A DNA stretch of 32,000 nt, taken from NCBI GenBank assembly GCA_049296095.1, contig JBAQRV010000001.1, forward strand, positions 1-32,000, read 5' to 3'. This DNA comes from Candidatus Saccharimonadota bacterium. Its GTDB lineage: Bacteria > Patescibacteriota > Saccharimonadia > Saccharimonadales > Saccharimonadaceae. Shown here in pieces: positions 1 to 32,000 of this stretch. A program made the translations under genes and the position numbers. How positions within the stretch are numbered: the first letter of the stretch is position 1; each line of letters opens with the position of its first letter. The notes below the pieces were generated by a model. That model was given only the letters and a program-made list of their open reading frames with translations. It did not search any database and had not been told where the DNA came from.

Positions 1-86
1 CGGTCCCCCCGTCCGTCCCTCGTTCGCTCCCGCGACACTCTTTACTGTTCTGCTTATCGAATTAAATCTTAACGAAATGTACTACG

Positions 87-109
87 ACGCGCCATCAGGC
101 GTGTTTTTT
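87..109 (+). terminator. Rho-independent terminator of a unit that runs off the left edge
   Basis: 7-bp stem acgcgcc/ggcgtgt (one G-U pair), loop atca, followed by a T-run at 104-109. It lies 15 nt upstream of the sbcB start. Confidence 0.5.
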
Positions 110-123
110 GTTATGCTAAGTAT

Positions 124-1542
124 ATGTCTCAAACATTTTTCTTTTATGACCTCGAGACGTCAGGGCTGAGTGCTCGGGATGATCGGATTATGCAATTCGC
201 TGGTCAACGAACAGATCTTAATCTGAAACCTATTGGCGAGCCGTTTAATCTGCTCGTGAAGCTCAATGATGATACCTTACCAAGTCCTGATGCCTTGATG
301 GTGACGGGCATTACACCCCAGGAAACTGTGGCAGATGGCTATACAGAGGCGGAGTTCGCAAAGATATTGATCAATGACGTCTTTACCCCTGATACCATCA
401 CTGTTGGCTTTAATAATATTCGTTTTGATGACGAGTTTATTCGCGCTTTGTTGTGGCGCAATTTCTACGATCCGTATGAATGGGCCTGGAAGGATGGGCG
501 ATCGCGTTGGGATATTCTCGATGTTGTCCGCATGACGAGGGCGCTTCGGCCCGAAGGGATTGAATGGCCAGTAGTGGACGGCAAGCCAACCAACCGTCTC
601 GAACTTTTGACAAAGCTCAATGGGATCGACCATCTCAAGGCGCACGACGCACTCAGTGATGTCGAGGCTCTGATCGCGGTCACAGGATTAATAAAGGAGA
701 AGCAGCCGCAGCTGTACGACTATTTATTGAAACTTCGTGATAAGAAAGAAGTAAAAAAGCTTGTTAATCTCGATGACAAACAGCCATTCGTCTATGTCAG
801 TGGTCGGTATGATTCGCAATATGAAAAGGCGAGTGTTGCTTTCCCGCTGACAAGCGGGCGTAACGGTAACGTCATGGTGTATGATCTTCGCCATGACCCT
901 AGCGCTTTTGTGGAATTATCTATCAAGGATTTGCAAAAGAAGGTGTATGCAACCTGGGAGGAACGTCAGAAGGAGGGTTTCGTCCCGCTACCTATCAAGG
1001 AATTGCAATACAATCGAGCACCAGCAGTGGCTCCGCTTGGGGTTCTTGCCCAGGCTGATGGGTGGCAGCGGATTGGGTTGAGCGAAGAGGTGGTCACCAA
1101 GCATCGTAACCTTTTGCTGGCGCACCCCGGATTCGCAGAGAATATCCGTACCATTTATGAAAATCGACCTGAATATGCAGCAGCAGTTGATCCAGAAGCG
1201 CAGTTGTACGATGGCTTTGTTGGTGATATGGATGTTATGCGGATCGAAAAGGTACGCTCGAGTGACGCCCAACAGTTGGCTGATCTTCACCCAGAATTTG
1301 TCGATGAGCGATTGTCGCCCCTTCTTTTGCACTATAAAGCACGTAATTTCCCGCACAGTTTGGCCGAAGATGAAGTTATCATTTGGGAAGAGTGGCGCGC
1401 CGCGCGTATCTCTCGGCAGCTGCCAGTTTTTTTGACTCGTTTGCAGCAACTATCAACCTCGGTAACTGATGACAAGAAGCAATTTATTTTGCAAGAATTG
1501 CAGCTCTGGGCAGAGAGCGTTGTGCCGTTAGACACTGACTAG
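124..1542 (+). CDS. sbcB: Exodeoxyribonuclease I (DEDDh 3'-5' ssDNA exonuclease)
   Basis: 472-aa ORF. N-terminal Exo I motif FFFYDLETSGL, Exo III-type motif HDALSDV, and overall length close to E. coli SbcB (about 475 aa). Confidence 0.9.
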   Translation: MSQTFFFYDLETSGLSARDDRIMQFAGQRTDLNLKPIGEPFNLLVKLNDDTLPSPDALMVTGITPQETVADGYTEAEFAKILINDVFTPDTITVGFNNIRFDDEFIRALLWRNFYDPYEWAWKDGRSRWDILDVVRMTRALRPEGIEWPVVDGKPTNRLELLTKLNGIDHLKAHDALSDVEALIAVTGLIKEKQPQLYDYLLKLRDKKEVKKLVNLDDKQPFVYVSGRYDSQYEKASVAFPLTSGRNGNVMVYDLRHDPSAFVELSIKDLQKKVYATWEERQKEGFVPLPIKELQYNRAPAVAPLGVLAQADGWQRIGLSEEVVTKHRNLLLAHPGFAENIRTIYENRPEYAAAVDPEAQLYDGFVGDMDVMRIEKVRSSDAQQLADLHPEFVDERLSPLLLHYKARNFPHSLAEDEVIIWEEWRAARISRQLPVFLTRLQQLSTSVTDDKKQFILQELQLWAESVVPLDTD

Positions 1543-1784
1543 GCTTTTTTGAGAACGGGCATTCGACCAAAAACTGGCTGTAGTGCACGAGCACTGAGAC
1601 GCCCAATAACCACACCGATAAGTAGCGCAAAGAACTCCATCATTGTCGAGGCACTTATGGCAATGTTTGTCCCAGGAATGACACCAGCGAGTAGGAACAT
1701 CATTAAGATATGACCTAGATTGAGGCTGTCGAGAATGATGAGGCCTGAAAGAATCAAGCAGGTGGTAATGATGGTTTTTTGCAT
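1539..1784 (-). CDS. Small hydrophobic membrane protein, function unknown
   Basis: 81-aa ORF made almost entirely of 2-3 hydrophobic helices. It fills the sbcB-uvrA gap and overlaps the sbcB stop by 4 nt in convergent orientation. No family recognised. Confidence 0.5.
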
Positions 1785-1903
1785 TTGGTACGTCTCTCGT
1801 GAATTTCCTCAAAATATACACCCTTGGCCCCTGTATAGCAAGCATAGGCGTGATGAGTATCGGACTGGAAAAGATTGAGAAAAAAGCGTATAATTGTATG
1901 GTT

Positions 1904-4717
1904 ATGTCAGAGGTTATTAGAGTTGTCGGTGCGCGGGAGCACAATCTTAAAAATATTACTGTTGAGATTCCTCGCGATAAGCTCGTTGTTATTACGGGTT
2001 TGAGTGGCTCTGGTAAATCGAGTCTAGCCTTTGATACGATTTACGCCGAAGGTCAGCGACGGTACGTTGAAAGCCTGTCGAGTTATGCTCGTCAGTTCTT
2101 AGGATTGATGGAAAAGCCCGACGTTGATCAGATTGACGGCCTCAGTCCGGCGATTAGTATCGACCAGAAATCAACCAGTCGCAACCCTCGGAGTACGGTT
2201 GCAACAGTGACCGAGATCTATGATTATCTCCGTCTGCTTTACGCACGTATTGGCATTCCGCACTGTCCTGTGTGTGGTAAACCAGTCACGCGTCGTACGC
2301 CCGAGGATATTATCGATGAGATTATGAAGCTCACTGAAGGCGCTCGCCTGATGATTTTAGCGCCAATCGTAAAGAGTAAAAAGGGTGAATTTGCCCATGT
2401 TCCAGAGCAGTATCGTCGTGTCGGTTTTGCTCGTGCTCGGGTGGACGGAGTTATTTATTCATTGGATGAATTCCCCGAGCTTGATAAGAAGTATAAGCAC
2501 GACATTGAAATCGTTGTCGACCGTGTGGCTTTGAGCCAAGACATCCGAGGTCGCATCGCTCAATCGGTTGAGCAATCGCTAGAGATTGCCGATGGCGTCG
2601 TGCAAATCTTGGATGTCGATTCTGAAACAAACTATGTATATAGTCAGCGCTACGCCTGTCTAGATCACCCGAATGAAGAGATCCCTGAACTTGAACCGCG
2701 CCTGTTTAGCTTTAACGCGCCACAGGGTGCATGTCCAGTCTGCACAGGACTCGGTAGCCGTCTAGAGGTTGATCCTGACCTAGTTTTTAATCCGAACCTG
2801 ACGATTGCCGAAGGTGCGATCCGACCATATAACCGTGTGAATAGCGATGCTTGGTATATGAAGCGATTAGCTGCAGTGGCGGATCGCCACGACTTTAGTC
2901 TGCGAGTTCCCGTAAAGGATCTATCAGACGAAGCCGTGCAGATGATCCTTTACGGAACTGGTGATGAGAAGTATCGTGTCTCACTGGGTGATGGGCGGGC
3001 ATACGACTCAACCTATGAAGGGGTGATTCCAAACCTCGAGCGTCGCTTTAAAGAAACCGACAGTGACTTTATGCGTAAAGACATCGAACGGTTCATGCGT
3101 GAACGCGAGTGCCATGCCTGTAAGGGTATGCGTCTCAAACCTGTCGTGCTAGCGGTGACGATTCACGGTTTGAATATTATGGATATTTGTACTTTGGGTG
3201 TTGATGCCGCTCTTGATCTGTTTGAAAATAAACTCAAACTCAACGATCAAGAGCAGTTCATCGCCGCCCAGATCATGAAAGAGATTAATTCTCGTCTTGG
3301 TTTCATGAATAATGTTGGCCTTAATTACCTCGAGTTATCACGAGCAGCAAATACCTTGTCTGGTGGGGAAGCGCAACGTATTCGTTTGGCAACTCAAATT
3401 GGCTCAGGCCTCCAAGGTGTGCTATACGTTCTGGACGAGCCTTCTATCGGTCTACACCAACGTGATAATGATCGTCTGATTTCGACTCTCAAACACCTCC
3501 GGGACCTAGGTAACACCGTACTGGTTGTCGAACATGACGAAGATACGATTCGTCAGGCTGATTATTTGCTTGATATTGGTCCTGGTGCTGGTGTCGCAGG
3601 TGGTCACGTTGTTGCCTCTGGAACGCCTGATGAAGTCGCCAAAAACCCAGATAGTATTACTGGCCGATTCCTGATTGGTACAGAGAAGATTGATGTACCA
3701 AAGAAGCGTCGTCCAATCGTCAAGGACCGTCGTTTGATTGTACGTGGCGCCCGTGAAAATAATCTTAAAAATATCGATGTTACGATTCCCCTTGGTGTTA
3801 TGACGGTAGTAAGTGGCGTTAGTGGTTCTGGCAAATCAACACTGGTTAATGACATTCTTGCTAAAGAGCTGTCGGCTCGTTTGCACCGATCACACGAAGT
3901 CCCTGGAGCGCACGAAAACCTCGAAGGCGTCGAGCAACTCGATAAGGTGATCGTGATCGATCAGTCGGCCATTGGGCGAACACCTCGTTCAAACCCAGCG
4001 ACCTATACCGGCGTCTTTACGCCGATTCGCGAATTGTTTGCTGGCACGACTGAAGCGAATATCCGTGGCTACAAAGCGGGACGATTCAGCTTTAACGTTA
4101 AGGGCGGGCGCTGCGAGAACTGTCAGGGTGACGGAGTGATTAAGATTGAAATGCACTTCTTGCCTGACGTCTATGTCACTTGTGATGTCTGTAAAGGTAA
4201 ACGATACAACCGCGAAGCGCTTGAAATCAAATACAAGGACGCCACTATCAGTGATGTTCTTGAAATGACCGTCGAGCAGGGTGCAAAATTCTTTGAGAAT
4301 ATTCCAGCCATTGCTCGCAAGCTCGACACTCTCGTAGACGTTGGTCTCGGTTATATCCGACTTGGTCAGCCAGCGACGACATTCTCTGGTGGTGAAGCGC
4401 AGCGCATAAAGCTCGCATCAGAACTATCTCGTCGTTCAACTGGAAAGACGTTATACATCCTTGACGAACCAACGACTGGTCTTCACAGTGCCGATGTCAA
4501 GCGACTTCTAGTTATCTTGCAAAAGCTGGTTCAGGGCGGCAATAGCATGGTGGTGATCGAGCATAATCTCGATGTCATTAAGACGGCCGATCACATTATT
4601 GATATGGGTCCAGAGGGTGGACTAGGTGGTGGCATGGTGGTCGCCTCGGGGACTCCAGAAGAGATTGTTAAAGTAAATGATTCGTTTACTGGTCGGTATC
4701 TAAAGACACTTCTGTAG
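1904..4717 (+). CDS. uvrA: Excinuclease ABC subunit A
   Basis: [18 protein letters not shown]...[28 protein letters not shown] aligns with the UvrA N-terminus. Two ABC modules (LSGGEAQR twice) and Cys-cluster Zn modules ([25 protein letters not shown]). The ORF-track start at 1799 is an upstream extension; ATG 1898 is an alternative. A TATAAT box lies at 1888-1893. Confidence 0.95.
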
Positions 4718-6482
4718 GTTCTTGCGACAAAATCAAGACGTTGTAGTCGGCGAGTTCGAGTGAGACTTTGTTATCCTCCCCTGTCGTGATACTTGAGGTT
4801 TTCGTTTCATTAAAATCAGGGCTGTAACCTTTCCAACTGCTATTAAAGCGAACATGCCAGGTTCCTGAAATTGGCAGTGAAAGTTCATAGTCTTTAAATC
4901 TTTGATCGCTAAAATTAGCAATGACGATAACGTCGTCGTGAGGGCCGCCGTTCAGCCAGCGATGGTAGGCAATGACGTTATTGTTCTGGTCTTGGTGAAA
5001 GATATTAATTGAAGGGCCGGTTAGACCTGCTGTATTTGCATAAGTGTCTAGACGTAGATTAATCAGGTGCTGGTGCGCGAGCACGATGCCAGCAAACTGT
5101 ACCGTTTTGTCCCAGTCGAGCATCTGCCAGTCATTAAAGGCACCTTCTTGCATGAACTCCTCACCTTGTAAAAGGAGGGGGATGCCGGGGGCGGTGAGTA
5201 GTATAGCATTTGCCACTAGCTCGTATTGACGGGCAAAGACACTTCCGGCATTGCCCGGTGTTGCGGCTTCATTGAGACGGACTGAGCTGTTCGCTGCCGT
5301 GTCGTGCGAGTCGCTAAAGATAACTTTCTGGAATGGTTGCCCATTATAGAAGTGTTGTAGCTCGCCTGCGAGCGTGTCGCCGCTTTGGTTTTGCTCCAGA
5401 CCAAGCGTACTTCTGAGCGTGTGGGGGAGTGTCAGGCCCCACTGCGCATCAAAGCCGGCACCACCATCACTGATAGGCTTGGTGATGTACTCATTGCCTG
5501 ATGTATCTTCGGCGTACATCATAACTGATGGGTTGATTTTATGGGCTAGTTTCGTCATGTCCTGGAGGAGTACCCAGGCGTCACCAATATCATGGGAAGG
5601 ATCACCACTGGGCCCCTCGGTGTTACGCATGTAGGTGGTGGAGTCTATACGGAGCCCATCGATGTGATATTCGGTCAGCCACATTGTAATATTGTCGAGG
5701 ATAAATTGACGCACCTCTGGACGGCCATAGTCAGGACGTCCACCCCAAGGCGTATCGCCACGCTCATCATTGTAAAAGTAAATTCCGCCACGACCATTTT
5801 CACTCCAACCGTCGAATTGCCATAGATCAGTGTCAGGGAAGAAATGGTTGTATACGAGATCGAGAACAACTGCCAGGCCACGTTCGTGACAGGCTTTGAC
5901 AAAGTCGAGCAATCCACGCCGCCCGCCGTAAGAGTTTTCAACTGAGAATATATGATTCGTAGCATACCCCCAGCCATTACTCATAGCAATACTGGTAACG
6001 GGCATGAGCTCGATAGTGTTAATTCCTAGACTCACGAGATAATCGAGCTTCTCAATTGCGCTCGCAAAGGTTCCTTGAGTGGAGGCGTCAGGACGATTAA
6101 AGGTTCCGATATGCATCTCATAGATAATTTGTTTCTCTTTTGGAATAGTAGGAGACTGTGTATCTTCCCAGTCAAAGTCGGCATCAACGATCACTGATGC
6201 ACCATTGTCAGAGACGGTTAGCTGGCGAGCGCGTGGATCGTTCTTTTCGAGGGTCCGTCCATCGGCTGTCTGAATGCGGTACTTATAGCCTTGTCCTGCG
6301 ATGATGTCTGGAACCAGAGCGGCCCAGTAGCCGTCATTTTCGCTCACAAGCGGAGTTTCATGCCAATCGAACGGCTCTCCAATAATCACACTAACTGAGG
6401 CGGCAAAAGGCGCCCAGACTCTAAATTCGACACCTTCTTTAGAAAGCGTTGCCCCTAGGTTCTTTTTTGCCTGATGCCCCAT
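4686..6482 (-). CDS. GH13 alpha-glucan-active enzyme with N-terminal CBM48-like module (GlgB/TreZ-like; subfamily not resolvable by eye)
   Basis: 598 aa. N-terminus GVEFRVWAP...YKYRI (CBM48-type). GH13 regions [27 protein letters not shown] and FSDSHD. Confidence 0.85.
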
Positions 6483-6528
6483 ACTACCCCCTAGTATGGA
6501 GGCTTAAGCGTTATTTGACAAGGAGGGG

Positions 6529-7212
6529 TTACTTTGAGCGTCTGCTAAAGATCGAGCGGATTTCGCGCTTGGTACTATTCCATAAATCAGTACGGAGTTT
6601 CTTATCACGAATAAGGTGGATAATGCCAGGGAGGACTGAAACGAAAATGATCAGAGCAATGATTGGGAGCAAGACCTGGTCGATCTCGATGCCAGCTTGC
6701 TCAAACAAGCTTCCAAGCCCGTAGCCAATATAGGTGACACCAGCAGCCCAAAGGAAGCCACCAATGAGGTTAAAGGCGAGGAACTTTTGATAATGCATTC
6801 GACTAGCCCCTGCAACGATTGGCGCAAAGGTACGAACGATAGGGATAAAGCGGGCAATAATAATCGTCTTGCCGCCGTGCTTTTCATAAAAAGATTGGGC
6901 ACGTTGGATATATTCTTGCTTGAATAGGCGAGCGTCGGGCTTTCTGAAAATACGAGGTCCAGCTTTACGACCAAACCAATAGCCTACGGTATCACCGAGA
7001 ACTGCTGCGATGAAGATGATCAGGACAGCGAGATGAATATTAAAGGGTAATAATCCAGAGTGGATGAGAAAGCCGGTGGTGAACAGCAAGCTGTCACCAG
7101 GAAGAAAGAAACCAATAAGAAGTCCAGATTCGGCAAAGACAACTGCCGCAACGCCAATGATGCTGACAGCAACGATAAAGTCGATAAGATCTACTCCAGG
7201 AATCATACTCAC
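6529..7212 (-). CDS. DedA/SNARE-associated family membrane protein
   Basis: 227 aa, multi-pass membrane protein. Contains the DedA signature region GFFLPGDSLLFTTGFL...GRKAGPRIF. Confidence 0.85.
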   Translation of the reverse strand: MSMIPGVDLIDFIVAVSIIGVAAVVFAESGLLIGFFLPGDSLLFTTGFLIHSGLLPFNIHLAVLIIFIAAVLGDTVGYWFGRKAGPRIFRKPDARLFKQEYIQRAQSFYEKHGGKTIIIARFIPIVRTFAPIVAGASRMHYQKFLAFNLIGGFLWAAGVTYIGYGLGSLFEQAGIEIDQVLLPIIALIIFVSVLPGIIHLIRDKKLRTDLWNSTKREIRSIFSRRSK

Positions 7213-7242
7213 TCTATTCTACCACGCCTTCCTCTCTGTTTA

Positions 7243-7251
7243 TGCTATAAT
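7243..7251 (+). promoter_or_regulatory. Extended -10 box (TGcTATAAT) for rplY
   Basis: tgctataat sits 52 nt upstream of the ATG. The leader carries the SD sequence gaaggaggag at about 7289-7298. Confidence 0.45.
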
Positions 7252-7303
7252 AGAGAGACAATATTATTTCCGTAAAGGTATCCAAACGAGAAGGAGGAGA
7301 GAC

Positions 7304-8029
7304 ATGGGAGATAAGATTATCCTAAACCTTGACCTGCGCACAGCACAGGGAAAGAAAGTCAAACAACTACGACAGGACGGAATTGTTCCGGCGGTTGTTT
7401 ATGGGCCGGGTGTTGAGCCGATCAATACACAGGCTGAATATAATGTAATGGAAAAAGTCGTCCGCAAAGCGGGCCGACATACACCAGTTCACTTGACGAT
7501 TGATGGCAAGAAAAAGATTGCCATGATTAAAGACGTCGACACTGAGCCTGTAAAGGCACGGATTCGTCACGTCTCATTTCACGCAGTGAATCAGAACGAT
7601 CCAGTGAATGCTGAAGTGCCGATCCGATTAATCGGTGAGGGTGAGAGCGAAGCTGAACGTGCTGGTCTGATCGTCTTGCAAGCATTGGATCACATTGAGA
7701 TCCGCGCCTTGCCACTCGATCTTCCAGAAGCACTCGAAGTTTCGATTGCTGGACTCAAAGAAGCGGGCGAGCAAATTACTCTTGGCGACATCCAGTTGCC
7801 TGAGAATGTCGCTTTCGTGGAACACACCACGGGACGCGAAGAAGAGGACGACGAGGCGCCACAACTCACTGACCTCGTGGTTGCGAGTGTCTATGAACCT
7901 GCCGCACTTGAAGCTGCTAATGAAGCTGCTGCGGGTGATGCTACTATCGAAACCGAAGTTGAAGCTGAGAATGGTGAAGCTGAAGCGACACCAGCCGAGG
8001 GCGAAGAAGCAAAGGCCGAAGAAAAGTAA
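7304..8029 (+). CDS. rplY: 50S ribosomal protein L25/general stress protein Ctc form, with acidic C-terminal tail
   Basis: MGDKIILNLDLRTAQGKKVKQLRQDGIVPAVVYG is a typical L25 N-terminus, with a strong GGAGG SD 6-8 nt upstream. The ORF-track start at 7064 overlaps DedA and is an artefact. Confidence 0.9.
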   Translation: MGDKIILNLDLRTAQGKKVKQLRQDGIVPAVVYGPGVEPINTQAEYNVMEKVVRKAGRHTPVHLTIDGKKKIAMIKDVDTEPVKARIRHVSFHAVNQNDPVNAEVPIRLIGEGESEAERAGLIVLQALDHIEIRALPLDLPEALEVSIAGLKEAGEQITLGDIQLPENVAFVEHTTGREEEDDEAPQLTDLVVASVYEPAALEAANEAAAGDATIETEVEAENGEAEATPAEGEEAKAEEK

Positions 8030-8046
8030 TCAGTCTCTCAACAAAA

Positions 8047-8074
8047 GACCCCGCTTGGTAGCGGGGTTCTTTTT
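8047..8074. terminator. Bidirectional rho-independent terminator shared by rplY (+) and the ABC exporter (-)
   Basis: Stem ccccgct (8049-8055) pairs with agcgggg (8060-8066), loop tggt. A T-run follows on the + strand (ttcttttt) and on the - strand (tcttttgt). Confidence 0.7.
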
Positions 8075-9839
8075 ATTCTTCGATGAAACCACCGGATTGG
8101 TGTGACCAGAGCTTGGCATAGACGCCTTTTTTCTTTAGGAGGTCTGTGTGTGTCCCATCTTCAATAATGACGCCCTTATCGAGAACGATGATACGGTCAA
8201 GTTTCGCGATTGTTGAGAGTCGATGAGCGATCACTATACTGGTGCGGCCTTTCATTAATTCAGTTAGTGCATCTTGAATAAGCTTCTCACTATTACTGTC
8301 GAGCGCTGAGGTTGCTTCGTCGAGAACAATGATCGGTGCGTCTTTTAAAATTGCCCTTGCGATAGCAACGCGCTGTCGCTGACCTCCGCTTAGTTTGACG
8401 CCTCGCTCTCCTACTAATGTATTCATTTTTTTAGGTAGCTTTTTGATGAACTCCATTGAGTGCGAAAGTGATGCTGCGTGTTCGATGTCTTTTAATTTAG
8501 CCCCCAATTTACCATATGAGATGTTGTCTCGTAATGATCGGTGGAATAGGAGAGGTTCCTGAGGCACATAGGCGATCGTACTATGGAGATCATCTTGGGT
8601 GACATCCTTAATAGATTGACCATCAATCAAGATACGACCCTTATCAATATCGGTGAATCGAAGGAGAATGCGCGTCAGGCTTGTTTTGCCAGAGCCAGAC
8701 TCGCCGACGACTCCAACTTTTTGTCCCGGTTTTATAGTCAGATTAAAATTCTGAAACAAAGCTTCTTTATTTTCATTGTGGGTAAACTGAACATTTTCAA
8801 ACCGAATTTCACCTGCTGCAACGTTCAACTTTTTTGGATGTGTCGGGTCGGTTAGTTCAATTGACTCATCCAGAGCTTGAATCATTGGGCTTGCATCACC
8901 AATGATGCGGATATAGTTACGTGTTGTGTTACCAACTGCCCATAGCTGAGAGACAACATTCAATGTGTAACTAATAACTAGGTAGATAACGCCAATTGAA
9001 GCGATATGATACTGAGTTGCGAAGACCGCAGCACTAAAAGCGAACATATTTAATATCACCATCAGGATTCCAAAAGAACCAGTGATAACAAGCACACTTT
9101 TCATTTCTTTAAGTGTTGCACCGCGCCACTCTTTTACCTTTTTGTTGTATTGCTGTAATTCATATGTCTCATTTGAGAAAGCTTTCACAACTGACAGGTT
9201 TGAAATTACATCAGCAAAATAACCAGTTGCGGCGCTCGACTTTTCAGAAACTCGCCGACTGACTGGCGCGATGCTACTTTGAGCCTTAATAATAACCGCT
9301 ACGATAATTGCCGAAAGAACAGCAAGAATAACGGCGTATTGCCAAAAGAGAAATGACAGAGCAATTGTTACCGATATCAAAGTCGTAAGGATTGGTACTG
9401 CCGTAAACATAAGAGTGTCCCAGAATCGCTCAATCGCACCATTCAGTTTTGAGTTGTCTGAAACGATGCCACCACTCATTTTATTGGCATGATAGTTAAG
9501 GCTTTTTGCGCTGAGTTTTCTTAGTGTTCGCATCATCGTATGAGCTTGCATCTTTGACTCTCCCAAGTACGCGAAAGCAATACTAAAACGAATGAGAATA
9601 ACATCACCGACAACTAAGACTATGGCGTAACCAATAAGGAGACTAATACTTGACTCGAGTGTCGCGCTTCCATCGGCGATGTGAGTAAGCAGTTGAGAAA
9701 CAAAGATAGGGGCAATCGTTGTCGTCAGGACAGCGAAGCCTATTTGGGTAATAAACATCAATGTCATCAGTACTGGTGAGACACGCCAAAGCCTCAGCAT
9801 AAAGTGGACAACGCGTGTTGATGATAACGGTTTTGACAT
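8073..9839 (-). CDS. ABC exporter, fused permease/ATPase (type I, MsbA/MdlB-like)
   Basis: 588 aa. N-terminal 6-TM region, then Walker A GESGSGKTS, signature LSGGQRQR and Walker B IIVLDEATS. An AGGAG SD lies upstream. Confidence 0.9.
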   Translation of the reverse strand: MSKPLSSTRVVHFMLRLWRVSPVLMTLMFITQIGFAVLTTTIAPIFVSQLLTHIADGSATLESSISLLIGYAIVLVVGDVILIRFSIAFAYLGESKMQAHTMMRTLRKLSAKSLNYHANKMSGGIVSDNSKLNGAIERFWDTLMFTAVPILTTLISVTIALSFLFWQYAVILAVLSAIIVAVIIKAQSSIAPVSRRVSEKSSAATGYFADVISNLSVVKAFSNETYELQQYNKKVKEWRGATLKEMKSVLVITGSFGILMVILNMFAFSAAVFATQYHIASIGVIYLVISYTLNVVSQLWAVGNTTRNYIRIIGDASPMIQALDESIELTDPTHPKKLNVAAGEIRFENVQFTHNENKEALFQNFNLTIKPGQKVGVVGESGSGKTSLTRILLRFTDIDKGRILIDGQSIKDVTQDDLHSTIAYVPQEPLLFHRSLRDNISYGKLGAKLKDIEHAASLSHSMEFIKKLPKKMNTLVGERGVKLSGGQRQRVAIARAILKDAPIIVLDEATSALDSNSEKLIQDALTELMKGRTSIVIAHRLSTIAKLDRIIVLDKGVIIEDGTHTDLLKKKGVYAKLWSHQSGGFIEE

Positions 9840-9970
9840 AGAACTCCTAATCTATAAGTCGTTGATAATAAAAGTCGCTATTGGTTTGGCCGTCCAAACG
9901 TTTGCGCAAGAGGATTCCTAAGAATCGTAGTGTTCATGATTATGTCACACCGAGCAAAGAATGTAAAATA

Positions 9971-10324
9971 CTATTTCTTTAGGCGGTGATCAATTGCATC
10001 TCTACTGAGTAAGATAATATTTCGCATGAGATCATCAGGTAGTGGATTGCTTGGCGTAAAACTGATCGTTCCCTTGCTGAGTTTGAATGGTTCGAGTTCT
10101 TTTTTAAACACCGAGATGACCTCTGCCCCCGGATAAATACTCAAGAACTTTTTGTTTGAGGCAAAAGCGATCATGTATTTGCCTTTGTATTTGTAGGTCG
10201 GAATACCGTAACTGAAACTATCTTCGGCTTCGGGTACCTCTTCATATACAAGCTGACGCAAGTGCGAGAAGAAGGCTTTTTCTGCCGGAACCAACTTCTC
10301 GATGTATTCCGTGACGATTGTCAT
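9971..10324 (-). CDS. DUF1801 (YdhG-like) domain protein
   Basis: 117 aa. Pattern ...SFSYGIPTYKYKGKYMIAFASNKKFLSIYPG... matches my recollection of DUF1801. An extended -10 (tgttatatt, 10339-10331 on the - strand) ends 6 nt before the ATG. Confidence 0.6.
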   Translation of the reverse strand: MTIVTEYIEKLVPAEKAFFSHLRQLVYEEVPEAEDSFSYGIPTYKYKGKYMIAFASNKKFLSIYPGAEVISVFKKELEPFKLSKGTISFTPSNPLPDDLMRNIILLSRDAIDHRLKK

Positions 10325-10349
10325 ACCCCTAATATAACACTGGTCAACG

Positions 10350-10358
10350 TGATATAAT
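10350..10358 (+). promoter_or_regulatory. Extended -10 box (TGaTATAAT) ending 7 nt upstream of the trhO GTG; leaderless-type
   Basis: tgatataat at 10350-10358, spacer agaagac, GTG at 10366, and no SD in between. Confidence 0.45.
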
Positions 10359-10365
10359 AGAAGAC

Positions 10366-11283
10366 GTGCAAAAAATCCTACTCTATTACCAATTTACGCC
10401 AATTAAAGATCCCGAAGCGGTTCGTTTGTGGCAAAAGACACTGACAGACAGTCTTGGGCTTCGTGGCCGGATTTTGATATCGGAACACGGTATCAATGGA
10501 ACGGTTGGTGGTGAGATGGATGATCTAAAGAAATATATTAAAGACACGAAAACCTATCCTGGATTTAAGAATATTGTTTTTAAATGGAGTGAGGGTGGTC
10601 GTGAAGACTTTCCTCGTATGAGTGTCAAGGCTCGTCGGGAATTAGTCGGCTTTAAAAACAGTGATGATGAGTTTGAGGTTGACGAGAATGGGGTGATTGG
10701 CGGCGGTGTTCATTTAAAGCCAAAACAGGTACATGAATTAGTTGAGAAGTATGGCGATGACGTCGTGTTCTTTGATGGCCGCAATGCACACGAGGCCGCG
10801 ATCGGAAAATTTAAAAATGCAGTCGTACCAAATACTCATACGTCACGTGATTTTATCGACGAACTCGAGAGTGACAAATATGATGACATTAAAGACAAGA
10901 AAGTCATCACTTATTGCACGGGCGGTATCCGCTGCGAAGTGATCAGTGCCATGATGAAGAAGCGGGGATTTAACGAGGTCTACCAAATTGATGGTGGCAT
11001 CGTGAAGTACGGTGAGGCTTATGGAGACGATGGGCTGTGGGAAGGAAGTTTACGGGTGTTTGATGACCGCATGACAGTGAACTTCTCTGACCACGCCGCG
11101 GTCATTGGGGAGTGTACCCATTGTCAGGGAAAAACGAGTAATTTCGAAAACTGCGCTTTTGCGAATTGTAATGATTTGGTTTTAATTTGTGATGACTGCA
11201 AACAAGATCCAGATCTTTTATTCCACACCAATGAGTGTCGCAAGAATGCAGAACAAAGTATGAAAGTGGGGGTAGCAGCATAG
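10366..11283 (+). CDS. trhO: Rhodanese-domain protein of the UPF0176/TrhO family (tRNA U34 hydroxylase)
   Basis: 305 aa. N-terminus [33 protein letters not shown], rhodanese active-site loop YCTGGIRCE, and a C-terminal Cys-rich tail. Confidence 0.8.
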
Positions 11284-13529
11284 GTAATTTCTTACACAAA
11301 ATCGGTGCCTATGCGTTTACGCATCGCTGGCAGGTGATCGCTGGCTGGCTGGTACTGCTGGCCCTTTTAGCTGTCACGGCTTCACAGTTTATAAAACCGA
11401 CCAGTACATCGATTAGTATTCCTGGAACCGAAGCGCAACAAGCGCTGGATCGATTTGGTGAGCTATTTCCTAGTGCCGGTAAAGGCTCTGGACGGATCGT
11501 TTTGGAAGCACCAAGCGGGAAAACACTTGATGATTACCAGACTATTATCAGCACTCTCGTAACGAAAGCGGATGAAGTTGAAGGTGTGAGCGAGGCTATC
11601 AGTCCATACCTGAATCCAAGGGCGATGTCGTCTGATCGGACGATTGCCTATGTGCAACTCCAGCTCGATAACGAGCTGAGTGGCATTAAAGATACAACCA
11701 CCGATAGCGTTCAGACGATCGTCGATGAAGCTCGACAGAGTGGCCTGACGGTTGAAATGGGCGGTGACATCATTGGCCGAAATCAAGGTGAGATTCTCGG
11801 GGTTGGTGAGGTAGCTGGGGTTGTCTTAGCGCTTGTCGTTTTGGTGATGACGTTAGGATCATTACTATCGGCTGGAATGCCGCTGGCGACTGCCCTCATT
11901 TCTATTGGTGTCAGTATGGCTGGATTGTTCTCGTTGAGCCAGGTTATCGATATCAGTTCAACCACACCAGTACTGGCGGTCATGTTAGGCTTGGCGGTTG
12001 GTATAGATTACTCGCTGTTTATTATCAGTAAGTACAAAAGTTATCTACTCGATGGCTATCAAAATAAGGAGGCAGCTGCCAAGGCAATCGGGACGGCTGG
12101 AAATGCTGTTATCTTTGCAGCGGCAACAGTCGTTATTGCGTTAAGTGCACTGACCGTAGCGCAAATCCCATTCATGACGACGATGGGGCTGGCAGGTGCG
12201 GCGACTGTCGCCTTGGCGGCGATTGTATCGGTGACGCTTGTTCCGGCTTTACTGGGTCTGGCTGGTGACCGTACTTTTCGCGGTAAAACGAAGCAGGCAA
12301 TCAAGCAAGCTCAGGCGAAGGGTCCTCACGAATCGCATCGGGTGAGTCATAAAACATTTTGGTACCGATGGGGTGCTGCGATCACTCGTCGGCCAATCAT
12401 TATTCTCGTGGGAGCAGTACTTTTGGTTGCTGCAATTGCGCTGCCAGTTCGTGATCTACAACTTGGCCTGCCAACTGACCAATACGCCGCTCAAGAAACG
12501 ACCCAACGTAAAGCCTATGATATTTTGACGAAGGGCTTTGGACCAGGGTTTAATGGTCCATTGTTGGTTGTCGTTGAAGGGCTCCCAAAGGTATCCGAGC
12601 AAGCAATCGCACAGCTCGGTCCACAGAATGCCACGATTCTGCAGCTCGCTATGGTCGCACAAAAGGTAGCGACGGTTGATGGTGTTGCTCAGGCGTTACC
12701 TGCGCTCGTGACTGACGACGGGACGAAGGGTGTTATTCAGATTGTCCCTACAACTGCGCCGTCAGATCCAGCGACACTTGATTTGATTCAGTACCTACGC
12801 GACACCTCTCATCAAGAATCCCTTGCGGGTCTAGACGGTGTGACCTTTAGTGTTACCGGGTCAACGGCACTACAAGCTGATATTAACGACAAACTGACCA
12901 GTGCATTGCCGCTCTATTTAGGAGTGGTTGTTGGACTGTCGTTGATTCTCTTGATGGTGGCTTTTCGTTCTATTTTGATTCCTATTAAAGCAACACTTGG
13001 GTTCTTGCTGTCGGTGCTCGCTATGTTCGGTGCCCTCGTCGCCGTGTTCCAATGGGGGTGGTTTGGCATCGCTGATGCGCCTGGTCCGATCATTAGTTTT
13101 ATTCCGATTATCGCTATTGGGGTATTGTTTGGCTTAGCTATGGACTATGAGTTCTTCTTGGTATCGAGCATGCATGAAGCCTATGGTAGGACGGGTAAGG
13201 CTAAGCAGGCGGTGATTGATGGCTTTGGGCTGGGAAGTAAGGTGGTGACGGCGGCTGGGATTATCATGGTGGCGGTATTCGCCGGCTTTATTCTGAACCA
13301 CGACGCGACGATTCAGGCGATTGGCTTTGGTTTGGCACTGGGTATTTTGGTTGACGCCTTTATTATCCGCATGACGATCGTTCCTGCAGTGATGACCCTG
13401 CTCGGTAAGAGCGCCTGGTGGCTTCCGAAGTGGCTCGATAAGATACTGCCGCATATTTCGATTGAAGGTGAAGCTGAAACAGCTCATAATGAAGCGCATG
13501 GTACTGGAAAAAAATCCAAAACTCGCTAA
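11235..13529 (+). CDS. MMPL/RND-superfamily membrane transporter
   Basis: 764 aa with two TM bundles. Motifs [13 protein letters not shown] and [18 protein letters not shown] are typical of MMPL proteins. The only canonical in-frame start is ATG 11235, giving a 49-nt overlap with trhO. Confidence 0.8.
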
Positions 13530-15066
13530 AAAGCTCGCGACCCTTCCGCGTAGTCCTGGGGTCTATTTCCATAAATCAAAAACAGGCGAGATTATTTATG
13601 TAGGCAAGGCAGCGGTCTTAAAGAATCGTGTCCGTCAGTATTTCCAGAGCACTCGCGATATGGACGTTAAAACACGCGCCTTGGTAGAAGAAATTGCCGA
13701 CACTGATTGGGTTGAGACGGAAAGTGAGCTTGATGCGCTATTCCTGGAGTCTGAGATGGTCAAGCGTTATATGCCCCGCTTTAATATCTTGCTCAGAGAT
13801 GATAAGTCACAGACCTTTATCCGAATTGATATGAAAAGTGAATGGCCAACAGTGAGCTTTACGCGCAACCCTGCCGATGACGGTGCCGAGTATTTTGGGC
13901 CGTATTATAACGGCTTTGCGATCAAAAAAGGTATGCGCTATTTGCGACGTGTTTTCCCTTATTATACGAAACCACCGACGGAAAATGGTCGACCAGACCT
14001 TGACGCACATATTGGCCTCAGCCCGAGAGATGGCACGAGTAGCCTTGACTACAAGGCGAGCTTGAAGAGACTGATTCGCTATTTGGAGGGCGGGCGAAGA
14101 ACGATTCTCAAAGAGTTTGAAAAAGAAATGCACATAGCTGCGAAACTACATGATTTTGAGAATGCGGCTATGCTCCGAAACAAAATAAGCAACATTAAAG
14201 CATTGCAGCAAAAGATTATGTTTGGCGACAGAGAGTTTCTCGATATAAGCAAAGATAAAGCGCTGAGTAAGTTGGTTGATCTGTTTGGTCTACAGAAAAT
14301 ACCGGCTCGAATTGAAGGGTATGACATCAGTCATATGGGTGGCACGAACGTAGTCGCAAGTATGGTGGTATTTACGAATGGTGTCAGCGACAGAGCAAAC
14401 TACCGCAAGTTCAAGACGCGCATCGAGCAAAATGATGATTACTATAATATGTACGAAACACTTTTGCGGCGAACCAGTGAAAAGAATCTCAAGGCATGGG
14501 GAGTGCCTGACCTTATTTTAATCGATGGTGGAAAGGGCCAGCTTGATGCGGCTCTGAAGGCACTCGAAGAGCGTCAGCTTACTATTCCGATGATAAGTAT
14601 AGCCAAGCGAGAAGAAGAAATAATTATTCACGGAACTCGATCGAATATCGCAACAGAGAAACTGATTAATTTAATCAAAGAGCCGCAAGACGATGTGATA
14701 GTTACAAGATCTGGTGAGTACTTGATCGTTAATCTCCATCCAGGGCAAGTCAATGCCTCGGGGCACTCTAAAAACCTGCGTGGAAGCTCGCAGTTCTCCT
14801 CATATTCTGATGTCACAAAGCTGTTTCAGCGAATCCGTGATGAATCTCATCGATTTGCGGTGAGTTACCACACCGTTTTAAAGCGTGCGAAACAGACCGA
14901 GGGTACACTTGAAGAAGTTCCGGGGATTGGTCCAGCGACAAAACGAAAGTTGATCAGGACATTTGGAAGCGTCCGTGCGTTAAAGTCGGCTGATCATGCG
15001 GCGATTGTGGCAGCGATCGGTGAGTCAAAGGCGGCCTTGATCCGTCGATATTTGCTTAGCGATTAA
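13498..15066 (+). CDS. uvrC: Excinuclease ABC subunit C
   Basis: GIY-YIG region PGVYFHKSKTGEIIYVGKA..NRVRQYF, UVR motif FENAAMLRNKISNIKAL, and C-terminal HhH region EVPGIGPATKRKLIRTFGS. Start is uncertain (TTG 13462, ATG 13489 or ATG 13498); all options overlap the MMPL 3' end. Confidence 0.9.
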   Translation: MVLEKNPKLAKKLATLPRSPGVYFHKSKTGEIIYVGKAAVLKNRVRQYFQSTRDMDVKTRALVEEIADTDWVETESELDALFLESEMVKRYMPRFNILLRDDKSQTFIRIDMKSEWPTVSFTRNPADDGAEYFGPYYNGFAIKKGMRYLRRVFPYYTKPPTENGRPDLDAHIGLSPRDGTSSLDYKASLKRLIRYLEGGRRTILKEFEKEMHIAAKLHDFENAAMLRNKISNIKALQQKIMFGDREFLDISKDKALSKLVDLFGLQKIPARIEGYDISHMGGTNVVASMVVFTNGVSDRANYRKFKTRIEQNDDYYNMYETLLRRTSEKNLKAWGVPDLILIDGGKGQLDAALKALEERQLTIPMISIAKREEEIIIHGTRSNIATEKLINLIKEPQDDVIVTRSGEYLIVNLHPGQVNASGHSKNLRGSSQFSSYSDVTKLFQRIRDESHRFAVSYHTVLKRAKQTEGTLEEVPGIGPATKRKLIRTFGSVRALKSADHAAIVAAIGESKAALIRRYLLSD

Positions 15067-15108
15067 CGCTTATGCTACACTACAGACATTAATATAACGG
15101 ATAAAAAC

Positions 15109-16647
15109 GTGCGCAATTATTCAAAATCTAACGCTGGTTTTACGCTTGTAGAAATTATTGTCGTTATCGTCATTATTGCCGTTCTTGCTGGGATTACGAT
15201 TGTTGGGTATGGCGCTTGGCGCAACTCTGTTCTGACCTCTGAGGTGAAAAGTACACTGGGGACCGCCGCCTCGAGTATGGAGAATTCACGCAACTTCGAG
15301 GAAACTTATCCATCGGCACTTCCCTCGACGATCGAAGGTGGCGATAATGTCATTCTTGATCTCGATGCGGCGACCGATGATTATTACTGTATTGACGGTG
15401 TTAGTGCTGAAAACGCAAGTATACAGTACTACATAAGCTCGGTGATTAAAGATAAGGGGGCTCAGCCAGGTACTTGTGCGACGAGCTCGTCAGTAGCACC
15501 TGTCGCACCGGCGGCGTTTGCGGTTGCTGCCTCTGCTTTGGATCAAATTACGCTTAGCTGGACTAATTCTGGTGGGGCTACGAGCTATATTATTCAATGC
15601 GCACGGGATGCTGCATTTATCGAAAATGTGAAAACGGCTACCGTTACCTCATCTCCAGGGGCAGTAACGAACCTAGATCCAAATGTGACCTATTTTTGTC
15701 GTGGAAAGGCAGCGAACTCAGCAGGTGACAGCGCATGGTCGGCGCCAGTTAGTACGACGACCGTGGTTGTATTTGGAACAATAGCGGCTGCAACAAATCT
15801 CCAGGAAACTTCAATTGGTGGAACGAGCACCACCGTTACATGGGATGCGATTATTTGTAATCTAGGGACACCATCTTATCGCATGGTGTGGGTAAGTGGT
15901 GATACGGGATCTACTGCTTGGGGATCATCATTGACGACAGTATTGTCACATACTCAGGCTGCGTCCTATACCTGGAAGGTTGAGACGAAATGTAGTTATG
16001 CGGGTATTGATTCTAGTGTCGCATCATCTACTAATAAATCATTTACCTCAATTGTCACGGCACCATCAGGCGCCTTCGGCACGATCGGTTGGAACGATCG
16101 TTGGGATTATAACGCCAACAGCAACACCTTTACCTGCGTATCTCCGGCAATTGAGGAATACACGATTGTAAAGACACTGAACGATGCCACGTCAGGCACA
16201 TGGACCTATGCATGGTCGACCTCAACAACGCAATCAGTGAGTTCGAATACTAATCAAGGCGCACGTATGACCGTATATATGCAGGTTCGCTGTCGAGTTG
16301 GTGTAACTAGCTCAACCGTACTGAGCTCATCCTCACGAACTGATAATGCATCAGTCGATGCGCCCGGTAACGTACCGAGTTGGTGTGTCGGTAGTTGCGG
16401 ATCGCCAAAAGGCAATAGTTGGGGTGCGGTTGGATGCCCAGCAGGAACATATGCCGTCTACTACGCACACACCTATGGTGACTATGGTAACAACATTTTT
16501 GGGCCATACGAAGCAGCAAACTTTTATCAATTTAACAGAGGTACGTACTATGATGGAAATCAAATGTTGCACGAGTATCTTGCGGCACGATGTACCTCAG
16601 CGTATCGATCAAGTGGCTGGGGCCCAGCGAATACGATGTACTGGTAA
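15109..16647 (+). CDS. Large type IV pilin-like protein (class III signal peptide) with fibronectin type III-like modules and a Cys-rich C-terminal domain
   Basis: MRNYSKSNAG|FTLVEIIVVIVIIAVLAGI is a prepilin leader with the G/F cleavage site and Glu+5. FN3-like segment ITLSWTNSGGATSYIIQCARD...YFCRGKAANSAGDSAWS, followed by a second similar module. GTG start. Confidence 0.8.
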   Translation: MRNYSKSNAGFTLVEIIVVIVIIAVLAGITIVGYGAWRNSVLTSEVKSTLGTAASSMENSRNFEETYPSALPSTIEGGDNVILDLDAATDDYYCIDGVSAENASIQYYISSVIKDKGAQPGTCATSSSVAPVAPAAFAVAASALDQITLSWTNSGGATSYIIQCARDAAFIENVKTATVTSSPGAVTNLDPNVTYFCRGKAANSAGDSAWSAPVSTTTVVVFGTIAAATNLQETSIGGTSTTVTWDAIICNLGTPSYRMVWVSGDTGSTAWGSSLTTVLSHTQAASYTWKVETKCSYAGIDSSVASSTNKSFTSIVTAPSGAFGTIGWNDRWDYNANSNTFTCVSPAIEEYTIVKTLNDATSGTWTYAWSTSTTQSVSSNTNQGARMTVYMQVRCRVGVTSSTVLSSSSRTDNASVDAPGNVPSWCVGSCGSPKGNSWGAVGCPAGTYAVYYAHTYGDYGNNIFGPYEAANFYQFNRGTYYDGNQMLHEYLAARCTSAYRSSGWGPANTMYW

Positions 16648-16662
16648 TAGGGGAGGAATAAT

Positions 16663-17403
16663 ATGACAGTTAAGCAAGTATTCATAATGATAGGAATCTT
16701 TATCGGCGTTGCCGCGCTTACTGTTGGTGGCTTGATGTTGTTCCGTTACCTCACGTCTGGTGATGAGAGTGTGCAGTCAAACGACGTCACGACCTTTACT
16801 GAAATAAGTGATATAACATTTGTTCCCGCTCTCGGTACTGTCCCGGCTGCAGATAATGGGTGGATAAACTATACCACTGAGGTGGCTCGAGAAATTGGTA
16901 TTACACAGCTCAAGAAGGCGAGTTGCCGAGTGACAATAGAGCCACGCAAGGTGATTTTATATGATGCGTCATTGAAAGATTATGCATTGTCGCGAGATTT
17001 TGCAAAGACGGTTGCGGCTGGCGAGCAAGCTGAATTAAGTGATGATCAGATTATCAAGATAGCTTCCAATAAGGGTGAAGTTCAATTCTTTACTGGCATA
17101 TATCACCCAACCTATGGTCTATTGACCGAAGAGATCGGTGAAGGCAATACTCCGCCGATGGACGATAATCAAGGGAAGCTCGAAGGTGATCGGACGACCT
17201 TTATCGCTGCTCGATTATTCAACAATCCACTTGAAGGTGAAGATATTGGTGATCAAAAACAGATCCCAGCGATCGTCTATAAGCATGCATGTATGGATGT
17301 TGATTTTGATAAAACCGAGGCGCTGACCATGTTTGGCCAGGTTGAGATTGATTTTGCGAGTCCTGCCTCGACCGCAAAAGACTCGACGAAACAGCCAAAA
17401 TAG
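16663..17403 (+). CDS. N-terminally membrane-anchored hypothetical protein, likely co-transcribed with the pilin gene
   Basis: 246 aa. GGGAGG SD 7 nt upstream, single N-terminal TM helix (IMIGIFIGVAALTVGGLMLF), start 15 nt after the pilin stop. No family recognised. Confidence 0.6.
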   Translation: MTVKQVFIMIGIFIGVAALTVGGLMLFRYLTSGDESVQSNDVTTFTEISDITFVPALGTVPAADNGWINYTTEVAREIGITQLKKASCRVTIEPRKVILYDASLKDYALSRDFAKTVAAGEQAELSDDQIIKIASNKGEVQFFTGIYHPTYGLLTEEIGEGNTPPMDDNQGKLEGDRTTFIAARLFNNPLEGEDIGDQKQIPAIVYKHACMDVDFDKTEALTMFGQVEIDFASPASTAKDSTKQPK

Positions 17404-17431
17404 TTCAGAAGCTAGCGTATACTGGTCAGTA

Positions 17432-18631
17432 ATGAATCCATCTTTTTTTACGACTAACCGCTCAAGACTGACAAAGGTTTTAGGTAAAGAACTGATTGTC
17501 ATGGCGGGCAATAGTTTAATGCAACGCTCGAACGATATGAGTTTTCCTTTCGAGCAAGAAGCAAACTTTTGGTGGTTGACGGGTATAGAGGCGCCAGATT
17601 GGACGCTGATTATCGACGGAAGCGCTAAAAAGAGCTACCTTATTGCCCCTGAGGTTGATGCGGTGCATCAGGTGTTCGACGGTAGTTTAGACTGGCAGAC
17701 AGCCAAACGGATCAGTGGGGTTGATAAAGTTATCTCAAATTCTGAAGGCAAGGCGCTGTTCGTTGATTTGGCGAAGCGTGGCAGTGGGGTCTGGACTTTG
17801 GGTAAGGATCCATCGGTGAAATACTATGATTTCTCATTGAATCCAGGACCAGTACGTCACTATACCAAGCTGAAGAGACTCTTTCATTCGGTAAACGATT
17901 GTCGACTGGAGCTGGCGCGCCTAAGGGCTATCAAGCAACCACCAGAGATTGAGGCGATACGACGGGCGATCGCTCTCACAGTCGATGCTTTTAATGAGGT
18001 GAAACAGCAACTTTTGACCTACAGATACGAATATGAGATTGAAGCTGCTTTTAGTAATGCTTTTCGTCGTAAGGGCGCAAAGGGCCACGCCTATGACCCA
18101 ATTGTGGCGAGCGGTTCTCATGCCTGCACGCTTCACTATATGCAAAACGACGATCAACTAAAGCAAGCTGAATTACTTCTACTAGACATTGGTGCTCGCG
18201 TCGGTGGCTATGCTGCCGATATTACAAGGACCTATCAGATAGGGAAGGCGACAGTGCGCCAAAAAGAGGTGCATGCGGCGGTAGAGTCGGCACATCAGGA
18301 AATTATCGCTCTTTTGAAACCAGGATTAGCGGTAAGCGAGTATCAAAGGCGAGTCGACGAAATTATGCAACAAAAATTACATCAACTTGGACTCCTCGAG
18401 TACCCAGGTGATTATCGCAAGTATTTCCCTCATGCTATCAGTCACGGCCTAGGCGTTGACGTTCATGACGCGTTGGGTCGACCAACCGAGTTTCTAGAGG
18501 GTATGGTGCTGACGGTTGAACCAGGCATCTACATACCAGAGGAAGGTATTGGTGTCAGGATTGAAGATGACATTCTCATTACCAGGGGTGGCCACGAGAA
18601 CCTCAGCGCTGCACTGCCCACCTCTTTGTGA
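17432..18631 (+). CDS. M24B family Xaa-Pro aminopeptidase/dipeptidase
   Basis: Metal-ligand pattern LLLDIGARVGGYAADITRT, HGLGVDVHD, TVEPGIY and RIEDD. Start moved to ATG 17432 because the ORF-track start at 17333 overlaps the upstream gene. TATACT at 17418-17423 ends 8 nt before the ATG. Confidence 0.85.
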   Translation: MNPSFFTTNRSRLTKVLGKELIVMAGNSLMQRSNDMSFPFEQEANFWWLTGIEAPDWTLIIDGSAKKSYLIAPEVDAVHQVFDGSLDWQTAKRISGVDKVISNSEGKALFVDLAKRGSGVWTLGKDPSVKYYDFSLNPGPVRHYTKLKRLFHSVNDCRLELARLRAIKQPPEIEAIRRAIALTVDAFNEVKQQLLTYRYEYEIEAAFSNAFRRKGAKGHAYDPIVASGSHACTLHYMQNDDQLKQAELLLLDIGARVGGYAADITRTYQIGKATVRQKEVHAAVESAHQEIIALLKPGLAVSEYQRRVDEIMQQKLHQLGLLEYPGDYRKYFPHAISHGLGVDVHDALGRPTEFLEGMVLTVEPGIYIPEEGIGVRIEDDILITRGGHENLSAALPTSL

Positions 18632-18648
18632 TATACTTTTAAGAGTAT

Positions 18649-19041
18649 ATGAAGCAACAATTATTTGTTTTTCTCGTTCGTTGGGTACTCAACTCTTTTG
18701 GTTTGTGGGTGGCCGTTCGCTTACTAGGAACCGGCTATGAGAATTTTGATGTCACTGCGGGGTTCTGGGGCTTTTTGCTAGCTGGTTTAATCTTCTCTAT
18801 CCTCAATAGTGTTCTAAAACCACTTGCGGTCATTCTGTCACTTCCTGCGATTCTGTTGACGCTTGGTCTCTTTATGATTGTCGTTAATGGTGCCTTGGTG
18901 TATCTTTCGCTGGCTCTCGCACCGGGAATTGGTATGTCATTCCTTAACTCGATTCTTACCGGAATCATCCTCAGTCTGATAAACTATATTGTAAGTGCTG
19001 CAGTCGAAATGCGGAGCGGCAATTCAGGAGTAAAGATATGA
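18649..19041 (+). CDS. Phage-holin-4 superfamily (YvlD-like) membrane protein
   Basis: 130 aa with 4 hydrophobic helices. N-terminus LVRWVLNSFGLWVA.. resembles the family as I recall it. An extended -10 (tgatatact, 18629-18637) lies upstream. Confidence 0.6.
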   Translation: MKQQLFVFLVRWVLNSFGLWVAVRLLGTGYENFDVTAGFWGFLLAGLIFSILNSVLKPLAVILSLPAILLTLGLFMIVVNGALVYLSLALAPGIGMSFLNSILTGIILSLINYIVSAAVEMRSGNSGVKI

Positions 19042-19271
19042 ATATCAATAGTATTATCGAAATTATTATGGTCGGATCGGCAGTCTTGATGGTGATTGCG
19101 ATTCTTTTGCAACAACGTGGCGCGACGCTGGGTGCCGGTTTTGGTAGCTCTGGTGAACTCTATACTACTCGTCGTGGTGTCGATAAGAATTTATTTGAGG
19201 TCACTATCGTCTTTGCTGTCATATTTATTGCCTCAATTCTGGCCGGACTTTTATTACCGGCCGTTGGCTAA
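19038..19271 (+). CDS. secG: Preprotein translocase subunit SecG
   Basis: 77 aa with two TM helices flanking LLQQRGATLGAGFGSSGE. ATGA start/stop overlap with the upstream gene, with a CAGGAG SD. Confidence 0.8.
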   Translation: MNINSIIEIIMVGSAVLMVIAILLQQRGATLGAGFGSSGELYTTRRGVDKNLFEVTIVFAVIFIASILAGLLLPAVG

Positions 19272-19281
19272 GGATTACTCA

Positions 19282-21075
19282 GTGGCTGATAAGCAACCAA
19301 GGAAATGGCGCCGCCTGCCCAAGATGAGTTTCAGCTCAAGAGACTTATCAAGGCGAATGAAAAAGGTTGAGGGTGCAACCGTCAAGCACGCCCGACGGTT
19401 TGTGTTTCGTCGTCTCGATAATTTTCGCGAAGTACGTCGTCACATTGCGATATGGGTATTAGCGATCGGTGTTGTTATCGGGGCGAGTGGCCTTCAGCTT
19501 ATGTGGTACCAACAGAGTTATCGAACGGTCGCTTTTGCTAATGATGGGACGTATGCTGAGGCTGTTTTAGGGCCAGTGAATACCCTTAATCCTATCTTTG
19601 CCAGCACGAGCGCTGAGGAATCGGCGGGAAATTTATTGTTCTCTCGTCTACTTACTTATGATGAGACCGGGCATCTTAATTACGACTTGGCTGAGAGCAT
19701 GACATTGAGTGATGATCGGAAAACTTATACGATCACCATCCGCCCTGATGCTCGTTGGCAGGATGGTATTTATGTCAGGGCTCGGGACGTTGTTTTTACA
19801 GTGAACTTATTGAAGAATCCAGCGACCCGTTCAACCATTAGTGGTTGGGATGATGTGACGGCGACGCTTGTTGATGATCGAACAGTGAGTTTTACGCTAC
19901 CGGCTGTCTATGCGGCCTTTCCACATGCCTTGAATTTCCTGCCAATCCTGCCAGAGCATATTCTCCGCGATGTGGAACCGGGTGCGATTCGTGAGAATGA
20001 GTTTAGCAAAAAGCCAACAGGAAGCGGTCCATTCATTTTTCGATTTGCTCAGGATATTGATTCAGGGGCAGGACGTAAGATCATTCACCTGGCGCGCAAT
20101 AGTGGATATTATGGCGGTATCGCCAAGCTTGATCGCTTCCAGCTTCACGTCTACGATAATGCAGATGCAATTATTCGGGCCGTAAAGACATCAGAAGTGA
20201 ACGCTGCGACCGATCTGACGATCACTGACACTGAGAGTTTTGCAACGGATCGCTATAGCGTAGAAGATAAACCAATTAATAGCGGCGTATATGCTCTATT
20301 TAATACATCTTCGCCGATCTTGCAAGACGGTAAGGTTCGTCAAGCCTTGCAATATGGAACAGATACAACGGCAGTAAGAAAAGCGCTAGATGATGTGGTG
20401 CCTGTGTTGTATCTGCCTTTTGTTGAAGGACAGGTGACTGGCGATATTCCCGCGGCACCAGTCTATGACAGGGCGACTGCTGAACGGTTACTTGATGAAG
20501 CTGGTTGGAGGCTTGACGGTACGGTGCGAAAGAAGGACGGCAATCCTCTGAAACTCGCCTTTGTGACGACAAAGAATAATGACTTTGAAAAGGTACAGAG
20601 CGTTATCAGTAGTCAGTGGCGTGCCTTAGGTATTACTGTCACAACGACTGTGGTTGATCCAACAGATCCGGCTCAGAATGTGGTGCAAAACGTTCTGCAA
20701 CGCCGCAACTTTGATGTCCTATTGTATCAATTGACGATCGGCGGTGACCCAGATGTGTATGCGTACTGGCACTCATCGCAGGCGAATAGTGGTTTTAACT
20801 TCTCAAATTATGCTAATACGACGAGCGACGATGCACTACTGAGTGCCCGCGCCCGCATCGAGCCTGACCTTCGTAATGCCAAGTATCTGACATTTGCTCG
20901 CCAATGGCTCGCCGATGCACCTGCTATTGGTTTGTATCAAGCCACGACTCAGTATGTGTACAGCAAGAGTGTCCATGCCCTGCCAAGCGATGAGGTGCTA
21001 ACATCACCGACCGATCGCTATGCTGACGTCCTGTATTGGTCGGTGGGCGATCGTCTCGTCCAACGTACGCCTTAG
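19282..21075 (+). CDS. ABC-transporter family-5 (peptide/nickel type) solute-binding protein, anchored by an N-terminal TM helix
   Basis: A long basic N-terminus and the TM helix IAIWVLAIGVVIGASGL, then an SBP_bac_5-like body. GTG 19282 has an AGGA SD 7 nt upstream; ATG 19324 is an alternative. The ORF-track start at 19096 overlaps secG and is an artefact. Confidence 0.75.
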   Translation: MADKQPRKWRRLPKMSFSSRDLSRRMKKVEGATVKHARRFVFRRLDNFREVRRHIAIWVLAIGVVIGASGLQLMWYQQSYRTVAFANDGTYAEAVLGPVNTLNPIFASTSAEESAGNLLFSRLLTYDETGHLNYDLAESMTLSDDRKTYTITIRPDARWQDGIYVRARDVVFTVNLLKNPATRSTISGWDDVTATLVDDRTVSFTLPAVYAAFPHALNFLPILPEHILRDVEPGAIRENEFSKKPTGSGPFIFRFAQDIDSGAGRKIIHLARNSGYYGGIAKLDRFQLHVYDNADAIIRAVKTSEVNAATDLTITDTESFATDRYSVEDKPINSGVYALFNTSSPILQDGKVRQALQYGTDTTAVRKALDDVVPVLYLPFVEGQVTGDIPAAPVYDRATAERLLDEAGWRLDGTVRKKDGNPLKLAFVTTKNNDFEKVQSVISSQWRALGITVTTTVVDPTDPAQNVVQNVLQRRNFDVLLYQLTIGGDPDVYAYWHSSQANSGFNFSNYANTTSDDALLSARARIEPDLRNAKYLTFARQWLADAPAIGLYQATTQYVYSKSVHALPSDEVLTSPTDRYADVLYWSVGDRLVQRTP

Positions 21076-21101
21076 GGCTTGAATACAGAGGTCACCTGAG
21101 G

Positions 21102-21107
21102 TATACT
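21102..21107 (+). promoter_or_regulatory. -10 box (TATACT) for tRNA-Val
   Basis: tatact lies 12 nt upstream of the mature tRNA 5' end. Confidence 0.4.
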
Positions 21108-21119
21108 ATCTCGAGGTAC

Positions 21120-21196
21120 GGGTGATTAGCTCAGCTGGCTAGAGCATCTCGTTTACACCGAGAGGGTCGGGGGTTCGAATCCCTCATCACCCACCA
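21120..21196 (+). tRNA. tRNA-Val (anticodon TAC), CCA encoded
   Basis: Hand-folded cloverleaf. Acceptor GGGTGAT/ATCACCC, anticodon stem tctcg/cgaga with loop ttTACac, T-arm ggggg-ttcgaat-ccctc, then discriminator A plus CCA. Confidence 0.9.
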
Positions 21197-21204
21197 TACA
21201 GATA

Positions 21205-21227
21205 GTCCGTCGTTTGACGGGCTTTTT
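21205..21227 (+). terminator. tRNA-Val terminator
   Basis: Stem gtccgtc/gacgggc (one G-U pair), loop gttt, then T5. Confidence 0.6.
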
Positions 21228-21228
21228 G
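21216..21228 (+). repeat. Direct repeat copy 1 (gacgggctttttg), the 3' half of the tRNA-Val terminator
   Basis: Exact 13-mer found again at 21865-21877. Confidence 0.85.
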
Positions 21229-21310
21229 TATGGCTTATGCTTGCAAAATAGATACTATTTTGACATAAATAACGTCAGTCACCACACACGACAGAGAGAA
21301 GGTGAAGTAC

Positions 21311-21799
21311 ATGAGATCTGCTGTGATCGAAGGTCTGAGTGACTTTCAGATGAAGTGTCAGCTGGAGTTGCAGGAGGAGGTGGAGCGCGAACTGGTGGGC
21401 CTGCACCAGGGGGTCGAGTTCAACTTCAAGAGGGATCTCTGGGACGAGACACGCGGACTGCTCCGTGTGGTCGAGTTCGACGATGTCTCCAACCCCAACC
21501 CCAAGAGGGTCGACCAGGTCATCTGTGATTACCAGGTAGGACTCTTGGACATGCTTGAGCAGATGACTGCTCTGAGCAAGAGCCCATTGTCCCTCGAGAC
21601 ACGCATATTCGTGCGGGTTCACAGTGACATCACTTCGGCGAAGCTGGGAATGGTCAGGCGCGGTATCAAGCACATGATGACGATGCGCGTCCAGCTGCGC
21701 AACAAGTGGCCTGCGATGTTCGAGCCGCCGGTGACGAGCAGCGTTTCCCTGGGATCGCTGGTCGAGCCCGACGAAGTCCACTACGACATCCCCGCCTAG
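21311..21799 (+). CDS. Hypothetical protein encoded on the GC-rich cassette (162 aa)
   Basis: The SD aaggtga ends 5 nt upstream of ATG 21311. There is a strong G/C third-position bias in this frame, and a hairpin plus T5 lies downstream on the same strand. No family recognised. Confidence 0.55.
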   Translation: MRSAVIEGLSDFQMKCQLELQEEVERELVGLHQGVEFNFKRDLWDETRGLLRVVEFDDVSNPNPKRVDQVICDYQVGLLDMLEQMTALSKSPLSLETRIFVRVHSDITSAKLGMVRRGIKHMMTMRVQLRNKWPAMFEPPVTSSVSLGSLVEPDEVHYDIPA

Positions 21800-21804
21800 C
21801 ACAA

Positions 21805-21876
21805 GCCCGCGTCCAGAGGGCGGAGTGTTCCAGTAGAAGTTTACTGTGAGCCTCCGCCCCTGACGACGGGCTTTTT
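21805..21876 (+). terminator. Long imperfect hairpin plus T5 (terminator of the cassette ORF)
   Basis: Left arm 21805-21825 pairs with right arm 21852-21871, giving about 19 bp with 3 single-nt bulges and a 26-nt loop, then ttttt. The outer right arm is direct-repeat copy 2. Confidence 0.6.
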
Positions 21877-21877
21877 G
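21865..21877 (+). repeat. Direct repeat copy 2 (gacgggctttttg)
   Basis: Exact match to 21216-21228. Confidence 0.85.
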
Positions 21878-21922
21878 AATTTAGTTAAGAGGGAATTAAT
21901 AACTTGAGTAGATATTAGATGG

Positions 21923-22609
21923 GTGAGATATAAACAGAGAAGAATCTACGAGTGGTCCAATGAAATTGCCTATACAGTGGGGTTGATGGCGAGTGATGGG
22001 TGTTTGTCTAACGATGGGCGACATCTTACTTTAGTGTCTACTGATATTGAACAACTTGAAAATTTTAATAAAGCTATTGGACGGACTATCGCTATAAAGT
22101 TACATCACGGTGGTAAGTTATCGTTACATCGTAAGCAAGGCTACCGTGTGCAATTTAGCGACATAGCTTACTACCAATTTCTTTTGTCAATTGGGTTAAC
22201 GCCGAAAAAAAGTAGGATTATTCCTGCATTGAATATCCCCAATGAGTATTATGGCCATTTTCTCCGCGGACTTTTTGACGGGGACGGTACGACTTATGCC
22301 TACAACGACCCACGTTGGCCAACGAGCTATCTATATTATGTCGGATTCGCAAGCGCGAGTCCTATCTTTCTCGACTATCTTGCTAAGATGAATATGAAGC
22401 TATTTGGCACTGGAGCGGGTGCGGTACGGAAACACAAGGGTGCATCTTCACTCTATTACGCAAAGAAGGATGGATATAAAGTTTATAGAGGTATGTATAG
22501 TGAGTCGGGCGACCTATGGTTGTCACGGAAGCGTCATAAACTAGAAGCCTTTATTCTCATCGCTAACAGTGGTATAATACTAAATAATGCGCGCGTGGTG
22601 GAATGGTAG
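21923..22609 (+). CDS. Free-standing double-motif LAGLIDADG homing endonuclease
   Basis: Two LAGLIDADG motifs, YTVGLMASDGCL and FLRGLFDGDGTT, in a 228-aa ORF with a GTG start. The last 21 nt, including the stop, lie inside tRNA-Leu. Confidence 0.85.
   Translation: MRYKQRRIYEWSNEIAYTVGLMASDGCLSNDGRHLTLVSTDIEQLENFNKAIGRTIAIKLHHGGKLSLHRKQGYRVQFSDIAYYQFLLSIGLTPKKSRIIPALNIPNEYYGHFLRGLFDGDGTTYAYNDPRWPTSYLYYVGFASASPIFLDYLAKMNMKLFGTGAGAVRKHKGASSLYYAKKDGYKVYRGMYSESGDLWLSRKRHKLEAFILIANSGIILNNARVVEW
22573..22578 (+). promoter_or_regulatory. -10 box (TATAAT) for tRNA-Leu, located inside the endonuclease ORF
   Basis: tataat lies 10 nt upstream of the tRNA-Leu 5' end. Confidence 0.4.
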
Positions 22610-22674
22610 ACACGCTTGTCTGAGGGGCAAGTGTCCGCAAGGACGTGGAGGTTCAAGTCCTCTCGCGCGCACCA
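22589..22674 (+). tRNA. tRNA-Leu (anticodon GAG), class II with long variable arm, CCA encoded
   Basis: Acceptor GCGCGCG/CGCGCGC, anticodon stem cttgt/gcaag with loop ctGAGgg, variable arm tgtccgcaaggacgt, T-arm ggagg-ttcaagt-cctct. Confidence 0.9.
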
Positions 22675-22741
22675 CGTTGAATTTATCACCCGTTTGTGCT
22701 ATAGTCACAGATAAGGAAGCCCTGTAATAGGGCATATTTTT

Positions 22742-24559
22742 ATGAAAGACCCAAAACAACTTCGCAACATCGCAATTATCGCTCACGTCGACCATGGAAA
22801 GACGACGCTTCTTGATGGGCTTTTAAAACAAAGTAATACTTTTCGTTCTAACCAGGCTGAAATGGAACAGTCTTTGATCATGGACAGTGGCGATCAAGAG
22901 CACGAACGTGGCATTACAATTACTGCCAAGCAAACAGCTGTTTACTACAATGATTACAAGATCAACATTATTGATACCCCTGGACACGCTGACTTCTCTG
23001 GTGAGGTTGAGCGAACCCTTAACATGGCAGATGGTGTTCTATTGATCGTTGATGCCCAAGAGGGTCCGATGCCTCAAACGAAGTTCGTTTTGTCAAAGGC
23101 GCTCGAGCTTGGGCTCAAGCCAGTCGTCGTTATTAACAAGATCGACAAGCCGTCTCGTCGTATCGCTGAAGTGGAAGACGAGGTTGCTGACCTATTTCTC
23201 GAACTTGCGGTTGATGATAGCCAGCTTCACTACCCGATTTACTACGCGATTGGTCGCGAAGGAAAAGCATGGGCTGAGTTGCCCGAGAACACCGATCTTC
23301 ATACTGATCTGACGCCAATCTTTGACGCGATTATTAATGACATTCCTGCGCCACAAGTAAAGGTAGACGAGCCATTCCAAATGCTTGTCACCTCACTTTA
23401 TTATGACTCGTTCCTCGGTAAGTACGCCATCGGCCGTATTTCTCGCGGAAAGATTACAAAATCATTACCGATTGTCCTCATCAAGCGCGATGGCTCACAG
23501 GTTTCGGCAAAAATCGACAAACTATTTTCATACCGTGGTTTGCAACGTGAGGAAATCACTGAAGCTGGTGCTGGTGATATCGTCGCCTTGACCGGTATTT
23601 CTGATGCGCATATCGGTGAAACGATTGCTGACAAGGAAAATCCAGAAGCGCTGCCAGTTATTGATATCGAAGCGCCGACAATTAGCATGTACCTTGGTCC
23701 AAACACCAGTCCTTTGAAGGGCAAAGAAGCCAAGTACAATACCAGTCGTCAGATTGGTGATCGCTTGAAGCAAGAAATTGAAACCAACGTCTCACTTCGT
23801 GTTCGCGAAGAGGGGATTGGCTTTGTGGTTTCAGGCCGTGGTGAGCTTCACTTGTCTGTCTTGATTGAGACATTGCGACGTGAAGACTTTGAATTTGAAG
23901 TTGGTCGTCCACAGGCCGTCACGATCGAAGAAGATGGTGAGATTAAAGAGCCAGTTGAAGAATTGCTGATTGAAGTAGCCCCTGAGTTCCTCGGCGCTGT
24001 CAGCCAAGAGCTCGGTGCTCGAAAAGCAGCTCCTATCAAGCAAGAGCAGACGAGTAGCGGCACCACTCGTTCAACTTATATCATCCCGACTCGAGCAATG
24101 ATTGGACTTCGCAACCTTCTTCTGACGGCGACAAAGGGGACGGTCATTATGAACTCGCTTCCTCACGGTTATCAACCACTTGGTGCCAAGCTCCAGCAAA
24201 TGCGTAATGGTGCCTTGGTCGCCTTTGAAGCGGGCACGACGACTGCCTATGCACTTGATGCTGCAGCGGCTCGTGGCGAGCTTTTCGTTGGCCCTGGTAC
24301 CATCGTCTATCAAGGTATGATTGTCGGACTCTACAACCGTGGCGGTGATCTAGATATTAACGTCTGTCGTGGCAAACAGCTGACCAATATGCGTAGCTCA
24401 TCGAGTGATGGCACGATTCAGCTGACGCCATTTACTGACCTGAGCCTTGAGCAGTGTATCGACTTTATTGAAGACGATGAACTTCTCGAAGTAACGCCAA
24501 AGTCACTTCGCCTCCGCAAGCGTTTTCTTGACCCGAACCAACGCAAGCGCAACAAGTAA
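22742..24559 (+). CDS. typA: Translational GTPase TypA/BipA
   Basis: 605 aa. Motifs G1 [14 protein letters not shown]3 DTPGHADF and G4 NKID, with a BipA-type C-terminal domain. Confidence 0.95.
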
Positions 24560-24564
24560 CCCTC

Positions 24565-24594
24565 TTGCTAACTCGTCTATCAGGCGACTATACT
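24565..24594 (+). promoter_or_regulatory. Promoter of the trehalase gene (TTGCTA - 18 nt - TATACT), leaderless-type
   Basis: ttgcta at 24565-24570 and tatact at 24589-24594. The ATG lies 9 nt downstream and there is no SD. Confidence 0.45.
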
Positions 24595-24603
24595 GTGGGA
24601 TAG

Positions 24604-26181
24604 ATGCCGAATAAAAAAATAAACAGCGATCGGCTCAAGACATCTCTCGTTGCAACGGCGGGCGTGTTACTCAGGAGTCGCAGAAGTCCAGATGAACTCC
24701 TAGGTGAGTTGTTTTCCGATGTCCAAAAACAACGCATTTATGATGATGGGAAAACATTTGTTGATCTGGTGCCGCGTCGGCGAGTGAAGGCGATTCAGGA
24801 CGAATATTCTCTCCTCAAAAATGATCCGCATTTTGACCTCCGCGAATTTGTCGGGCGGCACTTTTATGATCTTTCGACGACGGTCCACAAGAAGGACCCT
24901 TTCGTCTTAAATAAGAAACAATCGATCCACAAACATATTAGTCGATTATGGGAGTATCTCGAGCGACGCAATCGACTTGATCGAGGATCGCTCATTGCGT
25001 TGCCGCACAGCTATATCGTCCCTGGCGGTCGCTTTAACGAACAATTCTACTGGGACAGCTATTTTATTATGCTGGGGTTGGCCGCGGAAGGTAAGTGGGA
25101 GCGTGTTGAGGGTATGACAAAGAACTGTGCTTATATGATTCGAAAGTACGGCTATGTCCCGACGGCGAATCGGACCTATTTTTTGAGCCGCTCTCAACCT
25201 CCAGTGTTCGTATTAATGGTTCGGCTCCTTGCCGATCACAAAGGAAAAAAAGTACTGCGAGAATACCTACCCTACCTTGTCACCGAGTACCGTTTTTGGA
25301 TGAAGGGACGTAAGAAGCTGCTTGATACCAAGCACCTCGCCTATCGCCGAGTGGTGCAGATGCCAAACGGGACGTTATTGAATCGCTATTATGATAACAA
25401 AGCAACTGCTCGTCCTGAGTCGCTCCGTGAAGACACGGAAACAGCAGCAACCAGTCGCAAGCGCGCTCATGAGAAACTGTTTCTCCATTTGCGAGCAGCA
25501 GCAGAATCAGGCTGGGATTTTAGTTCGCGCTGGTTTGACGATCCCAAGGATATTCGGACTATTCATACGACTGATATTATCCCGATCGATCTCAATACTT
25601 TGTTGTATATGCTCGAACAGACCATTTCTGAGGCATATAGTTCATTCAGAAACCCATTTATGGTGCGTAAATTTAAGAAGTTGGCCAATAAGCGTCAACA
25701 AGCAATTGACGAATATCTATGGAGCGACACCGAACAGTTTTATATGGATTATAACTTTCATAAAAAAGCCTCAACCAAGGTGATTAGTTTAGCGGCTGTC
25801 TTTCCGTTATACGCAAAAATTGCTTCAAATGAACAAGCAGAAAGAGTGGCTCGTCACCTAGAGAAGCATTTCTTGAAAAAGGGCGGCCTGGTGACGACGG
25901 TGTATGAAACGGGTCAACAGTGGGATAGCCCGAATGGCTGGGCACCACTTCAATGGATGGCAATCGAAGGTCTTCGAAATTATGGGTATGATCAATTAGC
26001 AAAAATGATTGCAGACCGCTGGCTAGCTCTCAATGAACGAGTTTTTAAGAAGACGCATCGCTTAGTGGAAAAATACAATGTGGTTGATGGCGACGGTTTG
26101 GGAAGAGGCGGTGAATATACCTTGCAGGATGGGTTTGGTTGGACGAACGGTGTGTATATGGCGCTGCGTAAGAAAAAATAA
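24604..26181 (+). CDS. Alpha,alpha-trehalase (GH37)
   Basis: Contains both trehalase signature regions, PGGRFNEQFYWDSYF and QWDSPNGWAPLQ. 525 aa. Confidence 0.9.
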   Translation: MPNKKINSDRLKTSLVATAGVLLRSRRSPDELLGELFSDVQKQRIYDDGKTFVDLVPRRRVKAIQDEYSLLKNDPHFDLREFVGRHFYDLSTTVHKKDPFVLNKKQSIHKHISRLWEYLERRNRLDRGSLIALPHSYIVPGGRFNEQFYWDSYFIMLGLAAEGKWERVEGMTKNCAYMIRKYGYVPTANRTYFLSRSQPPVFVLMVRLLADHKGKKVLREYLPYLVTEYRFWMKGRKKLLDTKHLAYRRVVQMPNGTLLNRYYDNKATARPESLREDTETAATSRKRAHEKLFLHLRAAAESGWDFSSRWFDDPKDIRTIHTTDIIPIDLNTLLYMLEQTISEAYSSFRNPFMVRKFKKLANKRQQAIDEYLWSDTEQFYMDYNFHKKASTKVISLAAVFPLYAKIASNEQAERVARHLEKHFLKKGGLVTTVYETGQQWDSPNGWAPLQWMAIEGLRNYGYDQLAKMIADRWLALNERVFKKTHRLVEKYNVVDGDGLGRGGEYTLQDGFGWTNGVYMALRKKK

Positions 26182-26234
26182 ATAAGTCTTTGCTATACTA
26201 ATGTTAGATACCATCATGGACGGAGGAGTTTTGT

Positions 26235-26921
26235 GTGACTAACCCAGAAATTGTTGAAAGATTACAAGATCCTGTGTTTACACGCTTTGCTGAGGCAGAG
26301 CTCCCCGAATTGGTTCGTAATGAGAATGAATGGGGAACGGTCTCCTATCAGTTTGCGGATGGCAGTGAGGCGCTTAATTTATTTTTACTTCGCTCGAGAG
26401 TGATTGATTATGGACTTCCTGTGAGAGATGAGTCGCTTCATCCCGAGCTGTCCCCAGAAACATCAACAATTGCCAAACTCGATCATCAACTGGCGACTCA
26501 TATGATACCCAGGTCATTCCTATTTGAATCAAAAGTAAAATTCATTGATCAAGAAGCGATTCGAGCCAGTGAAGGTGTCGTGGCACTGAGTGAAGATTAT
26601 CATTATTTTGAAGCAGTTGTAGGACTCGACGATATAGTCGAAGATAAAGTAAAAGCTCACAAAGAATTCCGCACCAAGTCATTATTGAACGATTTAAATT
26701 ACTACTTTGCCAATCTGGGATATAAAGATGTATGGTTTAAGGTTCATCCGCTGATCGATGACTCAACAACACTCGCTGCCCAGCTGGTTGGTTTTACGCT
26801 TCATGGCGAGCGTGAGCGTACGGCAATTGAGCCGATTGTGATGGGCTTAGATGGTACCGTTGGTTTGTTGCCCGAGGATGTGTATGTTGATCCGTACCTC
26901 AGTGCACGAGTAAAGCATTAG
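26235..26921 (+). CDS. Acidic hypothetical protein (228 aa)
   Basis: GTG start with a GGAGGAG SD 6 nt upstream and an extended -10 (tgctatact) at 26191-26199. No recognisable motif. Confidence 0.6.
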   Translation: MTNPEIVERLQDPVFTRFAEAELPELVRNENEWGTVSYQFADGSEALNLFLLRSRVIDYGLPVRDESLHPELSPETSTIAKLDHQLATHMIPRSFLFESKVKFIDQEAIRASEGVVALSEDYHYFEAVVGLDDIVEDKVKAHKEFRTKSLLNDLNYYFANLGYKDVWFKVHPLIDDSTTLAAQLVGFTLHGERERTAIEPIVMGLDGTVGLLPEDVYVDPYLSARVKH

Positions 26922-28090
26922 AATATCTTCTCATCCTTCAAATCGTCGGGTAGAAAGCCCTTTTCGTGTTGAAAGTCTGCCTCCCATTTGTAATTCTTGC
27001 CGTAGCCGAGATCTTTCATGAGCTTGGTGGGAGCGTTGCGAAGGTGAAGTGGAACGGGTGAGTCGGGATATTGTTTGGCGAGGGCCTGCGCACGGCTCAT
27101 GGCATCAGTGGTTCGGCGTGACTTTTCACTCTTGGCGAGCGCTGCCGCGACGTGGAATAAAATGTAGCTCGATTCAGGCATACCAATGCGTTCGACGGCT
27201 TGAAATGCATTCAAGGCAAGTCCTAGTGCGCCGTTACCGGCCAGGCCGATATCTTCCGAAGCAAAAATGAGCATTCGGCGTGCAATGAATTTTGGATCTT
27301 CACCAGCATCAATCATACGGGCGAGGTAGTAGAGGGTCGCATCAACATTGCTGCCGCGCATGCTTTTGATGAAGGCGCTGATGACGTTATAGTGCATCTC
27401 GCCTTTTTTGTCATAGCCTGGAACACGTTTTTGAGCGGCAATCTTAATAGTCTCAATGGTTACCTTTTTATCCATGCCGAGTGCTAACTCTAAGTTGCCA
27501 AGCGCGACGCGAGCGTCACCGCCTGATAGTTCGGCGAGGTAATCGAGGGCATCTTTTGATACTCGGGAAGTCGCTTTAACCAATTTAAGGGCTCGCTGGG
27601 CGATGTCGATTATTTCATCTTTAGTTAAGGGTTCTAAAACCAGGACGCGACTTCGACTGAGGAGTGGGTTAATAACTTCAAAACTCGGGTTCTCGGTGGT
27701 GGCACCAATGAGCGTGATGAGGCCAGATTCAACGTGAGGCAGGAAGGCGTCTTGTTGGGCCTTATTGAAGCGGTGGATCTCATCGACAAACAGAATAGTG
27801 CGTAGTTGTAGGTTCCAGTTCTGGCGAGCATGCTCGACGACTTTCTCGACATCTTTTTTCCCGCTGGTGACGGCCGAGAGTTCGATGAACTCGGCGTTTA
27901 CCTCCTTGGTGATAATACGGGCCAGGGTTGTTTTACCACTGCCAGGAGGTCCCCATAAGATGAGGCTGACTGGTTCGCGGTTCTTGACGATTTGGCGTAA
28001 GATCTCGCCATCACCCAATAGATGGGTTTGCCCAATCACCTCATCCAATGTCTGCGGGCGCATACGCTCGGCTAGCGGTACTCTCTCCAT
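26918..28090 (-). CDS. rarA: Replication-associated recombination protein A (AAA+ ATPase)
   Basis: [21 protein letters not shown], Walker [12 protein letters not shown], Walker [12 protein letters not shown], and a MgsA C-terminal domain. The ORF-track start at 28186 runs through tRNA-Phe and is rejected. ATG 28099 is an alternative start. TATAAT (28103-28098) ends 7 nt before ATG 28090. Confidence 0.9.
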
Positions 28091-28111
28091 ACTTACCATT
28101 ATACCTCTCAG

Positions 28112-28144
28112 ATCAAAATAAAACCGACCTGTCGGACAGGTCGG
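28112..28144 (-). terminator. tRNA-Phe terminator
   Basis: 8-bp stem ccgacctg/caggtcgg, 5-nt loop, followed on the - strand by ttttatttt. Confidence 0.65.
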
Positions 28145-28153
28145 AAATAATCT

Positions 28154-28229
28154 TGGTGGCTCCTCCCAGACTCGAACTGGGGACACGCGGCTCTTCAGGC
28201 CGCTGCTCTACCAGCTGAGCTAAAGAGCC
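28154..28229 (-). tRNA. tRNA-Phe (anticodon GAA), CCA encoded
   Basis: Reverse complement folds as acceptor GGCTCTT/AGGAGCC (one G-U pair), D-arm gctc-agctggta-gagc, anticodon stem gcggc/gccgc with loop ctGAAga, and T-arm cccag-ttcgagt-ctggg. Confidence 0.9.
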
Positions 28230-28249
28230 ACGTTTCTGGTACTCAGACT

Positions 28250-28278
28250 ATTGTACTGAAACAGGGGTGATTTTTCAA
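28250..28278 (-). promoter_or_regulatory. tRNA-Phe promoter (TTGAAA - 17 nt - TACAAT)
   Basis: On the - strand, ttgaaa at 28278-28273, a 17-nt spacer, and tacaat at 28255-28250. The tRNA 5' end lies 20 nt downstream. Confidence 0.5.
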
Positions 28279-28306
28279 GGTGGGCAATAAGGACTATACT
28301 AAGAAT

Positions 28307-28927
28307 ATGAAAAACATCGTCATTTTGGGTGCGGCAGGGCGAACAGGGTCTTTATTGGTGGATGCAGCGCTGGAGGCTGGCTATAAGGTGACTGCCTTTG
28401 TGCGAAAAGGTGAGCAGGTAGAGCCTAGGGATAACCTGGTGGTGATCGAGGGTGATGCTCGCAAGGCAGACGATCTTGAGTTCGCACTCGGTGGCCAGGA
28501 TGCGGTGATCTCGACACTCGGCTCAAATAAGCTGAAGGACGATCTGATTACCGAATCGACCAATGCATTAATCAAGGCAATGCATGCCAACAATGTGAAG
28601 CGGGTGATTATGATGTCGAGCTTTCTTGCGAGCGGACAGCTGAAGTTGAATCTGCTGTCGTGGGTGCTGGCAAAGATCTCGGCTGGGTTCGTGAGCGATA
28701 AACAAACGGGCGAGGAATTACTAAAGTCATCTGATTTAGACTGGACAATTGTCTATGCGACTCGCCTCGGTGATGGCCCAGCTACCGGTAAGGTTCGGAT
28801 AGTAACGGCTGATGAAACAGTCTCAGCCGTGAACGGGATAGATCGGGCTGATGTGGCAGCGTTTTTGATTGGTGAGGTTGATATTACTGAACATATGCGG
28901 CGAGCGGTGTTGATCACAACCCATTAG
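28307..28927 (+). CDS. NAD(P)H-binding SDR-type oxidoreductase (atypical SDR, flavin-reductase-like)
   Basis: MKNIVILGAAGRTGSLLV is a Rossmann GxxGxxG N-terminus. TATACT (28295-28300) ends 6 nt before ATG 28307. The ORF-track GTG at 28280 is probably an upstream extension. Confidence 0.8.
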   Translation: MKNIVILGAAGRTGSLLVDAALEAGYKVTAFVRKGEQVEPRDNLVVIEGDARKADDLEFALGGQDAVISTLGSNKLKDDLITESTNALIKAMHANNVKRVIMMSSFLASGQLKLNLLSWVLAKISAGFVSDKQTGEELLKSSDLDWTIVYATRLGDGPATGKVRIVTADETVSAVNGIDRADVAAFLIGEVDITEHMRRAVLITTH

Positions 28928-29265
28928 ATTGGAAGTAGTTTTTCTAGACGCGAGATTCGTTTGTCTCGCTTGGTATTGTCCTTGGCGATGGTATTGAGGA
29001 TCTCGTTTTGAGTGATCTCATTCTCGTCAAATCGGGCATCGATCGCATCAAATCGAGCATCGTGCTCGTCGAGGCGCTTCTCGATTGCCTCAAAGCGGAG
29101 ATCGATCTGATCGAACCGATGATAAACCTCAACCTTGAAGTCGTTAAGCGCATCACGCACCGACCCAACTTCCTTTGAGATGTGCTTGAATAGTCTGTCG
29201 AATTGGTCGTCGGTCATCATGTATCCATTTAAGCATGGGCTGGGAGGGTCAGTAAATACAGACAT
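28924..29265 (-). CDS. Small coiled-coil protein with five tandem heptads (x-R-F/L-D/E-x-I-D/E)
   Basis: 113-aa ORF containing HRFDQID LRFEAIE KRLDEHD ARFDAID ARFDENE. Start is uncertain (ATG 29265, 29220 or 29217). No family recognised. Confidence 0.55.
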   Translation of the reverse strand: MSVFTDPPSPCLNGYMMTDDQFDRLFKHISKEVGSVRDALNDFKVEVYHRFDQIDLRFEAIEKRLDEHDARFDAIDARFDENEITQNEILNTIAKDNTKRDKRISRLEKLLPI

Positions 29266-29349
29266 GATTTTCGTTAATACTCTGTTAAGAATTCATTATG
29301 AAGGTCGGTGAGTTCTGCTCAATTGCTTGAAATAACAGAGGCTATCCTC

Positions 29350-29355
29350 TATAAT
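29350..29355 (+). promoter_or_regulatory. -10 box (TATAAT) for tRNA-Gly
   Basis: tataat lies 12 nt upstream of the tRNA 5' end. Confidence 0.4.
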
Positions 29356-29367
29356 ACTCGAGAGTAT

Positions 29368-29443
29368 GCGGGTGTAGCTCAGCTGTTAGAGCGCGTCCTT
29401 GCCAAGGACGAGGCCCAGGGTTAGAGTCCCTGTACCCGCACCA
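29368..29443 (+). tRNA. tRNA-Gly (anticodon GCC), CCA encoded, noncanonical D-loop and T-loop
   Basis: Acceptor GCGGGTG/TACCCGC (G-U at 7:66), D-arm gctc-agctgtta-gagc, anticodon stem cgtcc/ggacg with loop ttGCCaa, T-arm caggg-ttagagt-ccctg. Total 76 nt. Confidence 0.85.
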
Positions 29444-29464
29444 CGAACGAAACCATCATTTTCT

Positions 29465-29494
29465 AAGAACCCATTCCAGGGTTCTTTTAGTTTT
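29465..29494 (+). terminator. tRNA-Gly terminator
   Basis: Stem aagaaccc/gggttctt, loop attcca, then ttagtttt. Confidence 0.6.
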
Positions 29495-29664
29495 GCAGAC
29501 ACCTTTGACCCCAATGATATTTATAGGACAGAGACATTCATCATTTGTGAGTTGGAGTATATCTCAAGCTTTACGTTCATCCATAAGGATGAACTTCCGT
29601 CATATTTTCGAGATATTATTACAACTGTCATGAACACGGTAAAAGCGGATTAAGCCCTTATTAG

Positions 29665-30378
29665 TTAGGCTATGTAATCGAGTAAGGCTTTCATGTTATT
29701 TAGGGAAGTATCAATAAAATCTTTCACTAACATATCTTTGAAATGTACCAGTTTTTTACTAGAAAGCTTTGGCTCTGAGGTTACTTCATTCCCGTTACTA
29801 GACCACCCGCTCGCTTGAACACCCGCACTCTCTGCGTGTTTGTAATCATTCCACAGTTCATTATATAGGTTTATGAAATAATCATAATCCAATGGCGTTG
29901 TTATACCTCTACCGTTTAACAGTTTTAGATAAGAGTTGAATGACATATTGTAGGTTGTTCCTTGACGTACGATAGCGGCTGATATGGTCGGGTGTTTTTG
30001 TGCTAAGAGCTTTACGAGTGGCTCGAGTATTCGGCAATAGTCATTTATAAAATGGCGTAAAGCAGGGCTTAGGTCATAGGTGGTGAAGCTACTATCTCCA
30101 GTCGAGCCTTTTGTACGAGCGTAAGGTCGGATACTTGCTTTCTCTGCGGCAGAACTAAAGTCATTCTCACCGTAGCCCTTTTTTACAAATTCTAATGCCA
30201 GAACGCGCTCTCGATGCAAGTGCCCCGTAACCTGCTTAGTTGAAGACTCGAAGTCTTCCCGACGAAAGAACATGCCATTTAGATTGCCTGCGTTGTGCTT
30301 TCCAGCACCGTTAAGCTTACCTGTAATGTAATTGAGTGTTGTGTATCTTGTTGTCACTGAGATGGTCTCGATTCTCAT
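29665..30378 (-). CDS. Hypothetical protein A of the tRNA-Gly-adjacent island (237 aa)
   Basis: Long ORF in AT-rich DNA. TATAAT (30390-30385 on the - strand) ends 6 nt before the ATG. No family recognised. Confidence 0.65.
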   Translation of the reverse strand: MRIETISVTTRYTTLNYITGKLNGAGKHNAGNLNGMFFRREDFESSTKQVTGHLHRERVLALEFVKKGYGENDFSSAAEKASIRPYARTKGSTGDSSFTTYDLSPALRHFINDYCRILEPLVKLLAQKHPTISAAIVRQGTTYNMSFNSYLKLLNGRGITTPLDYDYFINLYNELWNDYKHAESAGVQASGWSSNGNEVTSEPKLSSKKLVHFKDMLVKDFIDTSLNNMKALLDYIA

Positions 30379-30460
30379 TGGCTAATTATACAACTTGCTT
30401 GACCGAAGAAGTAACTTGGTTCTGTAGTGTGTGTATTGAGATTACATTTGATTAAGACAC

Positions 30461-30490
30461 TTAGCAACTTTTTCTTTAGTAGAATATAAT
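30461..30490 (+). promoter_or_regulatory. Promoter of island gene B (TTAGCA - 18 nt - TATAAT), leaderless-type
   Basis: ttagca at 30461-30466 and tataat at 30485-30490. ATG 30497 follows after 6 nt with no SD. Confidence 0.4.
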
Positions 30491-30496
30491 TAAATC

Positions 30497-31315
30497 ATGA
30501 CCCTAATATCACTTGCATATAATAGATTCGTTGTTGGTGTATCCACTGATACTCAACTAACTTACATTGATAGCGGAACTTCAGCTGGAGATGCGATAAA
30601 AAGCCTTTCTTTTCGCTGTGCAAATGGTAAGTTCCTCGCTGCATATACTGGTAATAACATTTTCCTCGAAGATGGGGTACATGTTGTCGATTGGGTGACT
30701 AACCTTCTAAGTAACGCTGACATTGGTAGTAAGAAAGTTGATGAAGTTATACAAGAAATAGTTCAAGGCTTGAACGAAAAACATTATATTAGCCAGCCAG
30801 CAGCGTTAATAATTCTTATCGCTGGTTGGCGAGAAAATAATAATATTGTCTATCGGATTACGAACATCGGGGAGGATGGAGACCTATCTCCTAAGCAAAC
30901 TTTTGAAGTATTTATGAGTGAAGACGAGAGTGGTGTTATTGTCGATGGCTCTATCAAGATAGGTATGGACGATAGTTTTGACACTAAGGTTGAGGCCGTA
31001 AGGGAATTGCTAAAATCAACAACACCAGAGAATTTCAGAGACATTATCGGTCCTGAGCTTTACAGTCTTAATCAGATTGCCCACAATCACCCAACCCAAG
31101 GTAAGTACATCGGTGAAAATACAATGTTCACGTTTATTCAGCCTGTGGGCGATGGGATGGACGCTTGGAGGTATCCTGAAGGACAAACAAAGTATATGCT
31201 ACCTAATTTCAGCAATGCAGCGATGTCAGTCAAGGGAATTGTCGTTCACAATGACCCCGTAGAGGGTGGAACAATACAGATGGACATCAAGGGCTGGCCT
31301 CCCCGTAAGGGTTAA
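30497..31315 (+). CDS. Island protein B: divergent HslV/proteasome-beta-like (Ntn hydrolase fold) protein with a C-terminal extension; family assignment tentative
   Basis: 272 aa. The N-terminus M|TLISLAYNRFVVGVSTDTQLT lines up with E. coli HslV [21 protein letters not shown] at Thr1, Asp17, Gln19 and Thr21. Lys34 lies next to the Lys33 position. KFLAAYTGN compares with KVIAGFAGG, followed by LIILIAGW..IVYRI and VIVDGSIKIG. Confidence 0.7.
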   Translation: MTLISLAYNRFVVGVSTDTQLTYIDSGTSAGDAIKSLSFRCANGKFLAAYTGNNIFLEDGVHVVDWVTNLLSNADIGSKKVDEVIQEIVQGLNEKHYISQPAALIILIAGWRENNNIVYRITNIGEDGDLSPKQTFEVFMSEDESGVIVDGSIKIGMDDSFDTKVEAVRELLKSTTPENFRDIIGPELYSLNQIAHNHPTQGKYIGENTMFTFIQPVGDGMDAWRYPEGQTKYMLPNFSNAAMSVKGIVVHNDPVEGGTIQMDIKGWPPRKG

Positions 31316-31317
31316 TA

Positions 31318-31968
31318 ATGGATTACTCATGGAAGCCTGACGGCCATAAGATTAAAGTTCAGGGTGTACCATATCAATGGCCATTAGCACTTAGAAACTT
31401 CGTACTACCTGTTAGACATCAGGATGGTTGGATTGAAAACAGTAAAAACGTGACCAATACTGGTTTGAGTGCGAGAGAATGGTTTGGACTGGTGGTACAC
31501 GCCGTAGCAATGTCAGATGTTAGTGGCGACGAGATTCTTGTGGCAACTGAAGACACGGGTGGCGATGGTGCTGTCGTTAGTGTCGAGAATGGTGAAAATA
31601 TGGCAGTGCTTGTTGAGCAAACCCTTGCGACCCACAAAGAAGATGGTGACTTACTTGATGTCATTAGGCGGAGGGTTAGAGCGAAGTCTTCTATGGGTGA
31701 AAATTATGCAGAGAATAAACATTTAGTTATTCTTTGTAATAACAACGGTGATTTAATCGAGAAAAAGTTAGCAAAGATTGTATCTATAGGGATGTTTGAT
31801 ATCGTGAATATCATCGGATTCCAAGATAATGAACAGGGAAGACACTTTTTGAGTTATATTTTTGATAAGGACGTGCCCAATAAAGCAATTCACAGGATGG
31901 TTATTGATGACAGTAAGCTATGGCAAGCTGCGATTGATATATTTGAAGAAGAACAGAAAGTAAAATAG
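31318..31968 (+). CDS. Island protein C (216 aa), tightly linked to B; function unknown
   Basis: The ATG lies 2 nt after the B stop, with AAGGG 6 nt upstream. No confident motif. Confidence 0.7.
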   Translation: MDYSWKPDGHKIKVQGVPYQWPLALRNFVLPVRHQDGWIENSKNVTNTGLSAREWFGLVVHAVAMSDVSGDEILVATEDTGGDGAVVSVENGENMAVLVEQTLATHKEDGDLLDVIRRRVRAKSSMGENYAENKHLVILCNNNGDLIEKKLAKIVSIGMFDIVNIIGFQDNEQGRHFLSYIFDKDVPNKAIHRMVIDDSKLWQAAIDIFEEEQKVK

Positions 31969-32000
31969 CTTTAAATTACACCGAGTCAATGTACGTCAAT

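Follow-up and report, generated by a model that had tools for sequence, protein, structure and literature searches.

A probable promoter-ORF-hairpin cassette beside the tRNA-Val terminator, in a hypervariable tRNA-Val/tRNA-Leu gap of Saccharibacteria

We have examined a 32-kb stretch of bacterial DNA (32,000 nucleotides, hereafter the window) and conclude that its segment from 21234 to 21877 is probably one self-contained cassette, consisting of a promoter, a 162-aa ORF and a hairpin, that belongs to a lineage-restricted family and lies by the tRNA-Val terminator. A preliminary description of this DNA had rightly guessed that the organism was a Saccharibacterium, and had pointed to an accessory segment of foreign-looking composition; consistent with that view, the gap occupied by the segment is empty (16–21 nt) in some relatives. 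The same description had placed the insertion inside the tRNA-Val terminator, between two copies of a 13-mer that were taken to be a target-site or att duplication. As described below, the terminator is complete and the cassette begins beyond it, around 21234.

On its left side, the variable gap is anchored by the gene for tRNA-Val(tac) (21120–21196, + strand; ARAGORN, and Rfam tRNA at 68.7 bits), which is followed on the same strand by its intact intrinsic terminator (21197–21233; predicted folding energy -18.4 kcal/mol, z -6.7; terminator scan). The outer stem of this terminator, CCATACA/TGTATGG, is present in full, and the trailer UACAGA (21197–21202), located just after the tRNA, pairs with UUUGUA past the T-tract. 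An identical layout was observed in the cassette-less loci L008 and L014. The 13-mer GACGGGCTTTTTG does occur at 21216–21228 and 21865–21877, and exactly twice without mismatch in the window. The first copy is the 3' arm and T-tract of the tRNA-Val terminator, and since the TATGG that comes after it is still within the conserved outer stem, the repeat does not mark the beginning of the insert. The second copy is the 3' arm and T-tract of a separate hairpin of about 70 nt, which belongs to the cassette. The repeat is beyond chance when compared with shuffled sequence and less so when compared with real background: 5 of 80 related loci contain exact 13-mer direct repeats that are terminator-like, and the frequency of GGGCTTTTTG by itself is 0.8 per 32 kb. 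The 13-mer is the shared tail of two separate transcription terminators, and probably no insertion scar. Similar terminator ends also flank tandem cassettes elsewhere, because each unit ends in one. Copy 2 may also have undergone ectopic conversion by copy 1; the step from CTGGATGGCGGGC, as found in L001 and L002, to CTGACGACGGGC, as found in the window, is, however, no clean replacement.

The cassette opens with a putative promoter-leader module (21234–21310, + strand), for which homologous modules are present in relatives. Its elements are a -35 sequence TTGCAA (21241–21246), a 17-nt spacer, CATAAA (21264–21269), the leader CAGTCACCACACA (21276–21288) and the Shine-Dalgarno sequence AAGGTGA (21299–21305), which had been noticed before. 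A scan with the sigma-70 consensus did not call this promoter, its -10 element (CATAAA/CATAAC) being poor by that consensus; the module is a candidate promoter on the grounds of its conservation. At the other end is a long hairpin (21803–21873, ending in T5), which together with its T-tract (21803–21877, + strand) is a strongly predicted terminator (-49.9 kcal/mol, z -9.3), in agreement with the earlier proposal that the ORF has one of its own. Homologous hairpins follow other cassettes (alignment A4), with compensatory changes in 9 of 19 pairs. An Rfam scan of 21000–22800 returned two tRNAs and nothing else.

Between these modules lies the 162-aa orphan ORF (21311–21799, + strand; GC 0.58, GC3 0.80), whose product is acidic (pI 5.2) and is predicted to form a helical bundle. 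Sliding-window GC, GC3 and tetranucleotide checks, as had been recommended, all identified this ORF as the strongest compositional outlier of the window. Its GC of 0.581 was reached by none of 30,534 background windows, 489-nt windows having averaged 0.469 (z 3.3), and its tetranucleotide distance was the largest among 307 windows. Strong third-position bias, also claimed previously, was borne out by a GC3 of 0.798 against 0.369–0.561 in the other genes of the window (n=25; z 6.5), while GC1 and GC2 were host-like. Hand counts given in the preliminary description were exact for 21361–21420 (40/60 G+C) and too high for the sequence just downstream (17/60, not 22/60). Long ORFs are indeed open on both strands, on the + strand at 21302/21311–21799 and on the - strand at 21275–21802. 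We judged the antisense frame (175 aa) to be a shadow ORF rather than a second gene; its codon-position GC (0.80/0.34/0.60) is not coding-like, and it is open because the high-GC3 sense strand avoids TTA, CTA and TCA codons, a usual by-product.

Members of the ORF family were found directly after tRNA-Val in L001 (61% aa identity), the sister strain L002 (99% nt) and L083 (about 34% aa). The 162-aa protein has a conserved tail, EPDEVHYD(I/M)PA. The Shine-Dalgarno and start codon positions were kept among the ORF versions, indels were in frame only (42 nt relative to L002 and 21 nt relative to L001), and dN/dS was 0.35 against L001, with an omega range of 0.35–0.44. Central codons of the ORF were saturated at synonymous sites (pS 0.64–0.75, compared with 0.69 for typA, for which dS was 1.9 in the same genomes). 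Judged by this pattern of substitution, the ORF is a real gene that is fast-evolving and under purifying selection. GC3 was 0.73–0.80 in all four ORF versions, as opposed to 0.45–0.47 for typA of the same genomes.

Relatives of the protein were exceedingly rare, with only 3–4 in billions of proteins (P0001, P0002, P0003), and a search of 5.8 billion proteins together with a profile scan of 1.84 billion representatives yielded no homologue outside the same Saccharibacteria slot. Neither the ORF nor its relatives matched Pfam, PHROG, NCBIfam, PADLOC or the PDB by sequence profile, and nothing meaningful was obtained by tblastn against phages and plasmids or when IMG/VR was scanned for the protein profile and for the promoter pattern. 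An AF2 model from 4 sequences had a moderate pLDDT of 71 (that from 3 sequences, at 46, was unusable), and a Foldseek search with the former against PDB and BFVD gave no fold match (best E 0.3, TM 0.39). The product is probably a soluble, acidic, helical accessory protein. Conflict or host interaction would be its most plausible role, which is a weak functional guess because the structure model is moderate and matched nothing.

The modules that surround the ORF are not confined to it. Among about 100 loci, we counted 13 cassette copies, which are distributed over eight distinct genomes or contigs and lie without exception at hotspots next to tRNA genes. Homologous promoter-leader modules (alignment A5) were observed in L009, L007 (3 copies), L010 (2), L098 (2), L001 and L083, and an nhmmer search of about 1 Mb with the module gave 13 matches, every one at a cassette. 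In L009, the same terminator, promoter and hairpin surround an unrelated 108-aa ORF (GC3 0.76). In L007, L010 and L098, cassettes that have this promoter module and the hairpins are arranged in tandem, and their cargo includes YbjQ-like and glutaredoxin-like proteins as well as orphans, with GC3 of 0.63–0.78 except for a 211-aa ORF of L007 (0.52). Cassette modules also occur at other tRNA loci, namely at tRNA-Met in L098 and in the tRNA-Leu/typA gap of L010. In the aggregate, these alignments show that the putative promoter-leader and hairpin modules are conserved around ORFs that are small, mutually unrelated and in most cases rich in GC3. Conservation of these flanks could be due to regulatory constraint of the ordinary kind and not to recombination joints; the tRNA-Leu/typA spacer, which is unrelated, likewise has 96% identity between the window and L001. 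A metagenome scan with a merged degenerate junction pattern, which matched both junctions of the window, gave two chance matches in unrelated DNA and missed the known JGI contig L002.

In Saccharibacteria, the tRNA-Val/tRNA-Leu gap is a hypervariable hotspot. Its right anchor in the window is tRNA-Leu(gag) (22589–22674, + strand; ARAGORN, Rfam), and the window's neighbouring genes are housekeeping genes in conserved synteny. Across 80 Saccharibacteria loci, the gap varied from 16 nt to 5 kb (the short gaps of 16–21 nt being those of L003, L020 and L024), and it may contain LAGLIDADG genes, HTH proteins, membrane proteins or a YobI-like NTPase. Real integrations at this hotspot duplicate the 3' end of tRNA-Val, as seen for CCCACCATAC in L007 and CGCCCACCA in L012. 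Each of these 2 islands has an HTH_7/HTH_58 gene at its right end, and within their boundaries we identified only such HTH_7/HTH_58 proteins and no integrase; nor could a mobility enzyme be linked to the cassettes. The window has no duplicate of the tRNA-Val 3' end (CCCACCA occurs once), and no ORF in its 32 kb has a transposase or integrase domain.

The earlier statement that no recombinase is present is therefore literally true of the 32-kb window, and overlooked a free-standing LAGLIDADG homing endonuclease gene (228 aa; 21923–22609, + strand) situated 45 nt downstream of the cassette, whose stop codon falls inside tRNA-Leu. Its product matched PF14528 (6.5e-7; 30.0 bits against a gathering threshold of 22.5) and phrog_4645 (1.5e-28), contains the motif-like stretches GLMASDG and GLFDGDG, and has 168 homologues. 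The gene is also found just 5' of tRNA-Leu(gag) in L029, L035, L091, L092 and L095, so that its site is fixed in six lineages, and it is missing from L001 and from L002, whose flanks are 99% identical and whose endonuclease-free allele has the junction TTCAAAAG/GCTAACAGTGG. By its domain match, the product appears to be a member of the LAGLIDADG homing endonuclease family, with a presence/absence polymorphism at a fixed site. Variation in this gene is independent of that in the GC-rich ORF.

Several explanations for the presence of the GC-rich ORF were weighed. An abrupt composition change is what would be expected of an assembly chimera, in which a GC-rich contaminant fragment is joined to a Saccharibacteria contig, and this had been raised in the preliminary description. 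The window is identical, with 0 mismatches, to JBAQET010000004.1 of GCA_049286885.1, and the exact 162-aa protein is present on 7 contigs, 5 of which were read; these come from two NCBI MAGs and from three Logan runs, and include the window's own record. The downstream junction was identical in 5/5 and the upstream junction in 4/5 of the contigs read, and contigs from JGI, Logan and ENA carry diverged ORF versions in these same surroundings. The species is also represented by GCA_049303805.1, by the runs SRR28062503/512/683 and by JGI 3300065155. The exception, L088, differs in the tRNA-Val 3' end and in the 5' arm and loop of the terminator, and is a mosaic with its breakpoint inside a shared 34-mer. 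A k-mer artefact is possible there, and we have down-weighted L088 as proof of terminator recombination since a k=31 assembly could bridge the 34-nt shared stretch. With both junctions reproduced by independent assemblies, we regard the probability of a chimera as negligible. Very improbable, too, is insertion of a foreign ORF in or at the tRNA-Val terminator by transposition or a site-specific event that duplicated GACGGGCTTTTTG as a 13-bp target. The exact 13-mer on both sides, its retention at 12/13 in L001, L009 and L007 (with the same or an unrelated ORF), and the empty gaps of some relatives could be accommodated by such an event. However, the upstream terminator is complete through the TATGG of its outer stem, copy 2 pairs within another hairpin, of 70 nt, the repeat falls to 10/13 in the 99% identical sister strain L002 and to none in L083, and tandem cassettes elsewhere carry similar terminator ends, one per unit. 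Moreover, bona fide integrations at the hotspot duplicate the tRNA 3' end, no recombinase is encoded in the 32 kb, and the predicted empty-site junction, a single 13-mer followed by GAATTTAG (the tRNA-Val terminator joined directly to GAATTTAGTT, for which a search had been advised), was not found among about 100 loci or by the metagenome scan that missed L002.

The remaining 2 explanations concern the source of the GC-rich codons. Genome GC and GC3 are related to each other, and by this relation the GC3 of the ORF, 0.80, would suit a donor whose genome has roughly 58–62% GC; other bacteria are, moreover, the habitat of Saccharibacteria. These points would fit a host-to-symbiont transfer, as had been suggested earlier, in which the ORF passed recently and directly into the episymbiont from a bacterium of high GC such as an actinobacterium. 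It does not agree with the failure to find a homologue beyond the same slot in protein, profile, phage, plasmid and IMG/VR collections, with host-like GC1 and GC2, or with the age of the family in Saccharibacteria, where identity falls to 61% and 34% and GC3 is high in every copy; the putative promoter, the Shine-Dalgarno sequence and the terminator are, in addition, Saccharibacteria cassette modules. We consider such a transfer hardly likely. A native, vertically inherited, lineage-specific gene that has no mobility and whose GC3 was raised locally, by GC-biased gene conversion at a recombination hotspot or by mRNA selection, would account for the same position in four diverged lineages, for pS values consistent with co-divergence with typA, and for a GC3 that was maintained, not ameliorated, beside host-like GC1 and GC2. 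We rate it as unlikely, in view of L009 and L007, where these flanks enclose unrelated ORFs, of the presence of these modules at tRNA-Met (L098) and in the tRNA-Leu/typA gap (L010), and of the empty gap of close relatives. To our knowledge, the effects of GC-biased conversion in bacteria are much smaller than the rise from 0.47 to 0.80 that would be required.

In the reading that we consider probable, the gene would be transcribed on its own from the cassette promoter, with transcription stopping at the hairpin. Cassettes would arrive on small islands that integrate at tRNA 3' ends in the manner of L007 and L012, and could later be exchanged or lost, with the conserved promoter and terminator modules as the sites of recombination. 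Recombination at a hairpin, which had been suggested before, is compatible with this modular architecture. High GC3 would then point to membership in a pool of mobile genes, or to a GC bias linked to recombination, and not to a gene that had recently jumped from a host of high GC. Going further, we tentatively propose, with rather low confidence, that Saccharibacteria (CPR) have an undescribed cassette system, in which promoter-leader and hairpin modules would serve both as expression signals and as joints, and unrelated GC3-rich ORFs would be captured, arrayed and swapped at hotspots beside tRNA genes. Small islands with an HTH_7/HTH_58 gene as their mark would deliver the units, the persistent excess of GC3 would indicate a shared extrachromosomal gene pool or else a strong GC bias linked to recombination, and the ORF of the window would be cargo of this kind.

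The genomes of Saccharibacteria are tiny and their cells live on the surface of other bacteria, and because of this the few places where they gain or swap genes likely hold genes for conflict with hosts and phages. The tRNA-Val/tRNA-Leu gap is one such place, and in one subclade it holds putative promoter-ORF-hairpin units that have their regulatory modules in common and whose cargo consists of GC3-rich orphans. Should the modular system prove real, its promoter and hairpin modules would provide a handle for finding CPR accessory genes, candidate native expression signals for organisms that are hard to engineer, and a test case for persistent high GC3 in a low-GC genome. Should it not, what the window contains is an orphan gene of the ordinary kind, within an intergenic islet that is variable.

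Comparison with known systems shows partial resemblances. A transposon or IS insertion is not supported, since the repeats do not abut the element ends and there is no transposase in the 32-kb window. Hairpin ends of the IS200/IS605 type were set aside, as resemblance among the end hairpins of relatives was inconsistent and TnpA/TnpB were lacking. Integron cassettes are similar in that small ORFs of unrelated function are each followed by a long imperfect palindrome, sometimes in tandem, with conserved outer and variable inner parts. However, each unit of the window type has its own candidate promoter module, and its hairpin bears a T-tract and is terminator-like. Inspection by eye revealed no GTTRRRY/RYYYAAC core, and IntI, attI and, in the window, a tyrosine recombinase were absent. 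We rejected an attC reading on the basis of the separate promoter, the lack of IntI and the lack of core motifs by eye. Like tRNA-targeting islands, the cassette adjoins a tRNA gene and is atypical in composition, and islands in the same gap of L007 and L012 are flanked by tRNA-Val 3'-end repeats; unlike them, the window has a single 0.64-kb unit with neither a second tRNA 3' end nor an integrase. Free-standing LAGLIDADG genes of CPR bacteria have been described as insertions in rRNA genes (PMC11270868). The gene at 21923–22609 is in the same protein family and is likewise polymorphic in presence or absence between near-identical strains, although it adjoins tRNA-Leu(gag) and is not an rRNA intron or insertion. 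The morons of phages are independent promoter-gene-terminator units, described as obvious additions relative to related genomes, with GC unlike that of their neighbours and with their own promoter and terminator (Cumby, Davidson and Maxwell 2012, PMC3594210). The window cassette resembles them as an addition relative to relatives (GC3 z 6.5; gaps of 16–21 nt elsewhere) with its own terminator; the TTGCAA-17-CATAAA module found in 13 cassettes is a candidate for its promoter. It differs from them in lying outside a phage or recognizable prophage and lacking phage matches, in that cassettes share homologous promoter-leader and hairpin modules whereas morons do not, and in that cassettes cluster at tRNA-adjacent hotspots in the chromosome of a CPR bacterium.

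Between the end of tRNA-Val(tac) at 21196 and the start of tRNA-Leu(gag) at 22589, the 13-mer GACGGGCTTTTTG was found exactly at 21216-21228 and 21865-21877, with no third exact copy in the window. The ORF between the two copies (21311-21799, + strand) has a GC content of 0.581, unmatched by any other 489-nt window of the stretch, a GC3 of 0.798 vs 0.37-0.56 in the window's 25 other genes (z 6.5), and the highest tetranucleotide distance from the window average among 307 windows. The exact repeat pair and GC- and GC3-outlying ORF of the preliminary description were thus confirmed by recount and composition; its hand count of 40/60 G+C at 21361-21420 proved exact, and the Shine-Dalgarno sequence, the open antisense frame and a terminator belonging to the ORF itself are each present as it claimed. 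The ORF is a real, accessory and compositionally deviant feature.

An assembly chimera had been offered as one origin for such a feature. The exact ORF protein occurs on 7 contigs, and we read the junctions in 5 of these, from two MAGs, the window's record among them, and three Logan runs. The downstream junction was identical in all 5 and the upstream junction in 4, and this recurrence excludes a chimera for practical purposes. NCBI contig JBAQET010000004.1 (GCA_049286885.1) is identical to the window. The exception, L088 (1-970, Logan SRR28062503), departs from the others in the tRNA-Val 3' end and the 5' arm and loop of the terminator. It is a mosaic, identical to the related contig L001 in the tRNA-Val 3' end and terminator loop and to the window from the promoter onward, with its breakpoint inside the common 34-mer GACGGGCTTTTTGTATGGCTTATGCTTGCAAAAT; either an artefact of k=31 assembly or recombination where terminator and promoter join would produce this. 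As to the organism, the earlier guess was right, in that the upstream solute-binding protein (SBP), used as query against species-representative genomes, matched at 80 loci, nearly all of them labelled Saccharibacteria, Microsaccharimonas or Patescibacteria. Three loci with clear Saccharibacteria synteny, L012 (DATMTU010000165.1), L068 and L076, bear the public labels of Dongiaceae, Verrucomicrobiia and Pirellulaceae MAGs and are probably mis-binned.

The 13-mer had been read as a target-site or att duplication left by insertion into the tRNA-Val terminator. Copy 1 is the 3' arm and T-tract of that terminator, which is complete: an outer stem CCATACA, formed by the tRNA 3' end and trailer, pairs with TGTATGG past the T-tract. 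The same layout is present in cassette-less genomes, for example L008 and L014; the cassette (21234-21877) therefore starts only once the terminator has ended. The long hairpin of the cassette itself supplies copy 2, again as 3' arm and T-tract. In relatives, the two terminator ends match at 12/13 positions in L001, L009 and L007, at 10/13 in the 99%-identical sister strain L002, at 9/13 in L011, and poorly in L083; the tandem cassettes of L098 and L010 are flanked by near-identical terminator ends because each unit ends in one. GGGCTTTTTG is the generic end of a strong terminator, and 5 of the 80 other loci have exact 13-mer repeats of terminator-like sequence. In contrast, the two clear integration events in the tRNA-Val/tRNA-Leu gap, L007 (7926-10384) and L012 (6424-11394), are islands at the tRNA-Val 3' end that duplicate that end, as direct repeats CCCACCATAC and CGCCCACCA, respectively. 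Each ends with a ~147-aa HTH_7/HTH_58 gene that begins, start codon included, within the tRNA remnant on the right, and no integrase is visible in either. The window has CCCACCA once and no second copy of the tRNA-Val 3' end. The separate hairpins, the imperfect matches in relatives and the single CCCACCA therefore argue strongly against a target-site or att duplication, although the 13-mer may still offer a short stretch of homology through which cassettes are gained or lost. Thus, an accessory, deviant ORF stood from the earlier interpretation, and insertion into the terminator and duplication of the repeat did not.

Related loci point to a modular cassette. L009 shares the tRNA-Val terminator and promoter region and has a hairpin homologous at the 3' side, but the ORF enclosed is an unrelated one of 108 aa (GC3 0.76); L007 corresponds to L009 with a 2.45-kb insertion and has three cassette units; L010 has two units, placed between tRNA-Leu and typA, with cargo that includes YbjQ-like and glutaredoxin-like proteins; and L098 has two tandem units beside a tRNA-Met. 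A unit consists of a putative promoter and leader (GCTYATGCTTGCAA, a 17-18-nt spacer, CATAAMTAA and CAGTCACCRCACA, in many cases also the Shine-Dalgarno sequence AAGGTGAAGTA; alignment A5), a cargo of one or two small ORFs, and a 60-85-nt hairpin with outer stem AAGCCCGC/GCGGGCT followed by a T-tract (alignment A4), in which 9/19 pairs show compensatory changes. A promoter-module HMM found 13 copies, all at cassettes, and no match outside cassettes in about 1 Mb of Saccharibacteria DNA; Rfam has no entry for promoter module or hairpin.

The order SBP gene, tRNA-Val, tRNA-Leu, typA is kept across loci. The gap between the tRNAs is nevertheless a hotspot, as short as 16 nt in some loci and about 5 kb long in others, and the two tRNAs frequently lie in opposite orientations. 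Gap occupants include LAGLIDADG genes, HTH proteins of ~222 aa, membrane proteins of ~150 aa, several small GC3-rich ORFs, and a 1264-aa YobI-like P-loop NTPase (PF20693, 7e-110), which is carried by the L012 island. The ORF is thus an addition to a gap that was ancestrally short. In L003-L082, every one of the four relative orientations of tRNA-Val(tac) and tRNA-Leu(gag), and either order, is seen between the SBP gene and typA, which implies that small inversions have recurred here. Another variable slot, from tRNA-Leu to typA, can extend to 3.5 kb and often contains pilin-like genes. Two recurrent occupant families, both with host-like GC3, were seen in the gap of L048, L052, L062, L071 and L077 and in L025-L027, L038 and L063: the ~222-aa proteins with an N-terminal HTH (start MKLDERN...GVAKSSVS.WVRD) and the ~150-aa predicted membrane proteins. 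The L098 island encodes Fic, a C39-like peptidase and an HTH protein related to those ending the L007 and L012 islands.

The whole 32 kb encodes no integrase, transposase or resolvase, as the claim of no recombinase had it, but that claim overlooked a free-standing LAGLIDADG homing endonuclease gene at 21923-22609 on the + strand (PF14528, 6.5e-7; phrog_4645, 1.5e-28). The gene overlaps tRNA-Leu (22589-22674), with its stop codon ~20 nt inside the tRNA and its last codons covering the tRNA-Leu -10 box (TATAAT). We found 168 homologues at E 1e-10 or better; among the 120 matches listed, every name given by the source is of Patescibacteria type, and in all six lineages examined the gene lies just 5' of tRNA-Leu(gag). 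This placement of the last codons and stop codon recurs in L029, L035, L091, L092 and L095 (49-71% identity). The GC-rich ORF and the endonuclease vary independently, since L001 and L002, the latter a contig with 99% identity to the window over the ORF region, have the ORF alone, and L029, L035 and L092 have the endonuclease alone; the short contig L091 shows only the endonuclease gene and tRNA-Leu. L002 still has GCTAACAGTGGTATAATAC, which corresponds to the last codons of the gene. Divergence between window and L002 begins at about 21858 and continues across the endonuclease gene into the tRNA-Leu start, so copy 2 lies in the block that differs between endonuclease-plus and -minus alleles.

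The ORF family has only four members, all directly after tRNA-Val: the window protein; P0001 (L002), with one substitution and a 14-aa in-frame deletion; P0002 (L001), at 61% identity; and P0003 (L083), at about 34%, recovered only by a profile scan of 1.84 billion representatives. Omega is 0.35 between window and L001, for which typA is 97% identical in protein with dS 1.9, and ORF indels are in frame (42 nt vs L002, 21 nt vs L001). By these measures the ORF is a real, quickly evolving protein-coding gene. GC3 is 0.73-0.80 in all four versions vs 0.45-0.47 in typA, and synonymous sites are saturated in the central codons (pS 0.64-0.75) vs unsaturated in the first 30 (pS 0.10). It follows that the high GC3 is old and maintained, or else repeatedly re-imported; it is not simply a mark of recent arrival. 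At 21311-21400 and 21760-21877, the first 30 codons, last ~12 codons and hairpin are almost identical to L001, despite saturation of typA at synonymous sites and an ORF centre only 60-70% identical; this points either to constraint on the nucleotides themselves or to recombination that made the ends of the cassette mosaic. The 42-nt deletion in L002 (835-842 vs window 21727-21768) lies between two TCGAGCC repeats and takes out a 14-residue linker stretch, PPVTSSVSLGSLVE at 21728-21769 in the window; L001 has 7 extra residues there instead. The conserved C-terminal tail EPDEVHYD(I/M)PA follows this indel-prone linker, and its final DIPA motif presumably bears a loose resemblance to the DDDIPF tail of SSB.

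Searches for a donor among 5.8 billion proteins, the phage, plasmid and IMG/VR collections and the family libraries gave no match. With a pI of 5.2 the protein is acidic, and it is without a hydrophobic segment; its AF2 model (pLDDT 71, pTM 0.63) shows a bundle of helices and a disordered tail, and no structure similar to it reached significance. A role in conflict or host interaction is the likeliest guess, given the fast evolution, the orphan status and a site among defence-like and selfish cargo such as the YobI-like NTPase, Fic and the homing endonuclease.

The locus is of moderate interest, for its family of modular cassettes and a GC3 excess that persists and not for the 13-mer repeat. 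Gene transfer in Patescibacteria has been surveyed in general terms (PMC12455944), and LAGLIDADG genes are on record from CPR rRNA insertions (PMC11270868); literature searches aimed at other subjects found no description of promoter-hairpin cassettes. Like integron cassettes, the units have a long palindrome after each ORF and form arrays, but they have their own putative promoter and T-tract, and neither IntI nor, on inspection by eye, attC cores were seen. The window unit sits where tRNA-targeting islands land, yet without att repeats or integrase. Phage morons are described as additions with their own promoter and terminator and deviant GC (PMC3594210). The window unit fits in its own terminator, deviant GC and presence as an addition, and its putative promoter would fit as well; however, it is not in a phage, and its family has common homologous regulatory modules, which morons lack.

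Follow-up and report, generated by a model that had tools for sequence, protein, structure and literature searches.

Three genes, here called A, B and C, lie directly downstream of a tRNA-Gly gene in a Saccharibacteria genome, and the question that they raise is whether they represent one defence island inserted at the tRNA or a looser assembly of unrelated genes. In the Saccharibacteria, a group of ultra-small episymbionts, genomes are reduced and most accessory genes lack annotation. A preliminary description of the window (the whole stretch of 32,000 nucleotides that was analysed) had singled out these genes as an AT-richer, tRNA-adjacent cluster of the kind that often houses defence or conflict systems. 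We followed the locus rightward for 12.5 kb by using the Candidatus Microsaccharimonas MAG GCA_049286885.1 (locus L001).

The compositional change at the tRNA-Gly terminator, initially estimated from a few hand-sampled lines, is real. The GC content downstream of the tRNA is 0.404, as opposed to 0.475 at positions 1-29443 (Table 1). Upstream sliding windows of the same size (2557 nt) had a mean GC of 0.474 (sd 0.017) and a minimum of 0.420, so that none was as low as the segment under study. The profile computed along the window thus displays the discontinuity that had been proposed as a check. A shift was also seen at the third codon positions, with GC3 values of 0.41, 0.37 and 0.37 for A, B and C, respectively, versus about 0.44-0.56 in most upstream genes. 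As anticipated, the AT-richer region runs past the window edge, with low GC (mean 0.418) persisting for at least 12.5 kb more. The tRNA was the sole Rfam match in the window region. The gap between the tRNA and gene A is 221 bp and does contain a hairpin with an 8-bp stem, although 10 nt to the left of the position (29585-29604) at which it had been placed.

Table 1. Coordinates of the features at the tRNA-Gly end of the window
Feature	Position	Strand	Evidence or remark
tRNA-Gly promoter-like site, TTGAAA-17-TATAAT	29327-29355	+	promoter scan
tRNA-Gly(GCC), left landmark of the break	29368..29443	+	ARAGORN; Rfam RF00005, 66 bits
AT-richer segment, GC 0.404	29444..32000	.	computed GC
Intrinsic-terminator-like hairpin, AAGAACCC-6 nt-GGGTTCTT, and T-run after tRNA-Gly	29465..29496 (hairpin 29465-29486)	+	
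8-bp perfect hairpin, GTTCATCC-ATAA-GGATGAAC, in the tRNA-A gap	29575..29594	.	without a following T-run
Gene A, 237 aa	29665..30378	-	ORF
Divergent A-B promoter region, 118 bp	30379..30496	.	sequence and promoter scan
A -10 box, TATAAT	30385-30390	-	read in the sequence as gttgTATAATtagccaATG
B promoter, TTAGCA-18-TATAAT	30461-30490 (-35 30461-30466; -10 30485-30490)	+	sequence and scan
Gene B, 272 aa	30497..31315	+	ORF
Gene C, 216 aa	31318..31968	+	ORF

The three reading frames and the divergent promoter region between A and B were found as first described. For both A and B the TATAAT box ends 6 nt ahead of the ATG, implying leaderless mRNAs, and both promoters therefore look as they had been portrayed. 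This geometry is host-like and occurs at other genes of the window; in a relative from another species (locus L006), TACAAT is likewise found 6 nt before the ATG of B. The start of C lies 2 nt past the stop of B, so the two genes are probably co-transcribed.

If A, B and C were a single horizontally acquired defence cassette at tRNA-Gly, an integrase and an att repeat would be expected past the window edge. The low GC beginning exactly after the tRNA terminator is consistent with such an acquisition, as is the arrangement of A, divergent from B-C across a shared intergenic region. So is the gene content farther along, since a type I restriction-modification (R-M) system that includes an AbiU2 HEPN gene (hsdM-hsdS-AbiU2-hsdR) is encoded 6-10 kb further right. 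However, no integrase or recombinase was present among the called genes of either the window or the 12.5 kb that follow it, and no second copy of the tRNA-Gly 3' end (GGGTTAGAGTCCCTGTACCCGCACCA) was found in L001 with as many as 3 mismatches tolerated over 25 nt, or 10 over 27 nt. A search between tRNA-Gly and B for a degenerate att repeat or for L006-like sequence was also negative. The initial remark that neither an integrase nor an att repeat is visible in the window thus holds for the 12.5 kb beyond it as well, where both had been expected to turn up.

The L006 relative provides a partial view of the history of the site. There, B-C directly follows tRNA-Gly, as in our window, with about 76% nucleotide identity between B-C of the two species. 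The 3' end of tRNA-Gly is repeated perfectly over 27 nt in L006, 116 nt after the tRNA and just before B, which indicates that integration has taken place at this tRNA and lends some support to the idea of an inserted cassette. The divergence of B-C between the two species equals that of the flanking core genes (identities of 79% for BipA, 75% for MgsA and 67.5% for trehalase), which argues that B-C is an old resident and not a recent insertion. L006 lacks gene A. The two loci also differ in all the genes downstream of C, with B-C kept in place; a tblastx comparison of L001 with L006 detected no genes in common, either beyond C or in the interval between the two tRNAs. At the level of this one relative, the presence-absence pattern is mixed: B-C is retained at tRNA-Gly, and A and the genes beyond C are not shared.

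The distribution of the genes bears most directly on whether they belong together. According to the co-occurrence table, A, B and C are inherited independently of one another: all three are found together in a single genome, that of the window, each is found elsewhere without the other two, and B-C is the sole combination that recurs. A, B and C are therefore three independent orphan genes, not one system, and their initial treatment as a single island is not supported. The table by itself already largely refutes the one-cassette explanation, which we consider very improbable given also the absence of A from L006, the core-like divergence of B-C, the missing integrase and tRNA repeat, and the fact that no PADLOC model recognises any of the three proteins.

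The locus nonetheless resembles tRNA-associated defence islands in several respects. It starts at a tRNA 3' end and has a deviant, lower GC, its content is variable and includes R-M and Abi genes, and in the relative L006 the tRNA 3' end is directly repeated. It differs from such islands in the lack of an integrase or repeat within 12.5 kb and in a B-C core that is conserved in place and matches the flanking core genes in age. Homologues of A, B or C in other genomes adjoin R-M genes, retron reverse transcriptases (RTs), a KAP/QatA-like NTPase and Nhi-like helicases, and some reside inside serine-recombinase elements. The suggestion of a defence or conflict setting thus survives as a variable accessory locus with defence-type content, including R-M and AbiU2, but not as one integrated unit.

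The three genes had been described as falling outside any nameable family, and this assessment was borne out: no above-threshold match was obtained in Pfam, PADLOC, NCBIfam or PHROGs. The PADLOC-DB 2.0 HMMs, which it had been suggested to run, gave zero matches to A, B or C at E ≤ 1, PDB searches with single sequences and with profiles returned nothing significant, and scanning all family members against Pfam produced just scattered sub-threshold matches. Each family is rare and restricted to Saccharimonadia. None of the three is found in the IMG/VR viral contigs searched, and B is also without a match in phage or plasmid records. Genome and metagenome scans intended to widen the set of genomic contexts added one locus each. 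Comparisons ruled out a relationship of A to a MauJ-like protein or to the AbiU2 HEPN protein, and of C to the REase-like protein of locus L009. At loci L007 and L014, B is followed by a MauJ-domain protein, to which C is not homologous (hhalign probability, 0.1%), and neither a 196-aa gene after C nor a 197-aa gene before the C homologue of locus L011 proved to be a C paralogue.

Judging from its conserved residues and from fold matches, B appears to be a previously unannotated, propeptide-less Thr1 hydrolase of the proteasome-beta/HslV type. The protein begins with M-T-L-I, with no in-frame start upstream, and most of the 55 matches to the B profile align from residue 1 of query and target alike. 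Among 48 family members, M1, K35, G52, N123 and G151 never vary; T2, replaced by Ser in a single member, shows at least 90% conservation, as do L3, I4 and D18. We propose Thr2 (Thr1 after Met removal), Asp18, Lys35 and Gly52 as the catalytic residues. A Thr or Ser nucleophile would thus occupy the mature N-terminus, and the counterparts of Asp17, Lys33 and Gly47 occur at proteasome-like spacing. In mechanistic terms, the leaderless mRNA would start at the ATG and methionine aminopeptidase would presumably remove Met1, exposing the Thr nucleophile; Asp18 and Lys35 would then complete a proteasome-type triad, and Gly52 might form the oxyanion hole. Such an enzyme should need no propeptide processing, as is the case for E. 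coli HslV.

Structure prediction pointed in the same direction. The AF2 model of B is of low confidence overall (pTM 0.62, mean pLDDT 57), and models of this kind can yield meaningless Foldseek matches, as the tool itself warns. When this model (mean pLDDT 57) was compared with the PDB, all 32 matches at E ≤ 1e-3 were to 20S subunits (nearly all of them beta), Anbu or HslV, with TM values of about 0.45-0.60 on the target, so that the low-confidence model does match the alpha-beta-beta-alpha sandwich of solved members. We also read the order of its secondary-structure elements as resembling that of the proteasome fold, with G52 placed directly after the predicted strand 44-50. In an hhalign comparison with the validated sequence of E. 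coli HslV, residues 1-53 of B were aligned such that T2, D18 and K35 fell on Thr1, Asp17 and Lys33, at a probability of only 18% over 50 residues. Standard sequence criteria place B farther away: the Pfam Proteasome HMM (PF00227) matched one of the 48 members, at E = 0.029, and the PDB profile search reached a proteasome beta subunit only at E = 0.73. The lack of a significant PF00227 match implies that B is a relative at the level of fold and motif and lies outside the Pfam family as it is delimited.

Among known enzymes, HslV (ClpQ), the bacterial homologue of proteasome beta, is one of the closest terms of comparison. Both proteins start with Met-Thr and lack a propeptide, the Foldseek matches include HslV structures (4ho7, 3ty6), and the strand/helix order is shared with the B model. 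B, however, is about 95 residues longer, with a conserved C-terminal extension of about 50 aa that is peculiar to the family, and bears no significant sequence similarity to HslV outside the first ~50 residues. No hslU-like AAA+ partner adjoins B at any locus examined, and B is a very rare, patchily distributed gene of variable or defence islands, not of a heat-shock operon. The available text of Fuchs, Alva and Lupas (2021) describes 22 families of divergent prokaryotic proteasome homologues, with Anbu, BPH and connectase among the relatives, and notes that propeptides do not occur beyond the proteasome-beta/HslV families (PMC8665760). As described in that text, these homologues share with B a conserved beta-sheet core, the Thr1/Ser1-Asp17-Lys33 and Gly47 residues and family-specific extensions, as well as narrow, patchy distributions (PMC8665760); an Anbu structure (5nyg) was also among our Foldseek matches. 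The searched text of the article contains no mention of Saccharibacteria, Patescibacteria or reverse transcriptase (PMC8665760). B may represent a new, very rare proteasome-beta/HslV-like Ntn family, unless it belongs to one of the 22 published ones.

The rarity of B is extreme, with 17 clusters in 5.8 billion proteins, 55 representatives in 1.84 billion proteins and one locus in 185,579 GTDB species genomes. Ten distant relatives that we looked up were all metagenome-only entries without a listed accession, and the wide alignment of the family (A2) was too divergent to serve as a search seed.

Defence-type islands harbour B homologues, two of which have a retron-type RT upstream. At L007, an RT of this type (PADLOC RT_VI, 1e-72) overlaps the start of B by 4 nt, the two genes being translationally coupled. 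The RT is accompanied by a 12-nt a1/a2-like inverted repeat and is preceded by a structured RNA (z = -6.8), to which no Rfam family corresponds. At L018, a retron-type RT, an RmrA-like HTH/M78 protein and a PIN/DUF4411 protein precede B. Elsewhere, B-C is followed by a KAP NTPase matching QatA/PifA (L006), and B lies near Nhi/PDC-S41-like helicase and REase-like genes (L009) or near a HEPN_Toprim_N gene and a PD-T7-5-like gene (L017). PADLOC models matched among the neighbours of A, B and C homologues were those for retron RTs, QatA/PifA, Nhi/PDC-S41 and RmrA. Homologous tRNA-Lys serine-recombinase elements, located at one and the same chromosomal site, carry a B homologue at L007 and a C homologue at L011 as alternative cargo. 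The non-redundant contexts number about eight, several of them (L016, L013) unremarkable, and a defence role assigned from these contexts is guilt by association. From its occurrence as defence-island cargo and the coupling to a retron-type RT in one genome, we infer that B may serve a conflict system as its proteolytic effector.

At L007, the B homologue, directly behind the RT, takes the position of a retron effector. In type VI retrons the effector is a small Cro/C1 HTH protein; protease-type effectors belong to types VIII and XI, in the latter of which the RT is fused to a trypsin-like protease (Mestre et al. 2020, PMC7736814). The window differs from these systems in having no RT, either within it or in the rest of L001; RT, ncRNA and effector come together at L007 alone, where production of msDNA is putative. 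No report of a retron paired with a proteasome-like protein was found in the literature searched.

B-C could instead be a vertically inherited, lineage-specific housekeeping module, namely, a stand-alone HslV-like protease for protein quality control in a reduced genome, with a cofactor, in which case the low GC would be gene-specific. The position right after tRNA-Gly in two species, with a divergence at the level of the flanking core genes, fits this explanation, and so do the host-like leaderless promoters and the lack of mobility genes nearby. Yet a housekeeping function is difficult to reconcile with a family so patchy, whose other members travel as serine-recombinase cargo or adjoin retron RTs and defence genes. 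The surroundings of B-C, moreover, all differ between the two species, and the GC3 of B-C is low in both genomes. We regard such a role as rather unlikely.

C is found beside B in the Microsaccharimonas lineage only, most B homologues having no adjoining C, and it also occurs without B in variable islands elsewhere. The invariant residues of its family include E40, R53-E54-W55, H61, D67, D83-G84, E100 and T102, along with K123-S124, Y130, N133, H135 and C140-N141. The model of C is confident and predicts an alpha/beta fold with no close structural match, in which E54 lies in helix 52-69, D83 precedes strand 85-90, E100-Q-T belongs to strand 93-105 and K123 to helix 112-124. Weak Foldseek matches to BsmI, Cdn1, SwaI and PD-(D/E)XK phage proteins were obtained (E 7e-3 to 0.2, TM < 0.3), and the canonical Lys of the PD-(D/E)xK motif is absent. 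C is possibly a partner of B, such as a regulator or an immunity-like protein, or else a nuclease.

A more specific proposal would make B-C a toxin-immunity pair, with B as a toxic Ntn hydrolase neutralised by a SUKH-like C and the solitary C genes as orphan immunity genes. The 2-nt spacing between B and C and the occurrence of C without B in variable islands would suit this idea. Three of the 23 C-family members also match the SMI1_KNR4 (SUKH-1, PF09346) profile over a common stretch (residues about 46-100, aligned to profile positions 59-116; E 0.0035-0.12), but the three are closely related, and the best score, 18.4 bits, is below the Pfam cutoff of 25.4. No SUKH structure appeared among the top 50 Foldseek matches listed for C, and B has neither a secretion signal nor a toxin-delivery domain. 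Furthermore, since most B homologues lack an adjoining C, B is evidently tolerated without it. These considerations render a toxin-immunity pair improbable.

Gene A is an orphan whose family comprises 33 clusters. Its invariant residues include R39, D42, S46, R108-H109, N112-D113, C115-R116, E119, K128, Y172, W176-N177 and Y179-K180-H181. Homologues in other genomes are stand-alone, sometimes located after R-M genes, and A would best be viewed as a separate accessory gene.

Taken together, our data modestly favour a variable accessory region that contains three independent genes, among which the proteasome-like B is the probable effector. The segment analysed here would be the left end of an AT-richer accessory region of at least 12.5 kb, downstream of tRNA-Gly(GCC) in a Microsaccharimonas chromosome. 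B would be the proteolytic effector in anti-phage defence, abortive infection or a similar conflict system, and C, probably co-transcribed with it in this lineage, might interact with B as a partner. A bolder version, which we put forward tentatively as a possible but doubtful one, sees in B an undescribed branch of the proteasome/HslV group acting as an anti-phage proteolytic effector in Saccharibacteria, paired here with C, a protein of novel fold, and wired to retrons in some genomes; the L007 cassette would then consist of the RT, an msr-msd-like RNA, B and the MauJ/HEPN-like protein.

A variable region next to a tRNA is by itself ordinary. The interest of the locus lies in B, an orphan gene that now has a testable biochemical identity as a candidate Thr1 proteasome-type hydrolase without a propeptide. 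If confirmed, B would add a new branch to the proteasome group and a new effector class to retron or abortive-infection immunity, and it could serve as a compact Thr-protease scaffold. On the bolder version, it would be the first proteasome-like effector of a retron or abortive-infection system, and would reveal a form of defence native to an ultra-small, episymbiotic CPR lineage.

Composition shifts immediately after the tRNA-Gly, as the preliminary description had proposed: GC is 0.404 over positions 29444-32000 vs 0.475 over 1-29443, and the former value is below that of every other 2557-nt window (minimum 0.420, mean 0.474, sd 0.017). GC3 is 0.41 for gene A and 0.37 for both B and C. A second, milder low-GC stretch, with genes of 0.42-0.44 GC, holds the lowest 2.5-kb value found outside the island (0.420, at 8401). 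Sequence inspection also bore out the divergent transcription of A and B from a 118-bp region and the TATAAT placed exactly 6 nt ahead of both ATGs, a leaderless-mRNA geometry; the B promoter reads TTAGCA-18-TATAAT. Several other genes of the window carry TANNNT 6-7 nt 5' of their starts, and the B orthologue in L006, a relative's locus with B-C after tRNA-Gly, has TACAAT 6 nt 5' of its start. The 8-bp hairpin reported ahead of gene A does exist, 10 nt to the left of where it had been placed.

Coordinates of the features discussed, by locus
Feature	Locus	Position	Strand	Remarks
Second low-GC stretch	window	8073-11283
tRNA-Gly(GCC)	window	29368-29443
Terminator-like hairpin, then T-run	window	29465-29486		after tRNA-Gly
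8-bp hairpin	window	29575-29594
Gene A	window	29665-30378	minus	clean ORF, 237 aa
Gene B	window	30497-31315	plus	clean ORF, 272 aa
Gene C	window	31318-31968	plus	clean ORF, 216 aa
56-nt intergenic stretch	L001	10757-10812
Heliorhodopsin (PF18761)	L001	15311-16075
Type I R-M operon (hsdM, hsdS, hsdR)	L001	16811-20651		window ~38128 onward, outside the window
Region with the 27-nt direct repeat of tRNA-Gly 3' end	L006	9745-9963		JGI 3300066006, Ga0604930_0000012
KAP-family P-loop NTPase	L006	11550-14336		928 aa
56-nt intergenic stretch	L006	14997-15052
Candidate retron	L007	8245-11694		GCA_040384245.1, JAWVHA010000010.1
a1/a2-like inverted repeat	L007	8842-8853, 9083-9094		12 nt, perfect
Reverse transcriptase (RT)	L007	9120-10004
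Large serine recombinase	L007	13713-15342
Large serine recombinase	L011	4142-5875
R-M pair with A homologue	L020	195-2514
R-M pair with A homologue	L021	181-2476

To the right, the lower GC runs on for at least 12.5 kb (mean 0.418) in L001, the locus with 10 kb added on each side (contig JBAQET010000004.1 of the Candidatus Microsaccharimonas sp. MAG GCA_049286885.1). This stretch is a gene mosaic, comprising a 196-aa gene without a family match, Ldh_2, small unknown genes, DUF1428, a heliorhodopsin gene (GC3 0.61) adjoining those for a CsoR-like repressor and a rhodanese, and a type I R-M operon (GC 0.35-0.42) whose hsdS and hsdR genes are separated by an inserted AbiU2-type HEPN gene. The rightward extension that had been recommended yielded neither of the expected marks across 12.5 kb beyond the window: no integrase was among the genes called over the low-GC span, and the tRNA-Gly 3' end did not recur in it, even with many mismatches allowed. 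Overall, the original observation holds, and its interpretation is borne out in part. The region does look like the tRNA-adjacent, AT-richer edge of a variable accessory/defence region, but not like a single, bounded three-gene island.

In this neighborhood, L001 and L006 have only tRNA-Phe, tRNA-Gly and B-C in common; they differ in gene A, in the genes lying between the two tRNAs and in all that follows C. In both genomes B-C is AT-richer than its surroundings (0.397 vs 0.444 in L006). The B-C DNA is 76% identical between the two loci, and the flanking core genes BipA, MgsA and trehalase are 79%, 75% and 67.5% identical, respectively. Being as diverged as these genes, B-C appears to be an old resident beside tRNA-Gly and not a recent arrival. 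In L006 the 3' end of tRNA-Gly recurs as a perfect 27-nt direct repeat (GGGTTAGAGTCCCTGTACCCGCACCAA) that lies 116 nt past the tRNA, with ~40 nt left to the B orthologue; it is an att-like scar of site-specific integration at tRNA-Gly. The window genome has no copy of this repeat, and gene A holds the equivalent position there. Amid genes that all differ, L001 and L006 share a 56-nt intergenic stretch at 87.5% identity; it follows C in L001 and the KAP NTPase plus a 171-aa gene in L006, pointing to an indel between it and C.

Elsewhere in the Saccharimonadales, homologous serine-recombinase elements (L007 vs L011) that share one insertion site (tRNA-Lys/DUF192/ATP-grasp) carry either B or C as cargo. 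The two large recombinases, with ~70% nucleotide identity, abut or overlap tRNA-Lys(UUU); the cargo is RT-B-MauJ in L007 and EamA-197 aa-C in L011. The viral contigs searched contained no member of the A, B or C family, and B had no match in phage or plasmid records.

A, B and C do not form one system. Each is a small family (33, 17 and 25 clusters, respectively, the B count being among 5.8 billion proteins) confined to Saccharimonadia-type assemblies. As anticipated, none could be named through Pfam, NCBIfam or PHROG; the suggested PADLOC check returned no match either. When all three were compared by tblastn with every locus fetched, they co-occurred in the window genome only. B-C recurs in L006 (B 80%, C 79% identical) and apparently on a 5.2-kb contig bearing members of both families (P0003 and P0020). 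Elsewhere, B lies alone (L009, L016, L017), behind an RT and ahead of a MauJ-domain protein (L007), ahead of such a protein with no RT (L014), or downstream of an RT and the genes for HTH/M78 and PIN/DUF4411 proteins (L018). C occurs without B near large serine recombinases (L011, L012). A stands alone directly 3' of tRNA-Thr among housekeeping genes (L013), within a serine-recombinase island (L019), or directly 3' of an EcoO109I-type R-M pair (L020/L021). In the last case the A homologue (65% identity) lies 43 nt after the N6/N4 methyltransferase and RE_EcoO109I genes, and its exact sequence is found on at least 24 contigs (52 index blocks).

For A, invariant polar residues fall in the motifs LRHxxNDxCRxLEP and WNDYKH, and no relative was detectable beyond its own 33-cluster family. 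The model of C is highly confident (pLDDT 89, pTM 0.88), but neither PDB nor BFVD offers it a convincing structural neighbor (best E = 3e-3, TM<0.37). Two weak leads, neither established, are SUKH-1, which three closely related members match below threshold (each at residues ~46-100), and PD-(D/E)xK, from an alpha-beta-beta-beta-alpha core bearing E54, D83, E100 and K123 in a similar arrangement, together with faint nuclease matches.

B proved more informative. Only 55 relatives emerged when 1.84 billion representatives were searched with a profile, and their alignments mostly start at residue 1 of both proteins; the N-terminus is M-T-L-I, without an alternative upstream start. Among 48 members, which range down to 17% identity to the B of the window, M1, K35, G52, N123 and G151 are invariant; conservation is 90% or more at T2 (one member has Ser), L3, I4 and D18. 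In mature numbering, Thr1, Asp17 and Lys34, with a Gly directly after the fourth core strand, correspond to the catalytic signature that Fuchs et al. 2021 (PMC8665760) list for the proteasome and HslV. The AlphaFold model is moderately confident (mean pLDDT 57, pTM 0.62, core blocks 60-86), and in our reading its strands and helices follow an order like that of the proteasome fold. All 32 Foldseek PDB matches at E<=1e-3 were 20S subunits (nearly all beta), Anbu or HslV. With hhalign, the first 53 residues aligned to E. coli HslV (sequence checked against PDB 5ji3_A; E = 1.3e-3, probability 18%), placing T2, D18 and K35 on Thr1, Asp17 and Lys33. The Pfam Proteasome model does not detect the B family, which is thus a fold- and motif-level relative and no member of PF00227; we call it a family of its own as judged against PF00227.

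Ten distant B relatives that were looked up are all metagenome-only, with no accession listed. In a wide alignment of distant members, three have a SEC-C zinc-binding motif at the C-terminus (best E = 8.9e-9), and a He_PIG Ig-like domain occurs in one, indicating a modular C-terminal extension.

The RT of L007 is retron-type (best PADLOC model RT_VI, 1e-72, full length), and its stop overlaps the start of the B homologue by 4 nt. It is preceded by ~870 nt of non-coding DNA, in which an inverted repeat with arms 229 nt apart ends just before the RT; the RNA upstream of the RT folds much more stably than shuffled sequences do (z = -6.8) and had no match in Rfam. From its sequence, the stretch covering this structured RNA, the RT, the B homologue and the MauJ-domain protein is a candidate novel retron. 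Known type VI retrons employ small HTH proteins as effectors; types VIII and XI have esterase or trypsin-type proteases (PMC7736814). We found no link between retrons and proteasome-like proteins in the literature searched.

Other B loci also have defence-type neighbors: a second retron-type RT followed by the RmrA-like HTH/M78 and PIN/DUF4411 proteins upstream of B (L018), an Nhi/PDC-S41-like helicase (L009), HEPN_Toprim_N and PD-T7-5-like genes (L017), and a KAP NTPase matching QatA/PifA (L006). This last, absent from the window genome, lies directly 3' of B-C (PADLOC QatA/PifA/PDC-S20, ~1e-21; GC 0.37). In the mechanism that we favor, a leaderless transcript would be made, Met1 would be removed, and the exposed Thr1 is predicted to be ready for catalysis with no need of a propeptide. 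B may then serve as a proteolytic effector in conflict or defence, a last step that rests on guilt by association and to which we would give slightly less than an even chance.

What stands out at this locus is B, which by its conserved residues and modeled fold represents a rare, unannotated family of propeptide-less, proteasome-like predicted hydrolases in Saccharibacteria. Its members recurrently neighbor putative defence loci, and one genome links the family to a candidate retron.

Follow-up and report, generated by a model that had tools for sequence, protein, structure and literature searches.

A candidate propeptide-less, proteasome-like threonine hydrolase beside tRNA-Gly in a Saccharimonadota genome, with distant relatives on a phage and a plasmid

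The analyzed DNA (hereafter the window) is a stretch of 32,000 nucleotides at the start of contig JBAQRV010000001.1 of a Candidatus Saccharimonadota bacterium. Past a tRNA-Gly(GCC) gene (29368..29443, plus strand, identified with ARAGORN), the GC content drops from about 0.50 to 0.39-0.42, and this tRNA gene marks the upstream edge of a low-GC variable stretch. Within that stretch, a 237-amino acid open reading frame on the minus strand (29665..30378) lies between the tRNA gene and a pair of plus-strand genes, from which it is divergent. The first gene of the pair (30497..31315, ATG start) encodes the 272-amino acid protein studied here, referred to below as the hydrolase, and the second, gene C (31318..31968, 216 amino acids), starts 2 nt after the hydrolase stop codon; both were taken from the list of open reading frames. 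The two genes are probably co-transcribed and translationally coupled. An earlier note on this DNA had stated that neither hslU nor another AAA+ gene is nearby. An AAA+ gene is in fact present at 26918..28186 on the minus strand (RuvB_N, AAA, and MgsA_C domains), but it encodes MgsA/RarA, a conserved housekeeping gene separated from the hydrolase gene by two tRNAs and not an HslU-type unfoldase. No gene for an HslU-type (Clp/Hsp100) unfoldase is present in the window, in locus L001 (plus or minus 10 kb), or in the loci of relatives, and no conserved AAA+ neighbor was found in about 14 genomic contexts. The window locus contains no reverse transcriptase (RT), RT remnant, or retron noncoding RNA (ncRNA). 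A type I restriction-modification system and AbiU2 are encoded approximately 7 to 10 kb downstream in L001.

The reading frame and Met-Thr start given in the earlier note match the gene exactly. ATG 30497 is the earliest start codon possible downstream of the in-frame stop, and the N-terminus of the hydrolase is therefore Met-Thr, without a propeptide. All of the residues quoted in that note (T2, D18, Q20, T22, and K35) and all of the segments (KFLAAYTGN, LIILIAGW..IVYRITNIGEDG, and VIVDGSIKIG) are found in the sequence. The residues discussed below are encoded at 30500-30502 (Thr2), 30548-30550 (Asp18), 30599-30601 (Lys35), 30650-30652 (Gly52), 30863-30865 (Asn123), and 30947-30949 (Gly151). 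A consensus scan identified a promoter-like pattern, TTAGCA-18-TATAAT (30461..30490, plus strand), with 10 of 12 consensus matches, and this pattern match stops 6 nt short of the ATG. The start codon is not preceded by a visible Shine-Dalgarno sequence. If the putative promoter is used, the hydrolase mRNA would be leaderless or nearly so.

Gene C is the only neighbor conserved with the hydrolase in its closest relative. An orthologue of gene C with 79% identity occupies the same position in locus L006, where the hydrolase/C pair is about 80% identical to that of the window. Two other genomes have the tRNA-Gly(GCC) gene immediately before the hydrolase homologue, at 7745-7820 in L006 and 7868-7944 in L007, with the homologue at 8001 in both. 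The 237-amino acid open reading frame has no family match and no homologue at any other locus compared, and is found in this genome only. Gene C belongs to a family of 25 members in which the motifs SxREWxGLxxH, GGDG, VEQTLxT, KS..G..Y..N.H, and CN are invariant. Gene C has no match in Pfam, PADLOC, NCBIfam, PHROGs, or PDB sequences, its profile gave nothing significant against PDB, and no member was found in viral contigs. A PD-(D/E)xK reading of its D...E-Q-T motif was considered and could not be supported. Judging from search counts, gene C probably often occurs without the hydrolase, since its 25 family members compare with only three close hydrolase relatives. PADLOC-DB 2.0 returned no match for the hydrolase, gene C, or the upstream 237-amino acid open reading frame.

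The hydrolase itself has no match in sequence searches of Pfam, NCBIfam, PADLOC, PHROGs, or PDB, whether the single sequence or its close family was the query. A search for related loci with the close-family alignment recovered only one genome locus, already known, and one short metagenome contig, with nothing in viral contigs, and tblastn gave no match to the window hydrolase in phages. An exhaustive profile search found 52 representatives, out of 1.84 billion, that are distantly related to it (about 20% identity). The family is thus very rare and patchy, and every cluster examined was a singleton. Phage matches to one relative, P0049, were set aside, as they are confined to the C-terminal Ig domain of P0049.

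The earlier note had matched the N-terminal residues to Thr1 and Asp17 of HslV, with a Lys next to the Lys33 position, citing an Escherichia coli sequence that proved correct (hslV in NC_000913.3 includes ...KKV...KVIAGFAGG). Three independent but weak sequence alignments align Thr2, Asp18, and Lys35 with Thr1, Asp17, and Lys33. Two were made with hhalign, one to the single E. coli HslV sequence and one to an alignment of 8 HslV sequences (P 4e-4), and the third with HMMER to a Trypanosoma cruzi beta subunit (E about 1). The hhalign probability to HslV is 16% to 34%, restricted to the first ~50 residues (1-53), and falls to 1.4% in global mode. The A-G-F-A-G-G segment of HslV is aligned by hhalign to the A-A-Y-T-G region of the hydrolase. 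None of the 48 aligned family members matches the Pfam Proteasome family (PF00227) at E<=1, and the family profiles gave nothing significant against PDB sequences, the T. cruzi alignment at E about 1 (HMMER) included.

Conservation was counted over the 48 aligned family sequences, which have a mean identity of about 20%. Position 2 is Thr in 44 and Ser in 2 of these, and the other two start further along the chain, being truncated or having a differently called start. Asp18 is conserved in 47 of 48, Lys35 in all 48, and Gly52 in 47, while position 22 is T or S in 47 members and position 49 is small (A, S, G, T, or C) in every one. Position 49 and Gly52 fall in the region taken to correspond to that of the oxyanion-hole residue Gly47. 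Conservation of Thr2, Asp18, and Lys35, which the earlier note had set as a test of its reading, is thus found, and because it is kept across relatives at such low mean identity, the pattern is more than chance. The family consensus S-D-t-R-L-T equals the D17-x-R19-x-T21 (D-x-R-x-T) motif of proteasome beta subunits. Ser129, Asp166, and Ser169 of the proteasome (in the Thr1-supporting G-S-G and D-x-x-S-G loops) are not conserved; the putative equivalents of these loops, placed by sequence position relative to helices H3 and H4, keep only Gly151 and Ile205-Gly206. In the 48-sequence alignment, position 152 is variable (A in 10, S in 9, T in 9, and others), and there is no conserved Asp before Gly206. 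Since these residues are not universal among divergent proteasome homologues, their loss is compatible with membership in the broad family. Gly151 (48/48) and the invariant Asn123 are conserved family-specific residues, the latter with no assigned proteasome counterpart. A conserved C-terminal addition is present throughout the family (P236 is kept in 44/48), and SEC-C or Ig-like domains are appended in some members.

A structural model was built with AlphaFold2 without templates from the 48-sequence family alignment (pLDDT 90.7, pTM 0.89). It supersedes a first model from a 17-sequence close alignment (pLDDT 49), which had given ambiguous matches to PP2C phosphatases and proteasomes. The fold is a four-layer alpha-beta-beta-alpha arrangement with elements in the order S1 S2 (hairpin) S3 S4 H1 H2 S5 S6 S7 S8 H3 H4 S9 S10, as in proteasome beta subunits, with H1 at residues 63-73 and H2 at 81-96. 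T2 opens strand 1, D18 closes strand 2, and K35 precedes strand 3, as in beta subunits. A Foldseek search of PDB, a structure search that the earlier note had proposed as a means of refutation, instead returned 279 matches at E<=1e-3 headed by 20S beta subunits (E 2e-6, probability 1.00, TM 0.55-0.66 on target). The best 50 of these 279 are nearly all 20S beta subunits, together with the Anbu structures 5nyw_B (TM 0.54/0.62, rmsd 4.2) and 5loy_A and one taspase. TM-scores to solved proteasome subunits are moderate, at 0.45-0.66. Strands at 209-214 and 222-226 occupy the positions of core strands S9 and S10, as assigned from secondary-structure order, and short conserved strands reach about residue 250, leaving only ~251-272 at low confidence. 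The estimate that about 90 C-terminal residues have no counterpart was therefore too high.

The fold match, the conserved residues, and the shared register together support the reading of this protein as an HslV/proteasome-beta-like threonine hydrolase, and a proteasome-like Ntn fold with an intact active site is very likely. The likeness could be misleading if the protein were a different alpha-beta-beta-alpha sandwich enzyme (a PP2C-type phosphatase, for instance) or a scaffold that has lost catalysis. The top Foldseek matches of the shallow-alignment model (pLDDT 49) were PP2C proteins, none of them significant, a few PP2C matches also appear far down the list from the viral structure database BFVD, and the proteasome family is beyond the reach of sequence-only searches. 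However, the confident model matches beta subunits with a probability of 1.00 and has no PP2C protein among the best 50 of its 279 matches, the metal-binding Asp/Gly motifs of PP2C are missing from the family alignment, and the near-invariant N-terminal Thr2, Asp18, and Lys35 argue against a dead scaffold. We regard either alternative as very improbable.

The hydrolase shares with 20S beta subunits and HslV (PF00227, MEROPS T1) the common fold and order of secondary structure, the N-terminal Thr, equivalents of Asp17 and Lys33, the Gly of Y-T-G, and the D-x-R-x-T motif. It differs from them in lacking HMM-level sequence similarity as a family, as well as a propeptide, alpha subunits, and HslU or any other unfoldase. 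Ser129, Asp166, and Ser169 are not conserved, Asn123 and Gly151 are invariant residues particular to the family, a conserved C-terminal extension spans roughly 40 residues as judged from the secondary-structure string, and the genes are found in mobile or variable contexts. Compared with the HslVU system in particular, hslU is missing and similarity does not extend across the whole HslV chain.

Proteasome homologues without partners are known. Anbu, BPH, connectase, and 22 further clusters of partner-less homologues, some of them on phages, were catalogued by Fuchs, Alva and Lupas (2021, PMC8665760), who report that propeptides are absent from the proteasome homologues outside the beta subunits and HslV. 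The suggestion in the earlier note that this kind of protein is undescribed is thus not borne out, and the hydrolase is a further member of these already catalogued stand-alone proteasome homologues. Like Anbu, BPH, and the 22 clusters, it is partner-less and propeptide-less, has a conserved triad, and is detectable only by sensitive methods. Among papers citing the catalogue (PMC8665760), we found no functional follow-up. One catalogued group, DAH (Distant Actinobacterial proteasome Homolog, e.g. WP_085249540.1), has an extra C-terminal domain and occurs in Actinobacteria, other bacteria, and phages (PMC8665760); by description only, the hydrolase family resembles it in having members on an actinobacterial phage and a Mycobacterium plasmid and in its C-terminal addition. 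Table 1 of the same paper has no separate column for, or mention of, CPR bacteria or Saccharibacteria, and the word 'retron' is absent from the paper (PMC8665760). Structurally, Anbu is among the best matches to the hydrolase model. Anbu proteins end in an extended helix, H5, and are encoded in a characteristic operon with ATP-grasp, Alpha-E, and transglutaminase genes, which is absent around the hydrolase.

Connectase offers another comparison. It has Thr1 and no propeptide, is about 290 amino acids long with C-terminal additions, and acts as a monomer without an unfoldase (PMC8665760). The hydrolase resembles it in its propeptide-less Thr1, similar length, C-terminal additions, and independence from an unfoldase, and could accordingly be a monomeric, sequence-specific transpeptidase/ligase, or a processing protease acting at a single site, dedicated to modifying one partner, such as the gene C product or a phage protein, and not to bulk protein degradation. 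The tight pairing with a variable partner gene is consistent with such a role, and the conserved C-terminal addition (including P236) and the appended SEC-C or Ig-like domains could serve substrate recognition. Connectase, however, is missing H1 and H2 and carries two inserted helices after S3, before S4 (PMC8665760), while the hydrolase model has both helices and no S3-S4 insertion. No connectase structure is among the best 50 of 279 PDB matches, no candidate recognition motif was identified, and connectase is limited to methanogens, unlike the hydrolase family. A connectase-like activity is therefore improbable in our assessment.

In the mechanism that we propose, Met1 would be removed by methionine aminopeptidase, as expected from the known specificity of that enzyme, exposing Thr as residue 1. 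The side-chain oxygen of this Thr would be the nucleophile, a proteasome-type triad would be completed by Asp17 and Lys34 of the mature chain (precursor residues Asp18 and Lys35), and the oxyanion hole would be formed by a backbone NH in the A-A-Y-T-G segment. The substrates would most likely be peptide or amide bonds, cleaved without an ATP-dependent unfoldase, and we consider peptidase or amidase chemistry somewhat more likely than not. Helices H1-H4 are compatible with assembly into a ring, and the C-terminal addition might hinder ring formation.

The genomic contexts of distant relatives bear on the biological role of the family. The phage Nymphadora of Gordonia encodes a member, gp30 (hhalign probability 99.5%, E 3e-22), which is also a full-length Foldseek match in BFVD (TM 0.76/0.72). 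Nymphadora is a temperate phage, and gp30, encoded on the opposite strand, has the tail genes on one side and the integrase on the other; we found nothing on gp30 in the literature on this phage. Nymphadora is cultivable, with Gordonia terrae 3612 as its host. On a mobilizable plasmid of Mycobacterium marseillense, the gene order is resolvase, a 239-amino acid protein, and the hydrolase homologue. Some other relatives are located in islands bounded by recombinase genes. Among the genes within a few kilobases of relatives are those encoding a Rosmer-like RmrA, a KAP NTPase (QatA/PifA-like), a Mokosh/Hhe-like helicase, NucS_C (PDC-S02), HicAB, and an SLFN-like helicase (PDC-S41/Nhi-like match). 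No partner gene is conserved across the whole hydrolase family. The MauJ-like and Mycobacterium partner proteins share an RNxxxH motif, at the motif level only and without pairwise similarity, and a literature search on MauJ and HEPN found nothing.

At locus L004, a homologue with 51% identity is associated with a retron-type RT (PADLOC RT_VI, 1e-72), which overlaps the start of the homologue by 4 nt. Upstream of the RT is a 12-nt perfect inverted repeat around 229 nt, and a 261-nt stretch including both repeat arms folds with z = -5.0. The order at this locus is thus an inverted-repeat-bounded structured RNA, the RT, the homologue, and a second, MauJ-like gene. Neither the homologue nor its partner gene has a PADLOC match, including to retron accessory models, and in the sister genome (L011) both genes are present without the RT. 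Type VI retrons pair the RT with a small HTH protein, and the PADLOC profile HTH_VI is only 92 positions long. The L004 homologue resembles retron effectors in occupying the effector position of a retron, with effector classes taken from Mestre et al. (2020) as implemented in PADLOC. The window copy and most relatives, in contrast, have no RT, and the combination of RT, ncRNA, and effector was found only at L004. Literature searches on proteasome-like proteins in defense or retrons found nothing relevant.

These contexts could also belong to a catalytically active, proteasome-like Ntn hydrolase that serves everyday cell functions: it might turn over peptides, mature one particular protein, or hydrolyze a small-molecule amide. 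Conflict with phages or mobile elements would then play no part, and the variable location of the gene would reflect dispensability. Several members are single genes in housekeeping surroundings: P0066 is flanked by gcvT and gcvH in two assemblies, P0005 lies between tRNA-Gly and a RibD_C gene, and P0006 adjoins glycolysis genes. The neighboring tRNA-Gly(GCC) of three genomes may simply reflect conserved synteny, and the lack of any PADLOC model match to the hydrolase fits an ordinary role as well. A housekeeping enzyme would, however, be expected to be widespread and syntenic, and this family, with its 52 representatives, is very rare and patchy. Members on a temperate phage, on a mobilizable plasmid, and in recombinase-bounded islands, the copy translationally coupled to a retron RT, and the position of the window copy within a low-GC stretch also count against it. 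We consider an ordinary role unlikely, although less so than the alternatives weighed above.

The explanation that we favor, with moderate confidence in the whole, is a mobile, propeptide-less, proteasome-like Ntn hydrolase that serves as an effector or processor in a conflict system. The window gene would be a mobile accessory gene, forming a two-gene operon with gene C in the low-GC stretch beside tRNA-Gly. Most likely, it would act in a small system for anti-phage conflict or abortive infection, either as the effector or as a processing enzyme, and the variable neighbor (gene C, HEPN-like proteins, or a retron RT with its ncRNA) may be the sensor or regulator. The conflict or defense component, to which genomic context points, is a tentative assignment. 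A more far-reaching possibility, which we hold to be speculative and rather doubtful, is that the family represents unrecognized anti-phage or abortive-infection effectors in small cassettes with interchangeable partners, expressed in lysogeny on temperate phages. In Microsaccharimonas the cassette partner would then be gene C; in other Saccharimonadales, as on the Mycobacterium plasmid, it would be an HEPN-like protein with the RNxxxH motif, and at L004 a retron RT resembling type VI together with its ncRNA. If true, this reading would add a type to the known retrons and give a bacterial proteasome homologue an immune role for the first time.

The family is missed by Pfam, NCBIfam, PADLOC, and PHROGs, and therefore merits its own profile. 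The retron RT/ncRNA operon, the HEPN-like pairing, and the lysogeny-region position in Nymphadora are leads that appear to be absent from the 2021 catalogue, and they make the function of the family experimentally testable in tractable hosts. If the favored explanation is correct, the catalogue of orphan proteasome homologues would be extended to CPR bacteria, and Saccharibacteria, actinobacterial phages, and plasmids would share a mobile, unfoldase-independent relative of the proteasome that is unnamed in annotation libraries.

The gene at 30497..31315 (+) begins with ATG and encodes a protein of 272 aa, and its translation contains the residues from which the earlier note had proposed a stand-alone HslV/proteasome-beta-like threonine hydrolase. 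Because this ATG is the earliest start codon past the upstream in-frame stop, the N-terminus of the protein must be Met-Thr. An identical protein is recorded as a "hypothetical protein" in the Candidatus Microsaccharimonas MAG GCA_049286885.1. A promoter-like site (a pattern match alone) ends 6 nt ahead of the ATG; upstream of this start no Shine-Dalgarno sequence can be seen, so that the hydrolase mRNA may be leaderless.

The protein has no match in Pfam, PADLOC, NCBIfam, or PHROGs, or among all PDB chain sequences searched with phmmer. A word-indexed search recovered no more than 17 close relatives, with identities of 50% or above; every one of them came from a Saccharimonadales-type metagenome bin. 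An exhaustive HMMER profile search was run on 1.84 billion cluster representatives, and it returned a family of 52 proteins at E<=1e-3, mostly 260-320 aa in length and nearly all aligned from their own residue 1. Among the 48 members that were aligned (mean column identity 20%), Lys35, Asn123, and Gly151 (precursor numbering) are invariant, and Met1, Asp18, Gly52, and Phe136 are each present in 47, as is Thr or Ser at position 22. Gly110 (46/48), Trp66 (45/48), and Pro236 (44/48) are nearly as well kept. Position 2 is Thr in 44 members and Ser in two, and the remaining two begin downstream of it. The catalytic triad proposed from a single sequence is conserved across the family. None of the 48 members matches the Pfam Proteasome model; extra C-terminal domains detected with Pfam are a SEC-C motif in three members and an Ig-like domain in one.

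At the sequence level, the tie of this family to HslV and the proteasome is weak but consistent. The E. coli HslV sequence quoted in the earlier note agrees with the actual gene of NC_000913.3. In hhalign, the family profile aligned residues 1-53 with residues 1-50 of E. coli HslV alone (probability 16%), placing Thr2 on Thr1, Asp18 on Asp17, Lys35 on Lys33 across a one-residue insertion, and Y-T-G on F-A-G. An alignment of eight HslV sequences (E. coli, Halomonas, Legionella, Sinorhizobium, Novosphingobium, Bacillus, Staphylococcus, and Enterococcus) gave the same local register with P = 4e-4 and a probability of 34%, while global alignment to this set fails. The family consensus near Asp18 is S-D-t-R-L-T, or D17-x-R19-x-T21 in mature numbering, which is a signature of proteasome beta subunits. 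A HMMER comparison of the family profile with PDB sequences reached a T. cruzi beta subunit at E ~1 in an unchanged register, and the printed alignment (TTIVGVVYKEGVVLGADTRAT..K) also supports the D-x-R-x-T comparison. Sequence models therefore do not place the protein in the proteasome family of Pfam or MEROPS.

The predicted structure has the fold of a proteasome beta subunit. A template-free AlphaFold2 model based on the 48-sequence alignment has a pLDDT of 90.7 and a pTM of 0.89. It consists of strands 3-8 and 13-18, a hairpin (20-22, 29-32), strands 36-41 and 44-50, helices 63-73 and 81-96, strands 105-112, 115-122, 137-141, and 146-151, helices 159-174 and 177-196, strands 209-214 and 222-226, and three short strands up to about residue 250, followed by a low-confidence tail (251-272). 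In this model, the predicted order of elements, S1-S4, H1-H2, S5-S8, H3-H4, S9-S10, is that of a proteasome beta subunit, with Thr2 beginning S1, Asp18 ending S2, and Lys35 just ahead of S3. Two later segments had also been likened to the beta-subunit core; LIILIAGW..IVYRITN does correspond to S5-S6, and VIVDG-S to S8 and the G-S-G position before H3, although of that loop only the Gly is conserved in the family. A Foldseek search of the PDB with the model gave 279 matches at E<=1e-3. Among the 50 matches listed, almost all belong to the 20S proteasome, beta subunits for the most part (E 2e-6, probability 1.00, target-normalised TM 0.55-0.66), together with the Anbu structures 5nyw_B (TM 0.54/0.62, rmsd 4.2) and 5loy_A and one taspase. 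A model built from the 17 close relatives (pLDDT 49) gave non-significant Foldseek matches split between PP2C phosphatases and proteasomes; the PP2C candidate is absent from the 50 matches listed for the 48-sequence model.

With no partner ATPase at the locus, and with the family-wide triad and predicted fold in agreement, the best-supported reading of the protein is a Thr1 Ntn hydrolase, as the earlier note had proposed. Met-Thr is a standard substrate of methionine aminopeptidase, and removal of Met1 would expose Thr1, which would act as the nucleophile with Lys34 and Asp17 (mature numbering) as helpers. The bonds attacked would be peptide or amide bonds, and no unfoldase would be needed. 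We infer this processing, chemistry, and substrate, as well as any quaternary state and biological role, whereas the ORF, the conserved triad, the fold, the lack of a partner ATPase, and the mobile and variable contexts are direct results of the analysis. A connectase-like specific transpeptidase is only a minor alternative, because H1 and H2 are present in the model and the connectase insertion is absent from it.

The Ntn hydrolase gene lies beyond a housekeeping block of BipA, trehalase, and the AAA+ protein MgsA/RarA (26918..28186, -), which is found also upstream of the closest relative's locus. Past this block are tRNA-Phe, an NAD-binding protein, a coiled-coil ORF, and tRNA-Gly(GCC) (29368-29443), after which GC content drops from ~0.50 to 0.39-0.42 and an orphan ORF of 237 aa (29665..30378, -) precedes the hydrolase. 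The coiled-coil ORF (28924-29265, -, 113 aa), between the NAD-binding gene and tRNA-Gly, contains an internal repeat (RFDQIDLRFEAIEKRLDEHDARFDAIDARFDENE) and has weak matches only to coiled-coil DUFs. Elsewhere in the window, an MDR-NUDIX RNA motif (RF02918; 9875-9931, -; 58.1 bits, gathering score 54.9) lies upstream of a 117-aa ORF (9971..10324, -). Downstream of the hydrolase are genes of no known family and, 6-10 kb past the window end (L001:16132-20819, the window genome's own locus), a heliorhodopsin, a metal-sensing repressor, a rhodanese, an HsdM/HsdS type I restriction-modification system, and a HEPN protein of the AbiU2 type; the region thus goes on past the hydrolase as an island of mixed accessory and defence genes.

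The gene immediately following, gene C (31318..31968, +, 216 aa), begins 2 nt past the hydrolase stop codon. In L006, the locus of an 80%-identical hydrolase, the hydrolase comes directly after tRNA-Gly(GCC), with a gene C of 79% identity and then a KAP-family NTPase behind it, so the hydrolase and gene C form a conserved unit. Gene C belongs to a family of 25 members with invariant motifs (SxREWxGLxxH, GGDG, VEQTLxT, KS..G..Y..N.H, and CN) and without a match in Pfam, NCBIfam, PADLOC, PHROGs, or PDB sequences; counts in the two family searches suggest that it often occurs without the hydrolase, apparently more often than with it. A tRNA-Gly(GCC) lies directly upstream of the hydrolase gene in three genomes (window 29368-29443; L006:7745-7820; L007:7868-7944), in which the hydrolases are only 52-80% identical and the downstream genes differ. 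This adjacency could be a case of old synteny or a site of repeated integration.

Neither a family-wide conserved neighbour nor an unfoldase gene was found at the relatives' loci examined. In a Saccharimonadales MAG (GCA_040384245.1; L004), a retron-clade reverse transcriptase (RT) gene shares its last 4 nt with the start of a homologue of 51% identity, and a MauJ-domain protein gene (Pfam match, 2e-10) comes next. The RT matches PADLOC RT_VI (1.2e-72) and the NCBIfam retron St85, Ec67, and TIR models (1e-46 to 1e-49, under their curated cut-offs). A 12-nt perfect inverted repeat (TTAGGAGAACGA / TCGTTCTCCTAA; 229 nt between the arms; an estimated ~0.01 expected by chance in the region) ends 16 nt upstream of the RT start, and the 261-nt stretch including both arms has a folding z of -5.0. 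This layout is that of a retron msr-msd, and together with the type-VI-like RT it makes up a complete-looking retron (8842-10004). Type VI retrons carry a small HTH protein, whereas here the effector position holds the proteasome-like hydrolase and the MauJ-domain protein, and the element may be an undescribed subtype in CPR bacteria. A sister genome (L011) has the homologue and MauJ-like gene but lacks the RT. At another locus (L013), the homologue comes after a second, different RT, a Rosmer-like RmrA that combines an HTH with an M78 peptidase, and a DUF4411 protein. L004 and L013 have the look of integrative islands, each being bounded by a large serine recombinase with an adjoining LOOT RNA motif (RF03000; L004:13027-13140, -, and L013:2573-2693, +; 58 and 70 bits, over the gathering score) and by a tRNA-Lys or tmRNA gene at the edge. 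This pattern suggests that in Saccharibacteria the LOOT motif is a marker for one end of such elements. Other relatives lie near genes for a 1697-aa helicase that resembles both Mokosh/Hhe and PDC-S37, for a NucS_C protein (PDC-S02) accompanied by HicAB, for HEPN_Toprim_N, and for an SLFN-like helicase (PDC-S41/Nhi-like match); a prophage-like region also occurs among these surroundings. Some contexts are ordinary. In two independent assemblies (L016:5832-8379 and L017:653-3200), a SEC-C-tailed member of 323 aa sits between gcvT and gcvH, in the orientation of the glycine-cleavage operon and with gaps of 44 and 26 nt, and one further member adjoins tRNA-Gly(GCC) and RibD_C.

The family extends to phages and plasmids. 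Among predicted viral structures, an uncharacterised 289-aa protein of Gordonia phage Nymphadora is a full-length Foldseek match (E 2e-12, TM 0.76/0.72). Family member P0037 finds this protein, gp30, by tblastn (E 9e-8), with copies in five related phages, and the family profile aligns to it with a probability of 99.5% (E 3e-22); its N-terminal sequence reads V(M)TLVQT..VSDRRLT..NK..FTG. The gene lies just past the tail genes, on the opposite strand and on the integrase side, which in temperate actinobacteriophages is the usual place of lysogenically expressed accessory and defence genes. The literature on Nymphadora contains nothing on gp30. A search with gp30 found a homologue of 295 aa in Mycobacterium marseillense, carried by the mobilizable 18-kb plasmid pJCM17324, where it is preceded by a resolvase and a 239-aa protein (L022:648-1367). 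The latter carries ..VSRNDAGH.. near its C-terminus, and the MauJ-like partner (L004:10867-11694) carries ..VRNTSAH.. there. At the motif level, R-N-x-x-x-H in both would fit the Rx4-6H motif typical of HEPN RNases; pairwise comparison detected no similarity between the two proteins.

Given these mobile and variable contexts, the most likely role for the hydrolase, though somewhat short of probable, is that of effector or processing enzyme in small conflict cassettes whose partners are interchangeable. The main alternative is an ordinary peptidase or amidase that the cell can dispense with. Proteasome homologues that lack a partner are established, with Anbu, BPH, and connectase characterised (PMC8665760), so what is new here is the Saccharibacterial member. 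The catalogue of Fuchs, Alva and Lupas (2021; PMC8665760) adds 22 clusters, described by a conserved triad and predicted fold, as was done here, several on phages and some with extra C-terminal domains. Their distant DAH cluster, actinobacterial but also in phages and other bacteria and with an extra C-terminal domain, is plausibly this family, as compared by description only. Among papers citing that catalogue we found no functional work on its clusters, and our literature search found no proteasome homologues tied to retrons or defence. The finding is of value for the leads that its contexts give: fusion to a retron, partners that resemble HEPN proteins, pairing with gene C, and carriage by a cultivable phage.
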